The translations under genes and the position numbers were made by a program. From positions 26,474,001-26,538,000 of the forward strand of contig NC_135823.1 in assembly GCF_964213995.1 (NCBI RefSeq): DNA of 64,000 bases, in the 5' to 3' direction. Positions within the stretch are counted from its first letter, which is position 1; the number at the start of each line of letters is the position of its first letter. Under the pieces are notes generated by a model. That model saw only the letters and a program-made list of their open reading frames with translations. It was not told where the DNA came from and searched no databases. This DNA is from Mustelus asterias. Lineage: Eukaryota. Positions 1-64,000 of the stretch are shown here, piece after piece.

Positions 1-59
1 TAGATTGCCTCTTCGCCTCCTCCTCTTTATGTCCCTGCTCCTGAGTTCTAACTATACAG

Positions 60-900
60 CTGTTGGCGAGGGCTATCCCTTCACAATAGCAAGATTGTGC
101 ATCATGAAACAAACCACAAATCTTGACATCTGCTATGCCAAGTACTGCAGCGTTCCTCAAGAGCAGTACAAGAATCACAAGTATTGTTTCAACATGTCAA
201 TGATCTTCTTTATTATATATCATGAGGCAGCATGGCTTCCATTGATTGCATGCTGTGTGTGTGTGTGTGGGTTGTGTGCTCAAGTCATCAGTCATACGAT
301 CAGCAGATCGCCTTTGACACCCACAATCATCCTTTGGCTTGTCACAGTGGTTCAAATGCACAGCAGACTGACTGCTGCCAGAATACCAGACACTGATTTG
401 CCTGATTCTCTGACAGTGGTCACACCCCTTTAGGATGCTGTGGGACTAGAATGCTCATCAATTGCAGAATAGGCAGAGTTGACATGCAGCACCTGAAAAG
501 TGTATGCAGTCAATGGTACCTTGGAGAAGCTGTCAACCTCGTGAAGCCACATATAGGATCTGCCTGCTTCCCTCTAGAGAGAATTAAATGCATTTAGCTG
601 TCAATAAATAGATAGCCTCAGTGACCTTGCTCAAACAATGGCCAGCATCAAACTGGAAAATGTTTTCTATATTGAAGTCTAGCCTGGAAGATCCAGACAC
701 AAAGTTAATTGCCACTGTCATCTTGACAGCCATTGACAAGTGCTCCTTGCCTTGGTCTGAGGTGTGGCTGAAGCAGATGGCAGATTTCAGTGAGGATGCT
801 CTTACAGAAGCACAGACAGCTCTCACATAGTTAGGCGCTGAGCTTCAAGTAGGAGAATTACTCCCTGTACACCATATAGCCTCCCGTTCAGAGTACGTCT
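60..900 (-). pseudogene. Decayed PIF/Harbinger (HARBI1-like) DDE transposase
   Basis: Minus-strand translation across stops and frameshifts gives LSMAVKMTVAINFVSGS...LSKVTEAIY...LQGTIDCIH...YSGSSQ...NGSHAA..IIKKIIDMLKQ...GTLQY...SRFVVCFMMHNLAI, the order of Harbinger transposase motifs (GAIDCTH, PGSxHD, HxxTRxxIE, LHN). Boundaries approximate. Confidence 0.8.
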
Positions 901-2856
901 TCCCCTCCTTCTCTCCCACCCATCACCTCCATCTTCCTGCAGCTTGTTCCACTCTGCACACACTCTGTTCATTCCCTAAGTCATGCTGGACTCCAAGAGA
1001 AATGGATACAAGTGCACCCATGTTAGGGAGCGACTTGCTGGTGCAGAAAGCTGAGGTCAGCAAAAAGTCCTTCAGCACCCACCACATGACTTTCCTTTGT
1101 CACTTGAAACAACCATAAACAATATCAAACTCTTGTTGAATCATAACAAGAATAAGAAGAAAATCAATCAGCATCTGGCCTGTAAGTATTTGATAATCCC
1201 CTTAAATAGTGCTGATGGAGAGGGGATGGCCATTCCTGTGCTGAATGTGTGTTCAGCTATGCATGATTATGAGACTATATATACAAGCTTGAGCGTCAAA
1301 GTGACAGTGCCGGTATCAAATCAATTTTGTATGCTGATTAACATCATAACATGCCCACTCTGCAATCTTCCACAAAGCATTCTCTTTGTGTACATGAATG
1401 CCCCGACGTCAGATGTTTGGTGCAACATTTTGTATTTCAAATGGCACACATGACACCCAGATATTGGCGCTATGATCTGTGTCACACTGAAATGGTCAAG
1501 AGTGGTAGTAAACAAAGATCATTTATACAGACACTTAAAAATCATGCCTTATTATACTTGGAGCGAACACTTAATGTCTTCCCTCTCTAAATAAGAAAGT
1601 GTTGTTGCTTTCCTTGTAAAGTTGGTGAAATGGGCAAACGTATTTTCAAAAACACGCAAGCACAATTTGAAAATAAATGGTAATTAACAATGAGCTTGGG
1701 TGCATTTTCAAGGGCATCTTTCAATTTTCAGTTATTATAATAACTGGATAAAGAGTAGTTGCTAATTAGTTGCACAACTTTGTTCTAACAGATGTCTGTT
1801 TCCATACTCCGAGTTCTGGTGAGAGCCTCTGGAATGGCAGACGGAACTCAGTTCCATTGTGTCCATTTTAATTGTATTCGGTATGAGAATTGAATTATAT
1901 CTTTCTTGAATTTTATAGCCAATGCTTTTCTGTTTGCATGGGAGGTTGATTTCAATCATTTAAGGTAGGTGAAAGTGTCTGTTTATTGGCAATATTTAAA
2001 CTTATACATAAAAGGCTTCCATTACCTTCCCTGTCTCTCAGCATTTGTGTATTGGAATATTGGTTTGGTATTTTTAAAAATCAATGGCGCTCCCACCATC
2101 TAGGCATGCAATTATCAATAAACAAAGTCTTGAACAAGGTCAAATATCAAAGTTAACATACAGAAATGCGGCAGCACAAGCAAATAAATGAAACCTAATA
2201 AATTAACAATGGCAAAAACAGACCAAAATTAAACTACACCACAAATCATAGGCGTTAAGTAAATGGAGATGTTGCCAGATGTTATGTGGACGCATTTTCG
2301 CAAATGTCTAACAGAATCTAATAGAACAAAAACGGGGCTGAAAATTTGCAGGTCATAATCATAATCTGCAGGGCCCCATATCTAAGGATGGATGTGCTGG
2401 CCTTGGAAAGGGTCCAGAGGAGGTTCACAAGAATGAATCCTGGAATGAAGAGCTTGCCATATGAGGAACTGTTGAGGACTCTGGGTCTGTACTCGTTGGA
2501 GTTTAGAAGGATGAGGGGGAAATCTTATTGAAACTTACACGATACAGGCGAGGCCTGGATAGAGTGGACGTGGAGAGGATGTTTCCACTAGTAAGAGAAA
2601 CTAGAACCAGAGGGCACAACCTCAGGCTAAAGGGACGATCCTTTAAAACAGAGATGAGGAGGAATTTCTTCAGCCAGAGAGTGGTGAATCTGTGAAATTC
2701 TGCAGCAGAAGGCTGTGGAGACCAGGTCATTAAGTGTCTTTACGACAGAGATAGTTAGGTTCTTGATTAATAAGGGGATCAGGGGTTATGGGAAAACACA
2801 GTAAGAGTTTTAACAACACCAGGTTAAAGACCAACAGGTTTATTTGGTAGCAAATG

Positions 2857-2893
2857 CCATTAGCTTTCGGAGCACTGCTCCTTTGTCAGATGG
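2857..2893 (-). ncRNA. Minimal type I hammerhead ribozyme motif (G8>A, probably inactive)
   Basis: Minus strand reads CCAU-CUGACAA-A-GGAGC-AGU-GCUCC-GAAA-GC-UA-AUGG. Confidence 0.65.
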
Positions 2894-3516
2894 AGTGGAT
2901 ATCTGCTCTCAAACAGGGCATACAGAGACACAAAATCAAGTTACAGAATACTGATTAGAATGCGAATCTCTACAGCCAACCAGGTCTTAAAGATACAGAC
3001 AATGTGAGTGGAGGGAGCATTAAGCACAGATTAAAGTGATGTGTATTGTCTCCAGACAGATCAGCCAGCCAGTCAGACACTGATAGCCAAGTTCCGCACA
3101 CATGAGGACGGCCTAAACCGGGTTCTTGGGTTTATGTCACACTATCAGTAACCCCCTCAGCTTGCCTCCTGGACTTGCAGAATCTCACTGGCTGTCCTGT
3201 CTGGAGACAATACACATCTCTTTAACCTGTGCTTAATGCTCCCTCCACTCACACTGTCTGTATCTTTAAGGCCTGGTTGGCTGTAGAGATTCGCATTCTA
3301 ATGCAGGTCATAATCATAATCTGCAGGGCCCCATATCTAAGGATGGATGTGCTGGCCTTGGAAAGGGTCCAGAGGAGGTTCACAAGAATGAATCCTGGAA
3401 TGAAGCCCCGTTTTTGTTCTATTAGACATTTGCGAAAATGCGTCCACATAACATCTGGCATCATCTCGCATTTGATTTTGTGTCTCTGTATGCCCTGCTT
3501 GAGAGCAGATATCCCT

Positions 3517-3553
3517 CCATTTGACGAAGGAGCAGCGCTCCGAAAGCTAATGG
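3517..3553 (+). ncRNA. Minimal type I hammerhead ribozyme motif (C3>U variant)
   Basis: CCAU-UUGACGA-A-GGAGC-AGC-GCUCC-GAAA-GC-UA-AUGG, with stem I CCAU/AUGG. Confidence 0.7.
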
Positions 3554-3647
3554 CATTTGCTACCAAATAAACCTGTTGGTCTTTAACCAGGTGTTGTTAA
3601 AACTCTTACTGTGTTTACCCCAGTCCAACGCCGGCATCTCCACATTA

Positions 3648-3982
3648 TAGAACATAGAAACATAGAAACCCTACAGTGCAGAAGGAGGCCATTCGGCCCA
3701 TCGAGTCTGCACCGACCACAATCCCACCCAGGACCTACTCCCACATATTTACCCACTAATCCCTCTAACTACACATCTCAGGGACAATTTTTAACCTGGC
3801 CAATCAACCTAACCCGCACATCTTTGGACTGTGGGAGGAAACCAGAGGACCCGGAGGAAACCCACGCAGACACGAGGAGAATGTGCAAACTCCACACAGA
3901 CAGTGACCCGAGCCGGGAATCGAACCCAGGACCCTGGAGCTGTGAAGCAGCAGTGCTAACCACTATGCTACCGTGCCGCCCC
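3648..3982 (-). mobile_element. HE1-type tRNA-derived V-SINE
   Basis: A box TAGCATAGTGG and B box GGTTCGATTCC, V-domain TCTGCGTGGGTTTCCTCCGGG, CR1-like tail ending in (TTTCTATG)n. Confidence 0.85.
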
Positions 3983-4280
3983 AGTAATTATGGGAAACGG
4001 CAGGAGAATGGGGTTGAGAAAAATATCAGCCATGATTGAATGGCGGAGCGGACTCGAAGGGCCGAGTAATTCTGCTCCTATGTCTTATGGTCTATAATTC
4101 TGGTTGTTACATTGGCATTGCAGCAACCTGTGCCTTCTAATGTTGTTCTGGTTGAAGTATGTGTGGTCAGTGTAAGTGCACTCTTTTAGTCAGGATAGGA
4201 TTGCAAGTGCTATCATGAACCGTTCTCTGCTGTATCATTGGCGAGGGAGGCCTGCCTGAGCATCTGCCAACTTCATTCAG

Positions 4281-4944
4281 AGGAGGTGAATTTTCTGCTC
4301 CTTTCTTTTTGGGTGGGTGGGGGGGGGGGTGGTGGTGGTAGAGGAGAGAGAAGGAGTGGCAGGGAATGGGATCCCCTGGTGGCAGGAACAGGTAATCCCT
4401 CCAAAAGTTCCAAACTGCAATTTACACCGGCGGATTTCCCATTTCTATTGTTCAATTGTCAGGATCCTCATTTGATTCCATTTAAATGTAATTATCAGGC
4501 CTTTATGCCTGGTCGTTCCACCCGCTAGATTGTCCATTCACATTGGTGTGAGGACATGCTACACGAATTGCGACAGGTCCCCCACAGAGTGCGCCTGGTG
4601 GGCAGAACCTGCCAGAGGAGGTCAGGTAAGTGCTTGCATCAGCGGGGAGTGGGTCATGCCTGGGCACTGCCTTGTAACACTGCCAAGAAACATTGCCAGG
4701 GGATGTTCCGGGAAGTTGGGTGGGGGGGGGGGAGATGTTCCATGAGGTGGCTTCTGTTTTAATTTTTTTGTATTGTGGTGCCCATGATCTAAGTTGCCGG
4801 CTAGCATGATGTAGTGGGAACCGCCCCTTAGAATTTTTTTCCTACATGCCTAACAATACAGCAGAGGAAGCTGGCTTTGGGGCCCGTGCTTCCAGTCTTT
4901 TTCTCGCCTTCTTTCATGTTGCAAAAATAGAAAATTCCTCTCCT
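4281..4944. mobile_element. Non-autonomous DNA transposon (TIR element, possibly Harbinger-derived)
   Basis: Termini AGGAGGTGAATTTTCT and AGAAAATTCCTCTCCT are inverted repeats (14/16 match) around a GC-rich non-coding interior. Confidence 0.5.
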
Positions 4945-5588
4945 AACTACTGCAGATCCATACTTAAGATGATCAGTCTGCACAGAACAAATTCTTCAAT
5001 TTTTGGGTCTAAGCCACTACCCCTATTAAAGGGATGCTGGAGTGCCTAACTTCACACTGGATGTAGCATATTCCCTACTGGCATACTGGGCCATAGGAGA
5101 GAGAACTTCTGGCATAGAGGAAGATCCTGCCTCCAGCCACATTCTTTATCTTGTAAAGTTCTGTCTCTGACGAGGTGATAATGAAACTCCCTGAAACATC
5201 TTCTGGGAAGCTCCGTCATAACTAGCATGAGTTACAGCTAGAGAGTGGCAGAAATGCCGAAGAATTTCAGCCACAAGTTTCTCAAAAGGTCATATGTTCA
5301 GAACATCATGTGCACATTTGTACAATTTTCAGTCAGACTTCATCCCACCCCAAGCTGTTTTCGTTGACCAAGCTTCATTAGATCCACCCATTGCCACTGG
5401 TAATGGGACATTCTGACAATGCTATAGTGGGTACTGCTACTTAAAAAGAGTAAAACTTGACCAAGCGCCCCAATTGTTCAGAAGGTTATTTAAATTGTTG
5501 GGCTTTGGACTGAATCGAAGTTACACTGTTCACTATGAGGACCTCTCCTCCTGAAAGCAGCTTTGGCAGGGTCTTCTGCTCCTGTCTT

Positions 5589-5930
5589 GGGCGGCACGGT
5601 AGCACAGTGGTTAGCACTGCTGCTTCGCAGCTCCAGGGACTTGGGTTCGATTCCTGGCTTGGGTCACTGTCTGTGTGGAGTTTGCACATTCTCCCCATGT
5701 CTGCGTGGGTTTCCTCCAGGTGCTCCGGTTTCCTCCCACAGTCCAAAGATGTGCGGGTTAGGTTGATTGGCCATGCTAAAATTGCCCCTTAGTGTCCTGA
5801 GATGCGTAGGTTAGTGGAGTTAGCGGGTAAATCTGTAGAGATATGGGGGTAGGGCCTGGGTGGGATTGTGGTCGGTGCAGACTCAATGGGCCAAATGGCC
5901 TCTTTCTGCACTGTAGGGTTTCTACGATTG
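5589..5930 (+). mobile_element. HE1-type V-SINE, full length
   Basis: GGGCGGCACGGTAGCACAGTGGTTAGCACTGCTGC head, B box, V-domain, CR1-like tail. Confidence 0.9.
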
Positions 5931-7197
5931 CTAACAACTCTTCTCCTGGTTATCCCGAGCATAGCTGGGGAATGACACGGATTGCAATGCTGATGAACAC
6001 AATACAGGATATGATGACTCTTAGCTTCATTATCTGCGCCGCTCTCTCTTGTTCTCTCTTCTGCCTCTGTTCCCTCAATGCATCATAGCTTCTTTTTCTG
6101 TCTGCTTTTGCCTCTCTTTTGTTCCTTTTGGTAGTAGATGGTATCGTGTAGACTGGCTCCTCCCCATGTGCAGTATGTGGGGAGGAGCCACCAGCGGTCA
6201 TTCAGTGGGAGTAAGTTCAGGTCAAGGTAGAGAGGCAACAGTAACTCTGATTGACCCATTTCTATTGCTGCTTCCTGATTCTGTCCAATTTGCAACATCA
6301 GATGGTTAGGAGAATTTGACGGGTGTAATCCAGATGTAATTCAGATAAGCGTTAAAATTAAAATCTTTATCTATAGTTGTAAATGTATAACTTTGACCTG
6401 AACAGTCAATGGAACATGGTTGGGATAATAAGCTGGCTATGATAAATCACTGTGCCTATACTTACATTGTCATGCTTTAAGTACTCCCTTTTACGTATGG
6501 CGACATTACAGTCTTCTGTTTGGCAGGAGGGTGCAATTACAGTATGACAGGCTTATGCGAGCAAGTTTAATTGTAAATGTGGGCATAATAATTTATAATA
6601 GAAACAGCTGACAAAGTTTTTTCAGAACTGAAAAACTTTCAAAAATATATTACTGGTTGATCACTCATGGTGATGAACACAATGCTGTATTGATGACTGT
6701 TATCTTCACTGTGTGCGTTGCTCTCTCTTGCTCTCTTTACTGCCTCTGTTTCCTCAACTCGTCATACTTTCTTTCTCTGACTGTTTCTGCTTGTTCCTCT
6801 CTTTTGTTCCATTTGAGTGGAGGTGTTAGATGGCATGGCATGTTCTGGAAGATAACGGAGCTACCAAACTTTGCGGGCTGCATATAGGGTGGGAATGTAA
6901 TTTGCAAGAGAACTGTGTCTCTCGGCCGAGACCTTCCTATCACCCCTCCCGTCCCCGTTACTTATGTTTATCCATTTCCTCACACTTCCCCCTTACCCCT
7001 TCACCTTTCTACTATCCCACTACTCCATCACTCTTAAAAGTGGTTTAGTTTGCTTTCAGAATTCAAATCCTTTTTCAAATAAATAGAATTAGAATGAAGG
7101 AAGAATCTATCTGTCTAGCTGTGAGTCTCTCTCATGCTCTAAATGCAGTAAGTAGTCTCACAACACCAGATTAAAGTCCAACGGGTCTATTTGGTAG

Positions 7198-7232
7198 CAC
7201 GAGCTTTCGGAGTGCTGCTCCTTCATCAGGTG
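7198..7232 (-). ncRNA. Minimal type I hammerhead ribozyme motif, core intact
   Basis: Minus strand reads CAC-CUGAUGA-A-GGAG-CAGCA-CUCC-GAAA-GC-UC-GUG. Confidence 0.75.
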
Positions 7233-7434
7233 AGTGCAGGATTTGTTTCACAAACAGGGCATATATAAAGACAAACATGATAATGGTTGGAATGCAAATC
7301 TTTACAGGTAATCAAGTCTTTACAGGTGCAGACAATGTGAGTGGAGAGAGCGTTAAGCACAGGTTAAAGAGATGTGAATTGTCTCCAGCCAGGACAGTTA
7401 GTGAGATTTTGCAAGCCTAGGCAAGTCGTGGGGG

Positions 7435-9530
7435 TTACAGATAGTGTGACATGAACCTAAGATCCCGTTTGAGGTCATCCTCATGTGTGCAGAACTTAGC
7501 TATCAGTTTCTGCTCAGCGATTCTGCATTATCGTGTGTTGTGAAGGCCACCTTGGAAAACACTTACCCAAAGATCAGAGGCTGAATGCCCTTGACTGCTG
7601 AAGTGTTCCTGACAGGAAGGGAACACTCCTGCCTGGTGATTGCCGAGCGGTGTCCATTCATCCTTGTTGTAGCGTCTGCATGGTCTCGCCAATGTACCAT
7701 GCCTCAGGACATCCTTTCCTGCAGCGTATCAGGTAGACAATGTTGGCCGAGTCACAAGAGTATGTACAGTGTACCTGGTGGATGGTGTTCTCACGTGAGA
7801 TGATGGCATCCGAGTCGATGATCCGGCATGTCTTGCAGAGGTTGCTGTGGCAGGGTTGTGTGGTGTCGTGGTCACTCTTCTCCTGAAGGCTGGGTAGTTT
7901 GCTATATACAATGGTCTGTTTGAGGTTGCGCAGCTGTTTGAAGGCAAGAAGTGAGGGTGTGGGAATGGCCGTGGCGAGATGTTCGTCTTCATTGATAACA
8001 TGTTGAAGGCTCGGAGAAGATGTCGTAGCTTCTCCGCTCCGGGGAAGTACTGGACGACGAAGGGTACTCTGTCCGCCGTGTCCCGTGTTTGTCTACTGAG
8101 GAGGTCGGTGCAGTTTTGTGGCGCGTTGGAACTGTCGATCGATGAGTTGAGCGCCATATCCTGTTCTTACAAGGGCGTTTTTCAACATCTGTAGCTGTCT
8201 GTTGCGATCCTCCTCATCTGAGCAGATCCTGTGTATATGGAGGGCTTGTCCGTAGGGGATGGCTTCTTTAACTTGTTTAGGGTGGAAGTTGGAGAAGTGG
8301 AGCATCGTGAGGTTATCCAGTGAAGTGCTGAGGTGGCTGTCCTTGATGGAGATACGTGTGTCCAAGAATGCAACAAATTCTGGAGAGTAGTCCATGGTAA
8401 GTCTGATGGTGGGATGGAACATGTTGATGTCATCATGTAGTTATTTCGGTGATTGTTCACCATGAGTCCAAAGGAAGTAAATGTCATCAATGTATCTAGT
8501 GCCTAGTGTTGAAGGTCCTGCGTGGTGAAGAAGTCTTGTTTCACCCTGTGCATGATGATTTTGGCATATTGAGGTGCGAATTTGGTCCCCATGGCTGTTC
8601 CATGTGTCTGGATGAAGAACTGGTTGTTGAAGGTGAAGACATTGTGGTCCAGGATGAAGCGAATGAGTTGTAGAATCGCGTCTGGAGATTGTCAGTTGTC
8701 AGCGTTGAGTAGAGGCAGTTGCAGCAATGCCGTCATTGTGGGGGGATGCTGGTGTAGAGTGCCAAGACATCCATTGTGACAAGGAGTGTTCCTGGTTCAA
8801 CTGCTCCATGGGTGCTGAGTTTCTGTAAGAAGTCCGTAGTGTCATGACAGAAGCTGAGGGTTCTTTGTATGATGGGTTTCAGGATGCCTTCGACGTAGCC
8901 AGGCGTACTCACATGGGGTCCCATTGCCTGATACAATGGGAGGGCCCGTTGTGTTGGCCTTGAGTATCTTCGGGAGGCAGCAGAGATCTCCAAAGCGAGG
9001 AGTACGTGGGATGAGAGCACTGAAGGTCCGGATCAAAGGTCTTGATCAGTCTGTTGAGTTGACAGGTGTGTTCTTTGATCGGATCTGCGGGTAACTGTCT
9101 GTAGTGTTCCTCGTTGTTCAGTTGCCGATACACTTCTTTGCAGTAATTCATTCTGTTCAGTATGATGGTGGTCTCTCTTTTGTCTGCTGGTTTGATGACA
9201 ATGTTGCGGTTGGTCTTGATGGCGTTGTATTGTGCTTGGGTGACGTTCGGGGCTGTCTTGTGAGTGCAGCTGATGAATCTGGCATTGATGCACCTCCTGA
9301 CGGCTTGGACATACATGTTGAGTCGAGGGCAGCGGCCTTCCAGAGGAGTCCATTTCGACTCTTTCCTCTTCGGTCGCTGCACCGTGGATTCCTCTGTCTA
9401 GTTCATTGGCTGTCTCATTGGGTTCGCTGTTGGCCTCTTGGGGTTTGTGGAAAAACTCCCAGAGCCTCATTCGCCTGATGAATTCCTCTGTGTCCACTGC
9501 GAGACTGATGGGGTCCATTTTGGTGGTGAG
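7435..9530 (-). pseudogene. Frameshifted Penelope RT plus GIY-YIG endonuclease ORF
   Basis: IVIKPADK, LPKI.K...PIVSGNG, DTTDFL, LVTMDVLALYTSIP, GTAMGTKFAP, RYIDDI, FLDT, HPK..KEAIPYGQA, Cys linker PCHSNLCKTC (Neptune-like) and VYLIRCRKGCPEAWYIGET. Confidence 0.92.
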
Positions 9531-9959
9531 GCAACCAAAGAGGAAAGAGTCGAATTGGACTCCTCAGGAAGGCCACTTCCCTCCACTCGACATGTATGCC
9601 CAACCCGTCAGAAGGTGCATCAGTGCCAGATTCAACAGCATCACGGCACACGACAACGCAGAATCGTGAGCAGAAACTGATAGCCAAGTTCCGCACACAT
9701 GAGAACGGCCTCAACCGGGATCTTGGGTTCGTGTCACACTATCTGTAACCCCCACGACTTGGCCTGGGCTTGCAAAATCTCACTAACTGTCCTGGCTGGA
9801 GACAATACACATCTCTTTAACCTGTGCTTAACCTTCTCTCCACTCACATTGTCAGTACCTTCAAGACTTGATTACCTGTAAAGACTCGCATTCCAACCAT
9901 TACCTTGTAAATTGAGTTTGTGTCTATATATGCCCTGTTTGTGAAAGAAATCCTGCACT

Positions 9960-9994
9960 CACCTGATGAAGGAGCGGCGCTCCGAAAGCTCGTG
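9960..9994 (+). ncRNA. Minimal type I hammerhead ribozyme motif, core intact
   Basis: CAC-CUGAUGA-A-GGAGC-GGC-GCUCC-GAAA-GC-UC-GUG, with palindromic stem III AGCU. Confidence 0.8.
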
Positions 9995-10362
9995 CTACCA
10001 AATAAACCTGTTGGACTTTAACCTGGTGTTGTGAGACTACTTACTGTGCTTACCCCAGTGCAACGCCGGCAACTCCACATCATGCTTTAAATATATAACC
10101 TCTATGTCTGCCAGGTGGGCATTAAATTAGAAGCTCAACCTTAGAATTGTGTGCAATTCGCTTTGACCCTCAGTAGGCTTTAAAATGTTAACTTTTTTTA
10201 AAAAATGAAGATTAACTGGCTATTTCGCTCCCCCACCCCTTTCGGCTTAAAACATTTTCTGACATTTATAGAAGATAAAGAATATATAACAGGTGTACAC
10301 AGTCATTTCTTTACAGACCAGCATTCACCAATTTATACCTTGATTTCCCCCCCCCGACTAAC

Positions 10363-10474
10363 CTTGCATTGGCAACACATTCTAGAGTGACCTCGCTTGT
10401 GCCAGCGACGATGCTTGTGTTTTTCGGAGGAACAACAATTGTTGGTACCACAGGATCATCAGGGTCGTCAGCAT
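10363..10474 (-). CDS. sdk2: Internal coding exon of protein sidekick-2 (Ig2-Ig3 linker and start of Ig3), 112 nt, phase 1 to 2
   Basis: Acceptor ttcttctccatgcag and donor AG|gttagt. Translation (D/N)[37 protein letters not shown] closely matches vertebrate SDK2 [28 protein letters not shown] (recalled from memory) and fits it better than SDK1. The ORF track misses it. Confidence 0.92.
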
Positions 10475-11114
10475 CTGCATGGAGAAGAATGCAAGTTACA
10501 AGCAGTGATCAAAGGGCAAAGGATATTACCCAATTTTAGAGCAAATGTTGTGCGAACAACAATGTCAAACATTCTGGCTCTTACATTTATTAAAAAACCG
10601 GTGCTTCAAGCTTGAGCAGAAACCTGAAGACATCAGAAACAATGCCGATAATGTCCATAGTAGGGAAATTCTCCTCAATTATGAAAATTTTAAAGCAAGT
10701 TTTAAGTGTAACGTGATTGTTTAGTAATTGTTTTTAAACCAGAAACTACAGAATCATAACTGAAATTTACTGAATCTCATGTTCAAATTAAAAATAGGCC
10801 CTGGATTATCAGTCACTCTGTCATGCACACAGAACAAGAATACATCTGATTTACATGGTAGGATATCAAAAATAATAAGATGCAAATTAAGAAAAGGGAA
10901 ATGCCACATGACCAAAGCAAATAATTTCCTCTCAATGATAAGAAAATGCTAAGAAAAACATCTGCTGTTGCCTTTGAATTATCTATAGTCTATCAAGAAC
11001 ATTAAAAAGTAATGTTCACTTTGATTCTTGATTTAATTTCACAATCAATTTTAGGATACAGTTTGCAGCCATTCAACTTCAGTCACAAATTCACACCGTA
11101 TTCTGGGATTTTCT

Positions 11115-11765
11115 TTTGTTTTGTCATGGATGTGGACATCACTAGCAAGCTAAGCATTTATTGTCCATCCCTAATTATCTTTCAGAAGGGGGTGGTGAGC
11201 AACTGCTTGAACTGCTGCAGTCCATGTGGCATAGGTTCTTTCAAAGCACTGTAAGGTAGGGAGTGCCAAGATTTTGACCCACAGTCAAGGAAGGAATGAT
11301 GACATAGTTCCAAGTCAGGATGGTGTATGACGAAGTTGGTGGTACTCCCATCTGCCCGCTGTGTTTGTGCTTCTGGGTGGTAGAGGTTGTGAGTTTGGAA
11401 AGTGCTGTCAAAAAAGCTGCAGTGAGTTGCTGCATTGTATTTTGTAGATGGTACACACTGCAGTCACTGTGCATGGGTGGCAAGTGAAGTGAATGTTTAA
11501 GGTGTGGATGGGATCCCTGGTATGCTGTTTTGTCCTGGATGGTGTTGAGATTCTCGAGTATTGTTGGAGCTATTAATGCTAATTATTCCATCACACTCCT
11601 GATTTGTGCCCTATAGATGATGTAAAGGCCTTGCAGAGTTAGGAGGGGAGTCACATCATGCAGAATATCCAGCCTGAGGTGTTGCTGTGGCTATAATGTG
11701 TGCATGGCTGGTCCAGCTTAAGCTTCTGGGAAATGGTGACTCCAGGATACTGATGGTGGTGGATT
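11115..11765 (-). mobile_element. Old, degraded CR1-like LINE 3' region
   Basis: Related degraded blocks at 19040-19390, 23670-25145, 34780-35975 and 37800-43050. Remnant APTxLxxLNTIQDKAA motif. Confidence 0.6.
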
Positions 11766-13804
11766 TAACAAGGAATAAGAGGAATGGTGCACCAACTGCC
11801 TAAAAGTGCTGGGAAGATAAGACTGCTACTAAAATAAATGTATTAATAACATCTGTGATAAAAGGATTGGCACAGAAGATAAGTTTGCAAAGTTTTCCAT
11901 AGCTGTTCAAAATTACACTGGGGTATGTCATTTTATATCAGTTATTGCACTAGCTCAAAACTGTTTTGCACCAATTATGGGCATCCACAAAAGTTTTTTT
12001 ATGGGGACAGAGTGGGTGAAGATAAGTAACTTAAATTGATTTTATTGGTCCTGGTGCATGAAGTGTCCATTCCGACTAGGTGTCCCATAAATCAAAACAA
12101 TTGTATTTTGTTCTGTATGGTAACAAGCTGAGCCTTTGTTTTTATCACACTACAAGATGTTGTGTACAGAAGTGGAAAAAGTAAGAACTCAGCCAAAGTA
12201 GATTTGTCCAAAAAAATGTAAGAGTATTGCAGCCAACAACTGCTCTGAACCAGATAACAGGTAATAAGGAATGAGTCACACTTCAAAGCGCAGAAGTTTT
12301 CTTAAAGCCCTCGGTAAATGAAGCAAAATTGACGTGCATAATGTAAAGAACACTTTACTTTTAAAAAGTGCTCTGAAAATTTAAAGCTGATCAAAGCCTG
12401 GAGGTCACTGCTGTTTGTAAGTATTTAAGTGACAATAAGTAGCTCCCAATATTATAATGCTGTCTACAAAACATAGTCTGGATAAACAGGAATTAAAAGG
12501 GAAGGAAGGGTTGATTCTGAGAGATATGCAGGTTGGAAAATCAAGCATTCAATAGATTTGCAACTCCGCTTTCTCATGAGCAATCAAGAGGTATAACTGA
12601 AGCCTCTCAAATATGTAAGTAACTTGCTTAAAAATCAAATTTCAAATCTCCAGGTAAGGCTCCAATCAAAGTACACATGTCCATTCTATAAAATGGCTCC
12701 ATGAAAAGCCCTGTTGTATAGGTTCACAAAGGTTGAAGGATGCTTTTTTGCTTCAATTTTCCCACTTGTAAATCCTTCCTGTATTTTGTTCCATGCACAT
12801 CAGCTGGCTTTATTGGTAGCCTACCAGTTTGGGTTATTTCCTGGCTCGTCTTTCCGTCCATTATTCCCAATTGCTGTTACATTTACGGCGTGACTCTACA
12901 AAGTTAATCTCTCAGTGGGGTAAGCACGTTTGTAGAAAATGTGGATCTGTGATAGGGTTACAACATTGTGGCTGCACTGTTGTCTTCACAAAGTATAGCA
13001 AGTGGAATTTGAAGAGGGGCACAAGATTGGTGGGAGGGGGTGAAATCCTACCTTGGAGTAGTAGCATTTCCAACTCTATGGGGTAAAGTGAAAGAGCACA
13101 TCACCACTATGAACAATCCTCTGCTTTTAACACCTTTAGTTCCGTGAGTTGCAACCTTTGCTGAGATTTCTAGCCAAGTGTGGTCAACCACTCTGGGAAA
13201 GTTTCACGTGTGCCAGCACCCTATTGGAAGTAGGGACAATGATTTTTTTAAATCATAAAATATGGTGAAAGCCTTTGAAAGATTTTTGGGTCAGATATTC
13301 CTATGCCGTGTGTTAGCATTGTCCTATTTTTTGCCATGGTCATAAAATTAGGTCTGAAAAGTCTCCTTCTCCATTTCTATTGAAGAAAACAATACTGCCA
13401 CATTAACGTCATTTTTCATTTGAAATTTTAAGAAGAGCACAAAGTTGACTTTCCGCTGTATTGCACCATGCAGGACAAGTTGATTGCAGTGAACTTTCTT
13501 TGGAATTAGTGACAGGCTCCCAATGCAAATGACAGGGTGCATAATGTTGAATTGTAAAGAAATGGGGTTATGATATATGGAATATATACAAGAAATTAAT
13601 TTAAAAATTACTTTTCAGTAAAACCTACAGCAAGATGCATTTTCTATGAACAAAAGCTGACCAAGCATATACATGGTCAATTCCCTTCACATCAATGTGA
13701 CATTGCTGATAAGAATTACAAACATTTAGAAGCCACTATCCTAAGGGTCCTTACAATGGTAACTCATGCTCAAGTACAATGCTAGCTTAGATAAGTAAAA
13801 TCAT

Positions 13805-14270
13805 CATAAGATAAGACCATGAGATTTAAATATAGGAGCATTTAGGCCAATTGGCCCATCGAGTCTGTTCTGCCATTCGATCATGGCTGATAGGTTTCTC
13901 AACTCCATTCTCCCACCTTTTTCCTGTAACCTTTAATCACATCACCAGTCTAGAACCTATCTATCTCCTGTCTTAAATTCACTCAATCACCTGTGCCTCA
14001 CAGCCTTTGTGTAATGAATTCCATAGATTCACCCCCTCTGGCTGAAGAAATTCCTCCTCATCTCAGTCCCTTTACTCTGAGGCTGTGCCCTTGGATCCTA
14101 GTCTTTTCTACTAACAGAAAAAATCGATCCAGGCCTTTCAATATTCTGAAAGTTTCAATGAAATCCCTCTCATCCTTCCAAACTTCATCAAGTACAGATC
14201 GAGAGTCCTCAAAACACTCCTCATACGCCAAGCTTTTCATTTCCAGAATCATTCTGGTAAACCTCTTAGA
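13805..14270 (-). mobile_element. CR1 LINE 3' fragment
   Basis: MKSLAYEE...DFIETFRILKGLDR...TRIQGHSLRVKG and a (TCTTATG)-like tail. Confidence 0.8.
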
Positions 14271-14599
14271 ATCCCTGCAGTGCAGAATGAAGTCACTCAG
14301 CCTATCGGGTCTGCACTGAATCTTACCCAGGCCTTATCCCTGTAACCCTATCCCCGTAACCACACGTCTTTTACCCCACTCCTCCTAACCTATATGTATC
14401 TTAGGACACTAATGGGTAATTTAGTATGGCCAATCCACCTAATCTGCACATCCTTGGACTGCGGGAGGAAACTGAGCACCTGGAGGAAACCCACGCAGAC
14501 ACAGAGAGATGGTGCAAACTCCACACAGTCACCTAAGGCCGGAATTGAACCCAGGTTCCTTGCGCTGTGAGGCAATAGTGCTAACCACTGTGCCACCAT
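14267..14599 (-). mobile_element. HE1-type V-SINE
   Basis: tRNA head, V-domain and CR1-like tail on the minus strand. Confidence 0.85.
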
Positions 14600-16073
14600 A
14601 AACTCCTTCCAGGTCCAAATTATGTTGCTCCTCCTTTCACGAAAATTCCCATGCGCTTGCTCCTAAGAAGAGCTCATTGTAAGTGAGAAGAGAGGCTGAA
14701 AATAACTTCAGGATTCTCACAACATCAGAAGGAAATCCAGGTCTGTGTCAGTAGCATGCCAAAAAGCTTGCTGCAAATAATCATTCTGAGCTGCGGAAAT
14801 CACAAGTGAAACTCTTCATATCCTTTAGGCTCAACACCTTATTTCCACTTGTCTGCCAATCGTACCTCAGGCCCCAGGTGCTTTGTGAGTGCAAAAACGA
14901 GAAACACACAGTTGCAGTGCTACTGGTCCTTCTTATAATATATGTATTTGAAACTACTCAGGACTTGGGCCCATTATGTGATCTGCCTGCCAAGTGGCAG
15001 AGACTTCAGAAGGATTTGATTTTGGAATGAAGAATTGACATAAACTGCTTCCGCCCTATTTGGTGCCAAAATGTTCAACACCTCTAACTGTATGCTTCAA
15101 TTTTGCTGAAGAGAACATGGAATTTCTGAACCAAGATTTTAAAGCACTCTCCATGACAGGATTGTTGCTTATCTTTGCAGTCGATTCACTGTTAGTTAAG
15201 ACTTGTCTTGATATTTGACAAGTAGAAGGTCTTTCAGCAGGAAAGAAACTTGCGCTGTGACAAAAAATAGTTGGAGTCAGAGTTATGGCACAGGAGGCGG
15301 CCACTAGCTCATCAAATTCATGCCGGACTGGGGATGGAAAACTAAAACCAAAAAATAGAAAGGTCACAGGCCTGAAACATCAACTGGGTTTTTCTCTCCA
15401 CAGGTGCTGCCTGACCTGCTGAGTGTTTCCAGTTTAATTTTCAGTATCCACAGTCAAAAAGCAAATGCATTTGATCTTTGGTGCCGAGAGAAAATGGTAG
15501 AAATATACATCAAAGGAAAGAAAATAAAACCCAAAACATGCTACCGAATAGGGGTTTATAAGATGATGGGAGGTTTTCATAGAATAGATATAAGAAAGCT
15601 ATTTAATCTGGTGAATGGGTCAATAACAAGAGGTCATGCATTGAAAAAGCATTGACAAGATAACAGGAGGGGATTTGAGCAGAATTTCTTTCATTCCAAA
15701 CTGCTGGGGTTCAGACATCACAATTTTAGCACACCCCTACCACCTCCCACTTTCTACCCAACCCAATTTTTTCATGTCATTTGACATCATCTACTTTCAA
15801 CGGCTTTTATTTGACATCAACTGCACTCGATTGCAATTATTTTGTCATCAACTGATATCGCTTGCACTCATAAGCAATTATCTGGCTGTCATTCTATTTT
15901 ATTTTCATTCAGAACTATACTTGCGATGTCAAACAATCGTTATCAACTGACATCATTGTCTTCAATTGCTGTCTTGCAATGATCACAACAAAATGTGACA
16001 ATATATACAGTCAGGGTCCAGCACAGGAACAAGGCGAGGCAGGGTCCATTGCAGGACCAAAAATGAGGTTCAG

Positions 16074-16400
16074 CTAGAGCCAGGTCGGGGGGGGGGGGGG
16101 GGGGGGGGGGGCCGGCCCAGAGCCAGGTCGGGGGGGGCCCGGCCCAGAGCCAGGTCGGGGGGCCCCGGCCCAGAGCCAGGTCGGGGGGGGCCCGGCCCAG
16201 AGCCAGGTCGGGGGGGGGCCCGGCCCAGAGCCAGGTCGGGGGGGGGCCCGGCCCAGAGCCAGGTCGGGGGGGGCCCGGCCCAGAGCCAGGTCGGGGGGGG
16301 GGGGGCCAGAGCCAGGTCGGGGGGCCCGGCCCAGAGCCAGGTCGGGGGGGTCCAGTCCAGAGTGGAATCGGGGTCTAGCCCAGGAGTGTGGAGGTGAGGC
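16074..16400. repeat. GC-rich minisatellite, about 10 units of GGCCCAGAGCCAGGTCG(G)nCCC with variable G-runs
   Basis: Directly visible tandem units of about 26-30 bp. A degenerate purine-rich repeat (GAATGTGAAGGCTGGAGGGAG-like) follows to about 16900. Confidence 0.9.
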
Positions 16401-16920
16401 CCTAAAGCCTGGAGGGAGGGAGCAAACTGCTAGCGGGAGGGAGGGGATAGGGGGACAGGCTGGGTGACAGGAGGAAGAAGCGAGAGGGAAAGAGAGGCTG
16501 GGAGGAGGGAAAGGCTGCAAGCCAAGAGGAAGAGTCTGAGCAAGGGAAAGGCTGGAGGGGGGTGTCAATTGGAGATTGGGAGGGAAGGACCGGGGTTGGG
16601 GGAGGGGGGGGGGGAGGAGGTGGTGAAGAGAATGTGAATGCTAGAGGGAGCTAGGGGGGTGGAGGTGGAATGTATAGGCTAGAGGAAGCAAGGGGGAGTG
16701 TGTTGAGGCTGGAATGATCAAGGGGCAAGTGTGGAGACTAGAGGGAAGGAGGGGGAGAATGTGGAGGTTGGCGGAAGCGAGGGGGAAAATGTGAAGGCTG
16801 GAGGGAGTGAGGGGGAAATGTGAAGGCTGGAGGGAGTGGGGCAGACGTGTGGAGGGTAGAGTCAGTAAGTAGTGTGGGGTGGGGGGAGAATTGTGACCTG
16901 GCAACTTGGGGAGTAGGTGA

Positions 16921-18285
16921 GTGGAAAATAAATTTAAGAAGGGTAGCAAGGATAATCCAGATAATTACTGGCCGATGAGCGTTACATCAGTAGCAGCGAA
17001 ATTATTGGAGAGGATTCTTCGAGTCAGAATTTATTCCCACTTGGAAATAAGTGGACATATTAGCAAAAGGCAACATGGTTTTGTGAAGGGGAGGTCGTGT
17101 CTCACGAACTTGATAGAATTTTTCGAGGAAGTGACAAAGATGATTGATGAGGGTAGGGCAGTGGATGTCGTCTACATAGACTTCAGTAATGCCTTTGACA
17201 AGCTCCCTCATGGCAGACTGGTGCAGAAGGTGAAGTTCAATGGGATCAGAGATGAGCTGGCAAGAGGGATACAGAACTGGCTTGGTCATAGAAGACAGAG
17301 GGTAGCAGTGGAAGGAGTTTTTGAATGGAGGGCTGTGACTAGTGGCGTTCCTCAGGGATCAGTGCTGGGAGCTTTGCTGTTTATAATATACATAAATGAT
17401 TTGAAGAAAACGTAACTGATTTGATTAGTAAGTTTGCGGACAACACAAAGGTTGGTGGAATTGCGGATAGCGATGAGGACCGTCAGAGGATACAACAGGA
17501 TATAGATCAGTTGCAGACTTGGGCGGAGAAATGGCAGATGGAGTTTAATCCGTTCGAATGTGAGGTAATGCATTTTGGAAAGTCTAATGCAGATAGGAAA
17601 TCTACAGCAACTGTCAGAACCCTTAAGAGTATTGATAGGCAGAGGGATCTAGGTCACAAAGTGGCAACGCAGGTGGAGAAGGTAGTCAAGAAGGCATACG
17701 GCATGCTTGCCTTCATCGGCCAGGGCACTGAATTTAAAAATTGGCGAGTCATGTTGTAGGTTTATAGAACCTTAGTTAGGCCGCACTTTGAATATAGTGT
17801 TCAATTCTGGTCGCCACACTACCAGAAGGATGTGGAGGCTTTGGAGAGGGTACAGAAAAGATTTACCAGGATGCTGCATTAGCTATGAGGAGAGGTTGGA
17901 GAAACTTGGTTTATTCTCTCTGGAACGATGGAGGTTGAGGGGCGACCTGCTAGAAGTCTACAAGATTATGAGGGGCATGGACAGAGTGCATGTTCAGAAG
18001 CTTTTTCCCAGGGTGGAAGAGTCAGTTACTAGATGTTGTACGAAACAAGTTTTTTTTTTACACAGAAGATAGTGCATGCCTGGAACTCGCTGTTGGGGGA
18101 GTAGTGGAAGCAGATATGATAGTGACTTTTAAGGGGTGTCTTGACAAAAGAATAGGATGGGAATAAAGGGATATGGCCTCTGGAAGGGTAGGAGATTTTA
18201 GTTCAGAAGGACAGCATGGTGGGAGCAGGCTTGGAGGGGGGAAGGGCCTGTTCCTGTTCTGGAATTCTCTTTGTCCTTTGTTCTA
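16921..18285 (+). mobile_element. 5'-truncated, decayed CR1 LINE (RT domain to tail)
   Basis: QHGFVKGRSCLTNLIEFFEEVT, DFSNAFDKLPH, SGVPQGSVLG and SKFADNTK, with stops and frameshifts and a (CTTTGT)n tail. Confidence 0.92.
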
Positions 18286-18544
18286 TAGACCCTGAGACTA
18301 AAAAGAAGAACTGATGGGGATCAGATTGTGCTTTTATGTATGTATTTTATTGTGGGACAACTTCTTTAGACTAAATGAAAAACTGAATAAATCAGATATT
18401 CTTTGAGTTGGTGATATCCTTGAATTTTTCAATGCAGATTGCTGAGCGTATTTGATTGCTTTGAGCATGCTACCAAATTTGATATCGAATTCATTCCAAG
18501 TCAGAACGATTAATGTCAAGTTGTAATCAAGAACATTGAGCACA

Positions 18545-19030
18545 CGTCAAAAAATGTCAAACTTTTCATGACATGAGGTCAGCTAAAATTCTGTTTCCCA
18601 TGTCTTAACTCACACCAAGTTCTGTTCACCCTTCGATCCTGTGCACCATGGTTTACACTGGTTCCCCAGCCAAGCAGCAGCTCAAGTTAAAAGTTCTCAT
18701 CTTCACAAATCCCTCAATGACCTTGCCCCTCTGTATTTCTGCAATCTCCACGAGCCCTGGAACCCTGCGAGTTATTCCCACTCATTTAAGCATTCCTAAT
18801 TTTAATTGCTCCACCATTTACGACCATGTCTTCAGAAGCCCAGACCCTAAAGCTCTGGAGTTCCTCCCTGCAACTCTATGCCTCTCATATTTGCTTTCCC
18901 CCTCTAAGACACATTCCTCAAAACCTATTTCTTTGACCAAACTTCTGCCCACCTGGCCTAATATGGTTTGTGTCATTTTTTTCATTTATAAGGCTCCTGT
19001 GATGTGTCATAGGACATTTAACATCAAAGC
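18545..19030 (+). mobile_element. Degraded L2-like LINE 3' region
   Basis: HPS.LC..LHWFP...LKLKVLIF...ALE.LP pattern typical of the L2 ORF2 C-terminus. Confidence 0.5.
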
Positions 19031-19794
19031 TGATCTTGATTCAGCGATGGCAATGGTGTTGAATGTTAAAGGGAAGTGATTGGATTCTCTTGAGATAGCT
19101 GTTGCCTGGTGCAAATATTACTTGCTACTTATTAACTCAGGCCTGAATCCTGTCCAGGTCTTGCTGCATGTGGGCATGGACCATTTCATTAACTTTGAAG
19201 TCACGACTGGAATTGAACAGTGCAATCAGCAGCAAACACCCTCATGTCTGACCTTATGATAAAGGGAAGGACATTTACCATAAGCCTTCAGCCATTCAAA
19301 TAGGTGGTTTACCACCACCATCAATGGCAATGAGGGATAAGCAATAAATGTTGGCCTTGCCAGTGACACCCACATTCCATGAATGAATATTTAAAAAAAC
19401 TAAAGGTGATACCATATTTAATTTAATGTATTCCTGCACAATAAATCCAGCCACATTCATGACAGAGTAAGGTCAGAAAATTGTGAAATGTACTTCTCTG
19501 AGCTAAATGATCCCCTCAGACTGCTGATCAAATTTCTCAATCATTTTTAAAGGTTTAATCTTGAAACATTTTACAGATTTTAAAGAATTAAAGCATAGTG
19601 GTTTGGTTTGACATAAATCAATTTGTATCACCTTTAAGGTACTGTATCCCATTTCTTGGACCTTTACAAAATTTTAAAGCATGTTGAAAATTCTGGAACT
19701 TTTGGAACAGATTTTGGATCACTCAATTAAATTGGATTAAAAGTTGCTCGGAGCTGCATGCAGGATGCATTGCACAAAGGTCCAACAGTACAAA

Positions 19795-20182
19795 ACTTAT
19801 AGAAACATATAAGATTATGAAGGGAATAGATAAGACAGAAGCAGGGAAGTTGCTTCCACTGGCGGGTGAAACTAGAACCAGGGGGCATGGCCTCAAAATA
19901 AGGGGGAGCAGATTTAGGACTGAGTTGAGGAGGAACTTCTTCACACAAAGGGTTGTGAATCTGAGGAATTCCCTGCCCAGTGAAGCAGTTGAGGCTACCT
20001 CATTGAATGTTTTTAAGGCAAGGATAGCTAATTTTTTGAACAAAAAAGAAATTAAGGGCTATGGTGAGCGGGCGGGTAAGTGGAGCTGAGTCCACGAAAA
20101 GATTAGCTATGATCTTATTGAATGGCGGAGCAGACTCGAGGGGCCAGATGACCTACTCCTGCTCCTAGTTCTTATGTTCTCA
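19795..20182 (+). mobile_element. CR1 LINE 3' fragment
   Basis: MKGIDK...TRTRGHGLKIRG..FRTELRRNFFTQRVVN..NSLP followed by the 3' UTR. Confidence 0.88.
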
Positions 20183-20425
20183 TTAAAATCAGAATTTCAA
20201 AAAAAAACAGGCATTCGTGTAGCATCTTTCACAAAGTCAGGACAGACCAAAATGCTGTCAAACCAATTAAGTACTTTTAGAAGTGCAGCCACTACTGTAA
20301 AGTAGCAAACCTGTCAGGGAAGTTGCAATGATGTGGAGATGCCGGCGTTGGACTGGGGTAAACACAGTAAGAAGTTTAACAACACCAGGTTAAAGTCCAA
20401 CAGGTTTATTTGGTAGCAAAAGCCA

Positions 20426-20462
20426 CACAAGCTTTCGAAGCTCTAAGCCCCTTCTTCAGGTG
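20426..20462 (-). ncRNA. Minimal type I hammerhead ribozyme motif, core intact
   Basis: Minus strand reads CAC-CUGAAGA-A-GGGGCU-UAG-AGCUUC-GAAA-GC-UU-GUG. Confidence 0.78.
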
Positions 20463-21085
20463 AGTGGGAATTCTGTTCACAAACAGAGTTTATAAAGACA
20501 CAGACTCAATTTACATGAATAATGGTTGGAATGCGAACACTTACAACTAATCAAGTCTTTAAGAAACAAAACAATGGGAGTGGAGAGAGCATCAAGACAG
20601 GCTAAAAAGATGTGTATTGTCTCCAGACAAGACAGCCAGTGAAACTCTGCAGGTCCACGCAACTGTGGGCGTTACAAATAGTGTGACATGAACCCAATAT
20701 CCCGGTTGAGGCCGTCCGCGTGTGTCACGTCCTCTGATATTCGGGTAAGCGTTCTCCAAGGCGGCCTTCGCGACACACGACAGCGCAGAGTCGCTGAGCA
20801 GAAACTGATAGCCAAGTTCCGCACACACGCGGACGGCCTCAACCGGGATATTGGGTTCATGTCACACTATTTGTAACGCCCACAGTTGCGTGGACCTGCA
20901 GAGTTTCACTGGCTGTCTTGTCTGGAGACAATACACATCTTTTTAGCCTGTCTTGATGCTCTCTCCACTCCTATTGTTTTGTTTCTTAAAGACTTGATTA
21001 GTTGTAAGTATTCGCATTCCAACCATTATTCATGTAAATTGAGTCTGTGTCTTTATAAACTCTGTTTGTGAACAGAATTCCCACT

Positions 21086-21122
21086 CACCTGAAGAAGGGG
21101 CTTAGAGCTTCGAAAGCTTGTG
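21086..21122 (+). ncRNA. Minimal type I hammerhead ribozyme motif, core intact
   Basis: CAC-CUGAAGA-A-GGGGCU-UAG-AGCUUC-GAAA-GC-UU-GUG. Confidence 0.78.
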
Positions 21123-22684
21123 TGGCTTTTGCTACCAAATAAACCTGTTGGACTTTAACCTGGTGTTGTTAAGCTTCTTACAGGGAAGTTGCATACAGGA
21201 AGATTCTACAAATAGTAATGAAATGATAAAAAATGATCAGATGATCTATTTCAGCAATATCAGTTGAGGGATAAATATTGGCCAGGATGTGGAGAAAATC
21301 CCCTGCTCTTCTATAAAATAATACCATTGAATTTTTACGCTTCCTTAAGGGTCAATGGGACCTCAGTTTAATGTCCCATTTAAAAGCAACAGCATGAAAC
21401 TTCTTTAATACTGTACCGAACTGTCAGCCAGGATCTTGAGTTCATGGCTCTGGAGGGGGCCTGAACCCAAAGCCTTCTTACTCAGGCAAGAAGGCTGCTT
21501 ATCTGTAAGTGAGAGCAGGAAAAATATTTCCACCTAAGTTTGTATCACTTTGGTGTCAAAGAAATCTCACTGGCCTCCATAATGTAGCATTTTGGAGTGG
21601 TAAAGAATGCTTTCTGTTGAAGATGTTTCGTAATATTTGAAAAATGTTACAGGCGGCACAATGTGGAAGATTTGAATGAAGATTAATCTCTCCATCAAGT
21701 TCAGTGGCTGGAATTACTTTTTTCCCCACAAGTACTGAAGAATAACCCAGAATTAATCTTTTATTAATGCTTATCCCAGAGTAATCCTTTAAATTTAATT
21801 CTAATAATCTATCATTTCCAAATAAGCTTGTCTAAGCGTGAGAAGGGTGATAATTACATGAACTCAGAAAATTGCCCACATATGTTTTTTGTCTACTTAA
21901 TGACTATAAAACGACAATTAAGCAAAAAAATAAATTGCCTTAAGATCATATTAAATGTACTTGGTTTCCATTTATTCAACATCATATTTTTTGAAGAGGC
22001 AGCATTTGTATAATTGCCTGCACTTGTCTCAAAATAAAGAGCAAAATAATAAAAATTGCATTCAGTTCTAGACCTTGGCATCATTTGACAACAGGGTGGC
22101 ATTTTGGGGAGCATATTGATGAGGAGAGAAGGTCATAGCCAACAAGAATAGAGTAATCTTGCCACAAAGTGTAATAGCTACACATTACTGGTTCACAGAC
22201 AGCTATCCTTGCTGTAAGGCACCACATCACAAAACAGAACGTCACATTGTCTGCAACAGCGAAAATCTAGATGAGAAAATGATTCAATTGTAAATGTGCA
22301 TGCTGCTATTAAGGTACAATTTTCCTGGATAGTCACTCCTGGCTCTAAACACCAGAAATCACTACTTGTGAAAAACTCCCAACAAACCTCTCCCAACCAT
22401 TCAATTAATGTAGCAAAATTAAGTCTAATTCAATAAATTCCTCAGTGAATTGCGTGCCCGAGATAACAACCTATTGTCCTGAATGCTGACATATTGCATG
22501 GTATGAAATCTAAAGTATTTCCTTGAACATGAATAAAACAAAGCCAGGTAACACTGTGCTTGTTAGAGACGTATTTGTGTGTGTTAGTGTATATGCATGC
22601 GTGTATTTTCATCGCTCAATATTGCTTTGAAGATAATGCACTTCTCGTGCCAGAGTCAGAACACATTGTCTGCATCATAATATG

Positions 22685-22705
22685 GAGATGCCGGCGTTGG
22701 ACTGG
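22685..22705 (-). mobile_element. 21-bp Penelope tail-only insertion
   Basis: GAGATGCCGGCGTTGGACTGG is identical to the tail at 20336-20356 and is flanked by the direct repeat ATAATATG. Confidence 0.75.
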
Positions 22706-22807
22706 ATAATATGCACTGTGTTTAAGTTTAAGAGCTTTAACGTTCACATATACTTACATTATGGCTACCTTTTAGCTAACCCAGCTCTTGAAATTTTCAT
22801 CTCTAAA

Positions 22808-23020
22808 TCTGGTTTCCTCCCACAGTCCAAAGATGTGCGGGTTAGGTTGACTGGCCATGCTAAAATTGCCCCTTAGTGTCCTGAGATGCGTAGGTTAGAG
22901 GGATTCGCGGGTAAAATATGTAGGGATATGGGGGTAGGGCCTGGGTGGGATTGTGGTCGGTGCAGACTCGATGGGCCGAATGGCCTCTTTCTGCACTGTA
23001 GCCTTCTATGATTCTATGAT
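22808..23020 (+). mobile_element. 5'-truncated HE1-type SINE
   Basis: Matches 5727-5930 and has the tail TTCTATGATTCTATGAT. Confidence 0.85.
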
Positions 23021-23292
23021 GATAAATGACATCCTGCCTCATTACATGTATTATTTAGCTGTGTAACCATTGCTTTAAATTGTAAGGGATAAAAATTAAA
23101 CAGTTAATGTCAGCAGTGACAAAAAGTTGTGGGCTCAAGAGGTTTGAGCACCAGGTTTGACACTTCTATGGAGTACTGAGGAAGTGTTGCACTTTCACAG
23201 GTGCTGTCCTTGAGGTGAGACATTAAACCAAGACTGCATCTGTCCTCTCAGGTGGATGTAAAAGATGACCGGGGTGTGTAGTGGCCAATATT

Positions 23293-26123
23293 GTGTAGCT
23301 CGTCCCTCAATTTGAGAATGATGTCTACTCAGGGTATTAGGTTTCTACCATGGGCCTTCATGAGACCGAACAGACTTATTCTTGACCAGTAAATCTTTGG
23401 ACACATTTCTTTCCCTGCATTGGGATGCAGTTTGACAGCAAGTTGCTGCTATGTGATTGGGAGCAAGCTCCTCCCAGTCATTAATGTCTTTGGTGCCATA
23501 CGTCAAGGAGAGTTTCTGACAGTCTTTGAAGCATTTCATTTTCTTCTTCTCCCCTCACCCCCCCCAAAACAAAATGATGGCCACTTGATATTTGAGAAAA
23601 CAGGACTTGGTGGGGAAGACAGCTTTCAGCCATGCAGAGTGTCCAGTTCACTGAAGTTGGTATTTTAAAATTTGTTCTTGGGATCTTGCCATCACTGTCT
23701 AGGGCAGCATTTACTGCGCATCCAGAACTGCCCTTGGGAAGGTGGTGGTGAGCTGTCTTCTAACTCTGTTACAGACTTATGGTGAATGAACTTCTCTCCG
23801 TCATAGTGTACTGCAAGAATGCCCACATGAGGAAGGGAGTTCCAAGATTTTGGCCCATTGACAGCGAAGGAGAGATGCTTCAAATTCAGGATGATGTGTG
23901 ACTAAGAGAAGGTGAAAGGGGGGTTTTGCCATACATCTGTTTCCCTTGTCTTTCCAAGCGGTAGAGGTTGCAGGTAGGGAAGATGCTGTTGAAGGAGTCT
24001 TGCTGAGCTGCAGTGCACCCTCTTGATGGTATACATGACTGACATTGTGCATCATGGAGGGAGTGAATGTCAAAAGCGGTGGATGGAATGTTAATCAAGC
24101 AGGCTGCTGCTTTATCCTGGATGGTGTTGTGCTTCTTGAGTGTTGTTGGAGCTGCACTCTTCCATGCAAATGAGTGCATTCCATCACACTCCTGATTTGA
24201 ACTTTGTAGGCTCTGCAAATCAGGAAGTGCAAAATTCCCAGCATCTAATCTGCTCTTGATTACAACATCTGGAAGAAGCACTAAGGGCGGCAAGGGCACA
24301 GAATATACTCTGGGTAGGGGACTTCTGTGTCCATCATCAAGAGTGGCTAAATAGCACCATTAGTGACCATGCCAGCTGGTCCTAATGGACATCAACATGG
24401 TGGAATAATGATTCATCAATTGAGGGGACATGACCGGTGATAATCAGCAGGAGGTTTCCTTGCCCATGTTTGATTTGGTGCCACAAGAGTTCATGGGATC
24501 TGGAGTGAATGTTGGAGATTCCCACTGTGCCGCCAACTCTGGTGGGTCTGTCCTGCTGGGTGGGTCAGAATATACCCAGGGGTGGTGACAGTGGTGATTA
24601 AGACAATGTCTCTAACATATGATTTAGGGAGTATGACTTTGTCAGGCTGTTGCTTGACTAGTCTATGAGACATCTCTCCCAATTTTGGCACAAGTCTCCA
24701 GATGTTAATAAGCAGGGTCTTACAGGGTTGACAATTTGCCTTGGTCATTTCCAGTGCCTTGGTTAATGCCAGGTGGTCCATTTGGTTTCATTCCATTGAG
24801 AGTTCATAGCAGTTTATACAAATGAATGTCTTCCTTGGCCATTTTGAGGGCCGTTAAGAGTCAGACAAATTGCAGTAGAACTGAAGTCACATGTAGGCCA
24901 GACCAGATAAGGACAGCAGATTTCCTTCTATAAAGGAGATTAGTAAACCAGACGGGTTTTTATGACATTCAACAATGGTTTAATGGTTATCATTTGACTA
25001 CCTTTTAATTTCAGGTTTTTAAAAGTTTTTATTGATTGAATTTAAATTCCACCATCTACTGAGGTAGGATTTGTATCCTTGTTCCCAGAATACTAGCCTG
25101 GGCCTCGGGATTAGTAGTCTAGTAATATTACCACTGCTACTGCCTCCTTGAAGCAGGGCATTTGCACAAGGTTTGCCTGGATGATTGTGGAGCTGGCTTC
25201 AAGAAGGACACTGATGGTTGTCACATGATCCTCTCATTGAATCTAAAGGATGTGGCGGAGGCATTGCTGATGGAATTTTTCTAGCATTCTTATGTTTTGC
25301 AGATACTGGACGTGATCTTACCACCCATTCACACCACGCTCCTGCTACAGTGAAGACAGAGAATTTGGCGGCAAACCAAATCTCCGTTCACTACAGCGGG
25401 ATGGTAAAATCCCCCTGGCGTGAACGGTTGGAAAATTATGGCCACAGTGTCCAAGTCTCACGGCAGTTCAGGAGTGTGGTGACGACAATTGCCCTCTACA
25501 TTAGGACTTTCAGTGGAGAGCATTGTTGTCAAACACTCACTGCTGTATTTTGTGCAGCTGATCCAGTGTTGGATCTCTTCATTAATGGCAGCCATTGAGA
25601 GAGAAGGCTGCCAAGGTGTGGGAAGGATCGTATTTGGCTGACCAGGTTTGGGTTCATAAATGAGTTTTGTTTTGGCAACAATCAAGGACAGGCTGAGTTT
25701 CATGTATGTAGAATTGAAGACATTGAGAGTGGCTGGCAAATCCAGTGAGGGTCAGTGGATTGTACTCCAAAGATTTGGATGTCCAAGAAAATTTATCACA
25801 ATCCTGCAACGCTTCTTAATGATATACTGCAACTTGAATGGTAGGTCTGAAACAGACTGGAATTAAGCAAGGTAGTGTTATAGCACCCAAACAATTTACA
25901 ATCTACCTGACATTTAATCTCATTGAAAATCAACTATCCTTTGGTGTCAGCATTAAATGCCACCGAAGTAGAAAAGTCTTTCACTCCGTCACCTCCGTGC
26001 CAAAACTAATCTGACCACCATAAATATACATGATCTACAGTGTGTGGATGACTGTGGTGCTGTTGCTACTCTGTACCGTATGCGTAAAGCACTCTTGATC
26101 TCTTCAATTCTGCACACCGTACG
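23293..26123 (-). mobile_element. Decayed RTE-clade LINE with an inverted 5' segment (25745-26120 on +) and a nested CR1-like fragment at 23670-25145
   Basis: Minus strand: LSLSLIVAKTKLIYEPKPG, FPHLGSLLS, AINEEIQHWIS, and C-terminal KCFKD..KLSL....DINDWEELA. Plus strand: WIVLQRFGCPRKFITIL, GIKQGSVIAP, IHDLQCVDDC. Confidence 0.75.
25308..25443. mobile_element. Short MITE (Harbinger-like family)
   Basis: Imperfect TIRs GGACGTGATCTTACC / GGAAAATTATGGCC, with size and layout like 34069-34194. Confidence 0.45.
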
Positions 26124-26292
26124 GGCCAATATTTATCCCTCATCCAACATCACAAAGAAAAATAAATGATCTAGTAATTATCACATGGTTGTTTGTGGGA
26201 CATGGTTGTGCATAAATTGGCTGCTGTGTTTCCCACATTAAAGTAACTGCACTTAAAAGTAGTTAATTGGCTGCAAACTGCTTTGGAACATT

Positions 26293-26660
26293 CACAGAAC
26301 CACAGAATCCCTGCAGTGCAGAAGAGGCCGTTCGGTCCATCAAGTCTGTCCCGATTCTCCAAGTGAGCAACCCACCCAGGCCCTCCCATCTGTCCTATGG
26401 CCATAACCCCACACATTTACCATGGCTAATCCACCTAAACCACACATCTTTGGACACTAAGGGGCAATTTAGCGTGGTCAATCCACCTAACCTGCACATC
26501 TTCGAACTGTGGGAGAAAATTGGAATTCCCAGAGGAAACCCACACAGACACAGGGCGAATGTGCAAACCCCACACAGACAGTCACCCAAGGCCAGAATCA
26601 AACACGGGTCCCTCACGCTGTGATGTAGCAGTTCTAATCACTGTGCCACCGTGCTGCCCT
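26293..26660 (-). mobile_element. HE1-type V-SINE (older copy)
   Basis: tRNA head ending at 26660, V-domain and CR1-like tail. Confidence 0.85.
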
Positions 26661-28129
26661 CATGAGGTACTTTAGAATGACAAGTAAAATAAGGGAGATT
26701 ACAAATGTGCTATTTTGATTATGATACTGTTACAATCCTAGTTACAATCCTACTGGTCGAGAAGGTCCCAGAACGGAACCCTGGCTCTGAAAACCATCAC
26801 GTTTTATTTTAAGAAGACATGGAGAAACAGAGACACAGGACTACCAATTAGCAAAATGAACATGAAAAGAATACAATACTCCTTTACCGCTCCTTATCTT
26901 CAGAAAAGTACACATATTTCAAGGGTAGCACCCTACTCTGAAATGGAATAGCAAATGCCACTAAATCGACCTTTCATAGATTTCTCCTCAAAAACCCTGT
27001 AGATTGTCACAAGCGTTTCCAAACTCCACTTTCAAAAAGACATGCTTTCAAATCCTCTTTCAAACAATGCTTTCCATCAACAACAAAAATAGAAAATGCA
27101 GAAAAATCTCAGTAAGTCTGACAGCATCTGTGGAAAGAGAATCGGGCTAACATTTTGAGTCTGGAATGACAGATGATCTATGATCCACTCATAGCAACGG
27201 TTGAGGGAGGGAGGGTGCAAAGCGAGTTGGAAACATGGATGTGAGAAGGGTGGTATTTGGCTGACCAGGTTTGGGTTCATAAATGAGTTTTGTTTTGGCA
27301 ACAATCAAGGACAGGCTGAGTTTCATGTATGTAGAATTGAAGACATTGAGAGTGGCTGGCAAATCCAGTGAGGGTCAGTGGATTGTACTTGATCCTCTTT
27401 GAAGGTCTACTTCGAGGAGGTTGCAGGTGTCACGTAATGAACTGCTGCATAGCCTGAGCCACCTGTTACTGCATCATTTTGAACAAGTTGATGCTCTGCC
27501 AATGTTCCCTGTCCTTGATATTATGCACTTTGAATTGGAACTCTGTGTCCATCCTGTCGTGTTGTGTGGAGCGGCATGTGGATGTGGAGATGTGACAAGT
27601 TTCTGTTACTCTTGCTGTTGGTAATGCTCCTGCAGCTCTTGATACTGCTACTATCAGTGTGGCTCCTTCTCCTTTTGGTGATGGCATGGTTCTTGCTGCT
27701 CCTAGCTGTTGCTGCTTTCAGGCCAAACCCTATGAACACAAGCCTTTCAGTCTTTCACGTAGACAAGGAAGCAGCTACACAATTTCATTCTTTAAAGGTT
27801 TTCCAGCCTGTCAATTCCATTGATGAATGAATCTCCGCTCTGCTAAGTTCCACAAATCTTGGGAAACTCATGTGCTGGCTGTTATCAGCTGGAATGCTGT
27901 ATTAAAGACTGAATTAAGCAGTTCTTTATATTTTAACATTAATAAACCTAACATCTTCATGGGGCCTCCCAGCAGGCTACAGACACATTGCCATAAAAAG
28001 CCAGAAATGAGCGTGATCTATTCAATATTTAATCGATTCTAACACAGACTGACATTTTTTGGGTGGATGGCCACTACCCTCCCTTTCCAGCTGCACCTTA
28101 GGCCTCCTTGTCAGTTAAAATTCTGCTCT

Positions 28130-28430
28130 GATCGTCAGCAGGATATTTTATTCGGTGGCATCTCAACCAAGTTTGATCCTATCTTCACCCAATGTTTACA
28201 TATGTAGCTTCAGCAGAAATCCCTAGACACCAATTGCAGGAAGGAAGCACAGCTCACATTATTCCCCTCACTAGTCTGTGTTGTTTAGTTCAACCATCAC
28301 ATCTCTATTATCACCATTGCTGAGATCAGCCAACACAGCACAAATCAAGCACTGAAACCCAAAGCTTTCCTTGTCTACATGATTGCATGAACAGAGAGAG
28401 TACTTATAAACTGAGCCATCAAGGGATCAG
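28130..28430 (-). mobile_element. Degraded tRNA-derived SINE
   Basis: Minus-strand head TCCCTTGATGGCTCAGTT with a degenerate B box, followed by TGTGCTGTGTTGGCTGATCTCAGC. Confidence 0.45.
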
Positions 28431-31287
28431 TCTACTAGTACCTTTAGGACTAAGTAAGTTAAAATGGAAAAAAAACAACACTGAAAAAGACAGCAAGGCA
28501 ATTCAATGAAACAGATCCTTCTCAAAATGAAAAAGTTAAATCTGTGAAGTAGCATCTTGTTGAATTGTCAAACAAGCCTAAAAACTTTAAGGAAACTATG
28601 GTGACTTAAGATCACAAAGAAGGTACTGTTTAAAAAAGGAACTTCTTTATATAAATGAATAACAAAGTTTAACAATAACAGTAACTCAGCACACAGTAAT
28701 AACTATGAAAATAGGAGTGCCAGTAAAACAAGTCTTGCTTACAGCGGTTGCATTTTCTGAAGTTAAGGTCTCAAGGTTGCAAAGTTCTCTGCGCAGGTGC
28801 AATGGCTTCCACTGTCAAATTGCCAGAGTTTACTCTAGCAGGAGGAGGGAAGGTTCCTTTCTTCTAGATCTGCAGGTGTGGCACTTTCAAACTGCCTACT
28901 TACTTATTGCAGAAGCCATGGCTGTTCCTAAATGTCTTCCAGCATTTCTCTGAGTTGAAGCTTCTTCAAGATGGTTCTCTGTACATCTGTCAGCTTCCTG
29001 CCTTTTTCAATGTTTTTTGCCAGTACTTCTATTATATGACCTGTACAAGGATGCTATCACTTTCCATACAAGGCCAGTGGTAATTCCATTTCAGTTATCT
29101 GAAGTCTCCTTACCCATTGTAGTGATCAAAAGGGTCAAGGTTGTTCACACCTTAGAGTGGCTCATCAGTTCGTGTCTTTGTTTTTGGAGGAAAAGCCATC
29201 AAGTCAATGAGTTTCTATTTACTCTTTTGAACACTCATTGACTTTTAAACGTATATGTCTGACAATGTCTCCTCTTTATCAGGCTGAAGGGATTCCAGCC
29301 CAAATCCATGTGAGAAAGTCATGTGACCCTCAGAGTTCAACTTGGAAACAGTCTTTAAACTCAGTGCAAGGTTTAAAAAAATGTGACTTTCAAAAGTTAT
29401 TTATGAAAAAATTGTAATATCAGAACTGTGCATCATTACACTATCATCATATAGAGGAGTAATGGTCTGAGAATTCTATTCATACACGCTTAGTTTATGA
29501 CCGATGTTGCTTTCTTGCATTCGTTTTATAGTGACACTACTTTTGAAGTCTCTAACACTCAGTTGCATTATTTGCCTTGACAGGTTGTGGGTCCCATGGA
29601 ACCACCCAAATTGCCAATGTTTTCCATGGTAATTATATTATCAGTAACTCTCTACCACTAAAAGCACTTTTATTTTAGCAACAATGTAATTTAAATTTAA
29701 TTACAGAAAAGCAAATAAACAATGTAAAAGGCAAAAAATAGCATTTTTAAAGTTCCTGCTAAAGATAACATTAATGCTTTCTAAAATTAAGCATAAATCA
29801 ATCCCTGTCCTTCACCATGCACTGTTAATATGCTACTGCTGAAACGTAATAATGATTATGGTGAATTTGTTGAAGTGTGACATCGGCAGAAAATGAAAAC
29901 TAAGTTTTAATTATTATTGCATACTTTTGTGAGCCAATGAATCCTTTGAAGGAAGCTGACTAAATCATGTGTTTTCAGCGTTTATGGAAATAATCCAATT
30001 TGAAGTTAAATTAATCAAAAATTGTGTCAGGGACTTAAGTTTTTCCAAGAATGCGATAGCTCTATGTCATCAATCATATAATCCTGTGTAAGGATCATGG
30101 GAATAAGAAAGAAATAGAGAACTTGCATTTCCAAAAAGCCTTTCAAGATGTCTCAAAGTGCTTTACTGCCAATGAAGTATACTTGAAGGATACGATTGCA
30201 AGGTTGGAAATGTTGTAGCCAATTAATACGTAGTTAGATCCCACAAACAGCAATGAGTTAATGTCCAGCTAGTCCATTTTGATATTTTAGCCATGGCTGC
30301 AAAGAGTGGGCAAACAGGGATATAAAAGATGAATGTCTGAGGAATGGAAACTTTGGAGGCATAGTCTTATGTCTTGAGGAAGCTACAGAGATTGGGTGAG
30401 CAAGATCATAAAGGCATATAACCACAATAATGAGAATTTTAACTCTGGGAAATTGGGAGAACAAGCAGTCAATGTCAGACAGCTAGGTCATGGATGATGG
30501 AAGTTGAAGCAGGATATGGACAATGGGATGACTAGAGGTTTTTTTATGCATGGCAAAATATTGAGATCTACCAGAAAGCACTGCAGTTGAGTCTATAGGT
30601 TGCAATGGAAAATCCTACCCAGAGGCTTTGCTCTTTTGGATAATCTTGGGGTAGTTGGGCCAGATTTGGTTGAAATGCTTCATTCAAAATTGTCGGTGTT
30701 TAATTTTAGAAGCTATCAAAATTATATGTAGGGATGTCATCCTATAATCATGAACAGCAAATTAAATGAATATTCAGATAGTTCATCAAAATTATTTTAC
30801 AGTACTTTGTCTTCATTGAAATTAAAGCATAAAATAACGACCAGGATAAATGAATTAGCTTAAAAAATCACATCAGCAATGTGAACAATTTTCTATTACA
30901 GTGATTATTTTTAAAATATGGCTGACTGTACATTTATAGGCAAGGAATTCAAATGCAACTCCAGCTTTTACCTTAAGAAAATGGCAATTGTGAGAACATA
31001 ATTTGGTTCAGCGATTATGGCAACTACTGTCCTGGAGTTGCTATTCATAGTACAGTCAAAATTATGATAGCCTCTAAAATTATGTTGGTTTGCAATGGAA
31101 TTATGGCACTATTAATGGCAATGTAGTACATAAAAGTAAATGACTGTTTACTTACAACAAACATGGTGCTGGAGCCAATAAACATGGAACGAGAATTCAA
31201 TTTTAAAAAAACAATTACATTCAGACATGAAAAATGAGGAAAAGAGCAATTAGAAATGACAATCAGTAAATGCTTTCAGTTAAGTTA

Positions 31288-31580
31288 ATTTATTAGTTTC
31301 ACAAGTAAGCTTACATTAACACTGCAATGAAGCTACGGTGAAAATCCCTTAGTTGCCAAACTCCGGTGCCTATTCGGGTACACTGAGGGAGAATTTAGCA
31401 TGGCCAATGCACCTAACCAGCACGGTTTTCGGACTGTGGGAGGAAACCGAAGCACCCGGAGGAAACCCATGCAGACACGGGGAGAACGTGCAGAGTTCGC
31501 ACAGAAAGTGACCCAAGCCGGGAATGGAACCTGGGTCCCTGACGCTGTGAAGTAGCAGTGCTAACCACTGTGCCACCGTG
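31288..31580 (-). mobile_element. V-SINE family 2 (HE1 head with a different tail)
   Basis: Shares head and V-domain with HE1 but ends ...TTCATTGCAGTGTTAATGTAAGC(C/T)TACTTGTG..ACTAATAAA. The same family occurs at 51416, 53625 and 56303. Confidence 0.85.
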
Positions 31581-31986
31581 TCACTCCACGTTCGAATGCC
31601 AGAATGAATATCACGAAGAGTTTAGCTAGAATTTTATATACATTCCAAATGAATGTTTGAAAAAAGGATGCTTCTTTAAAATCAAAATCAAATGCATTCA
31701 ATTCATCGTGATGAAAAAATTTTCCTCAATTGTTTAGCTTTCCTTTCGCATGTACACCATCAGCACCAAAATATTCTTTTACATTTCAGAAAGATAATTC
31801 GACAATACTTTGAGATGTCTCCAGTTCCTTACTAATACCATTTTTAAAAATAAAATAAGACCAGTAGCATTATTTGTTGCTAAAATTTGGCTTCATGTTC
31901 CTTCAAGGACACAACTTGTATTTCAGCTGTCAGGTTAATTAGATGCTGACAAGCCTTGCAAAATCGTTAGGTCAATTAAAGAGATA

Positions 31987-32799
31987 TTATTCAACTATAG
32001 ATTTCAATTTCCGTGGAACAGTGTAAGAGACTAAAACATCAGAGTAGGAATGGGAAGAGTTAAAGTGATGATCTACAGATAGTTCAGATGGCATTTGTGA
32101 ACAGAACAAGATGTTTGGCAAATTAATCTGCAATTTGTCTCCCCACCATACACTGGAAGACACTATGAGCTGAGATGTAGAATGTTGGGTTAGAGGGAGA
32201 ATTATTGTTTCACACAGAAGGTGTACTGGGGTCCACGATAAACTGTGTAGGAGGAAGTCAATATGATTGTCCAGAAAAGTGCCAAGGGAAGAGCAGTGGA
32301 GGAGTGGTGGCATAGACTCGAGTTTTGTGAATGGAACAGATCCTCTAGAAAGCAAAGTGGAAAAAAATGATTCTGGGATAATGCTGGAAATAACAATTGG
32401 GGTGGAATGTGAGGTACAGGGAGCTGAGACACAGTTGTGAGGAGAGAGTAAAGGGTCAAGAAGAAAGTATGGCCAAATAGGATAAGAACCAGCCAAAAAC
32501 CCTGTTAACAAGAGCAGAGAAGAATCATCAGCTGGAGAAAAAGGATATTTCAGAAACTCGGGTGTGGAAGTTGCAACCGCCCAGTAAACAGAGGCAACAT
32601 TTAGAGACGGTAGCACAGGAAGCATGCAAAAAGCACTGGTGCATTGGTGACGAAGCTCAGCAGGAATGGAGTTGAGGGTGTGGGAAGAAGGAGCATGAAA
32701 GTCTTTGAGTAATCCACTCATTTTAGGCAGCATAAAAAGGGGCATACTATATTTGTTTCTGTAACACACTCCAGCATCCCAGTACTTTCTCTGCATCAT
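31987..32799 (-). other. 270-codon ORF of unknown nature
   Basis: Uninterrupted ATG-TAA frame in sequence I cannot assign to a repeat family. Ser/Leu/Pro-rich with no recognisable domain. Confidence 0.25.
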
Positions 32800-33532
32800 T
32801 TTGGCTCTAACCTCAATTTGCTCTCTCAGCTGTTCCCTCGCTACCCTTTAGTCAAGTGTCAAACAGTCCAGGGTCGTTGTCTTCTCCAGGGCCACATGAT
32901 TAATGGCATTCTGTACCGGCTGAGTGCTTACTCAGTGTTCATCTCAAATTCTTACTCGAGTTACTGGTTAAAAGTGATTAAGTATTTATTACAGTTATCG
33001 ACTCTTGCCAAAAGATTAAAGGACGTTAGCTGCTCCAGTGACCAATGTCAGCTAAATTTGCAGATGCAATACATTTATACTATCGGTGTACAATATTTTA
33101 TAATATTACATTCATATTACAGATCATAGAATCACAATATGGTTTCCTTACAGAAGGCGGTCATTGGCCCATTGTTTCTGTGCTGGCTCTCTGCAAGAGC
33201 AACTCACCCTCTCCCATTCCCCTGCCTTTCCTTGAAGCCATGCAAATGTTTTCAATTCAGATAATGATCCAATTCTCTTTTGAAAGTCACTATTGAATGT
33301 GCTACTACCACCATCTCAGGCAGTGCATTATATATCCTAACGACATATATTAACGCATTCTGTGCACTGGCATCTATCACACATAAGAAATCTGACAGAG
33401 TCCTCAGTGGAAGTCATTCAGTAAAATAACAGAATGGAACAAATGATAATATTTGCCAATCTAGGGATATTAAATAGCTAATACTACAAGCCAACACCCG
33501 AGGTATTGTATCAGAGGCTCAGAGCAATGTCA

Positions 33533-33980
33533 GCTGTGGCTCAGTTAGTAGCACTCATTTCTGAATCAGATGATCGTGGGTTCAAGTTCCACATCAGAGA
33601 CTTGAGCACATAATCAAGATAGATAGCCCAGTGCAGAATTGCGGGAGTGCTACATTGCTGGAGATTGAACCTTTCACATGCATTATTAAACCAAGGCTTT
33701 ATTTGTTATCTCAAATGGGCTTAAAAGTTCGAAAACAACTGTTTCGAAGGAATAGGGGAGTTTGCTCGGTATTGTGGCCAATATTCATGCCTTAACTATC
33801 TCATTATTGTTTAGGGATCATACTAAATGCAAATTGGCTGTTGCATTTCCTACATTACAACACTTCAAAAGTGCTTCATTTATTGTAAAGTGCTTTGGGA
33901 GATCCTGAGGTTCTCCCAAGGGGCTTGCAAGGTTCTCCCAAGGGGCCAAAGAGGCTATGGAAATACAAGTCTTTCCTTTC
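33533..33980 (+). mobile_element. Deu-domain SINE (SacSINE1-like), near full length
   Basis: GCTGTGGCTCAGTTAGTAGC A box, GGGTTCAAGTTCC B box, Deu core (GGCCAATATT, AAATTGGCTG.TGCATTTCCTACATTACAAC) and L2-like tail. Confidence 0.75.
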
Positions 33981-34068
33981 CCCTTTAGGGTTCCAAATAT
34001 GTGATCTTTCTGAATGAAAGAATTGCTGCACTGAAAGCATGATCCTCTAGAAATCACAAAGACTATTG

Positions 34069-34194
34069 GGGTGACTTTTCCCGTTCCGTCCGCCACAGGG
34101 ATCGGAGCAGGTGAGGGGCAGACCATGGAAATGTCCATTGACCTTGGGCGGGATTTTCCAGTTTTGGGGCGAGCGCGGCCAGAAAATCCCACCC
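34069..34194. mobile_element. Harbinger-type MITE with 3-bp TSD TTG
   Basis: TIRs GGGTGACTTTTC / GAAAATCCCACCC with TTG on both sides. A second copy lies inverted at 52400-52529. Confidence 0.75.
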
Positions 34195-35234
34195 TTGAAT
34201 ACTGTGGTCCAAATGAAAATCTACACCATAAACTTACCTACTAATGCAACTCACCAGTCTCAAAGATTGTAAACAATTATGCAAGATTCAGTCCCAAAAC
34301 AGTGCTCTACGTGAACAGGATCTGGAACCTGATAGGGGCAAAGTATTATCAACCACAATTCACAATTTTAAAAATCCTGATGTAGAAATATTTAAATGAT
34401 TGAAGGTAGAGACCATATGGCTAATTTTCACCTTCAAAGCAGATTTCTCACAATCTGTGGAACTCACTCATTTTTTATTCCTTTAATTTCTGAGAGTGGG
34501 GCAATCCACTCAACTAGACTACCCACTAAGTGGGAAAATTAAAATTAGCTTACAGACTTTCGCAATTATAAAATGCAAGATCTTCAGCTATGTCAGCAAT
34601 TCATGAGTCTACCCTGCGGCAGATGGACGTGCTCCTCCACTGGGTACAGTCACTCCCCAGGACTGTCACAGGAGAGTAGCAGTGCGTTTCAAGATGTGTT
34701 AATAATGGACCCAAGTTTCTCTAATGGAAGAGGTGCCACTTGACATCCTGTCCCTCCAGTCTGGCCTCCACAGACTACTGAAGTAAACAGCCTGACCTAG
34801 TCATACTGACAGAATCATACCTTAGTGTTCCAGATATCACCACCCCTAGGTATGTGGCGGCAGCACAGTGGTACACATTTGGAAGGGATTTGCCATGGGA
34901 AGCCTCAACATTGACCTGGGGCCCCACGAAGTCTCATGGCATCAGATCAAACATGGGCAAGGAAAACTCCTGCTGGATATCATCTATCATCTCTCCTCAG
35001 CTTATGAATCAGTATCCCTCGATGTTGAACACCACTTGGAAGAAGCACTGAGGGTGGCAAGTGCACAAAATGTACCTCAGTGGGGGACTTCAATGTCCAT
35101 CACCACGATGGCTCGGTAGCATGACTATTCACCAAGCTGGCTGAGTCCCAAAGGACATAGCTGCTAAAGTGGGTCTGTGAAAGGTGGTGAGGTAGCCAAG
35201 AGGAGAAACCTACTTGACCTCTTCCAGCCAATCT

Positions 35235-35625
35235 ACCTGTCACAGGGGTATGTTCTTTGCAGACAGAAGGAACATGTACATATATTGCATCTGTTTCAGC
35301 TAAACAAAATAAGTGATAGCCATTTGCTGGTTCATTCCTCAGGGCAATGCCACACCCAATCACAGACAAGCTACCTGGTTTAAAGTTTCAAGCAATGCTT
35401 GGCACTTAACTGCCAGTCACTATTAACTGCTGCATTCTCCATGGCAATGCCTCTACCAATCAGCATCCACTTAACAACCAATCAGCAATCTCTTCTCATA
35501 CAGTATAAAATAGTTGTTTTCCCTCATATTTGTATTCTTGCAATTGTCCTGATGAGTACATGACAAAAAGCTTCAACAAAATGTCCTTTTATCAGCAATA
35601 CTCAAATTGTGTATGACCAAATGAG
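35235..35625 (+). mobile_element. Old Penelope-like 3' (pLTR) fragment with decayed hammerhead at 35545-35578, nested in an old CR1-like LINE (34780-35975)
   Basis: Repeated CCAATCA boxes and a TATAAA, followed by UGUC-CUGAUGA-GU-ACAUG-AC-(G>A)AAA-AGCU-UC-(G>A)ACA. Confidence 0.55.
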
Positions 35626-37934
35626 TTCAAGCATCATCCTCGTGAAGAGATGGCGAACAGTAAAAGCAGCATAAATGGAACTAAGGATGGAACTAAGTGA
35701 TCCCGCAACCAATGGGTCAGATCGATCTTCTGCAGTTCTGACACAGCCTAGTCATCTCAGTGATAGTGGACAAACAACTGGAGGGAAGACGTCACAAATA
35801 TTGCCAAATTGAACAATAGGAGCGCCCAGCACATCAGTGCAAAAGACAAGGCTGAAGCACTTGCAACAATCTTCAGCCAGAAGTGTTGATTGGGTGATCC
35901 AGCTCATCCTTCTCTTGAGGTCCCCAGCACCACAGTCTTCAGCCAATTAGATCACGCCATGTAATACCAAGATTGAATAAAAAATTTAAACTGTATTCCT
36001 CATAAATCAGAGAATGCTCTATTGTTTTATGAGATGACCAAAGTAGCTTGAAATGCAGATTTATAGGCATTTAAAAATACAAAGACTAGTCCATGTTAAG
36101 TAAACACTGGGTGAGTTCATATACAGGTCACTGAAAGTGTCTGCAGCCATTGTGGCTCCTGCTTCCTTTTGCTCGAAGGTTCATCTGTGCAGTTCAACTT
36201 TCTGCTTTTGTTTCTTTTCGTGTTTTTGCCCCCACAATTAAGACAAAAAATTTGCCAGTGCAGTGAGAGAAACAGTTGGAATTTTAACTTTTCTTAAAAT
36301 TCAGTTCTGAAAGTAAAAAGATACACTTAAGAATGAGTGGAGAAACCGGTGGATAAATGTCTCCCAACTGATTCTGAAGTCTCAGCATGACAGAGTATGT
36401 TGATGCTCATCGCGCAAACAAAGGTTGAGGTCAAATCGCTTCAAGTATTTTGTGCTGGAAACTATGTCTCATCCCATTAATCATGGCTTCAGATACAGCT
36501 TTGAGAAAGAGGACTGTTTTACATTTGGAGAGGGAGCATTCTAACTTTCAGCTTGGCCAATAACAAAGACTATATCACCTGAATCTTATGCTCCCTTCTG
36601 ATGGGTCCTGAGGTGGTTGGAGGGGGTGGGAGGAGCATGAAATTGCATGGACAGGATTCACTCTGGGTTCCTGCCCGTCCTGGTTGCGATTTGACAGTGG
36701 GTGGAGAAGGTCTTGAATGGGAAGCCTGCCTTTGTCCCAATTACGGCCCTTAACTGGCCACTTAATACCCTTTTCCCCACCAGCCTGAATCTTGAGGCTG
36801 GTGGGTGCCCTTCCACTCCCTTAGATTCCTACCACTTACCTGGCCTCCATGTCCTGACACTTAGGGCAGAATTCCCTTATTTCCCGTGGTCTCCCATTGC
36901 GTAGCTTGGGCTTCTACATCCTTTTCATCAAACCTTGGCAATGCTTGAATAAATTTGAACATGTCCCCAGTACACCTTTGGCTAAGAAGGGCCAAATCTT
37001 CCCCACCACCTTCCTCAATTTTTGCCTTAGCCTCCACAATTTTAAATTGATGTTCTCTTTTCAGTTACAGTTTCTGAAGTTCAAAGACCCTCTATTTCCC
37101 TTTTCTCTTTCTCTCTTCCATTTGCTTCTAATTCAAGCTGTCTCATTTCCTTCGCAAGTTGTAATTGCTTCAGTTCTTTTTCTTGTTACAGCTGTTTCAT
37201 TTGTTAGTGAATTCTAACCAATTCTAATGATTCAAACTGTGCCTCTCTGACAAATTTAAATGCTATGCATTTATCTCTGCCTTCCTCGCCCCTCCAGGTG
37301 CGGTCAACTGCAGCTTGTTCGCCAAATCCTAAAGCTTTGTTTTAACCACCACTTGCAAACCACTCTAAGTCACCTCGTCCATACCCAGGAAATCTTTAGT
37401 CACTGAAAGAGCCATTTTTCACAAGGCACTCCCTATCTAGCTACAGCAACACCTGAAAGAAAGCACCAGTTCCCCACACTCAGTATCCTTAAGTCCAATG
37501 ATCCCAAGCCAAACAAGAATTATACTTTTTAATCCCGGCAAGAGCCCCCAATTTTTGTTGGGCTCCAGGGCATGAACCTCAAGTTATATTAGGACACCAG
37601 ACTACACCCCAACAATTTTCCTGTTTGGCATAAGTGTGAGGATAGAATATTTCGCTCCAGGAGTAATTCCATTGTCAAAGTAGGGATCTTTTATAATAAA
37701 CTAAACTTTATTTAATAACACAGTTTAAATATAACTGGCAAATGAAGCAACTTAACTATTAACAGTTAAACGATGCTTAAAAATGAATAGGAAACAATTT
37801 TTATTTATTTCCTTGTCTGGCACTTGTATGGCACAAATGTTATTTGCCATTTGTTACCCCATGCCTGCAAATTGTCCAGTTTTGCTGCATATTAACATGA
37901 ACTGCTTAAATATCTGAGCAGTTATGAATGTGCT

Positions 37935-38223
37935 TGTGGTGAACCATTGTTGGTTACCACCAGGAGTGCTGAGCCATGGTCTGGCCAGTACTATGAGTCT
38001 GTAGATATGTTACTGTTGGGGTTAGGGTTGGGCTGTTCTACCTGTTAATATAGTCCTATGGTACACCCCAGTTGGCTCCGCCTCCTGGGAGAGGTATAAA
38101 GGTCACTGCTCTGCCTGGTGACCCTTTAGTCTGGGATTGTATATAGTAGCTCCGTTATTGTTGGCAATAAAAGCCTTTATTTCCCGGGTACATCCTGCCT
38201 CCCGTGTGATTTATCGCGCATCA
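37935..38223 (+). repeat. 5' LTR (289 bp)
   Basis: Identical to the 3' LTR except for a 7-bp indel. TATAAA at 38095-38100 and AATAAA at 38166-38171. Confidence 0.95.
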
Positions 38224-38273
38224 ATTTTATTGCCAACAAATAAATTCTGTTTTAAAAAAAAACAAAAGAAAAC

Positions 38274-41200
38274 ATGGAGCAAATGCTGAAACCCGAACGG
38301 CTTACGTTGGACCCACGTGCGGCGGGAGCATCGAACACTTTCGACCACTGGTTGAAGTGTTTCCAAGATTACCTCGACGCCTCCACAGCGGTCACCGACG
38401 ACGCCGACAGACTCCGGGTCCTCCACGCAAGGGTAAGCGACGCTGTATACTTAGCGATCCGTGAGGCCTCAGACTACAAAGGGGCCCTCGAGCTTCTCAA
38501 AAAGCGATACAACAAACCGCCGAATGAGATCCATGCTCGACACCTTCTAGCCACTCGACGGCGGCAGCCCGGCGAAACGACGGAATAGTACGTGTGTGAA
38601 CTTCAGCAGCTAGCCAGAGCCTGCAACTGCAAGTCAGTGTCGGCAGCCCAGTACATGAGCGACTTAGTTCGAGATGCGTTCGTGGCAGGAATCGGCTCGT
38701 CGTACATCCGCCTTCGGCTGCTGGTGCAAGGTAACCTCGATCTCACTAAAACCATAGAGTTAGCTGACACTCTAGAAACGGCCTCCAAAAGTCTGGAGAT
38801 GTACCCCGACAACCGCGTGGGGACATTGTGGCAGGGGCAGCCGCAGACTCCACTTTATTCAGCGGGACCGAAAAACTGCGCGATTGCGTTTCCAGCCTCG
38901 GACCTGACGACGGCAGCAGCTCCAGGTGGCCCGCGGTGTTACTTCTGTGGGGGGGTGAAACACCCTCGGCAGCGATGTCCAGCTAAAGCGGTGTTGTGCT
39001 CCGCCTGCGGCAAGAAGGGACATTATTCCAAAGTATGTCAGACCAAACATCCCTCCAAAAACAGCAGTGCGGCGTGTGACTCCCGGGAGCCGGCCTCCTT
39101 GTCTTCTGCGTCTTCGAGGTCTTCCACCACTTGCGATTCCAGGACGTCGCCATTCCTAACGACGGAGTCGCAAGACACGTGCGACCTGCAGGGGCCACAG
39201 GTTTTGGCGCCATCGTCCACGTGCGACCTATGGGGGCAGCCATTTTGGTCGGCACCGACCACGAATGACCAGCAGGGGCCGTCATCAACCATCTCAGCTG
39301 CCTGCAGTTGCACCCACAAACCAACGGTGGCGTCAATCATCCTGGACCAGGCCAAGCCTCACAGACTCGACAAGTCCATGATGGACATACAGGTAAACTG
39401 ACACCAGATTTATTGTTTGTTTGACAGCGGGAGCACGGAGAGCTTCATTCACCCTGACACCGTGAAGCGGTGTGGTCTCCAAATTCGGACTGTCAAGCAG
39501 ACAATTTCGATGGCGTCCACGTCCCGGTCTGTCACCGTGCTAGGGAGCTGCGTGGTCAATCTGATGGTGCAGGGCACGGTTTACGAGAACTTCAGGCTCC
39601 TTGTGTTACCGCACCTTTGCGCGCCAATACTCCTAGGACTAGATTTTATGGTCCACCTGAAGAGTGTAACCCTGCAGTACGATGGGCCACTCCCTCCGCT
39701 TTCAGTGGGAGATCCGCAGCCTCTAAATTGCCCAACGCGCTCCACATGTAGTCTCTCAATGCTCAGGATTACCACACCCTCCCTATTCCAGAATCTCGTG
39801 CCAGGCTGCAAGCCCATCGCAACAAAGAGCAGGCGTTACAGCGCTGAGGATCGGATCTTCATTCGATCTGAAGTTTCAGCGGCTCCTCAAGGAAGGGATC
39901 ATCCAACCTAGCGCTAGTCCTTGGAGAGCGCAAGTCGTGGTGGTTAAGAATGGGAACAAACCCCGGATGGTCATAGACTATAGTCAGACCATTAACAGAG
40001 ACACGCAGCTGGATGCGTATCCCCTCCCGCGCATATCTGACATGGTCAACCAGATTGCGCAGTACCGGGTGTTCTCCACCATCGACGTAAAATCTGCTAA
40101 CCACCAGCTCCCCATTCGCCCAGAGGACTGACAATACACGGCCTTTGAGGCGGATGGTCACCTGTACCATTTTTTAAGGGTTCCCTTTGGTGTCACGAAT
40201 GGGGTCTCGGTTTTCCAGCGTGTTATGGACCGAATGGTGGACCAGAACGGGCTGCGGGCTACCTTCCCGTACCTGGATAACGTCACCATCTGCGGCCATG
40301 ACCAGCAGGACCACGATGCCAACCTTCTTAGATTCTTATGCACTGCATCTCGCCTGAATCTGACCTACAACAAGGAGAAGTGTGTATTTCGCACGCGCCG
40401 TCTAGCTATCCTCGGATACGTGGTGGAAAACGGGGTCCTTGGCCCTGATCCAGACCGTATGCGTCCCCTCCTCGAACTCCCCCTGCCCACTAGCATCAAA
40501 GCACTGAGAAGATGTTTAGGCCTCTTCCCATACTATGCACAGTGGGTTCCCAATTACGCGGACAAAGCCCGTCCGCTCATCAAGTCTACCTCCTTTCCCC
40601 TAACAACAGAGGCTCGCTTAGCCTTTGCAGGAATAAAAGCCAACATCGCGAAAGCCACGATGCACGCTATCGATGAGTCCATCCCCTTCCAGGTGGAGAG
40701 TGATGCATCTGATTTCACCCTGGCCGCCACACTTAACCAGGCGGGCAGGCCCGTCGCCTTTTTCTCTCGCGCCCTCCAAGGCCCTGAAATTCGACATTCG
40801 GCGGTGGAAAAGGAGGCCCAGGCCATTGTGGAGGCCGTTCGGCATTGGCGCCATTACTTGGCGGGAAAACAGTTCACTCTGCTCACGGACCAGCGGTCCG
40901 TGGCGTTCATGTTCAACAACACGTTACGGGGTAAGATCAAGAATGATAAAATTTTGAGGTGGAGAATCGAACTCTCCACCTACAATTATGATATCATGTA
41001 CCGTCCAGGGAAGCTCAACGAGCCCTCGGACGCCCTGTCGCGTGGAACATGCGCTAGTGTGCAGGAGAATCGATTACAGGCTCTCCACAATGACCTCTGC
41101 CATCCGGGGGTCACTCGGCTCTTCCACTTCATAAAGGCCCGGAATCTACCCTACTCGGTGGAGGATGTCAGGTCCATAACCAGAAGCTGCCAGGTATGCG

Positions 41201-42072
41201 CGGAATGCAAACCGCACTTCTACCGACCTGACAGGGCACACCTCATTAAGGCCACTCGTCCTTTCGAAAGACTGAGTGTGGACTTTAAGGGCCCCCTTCC
41301 CTCGACAGATCGGAACGTGTACTTCCTCAATGTGATTGATGAGTACTCACGATTCCCTTTTGTCATTCCCTGTTCTGATATGACCGCTGCCACGGTTACC
41401 AAGGCATTACGTGATCTTTTCACCCTGTTCGGTTACCCCTGTTATATCCACAGCGATAGGGCTCGTCGTTCATGAGCGACGACTTGAGGCAATACCTGCT
41501 CTCATATGGGATTGCCTCTAGTAGAACCACGAGCTACAACCCAAGGGATAACGGACAGGTTGAACGAGAGAATGCTACAGTCTGGAAGGCTGTCTTACTG
41601 GCATTGAGGTCTAAAGGTCTTCCAGTCTCCCGTTGGCAAGAGGTACTCCCTGATGCTCTCCACTCCATACGCTCACTCCTGTGTATGACAACCAACGCTA
41701 CTCCTCATGAGAGAATGTTTTCATTCCCTAGGAAGTCTGCCTCTGGGACCTCATTACCGTCTTGGTTGACGTACTCAGGACCTGTCCTCCTGCGGCGGCA
41801 TGTTAGGACCCGCAAGTCCGACCCTTTGGTTGAACAGGTCCATCTCCTCCACGCCAACCCTCGGTATGCCTATGTGGCATATCCTGACGGGCGAGAGGAC
41901 AAGGTCTCGATTCGAGATCTTGGAAACCCCTGTCGCTCCCACACCCCTAGTTAGGGACCCCCCGACCATTATCTCCCCTCCTGACACGGCGCGGGCAGTA
42001 TCGGGACCACCACTTAACCCTCTTACTCCCGTGTACAGCTTGCCTGAGTCCAGGAGATTGTCGCCACGTTGA
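38274..42072 (+). pseudogene. Gypsy gag-pol with stops and frameshifts
   Basis: Zinc knuckles CYFCGGVKHPRQRC and CSACGKKGHYSKVC, protease FDSGS, RT YPLPRI and YLDN (catalytic D>N), RNase H VESDASD, integrase HNDLCHPG..CQVC, DFKGP, HSD and GQVEREN. Stops at 38586, 39399 and 40129. Confidence 0.95.
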
Positions 42073-42315
42073 GGCGTGCCCGAGTCCAGCGGATTGTCAC
42101 CACCTCGTGGTCTACCGGCCCGTGAGGAACTGGAGGAGTCGCTGGACACCGCCTTGGAGAGAACGTCACCGCGATTGCCTGAACCGGTGTCATCGTCGGT
42201 GTTGAGGAGGTCACAACGACGGTGCGATCCCCCAGACCGTTTGAACTTATAGACAGCTGAACATTTGTTCTGTGTTTTGTACCCTGCCGGCCTTTGTTTT
42301 CAAAGGAGGGGTGAA

Positions 42316-42611
42316 TGTGGTGAACCATTGTTGGTTACCACCAGGAGTGCTGAGCCATGGTCTGGCCAGTACTATGAGTCTGTAGATATGTTACTGTTGG
42401 GGTTAGGGTTGGGCTGTTCTACCTGTTAATATAGTCCTATGGTACACCCCAGTTGGCTCCGCCTCCTGGGAGAGGTATAAAGGTCACTGCTCTGCCTGGT
42501 GACCCTTTAGTCTGGGATTGTATATTGTATATAGTAGCTCCGTTATTGTTGGCAATAAAAGCCTTTATTTCCCGGGTACATCCTGCCTCCCGTGTGATTT
42601 ATCGCGCATCA
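42316..42611 (+). repeat. 3' LTR (296 bp)
   Basis: Direct repeat of 37935-38223 with an extra TGTATAT. Confidence 0.95.
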
Positions 42612-43577
42612 GTGCTGAACATTGCGCAAGCAATCGCGAACATCCCCACTTCTGACCTTATGAACCATAGAATCCCTACAGTGCATAAAGAGGTCATTTG
42701 GCCTCCCAAGTCTGCACTGACTCTCTGAAAGGTCAGAACTAAGGTAATTGCCCCCCCCCCCCCCCAACAACCGCAACCTTCTTCCTTTATGCTACATATG
42801 ACTGTAACCAACTGAGTGTGTTTCCCCCCCCCCACCCCTCCCCCATCCAATTTCATAATTTCCAGTGTGGCATCAAGGTGCCCTAGTTTTGCTAGGGTCA
42901 AATGTTACCTTGATGTCAAGGGCAATCATTCTCACCTCACCTCTGAAGTTCAACTAATGAGGTCAGGAGCTGAATGATCCCAGCAGAATCTAAATTGAGC
43001 ACCAGTGAGTAGATTATTGCTAAGCAAGAGCATTGATGATGACTCCCTCCACTGTATGCTTCTTAATTTTGGTTTTGATGGTCATGGGCCTCATCAGTCA
43101 GTGGTTCAGATAAAGACCGGCACCACAGACTGAGAAATAACACAAATGAAAGACATTTTACAAATAGCCTGAGAGCTGAGACAAGGCAACAACATGAGTG
43201 TCCTTCAGATAATCAGCAGATCCATTTCACATTAAAAAAGTATCCCCTGAAACCTTGGACATGGATGATGAACTGAGTTTTAGTCTCTGTGTGAGGGTTA
43301 CTTTCAGATATGGGTTAGGGTTTTCAAAATTTTCAAATGCATTTATCTTTTTCATTTAGAGTCAGGGCAATACAGGACGGAAACAGGCCCTTCGGCCCAA
43401 CCGGTCCATGCCGACCCTGGTACCCTCCCAGCTTGTCCCAATTGTCCACATTTATAGCTATTTAATAACTCAGCGAATATCAGATAATCAGAATTGGAAA
43501 ATATGCTGATTGATTTTTAAAAATGTATAATCTAAAATATTAAAGGTTCCTGTGACTAATGCATATAGAAACCTTAC

Positions 43578-43604
43578 CAGAGTATGTCTGATTTGCCTTG
43601 TCTA
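43578..43604 (-). other. Candidate 27-nt in-frame microexon of sdk2
   Basis: ttctttgttctcttgtgttttcacactacctggcag|TAGACAAGGCAAATCAGACATACTCTG|gtaagg. Open in phase 1 (xDKANQTYS), matching the phase of the intron upstream of the 10363-10474 exon. Confidence 0.35.
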
Positions 43605-44303
43605 CTGCCAGGTAGTGTGAAAACACAAGAGAACAAAGAATGGATATAAACTTCAGGAACAAACAGCAGAATATAAATACTAAGTTTTACAATGAAACCC
43701 AATCGTTTCATATCAAAATCTCAATGTTTCAACAGTAACAAATCATGTAATATCACCCATCATTATTTCCTTATAAAATATTAATTAGTATTTTTCTACT
43801 GTTGGTTAAATATTAATTATGCAATAATTTTGATTTATTACAAGTTCCAATGTCGGCACACCAAGGTCACTGTCGCTGGATATATTTGAAATAATACTTG
43901 ACTGCTAATAAATCCTTACATACAATGGACCAGGAGAGAATGAAAGTTTGCCTGTGATGCATTGTGAGTTTTACAAATCCAGACAATTCTTAAAATCAAG
44001 GAGTGAAAAGAGTTAATTATCCGTCAAGTAGTATGACTGTGCACGTGTGTGTATATCAGTCAGTAACCCTTAAATGAGAAAGAGAATAACACGAATGAGA
44101 AAATTAAGAATCCATTCGTGCATATTCACCAATTCTCTTGCCTGTGCACAAATTGGCTACTTGCATTTCCCACATTTGTAACAGTCACATCTGTTCAAAG
44201 CCGTGAAAGACTTGAGTTTTCAAAAGGCAAGTTATAAATGCAAGATATTTCCTTTTCTTTGAACTTTTGCTCATGTCTATGTTCCACAATCCCTACGGAC
44301 CTT

Positions 44304-44636
44304 CATAGAATCCCTACAGCAGAAGGAGGCCATTCGGCCCATCAAGTCTGAACCAACTGTCTGACAGAATATTTAACCCAGGTCCTCTCCCCCACCATTT
44401 CCTTGTAACCCCACATTTACCATGGCTAATCCATCTAACCTAAACATCTTGGTACACTGAGGGGCAGTTTTACTATGGCTAATTCCTACTGTGGAGGAAA
44501 CCAGAGCACCTGCAGGAAATCCACGCAGAGCCGGGGAGCATGTGCAAACTCCACACAGTCACACAAGACCGGAATTGAACCCAGGTCCATGGCACTGTGA
44601 GGCAGTAGTGCTAATCACTGTGCCACCGTGCCACCC
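44304..44636 (-). mobile_element. HE1-type V-SINE (degraded)
   Basis: tRNA head GGGTGGCACGGTGGCACAGTG with the HE1 tail. Confidence 0.8.
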
Positions 44637-46399
44637 AAAGACCTTCTGGCTTCCCTTCAGTCCAACTGTAATTTATCTTTTGCTGGATTCCACCATGCAT
44701 CCTCCCCATACAGCACCTACTGCTAAGGCATTAGCCCAAGCCTGTAGATCAGTAGTTCTCAACATGTTTTCATCTGCAAGTCACCTAGACAGGGTAAAAG
44801 GCCAAGTAGAGGACACCTACTTATTCTACCCCACCGTTTTTCACTAGCCACCAAAAAGAAAACTCATTAGAATGATTAAGAACTGCTTTTGATGAGGCTC
44901 CAATGAGGTGAAATCTGGTTTCAAGCTGAAGAGCTTCAGACTCCTGTCAGGATCCACATTCGTCAGGTTCCTCTTTGTCTGCAGACCATGTGTTGAAAGT
45001 CAAATCTCATAGTTGTGTGTTGTAAGAGCAACGTACATCTTGCTCAAAAAGCAACACTGTTGCTTCCAACCATTCGAGTCACACACATGGGAATCGGTCT
45101 AGTTGTGTAGCATCAGGCAAGTGGTGGCAATGAGGGTTCTGCCCTGTGGTGGCAATGAGGGTTCTGCCCTGTTCTCCTGTGTGGTTTTGGCTGTGGCGTT
45201 GCACATCAGTAATGCATTTTGGACTTTTCCATGGACCAACTTTGAGAACCGCTGTGTTCGACCAGTCAGTCAAGGTTTGACATTCAACTCCTCCTCACTG
45301 CGCATCACCACTGAAGACAATTCACAGCTCTATCTTGCTGCCAAGTCAAAAGGTAAAAGTAGCCAAACCATGCTCTAACTGAAAGTAAGGAATGGAGTGG
45401 AAACTTCAGGCAACCTAATTGCAGGAACAATTCCTACTGCTGCCTTTGCCTCAGGTAACCTGTCAAATTTGCACAATTGCCTGTCTCCCCAAACCCTATT
45501 TCACTTCCGAAGAACAAGCCTAGAAATCCTGTTGCATCTGAGCCAACCTGGAACGTTAAACTATCTGTTCTCTTTTAAATGTCACCAATCTGCTGTTCAC
45601 TTCAGTATTTTCTGTTCTTATTTTAAAATTTCTAGCAATTTGTGACTTTTCTTTTTATCTCTACTGATGGAATGCTTCTGTCCGCCTTACAGCAACAAAA
45701 GCGATCTGATGACCATCACCAACCAAATTAGCTGGCACTCTTCTTGAAATTTATAGTTGCTCTTTTGGCATTTATCAAATAGGGCTGTTGAATAAAGAAT
45801 TTTTTCCTCTGTGACCCAATTTCAAATTTTCTAGCAGTCACAGTGTCACTATAATCACAAGATTGATATTGGATATGTAAAATTAACACTATTTGAAGTG
45901 GCCCTTTTGTTTCCCCATCAAGTGAGAGCCATAAATCATGATGATGACAATTGAAAGGGATCAACAGGAAAAAAAGGAAAAAAAACCTAACCCTTCATCT
46001 GGGGAAAAATGAAACTTCTTAGTTGCAATACTATTTGACCTGAGGGGTGTTGGGGCCAAACAGGATTTCCAGGAAAACAATGAATGAATGATATTTTGCA
46101 GCATCGTTATCAGTATAACAATATATGCATATAAATATTTAAAATTAATAGGTTTTATTCTATACCAGTTTTGGGTAGGGGTGCTGAATACAAAGCAAAT
46201 ACAATCTCTGCAAGGAGACAGCTTCATATGATGCACAGAGGGAAGGTTAGAAACAGATTGATACATAGTATTGCACAAACAATTAAGGGGCAATAAAAAA
46301 GAGAATGAGAAATTCCATGATATTTAGCTTTGAAAAGGTAATCTCAAAAGTGGGGGCTGTGGTGTATGAGCTGACTGATGTGGGGACCACATAAGAATG

Positions 46400-47030
46400 T
46401 AGTGGTAGTAGGGAAATCATCATGAGGGGAATTGACACTGTTCTCTGTAGTAAGGATCGAGAGTCCAGGAGGCGGTGTTGCCTGCCAGTGCCAGGTTCAG
46501 GACATTTTTCAGGATATAGTAACATTGGAGGCAGACCAAAGGAGATTCACCAGGCTAATTCCTGGGATGAGAGGGTTGTCCCATCAAGAGAGACTAAATA
46601 GTCTGGGTCTGTATTCCTTGGAGTTTAGAAGAATGAGGGGTGACCTTATTCAAACATATTAGCTCCTGAGGGGGGCTTGACAGGGTAGATGGTGAGATGC
46701 TTTCACGAGTGGGAGAGTCTCGAACAAGGGGACACATCTACAAGATAAAGGGCAGGTCATTTAAAACTGAGGTGTGCAGAAATTTCTTCTTGCAGAGGGT
46801 GGTGAATCCCTGGAATTCTCTGCCCCAAAGGGTAGTGGAGACTGGATCATTTGAAGTATTTAAAGTGGAGCTGAATAAATCTTTGATAGATCAAGGAATA
46901 GAGGGCTATGGGAAAATGGAACAGAAAAGTAGTTGGGGCCGGCAAAGATCACCCATGATGCTACTGAATGGCAGGGCAGGCTTGAAGAGCTTGGTGGCCT
47001 ACGCCTGCTTCTATTTCTTGTGTTCCTGTG
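46400..47030 (+). mobile_element. CR1 fragments (ORF1 esterase remnant joined to the ORF2 3' end)
   Basis: IMRGIDTVLCSKDRESRRRCCLP (ORF1-like) followed by LEADQRRFTRLIPGMRGLSHQERL..LGLYSLEFRRMRGDLI and the 3' UTR. An endonuclease fragment (GVVYRLPN) lies at 47290-47765. Confidence 0.8.
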
Positions 47031-47099
47031 AATCTGAATACACGTAGCATTCAAAACAGAACAGTTGAACTGACAGTGCAAACAGAAATAAGTAGTATC

Positions 47100-47285
47100 T
47101 GATAGCTATCATAGAGTCATGTCAACAGCCTGGGTTCAATTCCTGTACCGGCTGATGTTACTCATAAAGGCCCCGTCTTTTCAACATGTTCCTCACCTGA
47201 GATGTGGCGAGCTTCAGTCAGCTCTCCCCCTCAAAGGGGAGAGCAGGCTATGGTTATCTGAGACTATGGTGTCTTTACTTTATGA
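47100..47285 (+). mobile_element. Short tRNA-derived SINE
   Basis: B box GGGTTCAATTCC and tail GAGAGCAGGCTATGG...GACTATGGTGTCTTTACTTT. Confidence 0.5.
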
Positions 47286-49759
47286 CTACAGGATGACTCA
47301 GATTGGAACTTGAATATTGAAGGGTATGTGACATTTACAAATACAGGAAGTTAAGAACAATTGGAGGGGGGGCTCTGTTAATCAATATGGCATTAGCACA
47401 TTTGAGATGGAAGACATAAATTCAGGAAATCAGGATGTAGAAGAACTTTGGGTTCAGCTGAGAAATTACAATGGTAAGAAATCACTTGTGGGAGTGGTGT
47501 ACAGACTCCCAAATTATAACTACAGAGTAAGGCAGAGTATAAAAGAAGAGTTAATGGGAGTTTGTCAAAGATACTGCAATAATCCTGGGGGACGTGGGGG
47601 ACATATAAATTGGAAAAATCAAGTGGCCATAGGTAGTACACGCTGAGGAATTCAGGGATTGTTTTCAGGATAGTTTCTAAGCGTTCTGGAGTCAACCAGA
47701 GGACAGGCTATACTGGACCTGGTACTGTGCAATGAGATAGGATTAATTGATAACCTCATTGTGATAGGAGGCCAACCAAGAAAGCACTTGGACAATCAAG
47801 TCTGGAAGTAACAAAAGACAGATAAGGGTTTCAGCAGAATATGAATCCAAAATAAGTGGTGCCTTCCAATCAAACCATAAATGTAAAGTCTGGGGCTAGG
47901 AAAGACCGGGCAGGCTGGTGTTATAAATTTAATTGTTGCCATTAGGAATTGGCACATTGTTTGCTTTCCTCCCCAACATGTTAGTTCTTTGCGAGCACAA
48001 TCGATATAGCTTGTTGTGCTTCGATCAAAGAGAAAGTCTAACAGCCTTTCCTCGAAATTTGGATTATTTTCACTGGGCATCAGCATACGTTTTGTATATA
48101 TTACACTCCAATTTCATTTTACTGAATTATTTCTTAAAATTAGGGAAGAAATCTAGTTTGTACTGTTGTTTGTATCAGTATTAATTTGTTAGACAATGGA
48201 GGAATATGTTGTGATGTTTGGTATTTACAGATATTGATTTCATGAAGAGCTCCCTCATTATCATTATAAAACCAAAATAAAGACAAGTATCTTGTAGTTA
48301 AATTGGCTCGGAAGTGGATTAAGTTAATGGTACATCTTTTACCTTTGGATTTAGGTTTTGAAACAACACTAAACTGATAGGGCAAAAAGTATTTTGTTTC
48401 TGTTGCTGGTAAATTTTAATTAGTAAAATCATCCTGGGCATTTCCAAGCCAGTTTCTGGGAAATGTGGACCCAAAGCACTAAACTGCTCCAAATTAACAA
48501 TTCCGGCTCTGCTATTAATCACCTTGATGAATACAAAAGTGTATTTAAAAAGAAGAATTATGTAGGAGTTTTGAAAACTGACAATGACAATTGACAATGG
48601 ATGGAATGACACCACTGCCAATTAAAATTGAGCTCATTATAGGAATAGCAGAATTTGAGGACAAATTCTGGCACTATAACATGCTGATTAGGTGTAATCA
48701 TGCTCTGTTTGGTGTCTGCAACTACAATAAATTATGTAATCTCAAAATCAATTTGCCATTGTCCTATAAGAGTAGAAGTAATTAGTTACCATTTTATGAG
48801 ACATTAAAATGAAAGTACATGAAGTACAGAAAGAATCTGACATGTTATTAATTTTTTTTCTTATATAATAAAAAAGGCCATTACACAGTACTTAACTCAT
48901 CTTAATTCAGCAATAGCAATATAAATCTAAAATTTTATAAAGTCAACATGACTAATAGAAAGTTTTAAGAGCCTCCCACTGACATAACTGGCAGAAACTA
49001 GTTTAAGTTCCAAACAGCAGCAAAATTATTTTTGGATAGCCAAAATTACACATCGCATTAAGAGAAAATAAAGTTTTCAGAGGCATGCTGTTGGTACTAA
49101 TCCAGTTTCTTACATCAATGAAATTCTGCAAGCTGCCAGTGTTGCTAACTAATACAGTGGATTCTGAATTGACACTGCAAAAGTACATGTTAACACCATA
49201 GGATGGGTTTTACATGGGGGCACATTACTCACACACGGACCTTAAATTCAGTCAGCACCTTGATGACATGAAATCTAGCTTTCCCGCCATATTATGCATA
49301 GGGCAGCCTTAATTAGTGCAACATGAATGGCCGCCAGCTCTGTAGTTCCAGCAGTGGCAGAATACAGTAGTAGTCACTGTGGGCCATAACATCTTGAACG
49401 TTGAACTGGGGGGTTGCCTCTTATGGCCAAAGCGGATCCTGCCAAAGGAGGTACCCCACTTGCTGCCAAAGCTGGCTGCTGGGTTGCTTGGATTACCCCC
49501 CACCCCTTCCTCTTCTCCACCTTCCTTCACAGACCAAAATAAATGCAGCAGAAACAGAATGTTTCAGACAGTTAACTGCCTGAAGTGGCAGTTAACTGTC
49601 AACGTAAGGGTCTCAAGGCAGCCTGGCTGCCAGATTACCCATCCCCCAGTACTATAGGAGTGGGCAGGAAGATGGCAGGCTGGCTACCTGTATTACTTTA
49701 ATGCCCCGGAAGAGGACAGTGAAATTCACCCCCATCTCCATCAAGTTCTCAAACAAAAA

Positions 49760-50495
49760 CAGAAATCATACAATATACGAGGGTGCAGGAGCAGAAGGGC
49801 TTGGGAGTATAATTGCTTAAATCATTGAGGATGGTTCGAGAGTGTGGTTCATAAACATAAGACTTCCTGTGCTTTATAAATAGGGGCAAAGAATAAGGGC
49901 AAGGAGCAAGGAAATTATGTTAAACCCGCATAAAACACTGGTTCAGATTCATCCAGAATGATTTGTCCATTTCTGGGCACCACATTTTAGAAAGAATGTG
50001 AAGGCATTAGAGAGAGTGCAAAAAAGATTAATAACAAATTTTCTCAGGGATAAGAAACTTCAGTTATGCAGTTTGGAGAGTTATGTAGATAGCTTGGAGA
50101 AGATAATATTGAGAGGAAAATCCGATAGAGGAATTCAAAATCATGAGGGGTCTGGACAAAATAGATGGGGAGAAATTGTTCACATTGATGGAAGGATCAA
50201 GAACCAGAGGGCATAAATTAAAGGTAATTGGCAAAAGAAACAATGGCAAAATGAGGAAAAATATTTTTATACAGCAAGTGGTTAGGATCTGGAATCACTG
50301 CCTGAGGGTGTGGTGGAGGCAGGTTCAATCGATGCACTCCAAAGTGAATCACATTATCTGAAAAGGAAAATGTTCTGGACTATGGGAAAAAATCAGAAGA
50401 GTGGCCATGAGGTGAATAGTTCCTTCAGAGGGTCAGCGACAGACCCAACAGGCTGAATAGCCTCATTCTGTGCTGTAACCTTTCTATGATTCTAT
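49760..50495 (+). mobile_element. Degraded CR1 3' fragment
   Basis: KALERVQKR and MRGLDKIDGEKLF...SRTRGHKLK, with tail TTCTATGATTCTATGAT. Confidence 0.8.
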
Positions 50496-51415
50496 GATAT
50501 CTGCAAGTTCATCAACATCTGAAAAAAATAACATTTTGAGCAGAAACCTCTTTAGTACTGGAAAAATAGTCCAACTTTTATATTTCCAGCCGTTGATGCA
50601 CTTTCTGCATATTTCTAGCATTTTATGGTTTGATTTCAATTTTTTTTCTCCTTTTATGATCAATTCTCATATTGTCTTGCAGTCGTAGTGTTTTTCATAG
50701 CTGAAGTTAAAGAGATGCTTGGAACAGCACACAAGTGGATAATAACTATACAATTCTTGTCCGATATGTACCATTCACAATACTCAGGACTGGAAAAATA
50801 TTAAGCCACCATCTGCCATTTACAGCATGATCAATGTTTTAGGAAAATTATTAAGTTGGATTAAAAGATCCCACACTGTGCCTGGATTGTTTCATAATGC
50901 CCCTCCTCTTTCCCGGAGTCTGAATCTGTAGTTTGTGTTGAACTCTGAATTGCAGCATCGAAGAAGAATGACAAATAATTTTATCCAGTCCCAATTACTG
51001 AATTTATTCCCCATTTTATAATTGTAAAATGGCAGAGATCAGGCTAAAAACAAGTCTTCACCAAACATATCAGTGGTCAAGTCAAATATAACTAAATGGG
51101 AAACAGCATTAAAACCAATGTTGGCAATATTGACAAATTATATCAACCAATGAATGAACTGCAAAAGACAAAATGTTATTCAAACAATTTATGAGCGAAT
51201 TCTCTTTAGTTATATATATCTCCACCTCCCACTCTGTATTGTTACTTTCCATCATCCAACTCGCTGTACTAGATGAGAACCCTATTGATTAATTGATCTC
51301 ACACAAAAGTTACTTCATAACAAAACTTGCCATTGTGTTGAGAAATAAAGGACAAAATGCAACTCTGCTGCGTGAAATACTGTTCATATTGGGTAGTCTG
51401 ACAATTTTAACTCTC

Positions 51416-51730
51416 GCACGGTGGCACAGTGGTCAGCACTGCTGCCTCACAGCGCCAAGGATCCAGGTTTGATTCCCGACTTGGGTCACTGTCTGTGCGG
51501 AGTCTCCACGTTCTCCTTGTGTCTGCGTGGGTTTCCTCTGGCGCTCCGATTTCCTTCCACAGTCCAAAAGATTTGCTGGTTAGGTGCATTGGCCATGCTA
51601 GATTCTCCCTCGGTGTACCTAGACAGGCGCCGGAGTGTGGCGACTTGGGAATTTTCACAGTAACTTCATTGCACTGTTAATGTACGCCTACTTGTGGCAC
51701 TAACAAATAAACTTTACTTTTTACTTTACT
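51416..51730 (+). mobile_element. V-SINE family 2
   Basis: Same head and tail as 31288-31580, ending in (ACTTT)n. Confidence 0.85.
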
Positions 51731-52399
51731 CTTTCATTTGTCTTAATTTCACCTCATGTGGCTTGAGATCTAATTAACTTCCTAACACACCTATAAATTG
51801 TGTTGGAATGTTTTATTACATAAATGTTTGACATAAATATAAATTGTTAGTATTCCAACCATTGACTATACATGATTACGCTGAACATGTAAAAAATCAG
51901 TTGCATTCAAATTTCCCACACTTTGATGATATTGCTTCATAATTACCCTGTGGCAGTCTGAGGCTGCATTTATGGCTTTCAAACAGCTGCAAGAAATTTG
52001 TCCAAGAAATAAACATAATCACAGCAGTTTGCTGCCAACGCATGTAGGTTCTTGCCAAAATCAATACTTACATAAACCTGCCAATTCCCTGAAATTGATT
52101 GTGTTTTATTTTCCTTTCAGAAATCTGGCCTCTTGAATTTTTCTGTTTTTACAAAGCCCAAAATCTATCAAGCTGGCAATTGCACACTTCTTCCAAAGCA
52201 GCAAACACCAACATCTCCAATTTGATCCCACCAAATGAATTTGTATATATAAAAACTGGCTTCCTCCACTGCTGAATCAATCAACTCACTTACACAGAGA
52301 TAAATAACAGATGAAACCTTTACAAGCAGCTTGCTGTAGAACCGGGTTCAAATCTCACCGTGGCAGGTGGTGGAATTTGAATTTAATAAAAAATATCTG

Positions 52400-52529
52400 G
52401 GGTGGGATTCACCGACTGCGCTTGCCCCAAAACCGGAGAATCCCGCCCAAGGTCAATGGATCTTTGTGTGGTCCGTCCCCCGCCCGCCCGCAACGATTCC
52501 TGTGGTGGGAGGGATGGAAGAATTCTCCC
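52400..52529. mobile_element. Harbinger-type MITE (copy of 34069-34194, opposite orientation)
   Basis: Reverse-complement similarity to 34069-34194 (GCCCCAAAAC, AATCCCGCCCAAGGTCAATGGA). Confidence 0.7.
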
Positions 52530-53624
52530 TTGGAATGAAGAATCTGGCAACTTGGGATGGCAATACATGCTAGCCAGCTAGCAACACGAATGAGTAAAAA
52601 AAACCCACTTCCCTCCCAATTTGTCCCGAAGTTAAAGTACAATGTTGGGAAGGATATGTTTAGAGCTCATGTTTTTATCTATCTGCTGCTGCTAGACACA
52701 ATGGAATCTCATGCATAGATGCACTGGGATTGCTTTAAATATGCATGTCACCCTGCTTATGGGGAAATAGGCAACTGAAATTTGGGATAAATAGTTCATC
52801 CACTGGTTACCCCAGAATAATGGGGCATTTAGTGGCCCTGCCCAAAATAGGTGGAACCTTCTGTTATTGGTTAAGCCTGGGTTCTATGCCAATTTTAGGG
52901 TCATGCTGCAATTTTTGTGCAGCAACGGATGAACAATTTTGTGCGCAGCAGCCTAACCAACAGTCCTAAGATGGACTGCTTGTAGGTGATTCCAGAAAAA
53001 AAATATTTTATTTTATCTTTTAGCAATCCAGGATGATCTATGCTAATGAGATCTGTCCACCAAGGTGGTTCAGGCTCTTGTTGTTGCGATTGAGCAGGTG
53101 TTATAGATTGTGGGGAAGTGGTAGGATAATCCCCCTCTTAGCTTCCAAAATGTGTTTTAAAGAAGTGTTTCAACGCCTTTGAACGGTGTGAATCTTAAGA
53201 ACAGACAAGACACATTTTCTCTTAAGTTTCAAAAAAAGGAATAAATGCTTATTTCTCAACACCCAAATGTATTCACAACAGCACCAATTCAGTCATGCAC
53301 ACAGACATGCAGACACAGAAGAAAAGATGATTACAAAAGAGATAACATAAAAGTAGGTTTTTAAAAAGTTCAAACATTTACTGTTGTACTTGAATCTTTT
53401 TGAGTTTGAAACTTGAAATGTTGTCGGACTGATGATTCCCTTTTGGTTCACTGAAGAAATGGCGGCTCAATGTTTCCAGTGACAAATTTGCAGTGGTTTA
53501 CTATTTGCAACAGCAACTTTCTGGGTTTGCTTGGTTGGAAGCCGTCAAGCTCCTATAGAGAAGATCTAGGTTGGTTTTTCAAATCATTAGGTAAAAGACT
53601 TGTCCCACTTCTCTACCTGCTTAC

Positions 53625-53908
53625 TTTATTATTTATTCGTGTCACAAGTAGGCTTACATTAACACTACAATGAAGTTACTGTGAAAATCCCCTAGTCGCC
53701 AAACCCCGGTGCCTGTTTGGGTACGCTGAGGGAGAATTTAGCATGGCTAATGCACCTAACCAGCATGGCTTTCAGACTGTGGGAGGAAACAGGAGCACTC
53801 AGAGGAAACCCATGCAGACACGGGGAGAACTACGCACAGATAGTGACCCAAGCTGGGAATCGAACCCGGGTCCCTGGAGCTGTGAGGCAGCAGTGCTAAC
53901 TACTGTGC
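53625..53908 (-). mobile_element. V-SINE family 2
   Basis: Same tail and V-domain as 51416-51730. Confidence 0.8.
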
Positions 53909-53964
53909 TTTCACAGCAAGAATACAAAACAAATAAATTTGCAGTGGTTTACTATTTGCAACAT

Positions 53965-54275
53965 GGCAACATTGACCAACTGAGAGAATGAACAAAATGC
54001 AGTCCTGGATGTAATTGAGAGCAGGAACAATAACAGCAGAATCGACCCCTGTAATCACTTGTCAAGTTGTTGGTATCTCAGTAGGTTGGATGAATTGCCA
54101 AATCCCTTCCCACAGTCAGAGCAGGTGAACGGCCTCTCCCTAGTGTGAACTTGCTGTCAAGCAGTGTGGATGACTGAGTGAATCCCTTCGCACACACACT
54201 GCAGGTGATAGGCCTCTCCCCGGTGTGAACTTACTGGTGTGTCAGCAATGTGGATGACCACCTAAACCTCTTGCT
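53965..54275 (-). pseudogene. C2H2 zinc-finger gene 3' fragment (last ~2.5 fingers plus 3' UTR)
   Basis: [37 protein letters not shown] / [32 protein letters not shown], with an internal stop and a frameshift. Confidence 0.85.
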
Positions 54276-54779
54276 GGGGATTCTAGTCAGGGTCTTTCCT
54301 TTCCTGGGCTGGACTTCTCCTTCCAAGTCTCTTTGTCTCTGAGACTGTTTGACTAGCTCTCAAAATGTGTGTTAGTAAATGTTCCATATTACAACCTGAT
54401 TTCTGTCGGGTGACCATAAGATCTGTTCTCCCAACTTCCACAGAAATGGTCCCCGATGACTTACGTATTTACACACGATCAGGTTTGAGTTTCAGCCATG
54501 TGACAGAATGGATTTCTCATCACCACCTTTCAGTATATTTCCATTCTGCAGTCAAGAAAGCTGCAGGGGCATTGTGCACTAATTTCTACAGGTATTTAGA
54601 CAACAGCCACCATTAAATCCACAGGAAAAGTCTGTTGCATTTTAATGTCTTCTTAATGGAATATCCCAAAAGGTTGTTTGCATTTTAATGATCTTTTCAG
54701 ACAAGCAGGAAACTTCTAGCCTCATGCAGTTTCACGTATATTGACAGACAAGAAGGGAGGTCATCGGACCTCTCAACTC

Positions 54780-55428
54780 TAGCTTCAAGTTTTTAGGTGT
54801 TCAGATCACCAACAACCTGTCCTGGTCCCCCCATGCCGACACTATAATTAAGAAAGCCCACCAATGTCTCTACTTTCTTAAAAGACTAAGGAAATTTAGC
54901 ATGTCAGCTACGACTCTCACCAACTTTTACAGATGTACCATAGAAAGCATTCTTTGTAACTGGTTGTATCACAGCTTGGCATGGCTCCTGCTCTGCCCAA
55001 GACCGCAAGAAAATACAAAAGGTTGTGAATCCAGCCCAATCCATCACGCAAACCAGCCTCCCATCCACTGACATCCATTGAGTCTACACTTTCCACTGGC
55101 TCAGCAAAGCAGCCAGCATAATTAAGAATCCCACGCACCCCGGACATACCCTCTTCCACCTTCTTCTTTCGGGAAAAAGATATAAAAGTCTGAGGTCACG
55201 TACCAACTGACTCAAGGACAGCTTCTTCCCTGCTGCCGTCAGACTTTTGGATGGACCTATCTTCCATTAAGTTGATCTTTCTCTACACCCTAGCTATGAC
55301 TGTAACACTACATTCTGCGAACTGTCATTTCCTTCCCTATGAACGGGTATGCTTTGTCTGTATAGCGCACAAGAAACAATACTTTTCATTGTATACTAAT
55401 ATATGTGACAATAATAAATCAAATCTTG
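54780..55428 (+). mobile_element. Rex1/Babar-type LINE 3' fragment
   Basis: FKFLGVQITNNLSWSPHADTIIKKAHQCLYFLKRLRKF...TLTNFYRCTIESIL with tail AATAAATCAAATC. Confidence 0.85.
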
Positions 55429-55724
55429 TTTAAGCAGATTGCCAAACTCTGTTTTATCTTTAAAGGTAAGGTGACCATTTTCCATGAATCCATGGGTATA
55501 ATGATGTGGATGTGACAAGACGATGTGATCATAATGTTCACTGTCCACTCGATTACCAGAAGTCAAACATGTTTCTACAGCACAACTTCTAACTGCACAG
55601 AGTCGAACTCTATTTGTTAAATTTCCAGGCTGCTTTTACAGTCAACTATGTCTCAGCACTTAATTCTCTTCATTAGACTTGCTGAGAATCTCTTAGTTGT
55701 GCAGGACAGAATGCAGACTGCAGT

Positions 55725-56295
55725 GTTTTTGGATATGCTGAAGTTTAACGGGGTTGGGGAAAGGGAGGCCAGCCAAGAGGGAACTGCAATATACAAAGCA
55801 TAACTCGAGGTTTCAGTAATGGGTTTAGGTGGGGCACAGATGGGTGAATCTGTGGAAATGGAAGTAAATGCTCCTTATGATGGATATTATTTGGGATCAG
55901 ACGCACAGCTGGGGGTTGAACAGGCTGCTGAGACTATGTACAATTTGGTTCAGTCGAGCAGAAGGGAATGGAGTCAATGGCAGGGGTCAAAGCTGATGAT
56001 GTTAGTCACATTGATGTCTAACTGGAGGAAATTGTAAATCATTTAAGATTGGATCTTGGGCAACTAGTTTGACAACAAAAAAGCAGTTGAGGTTTTGAGA
56101 AGGTGGTGGAGACGTGGAGTTGAATGTCATCTGCGTACGTGTCTGAGTTATTGCCAAGGGATAGAATGTAGAGAAAGGGGGCCAAGGGTAAATATTTGTG
56201 GTATTCATGTGGGAATGGCAAGAGAAGTCATTGCTGGAAATGCTCTGGTTAGAATTCAGACAGGTAAAAGAAGACGCTGCAAGGGAAATCCACCG
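55725..56295 (-). mobile_element. Degraded L2 LINE RT fragment
   Basis: YADDIQL motif and pyrimidine-rich sense strand. Confidence 0.65.
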
Positions 56296-56719
56296 AACTG
56301 AACCTGAACAGGCGCTGGAGTGTGGCGACGAGAGGATTTTCACAGTAATTTCATTACAGTGTTAATGTAAACCTACTTGTGACACTAATAAATAAGCTTA
56401 AACTTTAAGGAATGGTCTTGGAGGATATATTGACTTGCATTGGAATGGCTCTTTTGGGCCTGAGAATAAGTTTCTGTTCTGCGATGCACAAATCCGTTTC
56501 TTCATTTGTGTTTTCTGCTTACAAGGGGATCTTTGTGAGCATGATAATGACTCAGGAATCTTGTTAATATTCAATTATTAGCATAATACCTAGCTAGTTG
56601 TAATGTATATTAGAAGGGCTGAAAATAATTGGAAAGGATTCCTCTTGTGTATGAATGTTATGGGTTTATATGAGATTGTGGACGGTTGTTAGCTTTCTGT
56701 TACAGTATCTTACGGAGAT

Positions 56720-57345
56720 GGGCCTGGTGCATCTGTTCAGCTGCCTCTTCTGATTCCCTTCCATTCCCATCCAACAGCCTAACTTCACTCAAGACCCCTA
56801 CCCGAGCCCAGAATTTGCATTTTTCTCTCGTTTCTTTCATATTTCCCTTCATACTCTCCAAGGTCATATTGTTCTCTTGACTCTATTCCCACTAAACTGT
56901 TGACCCAACTTCCCTATCTGGCCTTCATGCTACTCGGGTTCCCTCTCCTAAAGCTACTACCACCTCTCCTTCAGATCTACTGTCATCATGCCTCATTTCA
57001 GAAACCCCTCTCTTGACCTTGGTGCTCTTGCAAACAGCTAGTCCATCTCCAACCTCTCTTTCCTCTCCAAAGTCTTTGAACAGATTGTTGCCACTCAAAT
57101 CCCTGACCAATTCTCCAGAAATTCTATGTTTAAATCCCTTCAATCAGGTTTCTGGCCTGTCACAGTACTGAAACAACCTGTCTCAAAGTCACAAATGACA
57201 TCCCATTTGACGACAGCAGTGGTAAATTATTCTTCCTAACTCCTCTTGACCTACAGCCTTTCACACGACTGACATACTGCTCCAATGTCACTCCTCTGTT
57301 GTCCAGTGGGGCATGACTCCCATTGTCTGCCTCCATTCTCCTCCG
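56720..57345 (+). mobile_element. Degraded L2 LINE fragment (N-terminal part of RT)
   Basis: KPxLD...PISNLSFLSKVFEQIVA...QSGFWP.HSTET..LKVTNDI...LLDL. Confidence 0.7.
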
Positions 57346-58022
57346 TAAGTCGTAGTAAGGTGGCAAGGGTGAGGTGGGGAAGATAAAATACCCAAGCATC
57401 CAGAAAAATATAATATACAACTTCAATGTCCACGTCAGGAATTCCTAAATCTGCTACTGAAAAATACACACTTCTATGTACTTGAGCATTAGTTCCTCCA
57501 AGTGATGGAAAGCTGGGAATGCCTGAAGCTTAAATCACAGTAAGCTCGTGGCCTATCGTACACTCACTGTAACAATTTGATCTTATATCATAAGACCACC
57601 AGGTTTTGGTTTCACAGAAAAATGAAATCGAAAATCATGATTCCTAAAACTATCAAAAATCCTGAAGACCCATCTAATAAAAAATAAATTTAACTTATTC
57701 AGTCACCTTGGTGATGATACACCTATATTGAAGTTTTTCTTTTTGAGTTGTCAGCATTTTTGGAGCTGCATCAGCTTTCTATTCATCAGGTTTTATGCGT
57801 TTTCTTGGTTGTTATGCATACATAAAAACAGTGACAGGCATATTTCTACTAAAACAAATGTTATGCTTATCCAGTTTCACAGATGAGTACATAAACTTTA
57901 CATCATTTATTAGCTAGGTCACATAGGAAGATATATTCTGTGGTTGCACAAATTTAATCAACTTTGGAAATTTATGTGTGAACATTCTTGGAACATTGTC
58001 ATACAACATGCATATATTTCAA

Positions 58023-58748
58023 TGGGCTGAATGTTATGGGACACTGTGATTCCCATGCGCCCCATGACTAGATGGTCAGTGGGGAGACTGCCCATAATTC
58101 TGACAGCTGCTCCTCAGCAATTTCATGCTGGAAGCAACGTTAATTGCTTTGAGACATGGCTTCCGACCCTATCTCAGGAGGATATCCTGTCTTAGAGAGC
58201 TCTCAGCCAGTTGGATGACAGGTAGTTCTATAGTCCCAACAGCCCAGGATGCAATGGTGGCCACTGCCTGGACTACAGGTAGTCCTATTTTTTAAAAAGT
58301 CTGGACTCGTAGGTAAGTCCAGCATATTGCTGGGAGCAGGCAGGCAATCCTTGGCAAGGGGTGGGTGGGGGAAGGATGGAAGGCCAGATTTGAGAGGTCA
58401 GGGTGGTAGGCTAAAGCAAGGGTGAACTATGACCAGCATTTGGGGATGGGTACCTCTGATGGGCCAGGGGAGCTGCAAAGGGGAGGATCCCCCTTGCCAA
58501 CACCAATCCACCCAGCTACAGTTGCCAAATTTCTTCCCCCTGCCACAGGTAAACTATCAGCAGAGGTAAGATGAGACCTTTAAGTGGCCATCAATGCGGC
58601 CCAAGGGTGCAGAGCTGACACCCACTCCATCCTCTATGTAAAATTTCAAAGTAAGAGTTTGTGGGTAGGTGGCAGTAGCGTAACCTGTTGTATTTTATGA
58701 GCCAGCATCCCTTAAACCCCACTGGTGGGGACCGTAAAATCCATTCCA
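58023..58748. mobile_element. Possible old non-autonomous TIR element
   Basis: Imperfect inverted termini TGGGCTGAATGTTATGG / CCGTAAAATCCATTCCA. A similar GC-rich block lies at 49200-49735. Confidence 0.35.
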
Positions 58749-59322
58749 AAGGCACAAAAATTACCGCTCAAGAGATCTGAATTGTTAGAATACTTGTTAC
58801 TTATTTCACCACATAACGGTCATCAAAGAGTACTTCAAAAATCTTGTATCTGCTGATTTGATCTCAGGGAGACAAGGAAAATCAGTGAACTTTTCATTAT
58901 TAACCACAAAATCATGTTAAAGCATTACCAGCAAAAGATAAATATTATGAACAATTAGGCACTGTTTAATAAGTTCACACTGAGTTTTACAGTAATCTTC
59001 TGGAAGGAAATTTGCATCGACTCAGGAGGTTCTTTCATCTAGTTGAATTACACACTATTTGTCACTGCACCATATCCATTATTTTAATCATGAACTTGAC
59101 AGTAGGATTCTTTGTTTTAGCACGGTACCTAAAATATATGCCATGCTCTCATTTCATCTCTCAAAACATTACAAAACGAATGTAATTTGTTGCAATTGCA
59201 TTAAGCAGTTCCTTCACTGTCACTGGGTCAAAATCTTGGAACTACATAGAACATAGAACAGTACAGCACAGAACAGGCCCTTCGGCCCACGATGTTGTGC
59301 CGACCTTCATCTGAAACCAAGA

Positions 59323-62220
59323 TCAAGCTATCCCACTCCCTACCATCCTGGTGTGCTCCATGTGCCTATCCAATAACCGCTTAAATGTTCCTAAAGTGTC
59401 TGACTCCACTATCACTGCAGGCAGTCCATTCCACACCCCAACCACTCTCTGCGTGAAGAACCTACCTCTGATATCCTTCCTATATCTCCCACCATGAACC
59501 CTATAGTTATGCCCCCTCGTAATAGCTCCATCCACCCGAGGAAATAGTCTTTGAACGTTCACTCGATCTATCCCCTTCATCATTTTATAAACCTCTATTA
59601 AGTCTCCCCTCAATCTCCTCCGCTCCAGAGAGAACAGCCCCAGCTCCCTCAACCTTTCCTCATAAGACCGACACTCCAAACCAGGCAGCATCCTGGTAAA
59701 TCTCCTCTGCACTCTTTCCAGCGCTTCCACATCCTTCTTATAGTGAGGTGACCAGAACTGCACGCAATATTCCAAATGCGGTCTCACCAAGGTCCTGTAC
59801 AGTTGCAGCATAACCCCACGGCTCTTAAACTCCAACCCCCTGTTAATAAAAGCTAACACACTATATGCCTTCTTCACAGCTCTATCCACTTGAGTGGCAA
59901 CCTTTAGAGATCTGTGGATATGGACCCCAAGATCTCTCTGTTCCTCCACAGTCTTCAGAACCCTACCTTTGACCCTGTAATCCACATTTAAATTAGTCCT
60001 ACCAAAATGAATCACCTCACATTTATCAGGGTTAAACTCCATTTGCCATTTTTCAGCCCAGCTTTGCATCCTATCTATGTCTCTTTGCAGCCTACAACAC
60101 CCCTCCACCTCATCCACTACTCCACCAATCTTGGTGTCATCAGCAAATTTACTGATCCACCCTTCAGCCCCCTCCTCTAAGTCATTAATAAAAATCACAA
60201 AGAGCAGAGGACCAAGCACCGATCCCTGCGGCACTTCGCTAGCAACCTGCCTCCAGTCCGAAAATTTTCCATCCACCACCACCCTCTGTCTTCGATCAGA
60301 CAGCCAGTTACCTATCCAATCGGCCAACTTTCCCTCTATCCCACACCTCCTTACTTTCATCATAAGCCAACCATGGGGGACCTTATCAAACGCCTTACTA
60401 AAATCCATGTATATGACATCAACCGCCCTACCTTCATCAACACACTTAGTTACCTCCTCAAAAAATTCTATCAAATTTGTGAGGCACGATTTGCCCTTCA
60501 CAAATCCGTGCTGACTATCCCGGATTAATCCGCATCTTTCTAAATGGTCGTAAATCCCATCCCTAAGGACCTTTTCCATCAATTTACCAACCACCGAAGT
60601 CAGACTAACCGGTCTATAATTACCAGGGTCATTTCTATTCCCTTTCTTAAACAGAGGAACAACATTCGCCACTCTCCAGTCCTCTGGCACCATCCCCGGG
60701 GACAGCGAGGACCCAAAGATCAAAGCCAAAGGCTCTGCAATCTCATCCCTCGCCTCCCAAAGAATCCTAGGATACATTTCATCAGGCCCAGGGGACTTAT
60801 CGACCTTCAGTTTATTCAAAACTGCCAATACATCCTCCCTCCGAACATCTATTTCCTCCAGCCTATTAGCCTGTAACACCTTCTCTTCCTCAAAAACATG
60901 GCCCCTCTCCTTGGTGAACACTGAAGAAAAGTATTCATTCATCACCTCGCCTATCTCTACTGATTCCATACACAAGTTCCCACCACTGTCCTTGACCGGC
61001 CCTAACCTCACCCTGGTCATTCTTTTATTCCTCACATAAGAGTAAAAAGCCTTGGGATTTTCCTTGATCCGACCCGCCAAGGACTTCTCATGTCCCCTCC
61101 TAGCTCTCCTCAGCCCCTTTTTCAGCTCGTTCCTTGCTAACTTGTAACCCTCAGTCGAGCCATCTGAACCTTGTTTCCTCATCCCTACATAAGCTTCCCT
61201 CTTCCTTTTCACAAGACATTCCACCTCTTTTGTGAACCACGGTTCCCTCACTCGGCCATTTCCTCCCTGCCTGACAGGGACATAGCTATCAAGGACACCC
61301 AGTATTTGTTCCTTGAAAAAGTTCCACTTTTCATCAGTGCCTTTCCCTGACAGTTTCTGTTCCCATCTTATGCCCCCTAATTCTTGCCTAATCGCATCAT
61401 AATTACCTCTCCCCCAATTGTAAGCCTTGCCCTGCCGTCCGGCCCTATCCCTCTCCATTGCAATAACAAAAGACACAGAATTGTGGTCACTATCTCCAAA
61501 GTTCTCTCCCACAACCAAATCTAACACTTGGCCCGGTTCATTTCCCAGTACCAAATCCAATGTGGCCTCACCCCTTGTCGGCCTATCCACATATTGTGTC
61601 AGGAAACCCTCCTGCACACACTGCACAAAAAGTGCCCCATCCAAACTATTTGACCTACAAAGGTTCCAATCAATATTTGGAAAGTTAAAGTCCCCCATGA
61701 CAACTACCCTGTGACCCCCACACGTATCCATAATCTGCTTAGCAATTTCTTCCTCCACATCTCTATTACTATTTGGGGGCCTATAGTAAACTCCTAGCAA
61801 CGTGACCGCTCCTTTCCTGTTTCTAACTGCAGCCCATATTACCTCAGTGTGCATATCCCCCTCAAAGTGCTTTTCAGCAGCCGTTAAACTATCCTTGATT
61901 AACAATGCTACTCCTCCACCTCTTTTACCAGCTTCCCTACACTTACTGAAACATCTATACCCCGGAACGTCCAACAACCATTCCTGTCCTTGTTCTACTC
62001 ACGTCTCCGTAATGGCCACAACATCGTAGTCCCAAGTAGCAATCCACGCCCCAAGTTCATCCACCTTGTTCCGGATGCTCCTTGCATTGAAGTAGACACA
62101 CTTCAACCCATCTTCCTGTCTACCGGTACCCACCCTTGACCTTGATACCTTCCCCAATACCTCACCACCCTCAACACTGACTTCTGGACTACAACTCCTT
62201 TTCCCACTCCCCTGACAAAT
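59323..62220 (-). pseudogene. CR1 ORF2 (APE endonuclease plus RT) with a single premature stop at 61999-62001
   Basis: YFNARSI..K, ITET*(W), GGGVAL, YRPP, MGDFN, LDL, SDH, then RT QHGF, DFSKAFD, VPQGSVLGP, FADD. The ORFs 61999..62340 and 59323..61977 are in the same frame. Confidence 0.93.
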
Positions 62221-63146
62221 TAGTTTAAATCCCCCTGAAGAGCCGTAGCAAATTTCCCTCCCAGGATATTGGTGCCCCTCTGGTTCAGGTGCACCCCGTC
62301 CTGTTTGTAGAGGTCCCACCTTCCCCAGAACGTGTTCCAATTATCCACGTATCTGAAACCCTCCCTCCTGCACCATCCCTGCAACCACATGTTTAAGTGC
62401 ACTCTCTCCCTGTTCCTCAACTCGCTATCACGTGGCACCGGTAGCGTACCAGAGATGACCACATGTTTTGTCTTTGCTCTCAGCTTCCAGCCGAGCTCCC
62501 GAAATTCCTGTTTTAAATCCCCGTCCCTTCTCTTACCTATGTCGTTGGTACCAATGTGTACCACGACTTGTGACTGTTTCCCCTCCCCCTTAAGAATCCG
62601 GAAAACACGGTCCGAGACGTCACGGACCCTGGCATCCGGTAGGCAACAAACCACCCTCGAGTCTCTTTTGCTGCCACAGAACCTCCTATCTATCCCTCTA
62701 ACTAACGAGTCCCCAATAACTATTGCCCTCCCGCTCTCCTCCTTACCCTCCTGAGCCACAGGGACGGACTCAGTGCCGGAGATCCTCTCACTGCGGCTCA
62801 CCATTGGTATGTCGTCCCCCTCAACCGTATCCAAAGCGGAATACTTATTGCTAAGGGGAACGACCACAGGGGATCCCTGCACCGACTGCTTCTTCCCAGC
62901 CCCTCTCACCGTCACCCATCTATTTTCATTCCGCGGAGTAACTGTATCCCTGAAGCTTCTGTCTATGGCCATCTCTGCATCCCTAATGATCCTAAGTTCC
63001 TCCAACTCCAGCTCTAGTTCCCTTACACAGTTTTGGAGGAGCTGCAGATGGATGCACTTCTCACAGGTATAATCAGCAGGGACACTGACGTCGTCCCTCA
63101 CCTCGAACATAGTGCAAGAGGAACATTGCACTGCCTTCACACCCAT
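62220..63146 (-). CDS. CR1 ORF1p (zinc finger, coiled coil, SGNH esterase)
   Basis: CSSC...CEKC, heptad ELELELEEL, GDSLVR, HIGTND and DGVHLN in an intact 308-aa frame. Confidence 0.92.
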   Translation of the reverse strand: MGVKAVQCSSCTMFEVRDDVSVPADYTCEKCIHLQLLQNCVRELELELEELRIIRDAEMAIDRSFRDTVTPRNENRWVTVRGAGKKQSVQGSPVVVPLSNKYSALDTVEGDDIPMVSRSERISGTESVPVAQEGKEESGRAIVIGDSLVRGIDRRFCGSKRDSRVVCCLPDARVRDVSDRVFRILKGEGKQSQVVVHIGTNDIGKRRDGDLKQEFRELGWKLRAKTKHVVISGTLPVPRDSELRNRERVHLNMWLQGWCRREGFRYVDNWNTFWGRWDLYKQDGVHLNQRGTNILGGKFATALQGDLN

Positions 63147-63892
63147 CCCCTCTAGATACCTTGCCAGTACCAGGTAGAAACAGCAAAAAATGAATTAACT
63201 CACCCCTGCTCGCCCTTTCTGCCTAAGCCCTGTGAGCCAAAGCCCTACAGCTTTCACTCTGCCTCCTGCTCACTCTGCTGCCCGCTAACGACGCTGCCCG
63301 CTCAAAAGTGCGGCCTACTTTTAAACAATGAGGCTGAAAACTGCAAGTTAAGCACTTTTAAACCCTCCAAAAACCTTCCCAGACTCCTGCTGGGCCCACT
63401 TCCTGTTTTAAAAAAACCTCCGATTTTTTACACAAATTTAACTTAAAATAAATAAATAAATGTAGTGAACAAACCAACTGCCTTCTCCTCAGCCTGGTCC
63501 TGTGGAACAATGAGGCTGAAAACTGCAAGTTAAGCACTTTTAAACCCTCCAAAAACTAGAGGAAAGAACCTTCCGAGTCAATGCAAATTTCTTTCCAGAT
63601 TACTGTAAGCATAAGATGTTTCACTCCAGATATGATTCAAACAACCCACTAGGGAGCTTTATCAAGCAACGTTTATTTAAGAATACAGTTAACATATAGA
63701 AAGAAAATTAGCAATAACTTTTACCAATTACAAACAAGAAAAAAGACAACCATTATATTGTATACACTTTAACAACTAAATGCACTGTTCCAACCAAACA
63801 AACCTCCTTACAAACATACACCCATCTCAGGTTTAACACAGAAAATAAGAATGCTCACATGGTTTTGCAGCTCTGCAACCACCTACTGTGAA

Positions 63893-64000
63893 TTAGAACA
63901 AAGAAAATTACAGCATAGGAACAGGCCCTTCGGCCTTCCAAACCTGCACCGACCATGCTGCCCGACTTAACTAAAACCCTACCCTTCCAGGGACTATATC
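63893..64000 (-). mobile_element. CR1/HE1-type 3' tail running off the window
   Basis: ACAGCATAGGAACAGGCCCTTCGGCC resembles 59260-59290. Confidence 0.7.

Follow-up and report, generated by a model that had tools for sequence, protein, structure and literature searches.

The window analysed here, a 64,000-nt stretch of the Mustelus asterias genome, contains hammerhead motifs on both sides of a sidekick exon, which raises the question of whether such ribozymes cut RNA in cells and, if so, whether the RNA is that of the host gene or that of the elements carrying them. It is likely that the motifs belong to three dead insertions of a very abundant Penelope-like retrotransposon and are uncut in sidekick pre-mRNA, as folding predicts, with the ribozyme cutting a minority of element transcripts. 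The motif, its opposite-strand pairs and the inverted arms are already published, and the window motifs are ordinary; the new point is an excess of 5′ ends at the predicted cut in the subfamily of insertion 3.

Hammerhead motifs and the insertions that carry them

A search of the window with a hammerhead descriptor tolerating one core mismatch returned exactly six matches, three on each strand, and these are the six reported by an earlier sequence-only reading. None of 20 shuffled controls matched the descriptor with minimal stem III, and its loosest form gave four matches over 20 shuffles. The cores of insertion 2 at 7198–7232 (minus strand; predicted cut between 7201 and 7200) and 9960–9994 (plus strand; between 9991 and 9992) are intact with the triplet CUC, as are those of insertion 3 at 20426–20462 (minus; between 20429 and 20428) and 21086–21122 (plus; between 21119 and 21120) with CUU. 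In insertion 1, the motif at 2857–2893 (minus) reads CUGACAA, its core broken by the CpG transition G8A, and that at 3517–3553 (plus) reads UUGACGA, its core changed by C3U. CUGANGA, earlier ascribed to every arm, is thus intact in four of six. A Schistosoma-type U3–A8 core swap was considered for insertion 1 and rejected, because the two changes sit on different arms. The palindrome AGCU as stem III and the triplets CUA, CUC and CUU are as first described. All six motifs contain AGCU and A9.1, with palindromic 15.2–16.2 and no helix III; Rfam gave no hammerhead family among eight matches up to E 10.

The motifs belong to the minimal type I hammerheads found in pseudo-LTRs of Penelope-like elements, and the fold-back layout of inverted arms places one on each strand, both as previously proposed. 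In the available part of Cervera and De la Pena (2014; PMC4209133), the min-HHR of metazoan Penelope-like elements shares with them the missing helix III and palindromic 15.2–16.2, an extra base between 9 and 10.1, G10.1–C11.1, several covarying families per genome, genome-wide spread, and opposite-strand pairs 100–700 bp apart; stem II is 4–6 bp here, in contrast to 7–8 in Schistosoma.

Insertion 1 (2790–3648) consists of 5′-truncated head-to-head arms of the CCAU/AUGG stem I subfamily, with a minus arm at 2790–3082 and a tailed plus arm at 3074–3301 and 3472–3648. Local DNA was copied into the plus arm at 3302–3473 (3302–3405 equals 2347–2450, and 3404–3473 equals inverted 2261–2339), and a 10-bp direct repeat at 2786 and 3988 is split by a later short repeat. 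Insertion 2 (7140–10084, minus strand) retains a decayed reverse transcriptase (RT) and GIY-YIG coding region (about 7438–9533) and a 3′ pseudo-LTR, and its inverted, tailed plus-strand arm (9641–10084) is 89% alike to the other arm. Insertion 3 (20328–21181) has head-to-head arms, minus with tail at 20328–20725 and plus at 20728–21181, with 99% complementarity over 359 nt; it is flanked by a 13-bp target duplication (20315–20327 and 21181–21193) and is 97.6% identical to an intact element. Pfam searches of eight decayed fragments from the window gave nothing useful, and the identity of the element was taken from intact copies.

In an intact copy, the ribozyme is present in both of two direct pseudo-LTRs, at a spacing of 3,021 nt, and lies 99 nt before the start codon; this is the layout that a double hammerhead with helix III from AGCU:AGCU needs. 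One intact copy (L043) encodes 892 amino acids in a single frame with an RVT_1 match; its C-terminal GIY-YIG endonuclease (EN), recognised by eye without a Pfam match, has a decayed homologue in insertion 2. Protein P0001 has the linker C-x4-C-x2-C, which fits the CX2-5CxxC pattern between RT and EN of Neptune and Nematis. Pseudo-LTRs, an inverted truncated copy, a one-sided tail and target duplication are all present, as in EN+ Penelope-like elements. Neptune/Nematis-type elements (PMC8557442; PMC3846280; both in part) share RT followed by GIY-YIG, DKG, the CX2-5CxxC linker, direct pseudo-LTRs, an inverted 5′-truncated copy, target duplication and a 30–40 bp tail on one end, whereas insertions 1 and 3 here are two short arms only. 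By linker and domains the element is an EN+ Penelope-like element, probably of Neptune or Nematis type.

In the Poseidon element PAc of Anolis, both strands are cut and extended, and two internal start sites bracket the tail (Frangieh et al., 2024; PMC11167929, available portion), which fits the finding here that 54 of 64 arm pairs carry the tail on one arm only; the PAc ribozyme overlaps the start codon, unlike that of the present element. Insertion would copy RNA from both cut DNA strands at two start sites near the tail, and head-to-head joining of the two cDNAs would give each insertion a motif on each strand. Non-LTR retrozymes (bioRxiv 10.64898/2026.07.22.740005, in part) likewise carry type I hammerheads linked to Penelope, but are tandem repeats, whereas the arms here are inverted. 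The window insertions were rejected as non-LTR retrozymes (head-to-tail tandem, no frame), since their arms are oriented head to head and correspond to the 3′ end of the coding element. Intronic hammerheads conserved in amniotes, that of RECK among them (PMC6155905, in part), are also type I and Penelope-linked, and some are intronic as here; those motifs are single and conserved, whereas the window motifs are young repeat copies with no conservation among copies.

Stem constraint, abundance and decay

Covariation of stems I and II between families, which had been put forward from the window, is real but was overstated. Among 32 distinct copies, 98.8% of 256 cells are paired (equalled in 0 of 500 shuffles), and only two of eight pairs change on both sides; the 32 aligned copies are mutually related, so that two-sided changes represent few events. 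Within the window, stem I has a single two-sided change (U-A versus C-G), and stem II has wobble changes plus one extra pair. Among 156 sampled full motifs, the core is intact in 136, pair 10.1–11.1 is G-C in 141, and pair 10.3–11.3 is formed in all (A-U 77, G-U 61, G-C 18); pair 2.1–1.1 is C-G in 96, U-A in 52 and U-G in 4. Position 7 is variable, and position 17 is U in 94, A in 49, C in 13 and G in none. The ribozyme structure is constrained between subfamilies. The fold of one subfamily showed an extended stem I.

Genome-wide, at least 96,093 strict motif matches were found (one per 38 kb; control 0), versus about 9,000 in Xenopus and 4,000 in coelacanth, counts obtained with a different descriptor (PMC4209133, in part). 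Forty random 10-kb stretches contained 24 arms, 17 of them intact, and related arms are present in contigs of seven runs from several organisms. After insertion, cores mutate like flanks (11 changes in 594 versus 34 in 2,106; p 0.72), without conservation among copies. Copies with G8A number 1,504 versus 29,979 intact ones genome-wide, and G8A occupies both arms in five pairs among the 100 matches listed; copying may thus continue with a dead ribozyme, or one arm may convert the other. CpG decay looked like selection at first, with 2,836 harmless C7U versus 1,504 lethal G8A genome-wide. Selection is not claimed, because sampled copies had 6 versus 6 at that CpG and one CpG outside the ribozyme was similarly skewed (17 versus 7), with 46 versus 46 over all outside CpGs; decay at G12 was 18 versus 4.

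The sidekick gene and predicted antisense pairing

The 112-nt exon at 10363–10474 (minus strand) encodes the start of Ig3 of a sidekick protein. It scores best with Sdk2 (56 versus 33 bits), although for two further exons of this gene Sdk1 gives the higher score (68.9 versus 51.1; 110.8 versus 74.3). The earlier assignment to a sidekick gene stands, and its specification as sdk2 is doubtful, these scores making sdk1 the more likely. The minus-strand cores 7198–7232 and 20426–20462 are sense to this gene and, as had been noted, are intact and lie in introns flanking the exon on either side. Such flanking is expected from the number and density of copies in the genome.

Whichever strand is read, the antisense arm is transcribed ahead of the ribozyme arm, and in read-through host RNA it would zip up the ribozyme. 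Predicted folding pairs 35 of 37, 33 of 35 and 37 of 37 ribozyme bases with the partner arm, and the arm duplexes are predicted at −131 to −150 kcal/mol versus about −11 for a double hammerhead, by nearest-neighbour calculation that leaves Mg and protein aside. Given this order of synthesis and the predicted burial of 33–37 of 35–37 bases, cleavage of sidekick pre-mRNA by the window ribozymes is unlikely. If true, such an antisense lock would account for a vertebrate's tolerance of about 100,000 self-cleaving motifs, genic and intergenic; as a prediction, it speaks against a regulatory role of intronic copies in host genes. Pairing may be slower in insertion 2, whose arms are separated by 2.1 kb.

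That the intact minus-strand cores cut sidekick pre-mRNA, singly or as a cross-exon dimer, and so alter splicing or level, is very improbable. In its favour, the two cores are unbroken, run sense to the gene and share CAC/GUG and AGCU, so that a mixed dimer can be drawn; at −10.9 kcal/mol, however, this dimer is less stable than the pair of individual folds (−13.0) and much less so than the arm duplexes. The special layout and cleavage implied by the sequence-only reading are further opposed by the 13.2 kb between the cores, by their predicted trapping, and by the dead third minus-strand core; the implied host role is opposed by motifs every 38 kb or closer, a density that makes the layout expected by chance, and by unconserved cores. 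In work cited in PMC2995048 (in part), a slow intronic hammerhead cut left splicing going. An action of the fold-backs on the host as long dsRNA rather than as ribozymes, through A-to-I editing or back-splicing of the exon, is also improbable, if less so. The predicted fold of insertion 3 (about 370 bp, z −62) and the 76–81% likeness of insertion 2 and 3 arms across the exon favour it, but every arm has a better partner within its own insertion, and the arrangement is common (of 20 random arms with room for one, 10 have an inverted partner) and does not single out the gene. RNA editing is not claimed: a low-depth X3 contig had 10 A>G versus 2 T>C places, and a longer stretch 12 versus 12.

5′ ends of copies at the predicted cut

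The function of the hammerheads of Penelope-like elements has been called unclear (PMC8557442, in part). The min-HHR monomer is inactive and the dimer weak, and the available part of that study gives no in vivo evidence (PMC4209133); in the anole element, cleavage is protein-assisted and requires C3 and G8, yet is not needed in vitro (PMC11167929, in part). In the subfamily of insertion 3, counted at the four positions −2, −1, +1 and +2, 1,567 arms begin exactly at the predicted cut (+1), compared with 421 at −1, 411 at −2 and 349 at +2 (about 520 after scaling for a narrower prefix). On inspection, true 5′ ends were confirmed at 30 of 30 loci for +1 and at 57 of 60 for the controls. The predicted nucleotide thus carries a 3- to 4-fold excess of 5′ ends. 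The subfamily is young and has intact copies coding for 892 aa, and the excess gives a precise and cheap test of whether such ribozymes cut in cells. Cartilaginous fish and a 5′-end footprint, both described here, are absent from the available part of PMC4209133, and neither a genomic cleavage footprint nor shark motif counts were found in a literature search that covered few subscription papers; supplements of PMC4209133 and bioRxiv 10.64898/2026.07.22.740005 may list shark motifs.

Judged from genomic copies, the pile-up at +1 probably reflects activity of the ribozyme in the element's own RNA. On a pre-cut template, cDNA would run off at the cut and yield arms that begin at +1, and longer arms would derive from uncut or re-ligated RNA. 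The chances are about even that the genome records germ-line cutting to the nucleotide, through thousands of insertions from RNA starting at the cut, and that fold-back landing locks each new ribozyme.

The pile-up could instead mark where transcription begins, where a protein nuclease cuts or where RT stops, with no cutting by the ribozyme in vivo; this is unlikely. By the initiator rule, a transcription start is compatible with G after a pyrimidine. The +1 nucleotide is such a G, 99 nt before the ATG, and the second subfamily shows a weak peak. This reading is favoured too by the anole element, for which the available portion of PMC11167929 reports no RNA-seq ends at the cut, whereas here genomic 5′ ends pile up there in one subfamily. 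Against this reading, the peak falls on the single nucleotide predicted in advance, and the lack of G at position 17 in all 156 copies is a rule of catalysis. A cap would be expected to leave an extra G, of which there is no clear sign; G precedes +1 in 38 of the 100 matches listed versus about a third expected, a weak argument from a hand count. RT stopped by a helix should end 3′ of stem I or II rather than at +1.

In the CCAU/AUGG subfamily, +1 gave 356 starts and the +2 control 415. By hand count, 69 of 100 control matches listed begin with GTGG and are probably of another subfamily; with GTGG matches set aside, the peak is an excess of about 1.8-fold, partly due to palindromic joints. Among 71 sampled arms, three start at −9, three at −36 and two at +1, and further 5′-end hot spots may exist.

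Hammerhead motifs and their carriers

A descriptor scan of both strands of the window returned six hammerhead motifs, exactly those placed by the sequence-only reading and no others; a minimal-type match occurred in none of 20 shuffled controls, and an Rfam search matched none of the six window motifs. The same reading assigned CUGANGA to every arm, which holds for four intact cores (7198–7232, 9960–9994, 20426–20462, and 21086–21122) but not for the pair in insertion 1, where both are broken (CUGACAA, G8A; UUGACGA, C3U). In an anole element, cleavage is abolished by C3 and G8 mutants, in which the substitutions differ from those of the window (passages of PMC11167929). The window motifs are ordinary, two of them dead.

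The carriers are three fold-back insertions with target duplications: insertion 1 (2790–3648; 10 bp, interrupted by a later repeat), insertion 2 (7140–10084; 7-bp exact core), and insertion 3 (20328–21181; 13 bp). The known Penelope-like insertion form likewise has inverted arms, a one-sided tail, and target duplications, and ribozyme pairs on opposite strands, 100–700 bp apart, have already been described (part of PMC4209133). A protein search with a fragment of insertion 2 yielded 22,542 candidates, of which 150 were scored, some in 912-codon frames. One of these, the intact genomic copy L043, has an 892-aa frame with an RVT_1 match, DKG, and a C-x4-CxxC linker, and its end was read by eye as GIY-YIG type; DKG, a linker of this kind, and GIY-YIG are features of Neptune and Nematis (sections of PMC8557442). 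L043 carries ribozymes in two direct pseudo-LTRs (spacing 3,021 nt) and in one inverted arm, with the predicted cut 99 nt upstream of the ATG, and insertion 3 consists of two 5′-truncated copies of its 3′ end, head to head, with 97.6% identity. The inverted arms and this intact relative agree with the proposal of Penelope insertions bearing a ribozyme on both strands.

Within the plus arm of insertion 1, 3302–3473 is an interruption of about 170 bases copied from 450–1,100 bases upstream, with 104 bases matching 2347–2450 exactly and an inverted copy of 2261–2339; it resembles templated repair of a broken hairpin. A second, internal fold-back (9246–9663; 72% similarity) at the 5′ end of the insertion 2 coding region derives from an inverted piece of the N-terminal part of the frame. 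An isolated 30-base element tail lies at 22675–22705 with no adjoining arm. After a G-rich tandem repeat at 16076–16375 (unit about 27 bases, about ten copies) come purine-rich sequence and a decayed LINE-like region (about 16950–18250).

Covariation, neutral decay, and abundance

Among 192 collected arms, most of them related and located within the initial 2 Mb of a single contig, 188 were selected otherwise than by the core alone, with the whole motif present in 156 of the 188; the remainder were dropped as cut short or too changed, and the insertion 1 plus arm escaped the flank motif. In the 156 full motifs, G is absent from position 17, where U, A, and C all occur; position 7 varies freely, pair 2.1–1.1 swaps between C-G and U-A, and pair 10.3–11.3 occurs as A-U, G-U, and G-C. 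Across the 32 distinct sequences among 34 aligned copies, 98.8% of cells are paired. Stem covariation, as claimed from the sequence, is real across genomic copies, with few events: two-sided changes affect two of eight pairs, a number no higher than in shuffles (270/500), whereas the other measures exceed shuffles. The fold was thus maintained during subfamily divergence, through few events.

The fold is not preserved after insertion. In 54 arms selected on neither motif, changes number 11/594 in the core versus 34/2,106 in the flank, and one subfamily with a CpG in the core has 1,504 G8A copies versus 29,979 intact and 2,836 C7U copies. Among 100 G8A copies listed, five pairs have a dead core in both arms (e.g., contig coordinates G000:C1:39556837/39557825), which may mean that a dead template was copied or that inverted arms converted each other.

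Across 3.68 Gb, a strict hammerhead pattern matched 96,093 times and its reversed control never; a 39-base flank motif occurs 131,126 times genome-wide. Forty random 10-kb stretches contained 24 arms, 17 of them core-intact, which extrapolates to about 156,000 genome-wide (95% range 91,000–250,000). The positions of the intact minus-strand cores said to flank the exon hold; at this density, such a layout is expected around an exon whose neighbouring introns measure about 17 kb and 105 kb.

Host gene and predicted pre-mRNA folding

The sidekick gene lies on the minus strand, with insertions 1 and 2 in the intron after exon 10363–10474 and insertion 3 in the intron before it. The exon scores best with Sdk2, the earlier assignment, but the preceding exon and one later exon score best with Sdk1 (a fourth was compared with Sdk1 only); by sequence likeness, the host gene is probably sdk1. 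The position of this Sdk2-like exon between Sdk1-like exons (L062, L051) may reflect exon conversion or the retention of ancestral residues by a slow lineage.

As the arms point outward, an antisense arm is transcribed ahead of the sense ribozyme, whichever strand is read. In predicted minus-strand folds of each whole insertion, 35/37, 33/35, and 37/37 ribozyme bases pair with the partner arm; the arm duplex over 75–77 bases is predicted at −131 to −150 kcal/mol, and a double hammerhead at about −11 kcal/mol, weaker than the pair of separate folds. Published minimal hammerheads were inactive as monomers and weak as dimers (part of PMC4209133), and one required the element protein (passages of PMC11167929). 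Splicing was unharmed by slow intronic hammerhead cleavage in work cited in a portion of PMC2995048. The suggestion that the ribozymes act on host pre-mRNA is weak, since these folds would bury the cores in partner arms; the window motifs probably do not cleave sidekick pre-mRNA. One RNA run (X3, contigs only) contains a 90-base record on 21047–21133, in a low-depth contig, with an A>G cluster over the ribozyme, possibly arising from hyper-editing, a paralogue, or error; this cluster has no support on a longer stretch.

Excess of arm starts at the predicted cut

Genome-wide, insertion 3 subfamily arms whose two preceding bases are unlike the element start 1,567 times at the first base after the predicted cut (+1), compared with 421 at −1, 411 at −2, and 349 (about 520 scaled) at +2. 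Inspection of the first 30 +1 loci showed a true 5′ end at each, with joints that vary, and 57 of 60 control loci were likewise true ends; in 26 of the 30 +1 loci, the partner arm lies within 60 bases and mostly ends at, or 3′ of, the cut. The CCAU/AUGG subfamily gave a weak result (356 starts at +1 versus 415 at +2), in which most +2 starts probably belong to another subfamily. In a sample of 71 arms, 52 continue through the cut site, whereas only 2 begin at +1 and 17 begin between −4 and −45 (three at −9, three at −36), some perhaps explained by small indels.

The main rival explanation of this excess is that +1 is a transcription start. Under the favoured reading of ribozyme cleavage, tandem transcripts would form a double hammerhead, perhaps aided by the element protein, and a minority would be cut. 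Both nicked DNA strands would prime, at two tail sites, as suggested by the tail on a single arm in 54 of 64 pairs and by passages of PMC11167929. On cut RNA, cDNA would run off at +1, whereas on uncut or circular RNA it would continue through the ribozyme; the two cDNAs would then be joined head to head. No earlier report of such a footprint in genomic 5′ ends was found in the literature searched, and it is the part that deserves experiment. Joints at the cut (inspected loci L173–L202, L221–L225) often contain short re-copied arm-end pieces, as stuttered template switches, forming palindromes of about 130–200 bases.

What the first reader, a model, noticed from the sequence alone, without database searches (positions are those of the whole stretch)
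38155..38243. Gypsy element with no tRNA PBS: self-priming duplex that also masks the poly(A) signal
Seen: after the 5' LTR there is no TGG-type tRNA PBS. Instead 38225-38239 (TTTTATTGCCAACAA) is the perfect reverse complement of LTR 38158-38172 (TTGTTGGCAATAAAA), extendable by a few bp with one bulge. The 3' end of the LTR strand points at the LTR terminus 1 nt away, which is primer geometry. That strand contains AATAAA, which can alternatively fold as AATAAA-AGCC-TTTATT. Known: Tf1/sushi elements self-prime with the first ~11 nt of their RNA after cleavage. Inference: self-priming in an element with no visible chromodomain, from a segment that seems internal to the transcript (TATA at 38095). 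The duplex may double as a switch suppressing polyadenylation in the 5' LTR only.
Basis: partly seen in the sequence, partly recalled or inferred. Interest (0 to 1): 0.75.

Follow-up and report, generated by a model that had tools for sequence, protein, structure and literature searches.

The report
Self-priming Gypsy clade with fossil intermediates
This jumping gene and its relatives in many animals have no tRNA landing site; the site pairs instead with 13-18 letters of the element's own end-repeat and changes in step with them, and mis-copied insertions in the same genome break at exactly these edges, so the group likely starts DNA copying with a piece cut from inside its own RNA.

Summary
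Observation confirmed: 38225-38239 is the exact reverse complement of LTR 38158-38172, one base after the 5' LTR, with no TGG. The pairing covaries: 764 of 784 copies are Watson-Crick at a polymorphic pair. It recurs with other letters in four more families of this genome and in 17 of 24 loci from other hosts, always ending TAAA(A). The scan noted this clade before on other DNA (e1-7857539, e1-8039920, e1-7941792). Added here are aberrant integrase-made insertions. There are 119 fold-back matches (LTR + A + inverted U3-primer); all 30 examined carry a 5-bp target duplication, exact in 28. In 8 of 9 other junctions the minus-strand copy ends at AAAA|GCC. Best reading: Tf1-like self-priming in a non-chromodomain Gypsy clade, with the primer likely cut from inside the leader (predicted +31 to +45). 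Cleavage and start site are inferred; no RNA data. The poly(A) switch is weaker: the local hairpin is family-specific, and 8 of 17 relatives lack a canonical hexamer in the duplex. New variant of a known kind; interest 0.7.

The parts
37930..37934 (.). left target-site duplication GTGCT
37935..38223 (+). 5' LTR, TG...CA, 289 bp
38095..38100 (+). TATA box (predicted)
   Evidence: conserved in five families
38126..38132 (+). initiator-like TTAGTCT; predicted transcription start at A38128
   Evidence: TATA-to-A spacing 30-34 nt in 63 of 69 loci; inferred, no RNA
38158..38172 (+). putative self-primer, 15 nt, includes AATAAA 38166-38171; predicted cut between 38172 and 38173 (AAAA|GCC)
   Evidence: junction ends
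38173..38223 (+). 51-nt loop (rest of R plus U5), the predicted minus-strand strong-stop template; candidate poly(A) site near CA 38191-38192, GU-rich 38202-38211
   Evidence: poly(A) site inferred
38224..38224 (+). 1-nt spacer between LTR end and PBS
   Evidence: 1 nt in most relatives
38225..38239 (+). primer-binding site, reverse complement of 38158-38172; no TGG
38274..41954 (+). gag-pol (double zinc knuckle, protease, RT with YLDN, RNase H, integrase), broken in this copy; no chromodomain
42302..42311 (+). polypurine tract, 4 nt before the 3' LTR
42316..42611 (+). 3' LTR, 296 bp
42612..42616 (.). right target-site duplication GTGCT

Best explanation
This is a Ty3/Gypsy element of an animal-wide clade without chromodomain whose primer-binding site pairs with a 13-18-nt stretch of its own LTR and changes in step with it; it likely primes reverse transcription with that stretch, predicted to be cut out of the 5' leader at TAAA(A)|GCC. 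Steps: (1) Transcription is predicted to start at the initiator about 33 nt behind TATA, so the primer is internal, +31 to +45 in this copy (inferred). (2) The stretch pairs with the PBS (shown in sequence; predicted fully paired). (3) The 5' copy is cut after the A-run, probably by the element's RT/RNase H as in Tf1 (position inferred from junction ends; enzyme by analogy only). (4) Minus-strand synthesis starts with T opposite the 1-nt spacer, copies the 20-67-nt loop and transfers to the 3' R (inferred). (5) Plus-strand strong-stop DNA re-copies the primer, which resets the PBS to the LTR sequence; now and then it folds back on the LTR and is integrated as a U3-U3 palindrome (products shown; route inferred). 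Burying of AATAAA in the 5' LTR is a possible side effect in families where the hexamer lies in the primer.
For: Exact 15/15 match, null maximum 13 in 18,537. Polymorphic pair, LTR/PBS: C/G 688, T/A 76, C/A 11, T/G 8, T/T 1. In 59 copies with 16 different LTR 8-mers, positions 8-15 are Watson-Crick in 55-58 copies each and G-U in 0-4; position 16 pairs in 3. Five families in G000 with different primers, 83 of 90 loci scored; one family has ATTAAA with a matching PBS. 17 of 24 loci from other hosts have a 13-18-nt duplex, 17 of 17 ending TAAA(A). Three distant elements show an ordinary TGG PBS and fall outside the clade. Fold-back insertions: 119 matches; of 30 examined, 26 have an exact 5-bp TSD at the palindrome ends, 2 have one mismatch, 2 have an exact TSD at a farther end; 4 of 4 more are exact. 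29 of the 30 turn back straight through the PBS. Primer-T-inverted-U5 junctions resume at GCC (within 1 nt) in 8 of 9; none reaches the predicted start site. In L407 the minus-sense copy ends exactly at GGC and abuts the 5' edge of the 15-nt primer. Tf1 cDNA keeps a single-stranded PBS copy at its 3' end (PMC11042837, passages).
Against: No RNA shows the start site, the cut or a primer-DNA joint. Why only 13-16 nt of a 45-75-nt leader fragment are copied into the PBS is unexplained. Copies are related, so counts overstate independent events. 6 of 24 outside loci show no duplex and 1 lacks upstream sequence. The junction patterns required the bases after GCC to be intact, so shorter ends were not counted; a stem in R-U5 could also steer switching to GCC. 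Two junctions resume inside the primer (L396 at -8, L406 at about -12), and the 3' LTR of L373 runs on about 8 nt past the site. Two fold-backs continue into inverted PPT and internal sequence (L323, L335), which a 3'-LTR primer would explain more simply. In the sister families F2/F5 only 1 of 15 junctions examined is a clean palindrome with TSD.
Confidence: 0.72

Rival explanations
1. Self-priming exactly as in Tf1: the replicating RNA starts at the primer's first base (about 38158), so the primer is the capped 5' end and its length is set by the cap site; the TATA/initiator pair serves another transcript.
For: Sharp outer edge of the duplex at a family-specific length. L407 joins at exactly that edge. 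Tf1-type primers lie at the RNA 5' end (PMC10085805, PMC4600332, passages); Tf2 uses alternative start sites (PMC5341516, passages).
Against: TATA and initiator keep a 30-34-nt spacing in five families while the primer sits 78-108 nt behind TATA in most loci. No TATA-like word lies about 30 nt before the primer's first base in this copy.
Confidence: 0.12
2. The primer is the 3'-LTR copy of the same stretch: the RNA is cut after the A-run near its 3' end, and that end anneals to the PBS.
For: Explains covariation and palindromes equally well, and more simply the two fold-backs that run on through PPT and internal sequence. Among the 19 copies where 5' LTR and PBS disagree at the polymorphic pair and that were fetched, the PBS matches the 3' LTR in 10.
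Against: The 5' template would stay uncut, so strong-stop DNA should reach the start site; 8 of 9 junctions end at GCC and none reaches it. Palindrome arms are not richer in shared polymorphisms than ordinary LTR pairs (18 of 87 against 33 of 92 non-CpG differences; the LTR pairs were a biased set).
Confidence: 0.1
3. A host RNA (tRNA fragment or other) primes, and the LTR-PBS duplex is kept by selection as a structure that hides the 5' poly(A) signal.
For: AATAAA/ATTAAA lies inside the duplex in all five G000 families and in 9 of 17 outside loci. Predicted unpaired probability is 0.05 or less once the PBS is made. Stem-loop occlusion of the 5' signal is proposed for HIV-1 (PMC12789967, passages).
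Against: No TGG. The PBS takes at least 16 sequences in one family group and follows the LTR, which a fixed host primer would overwrite each cycle. G-U pairs, tolerated by a structural stem, are rare. 8 of 17 relatives lack the hexamer in the duplex, yet all keep the TAAA end and nearly all the 1-nt offset.
Confidence: 0.04

Closest known systems
Tf1/Tf2 (S. pombe), Tj1, Tosmo1-3, Tcry1 and the Tf1/sushi chromovirus group
   Same: Ty3/Gypsy gene order. PBS directly behind the 5' LTR and complementary to the element's own R region. A cut is needed to free the primer. PBS copy at the cDNA 3' end (PMC10085805, PMC4600332, PMC5341516, PMC11042837; passages).
   Different: No chromodomain. Double zinc knuckle in 93 of 120 relatives and RT motif YxDN in 95 of 120. 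Hosts include cnidarians, nematodes, arthropods, an echinoderm and a cephalopod, where chromoviruses are reported absent (PMC2774666, passage). Primer 13-18 nt, predicted internal, always ending TAAA(A); in Tf1 it is the RNA's 5' end (11 nt, recalled). No conserved flanking 'pretzel' helices were shown here.
Plant Tcn1 (Gypsy) and TAR/Houba (Copia) lineages
   Same: Self-priming predicted from LTR-PBS complementarity of 10 nt or more (PMC6317226, passages).
   Different: Other lineages and kingdoms; Tcn1 is a chromovirus; no primer ending at the poly(A) hexamer is described in the passages read.
Mag-lineage clades (A/B/C, SURL), Cigr-1 and MolGy clades of animal Gypsy elements
   Same: Animal hosts, short LTR, no chromodomain. 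Double Gag knuckle as in Mag (recalled). Cigr-1 is filed under Mag in a supplement row of PMC6238403 and is recalled as a compact element of about 4.2 kb.
   Different: No reference sequence could be compared, so the clade's published name, if any, is unknown. The main text of PMC6238403 has no occurrence of 'PBS'. Saci2/lennie use tRNA and mostly make 4-bp TSDs (PMC4558846, PMC12471100; passages).
HIV-1 poly(A) hairpin (5' LTR occlusion)
   Same: A hexamer in R predicted to be base-paired at the 5' end (PMC12789967, passages).
   Different: Here the partner strand is the PBS, present only behind the 5' LTR; function untested and not clade-wide.

Membership tests
Ty3/Gypsy LTR retrotransposon | PR-RT-RH-IN order between TG...CA LTRs, PPT, TSD | tested here: met
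   best solved-structure match is Ty3 Pol
Tf1/sushi chromoviruses | chromodomain at the integrase C-terminus | tested here: not met
   no Chromo or SH3_Tf2-1 hit in 6 window frames or 8 long relatives
Tf1/sushi chromoviruses | RT/RNase H groups with Tf1, sushi, Maggy | not testable with these tools
   no chromovirus reference could be brought in (searches gave none); the quick tree has only tRNA-PBS outgroups
Tf1/sushi chromoviruses | PBS complementary to own LTR, directly behind the LTR end | tested here: met
Tf1/sushi chromoviruses | self-primer is the 5' end of the RNA | tested here: inconclusive
   promoter motifs place it 30-60 nt inside; no RNA reads
Tf1/sushi chromoviruses | three-helix 'pretzel' around the PBS | tested here: inconclusive
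   single-sequence folds give weak, varying loop stems; no alignment-based test run
Tf1/sushi chromoviruses | RT-dependent cut frees the primer | not testable with these tools
   only the cut position is inferred
tRNA-primed Gypsy clades (Mag A/B/C, CsRN1, Saci2/lennie) | PBS begins TGG, complementary to a tRNA 3' end | tested here: not met
   PBS begins TTT in all families scored; TGG only in three outgroup loci
half-tRNA or internal tRNA priming | fixed PBS matching a host tRNA fragment | tested here: inconclusive
   no host tRNA set was compared; 16 LTR-tracking variants argue against it; Rfam shows nothing near threshold
Cigr-1 clade | RT/RH clusters with Cigr-1 | not testable with these tools
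   no sequence in the supplements searched; source paper not held

The most novel reading that the evidence does not exclude
An animal-wide Gypsy clade evolved self-priming independently of Tf1/sushi. It excises an internal 13-18-nt primer at a conserved TAAA(A)|RCC signal with two defined ends, often the very stretch that holds the poly(A) signal, so one duplex both primes and silences 5' polyadenylation. It does so with an RT whose YxDD motif is mostly YxDN. Its self-complementary strong-stop DNAs fold back and are integrated as a distinct class of U3-U3 palindromic insertions that map the reverse-transcription intermediates in the genome.
Probability: 0.35. Interest if true: 0.85.

Novelty: new variant of a known kind. 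Interest (0 to 1): 0.7.

Why it matters
In the papers read here, self-priming among Gypsy elements is confined to the Tf1/sushi group. A second, widespread animal clade with an internal primer would make tRNA-free priming a recurrent solution and require an extra processing step that Tf1 does not need. Thousands of young copies supply natural compensatory mutants. The palindromes and strong-stop junctions give base-level predictions (cut at AAAA|GCC, 51-nt strong stop, 15-nt primer) that short-RNA and cDNA-end sequencing can test at once. tRNA-based PBS finders would miss these elements, and the 500-600-bp palindromes could be mis-annotated as MITEs although they are LTR by-products.

Tried and rejected
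RNA evidence: no RNA holder listed; the four runs laid were contigs and show no starts or ends. Viral-contig scans gave no relative. A chromovirus outgroup from G000 was sought with PF16297 (0 matches), PF24626 (48 matches; in the 12 loci fetched 1 shows RT behind the integrase end, so apparently another group) and PF00385 (17 matches; no pol match in the 17 loci); none was usable. The tree is the quick one; the careful search did not finish. One search returned 0 because my spacing was off by one; one search replaced it. The arm-polymorphism test did not separate 5' from 3' priming. My first reading that all LTR/PBS mismatches are post-insertion mutations was dropped: T is in both LTRs in 3 of 8 T/G copies, and ordinary LTR pairs share family polymorphisms. 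My note that the 3' LTR of L373 ends at GCC was wrong. Patterns for further primer-edge joins found only L407 or nothing. Saci2/lennie rejected as the clade (tRNA PBS, mostly 4-bp TSD). Papers not held: Levin 1996, Lin and Levin 1997 and 1998, Atwood-Moore 2006, Simmen and Bird 2000; Butler 2001 was not looked up. What I say of them is recalled or second-hand. One supplement PDF and one slide file of PMC6238403 could not be read and may bear on the clade name.

Full report
Observation. The finding lies at the 5' end of a 4.68-kb Ty3/Gypsy element: LTRs 37935-38223 and 42316-42611, TSD GTGCT, PPT 42302-42311. It has one gag-pol frame in the order PR-RT-RH-IN, broken in this copy. One base after the LTR's terminal CA, 38225-38239 is the exact reverse complement of 38158-38172; among 18,537 random window positions the best such match was 13. 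There is no TGG. The family is large and young: the 150 best Gag matches in G000 are 95-100% identical. The nearest named proteins are from rays and sharks at about 80%.

Covariation within the family group. At one polymorphic pair the LTR/PBS counts are C/G 688, T/A 76, C/A 11, T/G 8 and T/T 1; these copies are related, so this is not 784 events. A looser junction pattern has 4,716 matches. I fetched 60 of the first listed places and set one aside as a palindrome. In the other 59, with 16 different LTR 8-mers, positions 8-15 of the duplex are Watson-Crick in 55-58 copies each and position 16 in 3. Own pairs score 7.66 of 8 against 4.61 (maximum 5.49) in 2,000 shuffles. Positions 1-7 were fixed by the pattern.

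Other families and hosts. Gag queries from two ray proteins reached four more families in G000. Of 90 loci, 83 were scored: the duplex is 13-16 nt, always one base behind the LTR end and always ending at A(A/T)TAAAA|GCC; the ATTAAA family has the matching PBS. Among 24 metagenome or MAG loci with a Gag start, 17 have a 13-18-nt duplex, 6 do not and 1 lacks upstream DNA. All 17 primers end in TAAA(A), 14 are followed by GCC or ACC, and only 9 contain AATAAA or ATTAAA. Three distant elements have a TGG PBS. In a quick tree of 50 rows the 18 labelled self-pairing rows lie on one side of a branch with support 100, the three tRNA-type rows on the other; 29 rows were unlabelled and no chromovirus was included. 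Named protein relatives come from cnidarians, nematodes, a crustacean, insects, an echinoderm, a cephalopod and Seison.

Where the primer sits. TATA-to-initiator spacing is 30-34 nt in 63 of 69 loci with a TATA, whereas TATA-to-primer end is 78-88 nt in four families (two outliers) and 106-108 in the fifth. This predicts a start at 38128 and a primer at +31 to +45 here. It is inference; RNA runs gave nothing usable.

Fossil intermediates, class 1. One fetched locus was a full LTR, the spacer A, and the reverse complement of the LTR from the primer's 3' end back to its first base, with a 5-bp TSD. A pattern for this has 119 matches, roughly 2-3% of the junction count, though the two patterns differ. 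Thirty were examined: 503-614 bp, TG...CA, from many subfamilies, 29 different flanks. The TSD is exact in 26 and has one mismatch in 2. The other 2 run on into inverted PPT and internal sequence and have an exact TSD farther out, one of them ending at an internal GCGCATCA. Four of 4 further matches have an exact TSD. In 29 of 30 the turn goes straight through the PBS; one includes 19 nt of leader first. The simplest route is plus-strand strong-stop DNA, ending in a copy of the primer, folding back on its own LTR and being integrated by its two U3 ends; how the second strand is made is inferred (re-priming at the PPT). Tf1 cDNA is reported to keep a single-stranded PBS copy (PMC11042837, passages). 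In families F2/F5 a similar pattern has 19 matches; of 15 examined only 1 is a clean palindrome with TSD and the rest are varied rearrangements.

Fossil intermediates, class 2. Four of those 15 read primer-T-inverted U5, then resume the sense LTR. Two targeted patterns gave 9 matches, including those 4. Eight resume at GCC within 1 nt and one 8 nt inside the primer. Five of the eight are solo-LTR-like with an exact TSD, one has a single mismatch, one has none and one is joined to inverted gag sequence. Searches for longer resumptions up to a 100-nt gap gave that same copy, one resuming about 12 nt inside the primer, and L407, where the minus-sense copy ends exactly at GGC and abuts the first base of the 15-nt primer. 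None reaches the predicted start site. Read on the other strand, these are minus-strand strong-stop DNAs that ended at the primer's 3' boundary, folded on themselves and re-copied U5 and the primer. That is what a cut in the 5' leader predicts and a 3'-LTR primer does not. Caveats: small numbers, pattern bias, an R-U5 stem that may steer the switch, and L373, whose 3' LTR runs about 8 nt past the site.

Poly(A) masking. The hexamer's unpaired probability falls from about 0.5-0.9 to 0.05 or less once the PBS is transcribed. The 3' LTR copy, however, is also predicted partly paired, 0.03-0.9 depending on base and window. The local hairpin is in 34 of 38 loci of this group and 0 of 50 in sister families; a second AATAAA behind the PBS in this copy is shared by only 3 of 28 loci. 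With 8 of 17 outside loci lacking a canonical hexamer in the duplex, masking is at most a side role in part of the clade.

Comparison and novelty. It works like Tf1/Tf2/Tj1 self-priming (PMC4600332, PMC5341516, PMC10085805; passages) but fails the chromodomain test. It also occurs in hosts reported to lack chromoviruses (PMC2774666, passage); the phylogenetic test against Tf1/sushi could not be run. Predicted self-priming is also described for plant Tcn1 and TAR (PMC6317226, passages). PBS-less fungal GalEa and bivalve TRIMs use other structures (PMC5445492, PMC6934838; passages). PMC3601003 (passages) mentions hairpin priming only for some chromoviruses. Ten full-text searches listed no paper whose title, abstract start or read passages describe a self-primed non-chromovirus animal Gypsy clade, YLDN RTs, or such palindromes. 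Subscription papers and Repbase/GyDB were not searchable, so prior description is possible. The scan itself noted the clade three times on other DNA; word searches of its notes found no mention of the palindromes.

Verdict. Real, clade-wide and mechanistically informative: a new variant of a known kind. Self-priming in some form is about 0.9 likely, the 5'-leader internal-primer version 0.72, a real poly(A)-switch role in the shark families about 0.35. Interest 0.7.

Noticed in passing
window 40270-40281; P0001-P0120; L294-L313: RT motif reads YLDN, not YxDD: YxDN in 95 of 120 relatives, YxDD in 22, none matched in 3; YLDN in 20 of 20 G000 elements. The family is young and abundant, so this RT evidently worked. 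One literature search found nothing.
   Followed up: partly
L314-L343, L377-L380 (G000): Class of 500-600-bp U3-U3 palindromic insertions with 5-bp TSD, 119 pattern matches; MITE-like in look but LTR-derived.
   Followed up: yes
L374 position 1481: Fold-back product whose far end is an internal GCGCATCA resembling the U5 end, followed by the TSD: integrase apparently used a cryptic end.
   Followed up: partly
L214-L233: 5' and 3' LTRs of single elements often differ at family polymorphisms (33 of 92 non-CpG differences; biased set), hinting at intermolecular strand transfer or conversion.
   Followed up: partly
L061-L065, L094, L137, L142: A short hairpin (G/A)CCT...AGG(T/C) starts right at the predicted cut in many invertebrate-host families; could be part of the cleavage signal.
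   Followed up: no
L375, L376, L396, L398: Inverted duplications that include LTR end, PBS and start of gag.
   Followed up: no
L141-L153: Animal-type retrotransposon contigs sit inside bacterial MAG records, probably host contamination.
   Followed up: no
window 59323-63194 (-): LINE-type element with endonuclease and RT (891-aa frame) and an upstream GDSL-esterase frame, as in CR1/L2-type ORF1 (label recalled).
   Followed up: no
L344-L355: SH3_Tf2-1 matches in G000 belong to another LTR group; in L354 RT follows the integrase end, as in Gmr1-like elements (label recalled).
   Followed up: no
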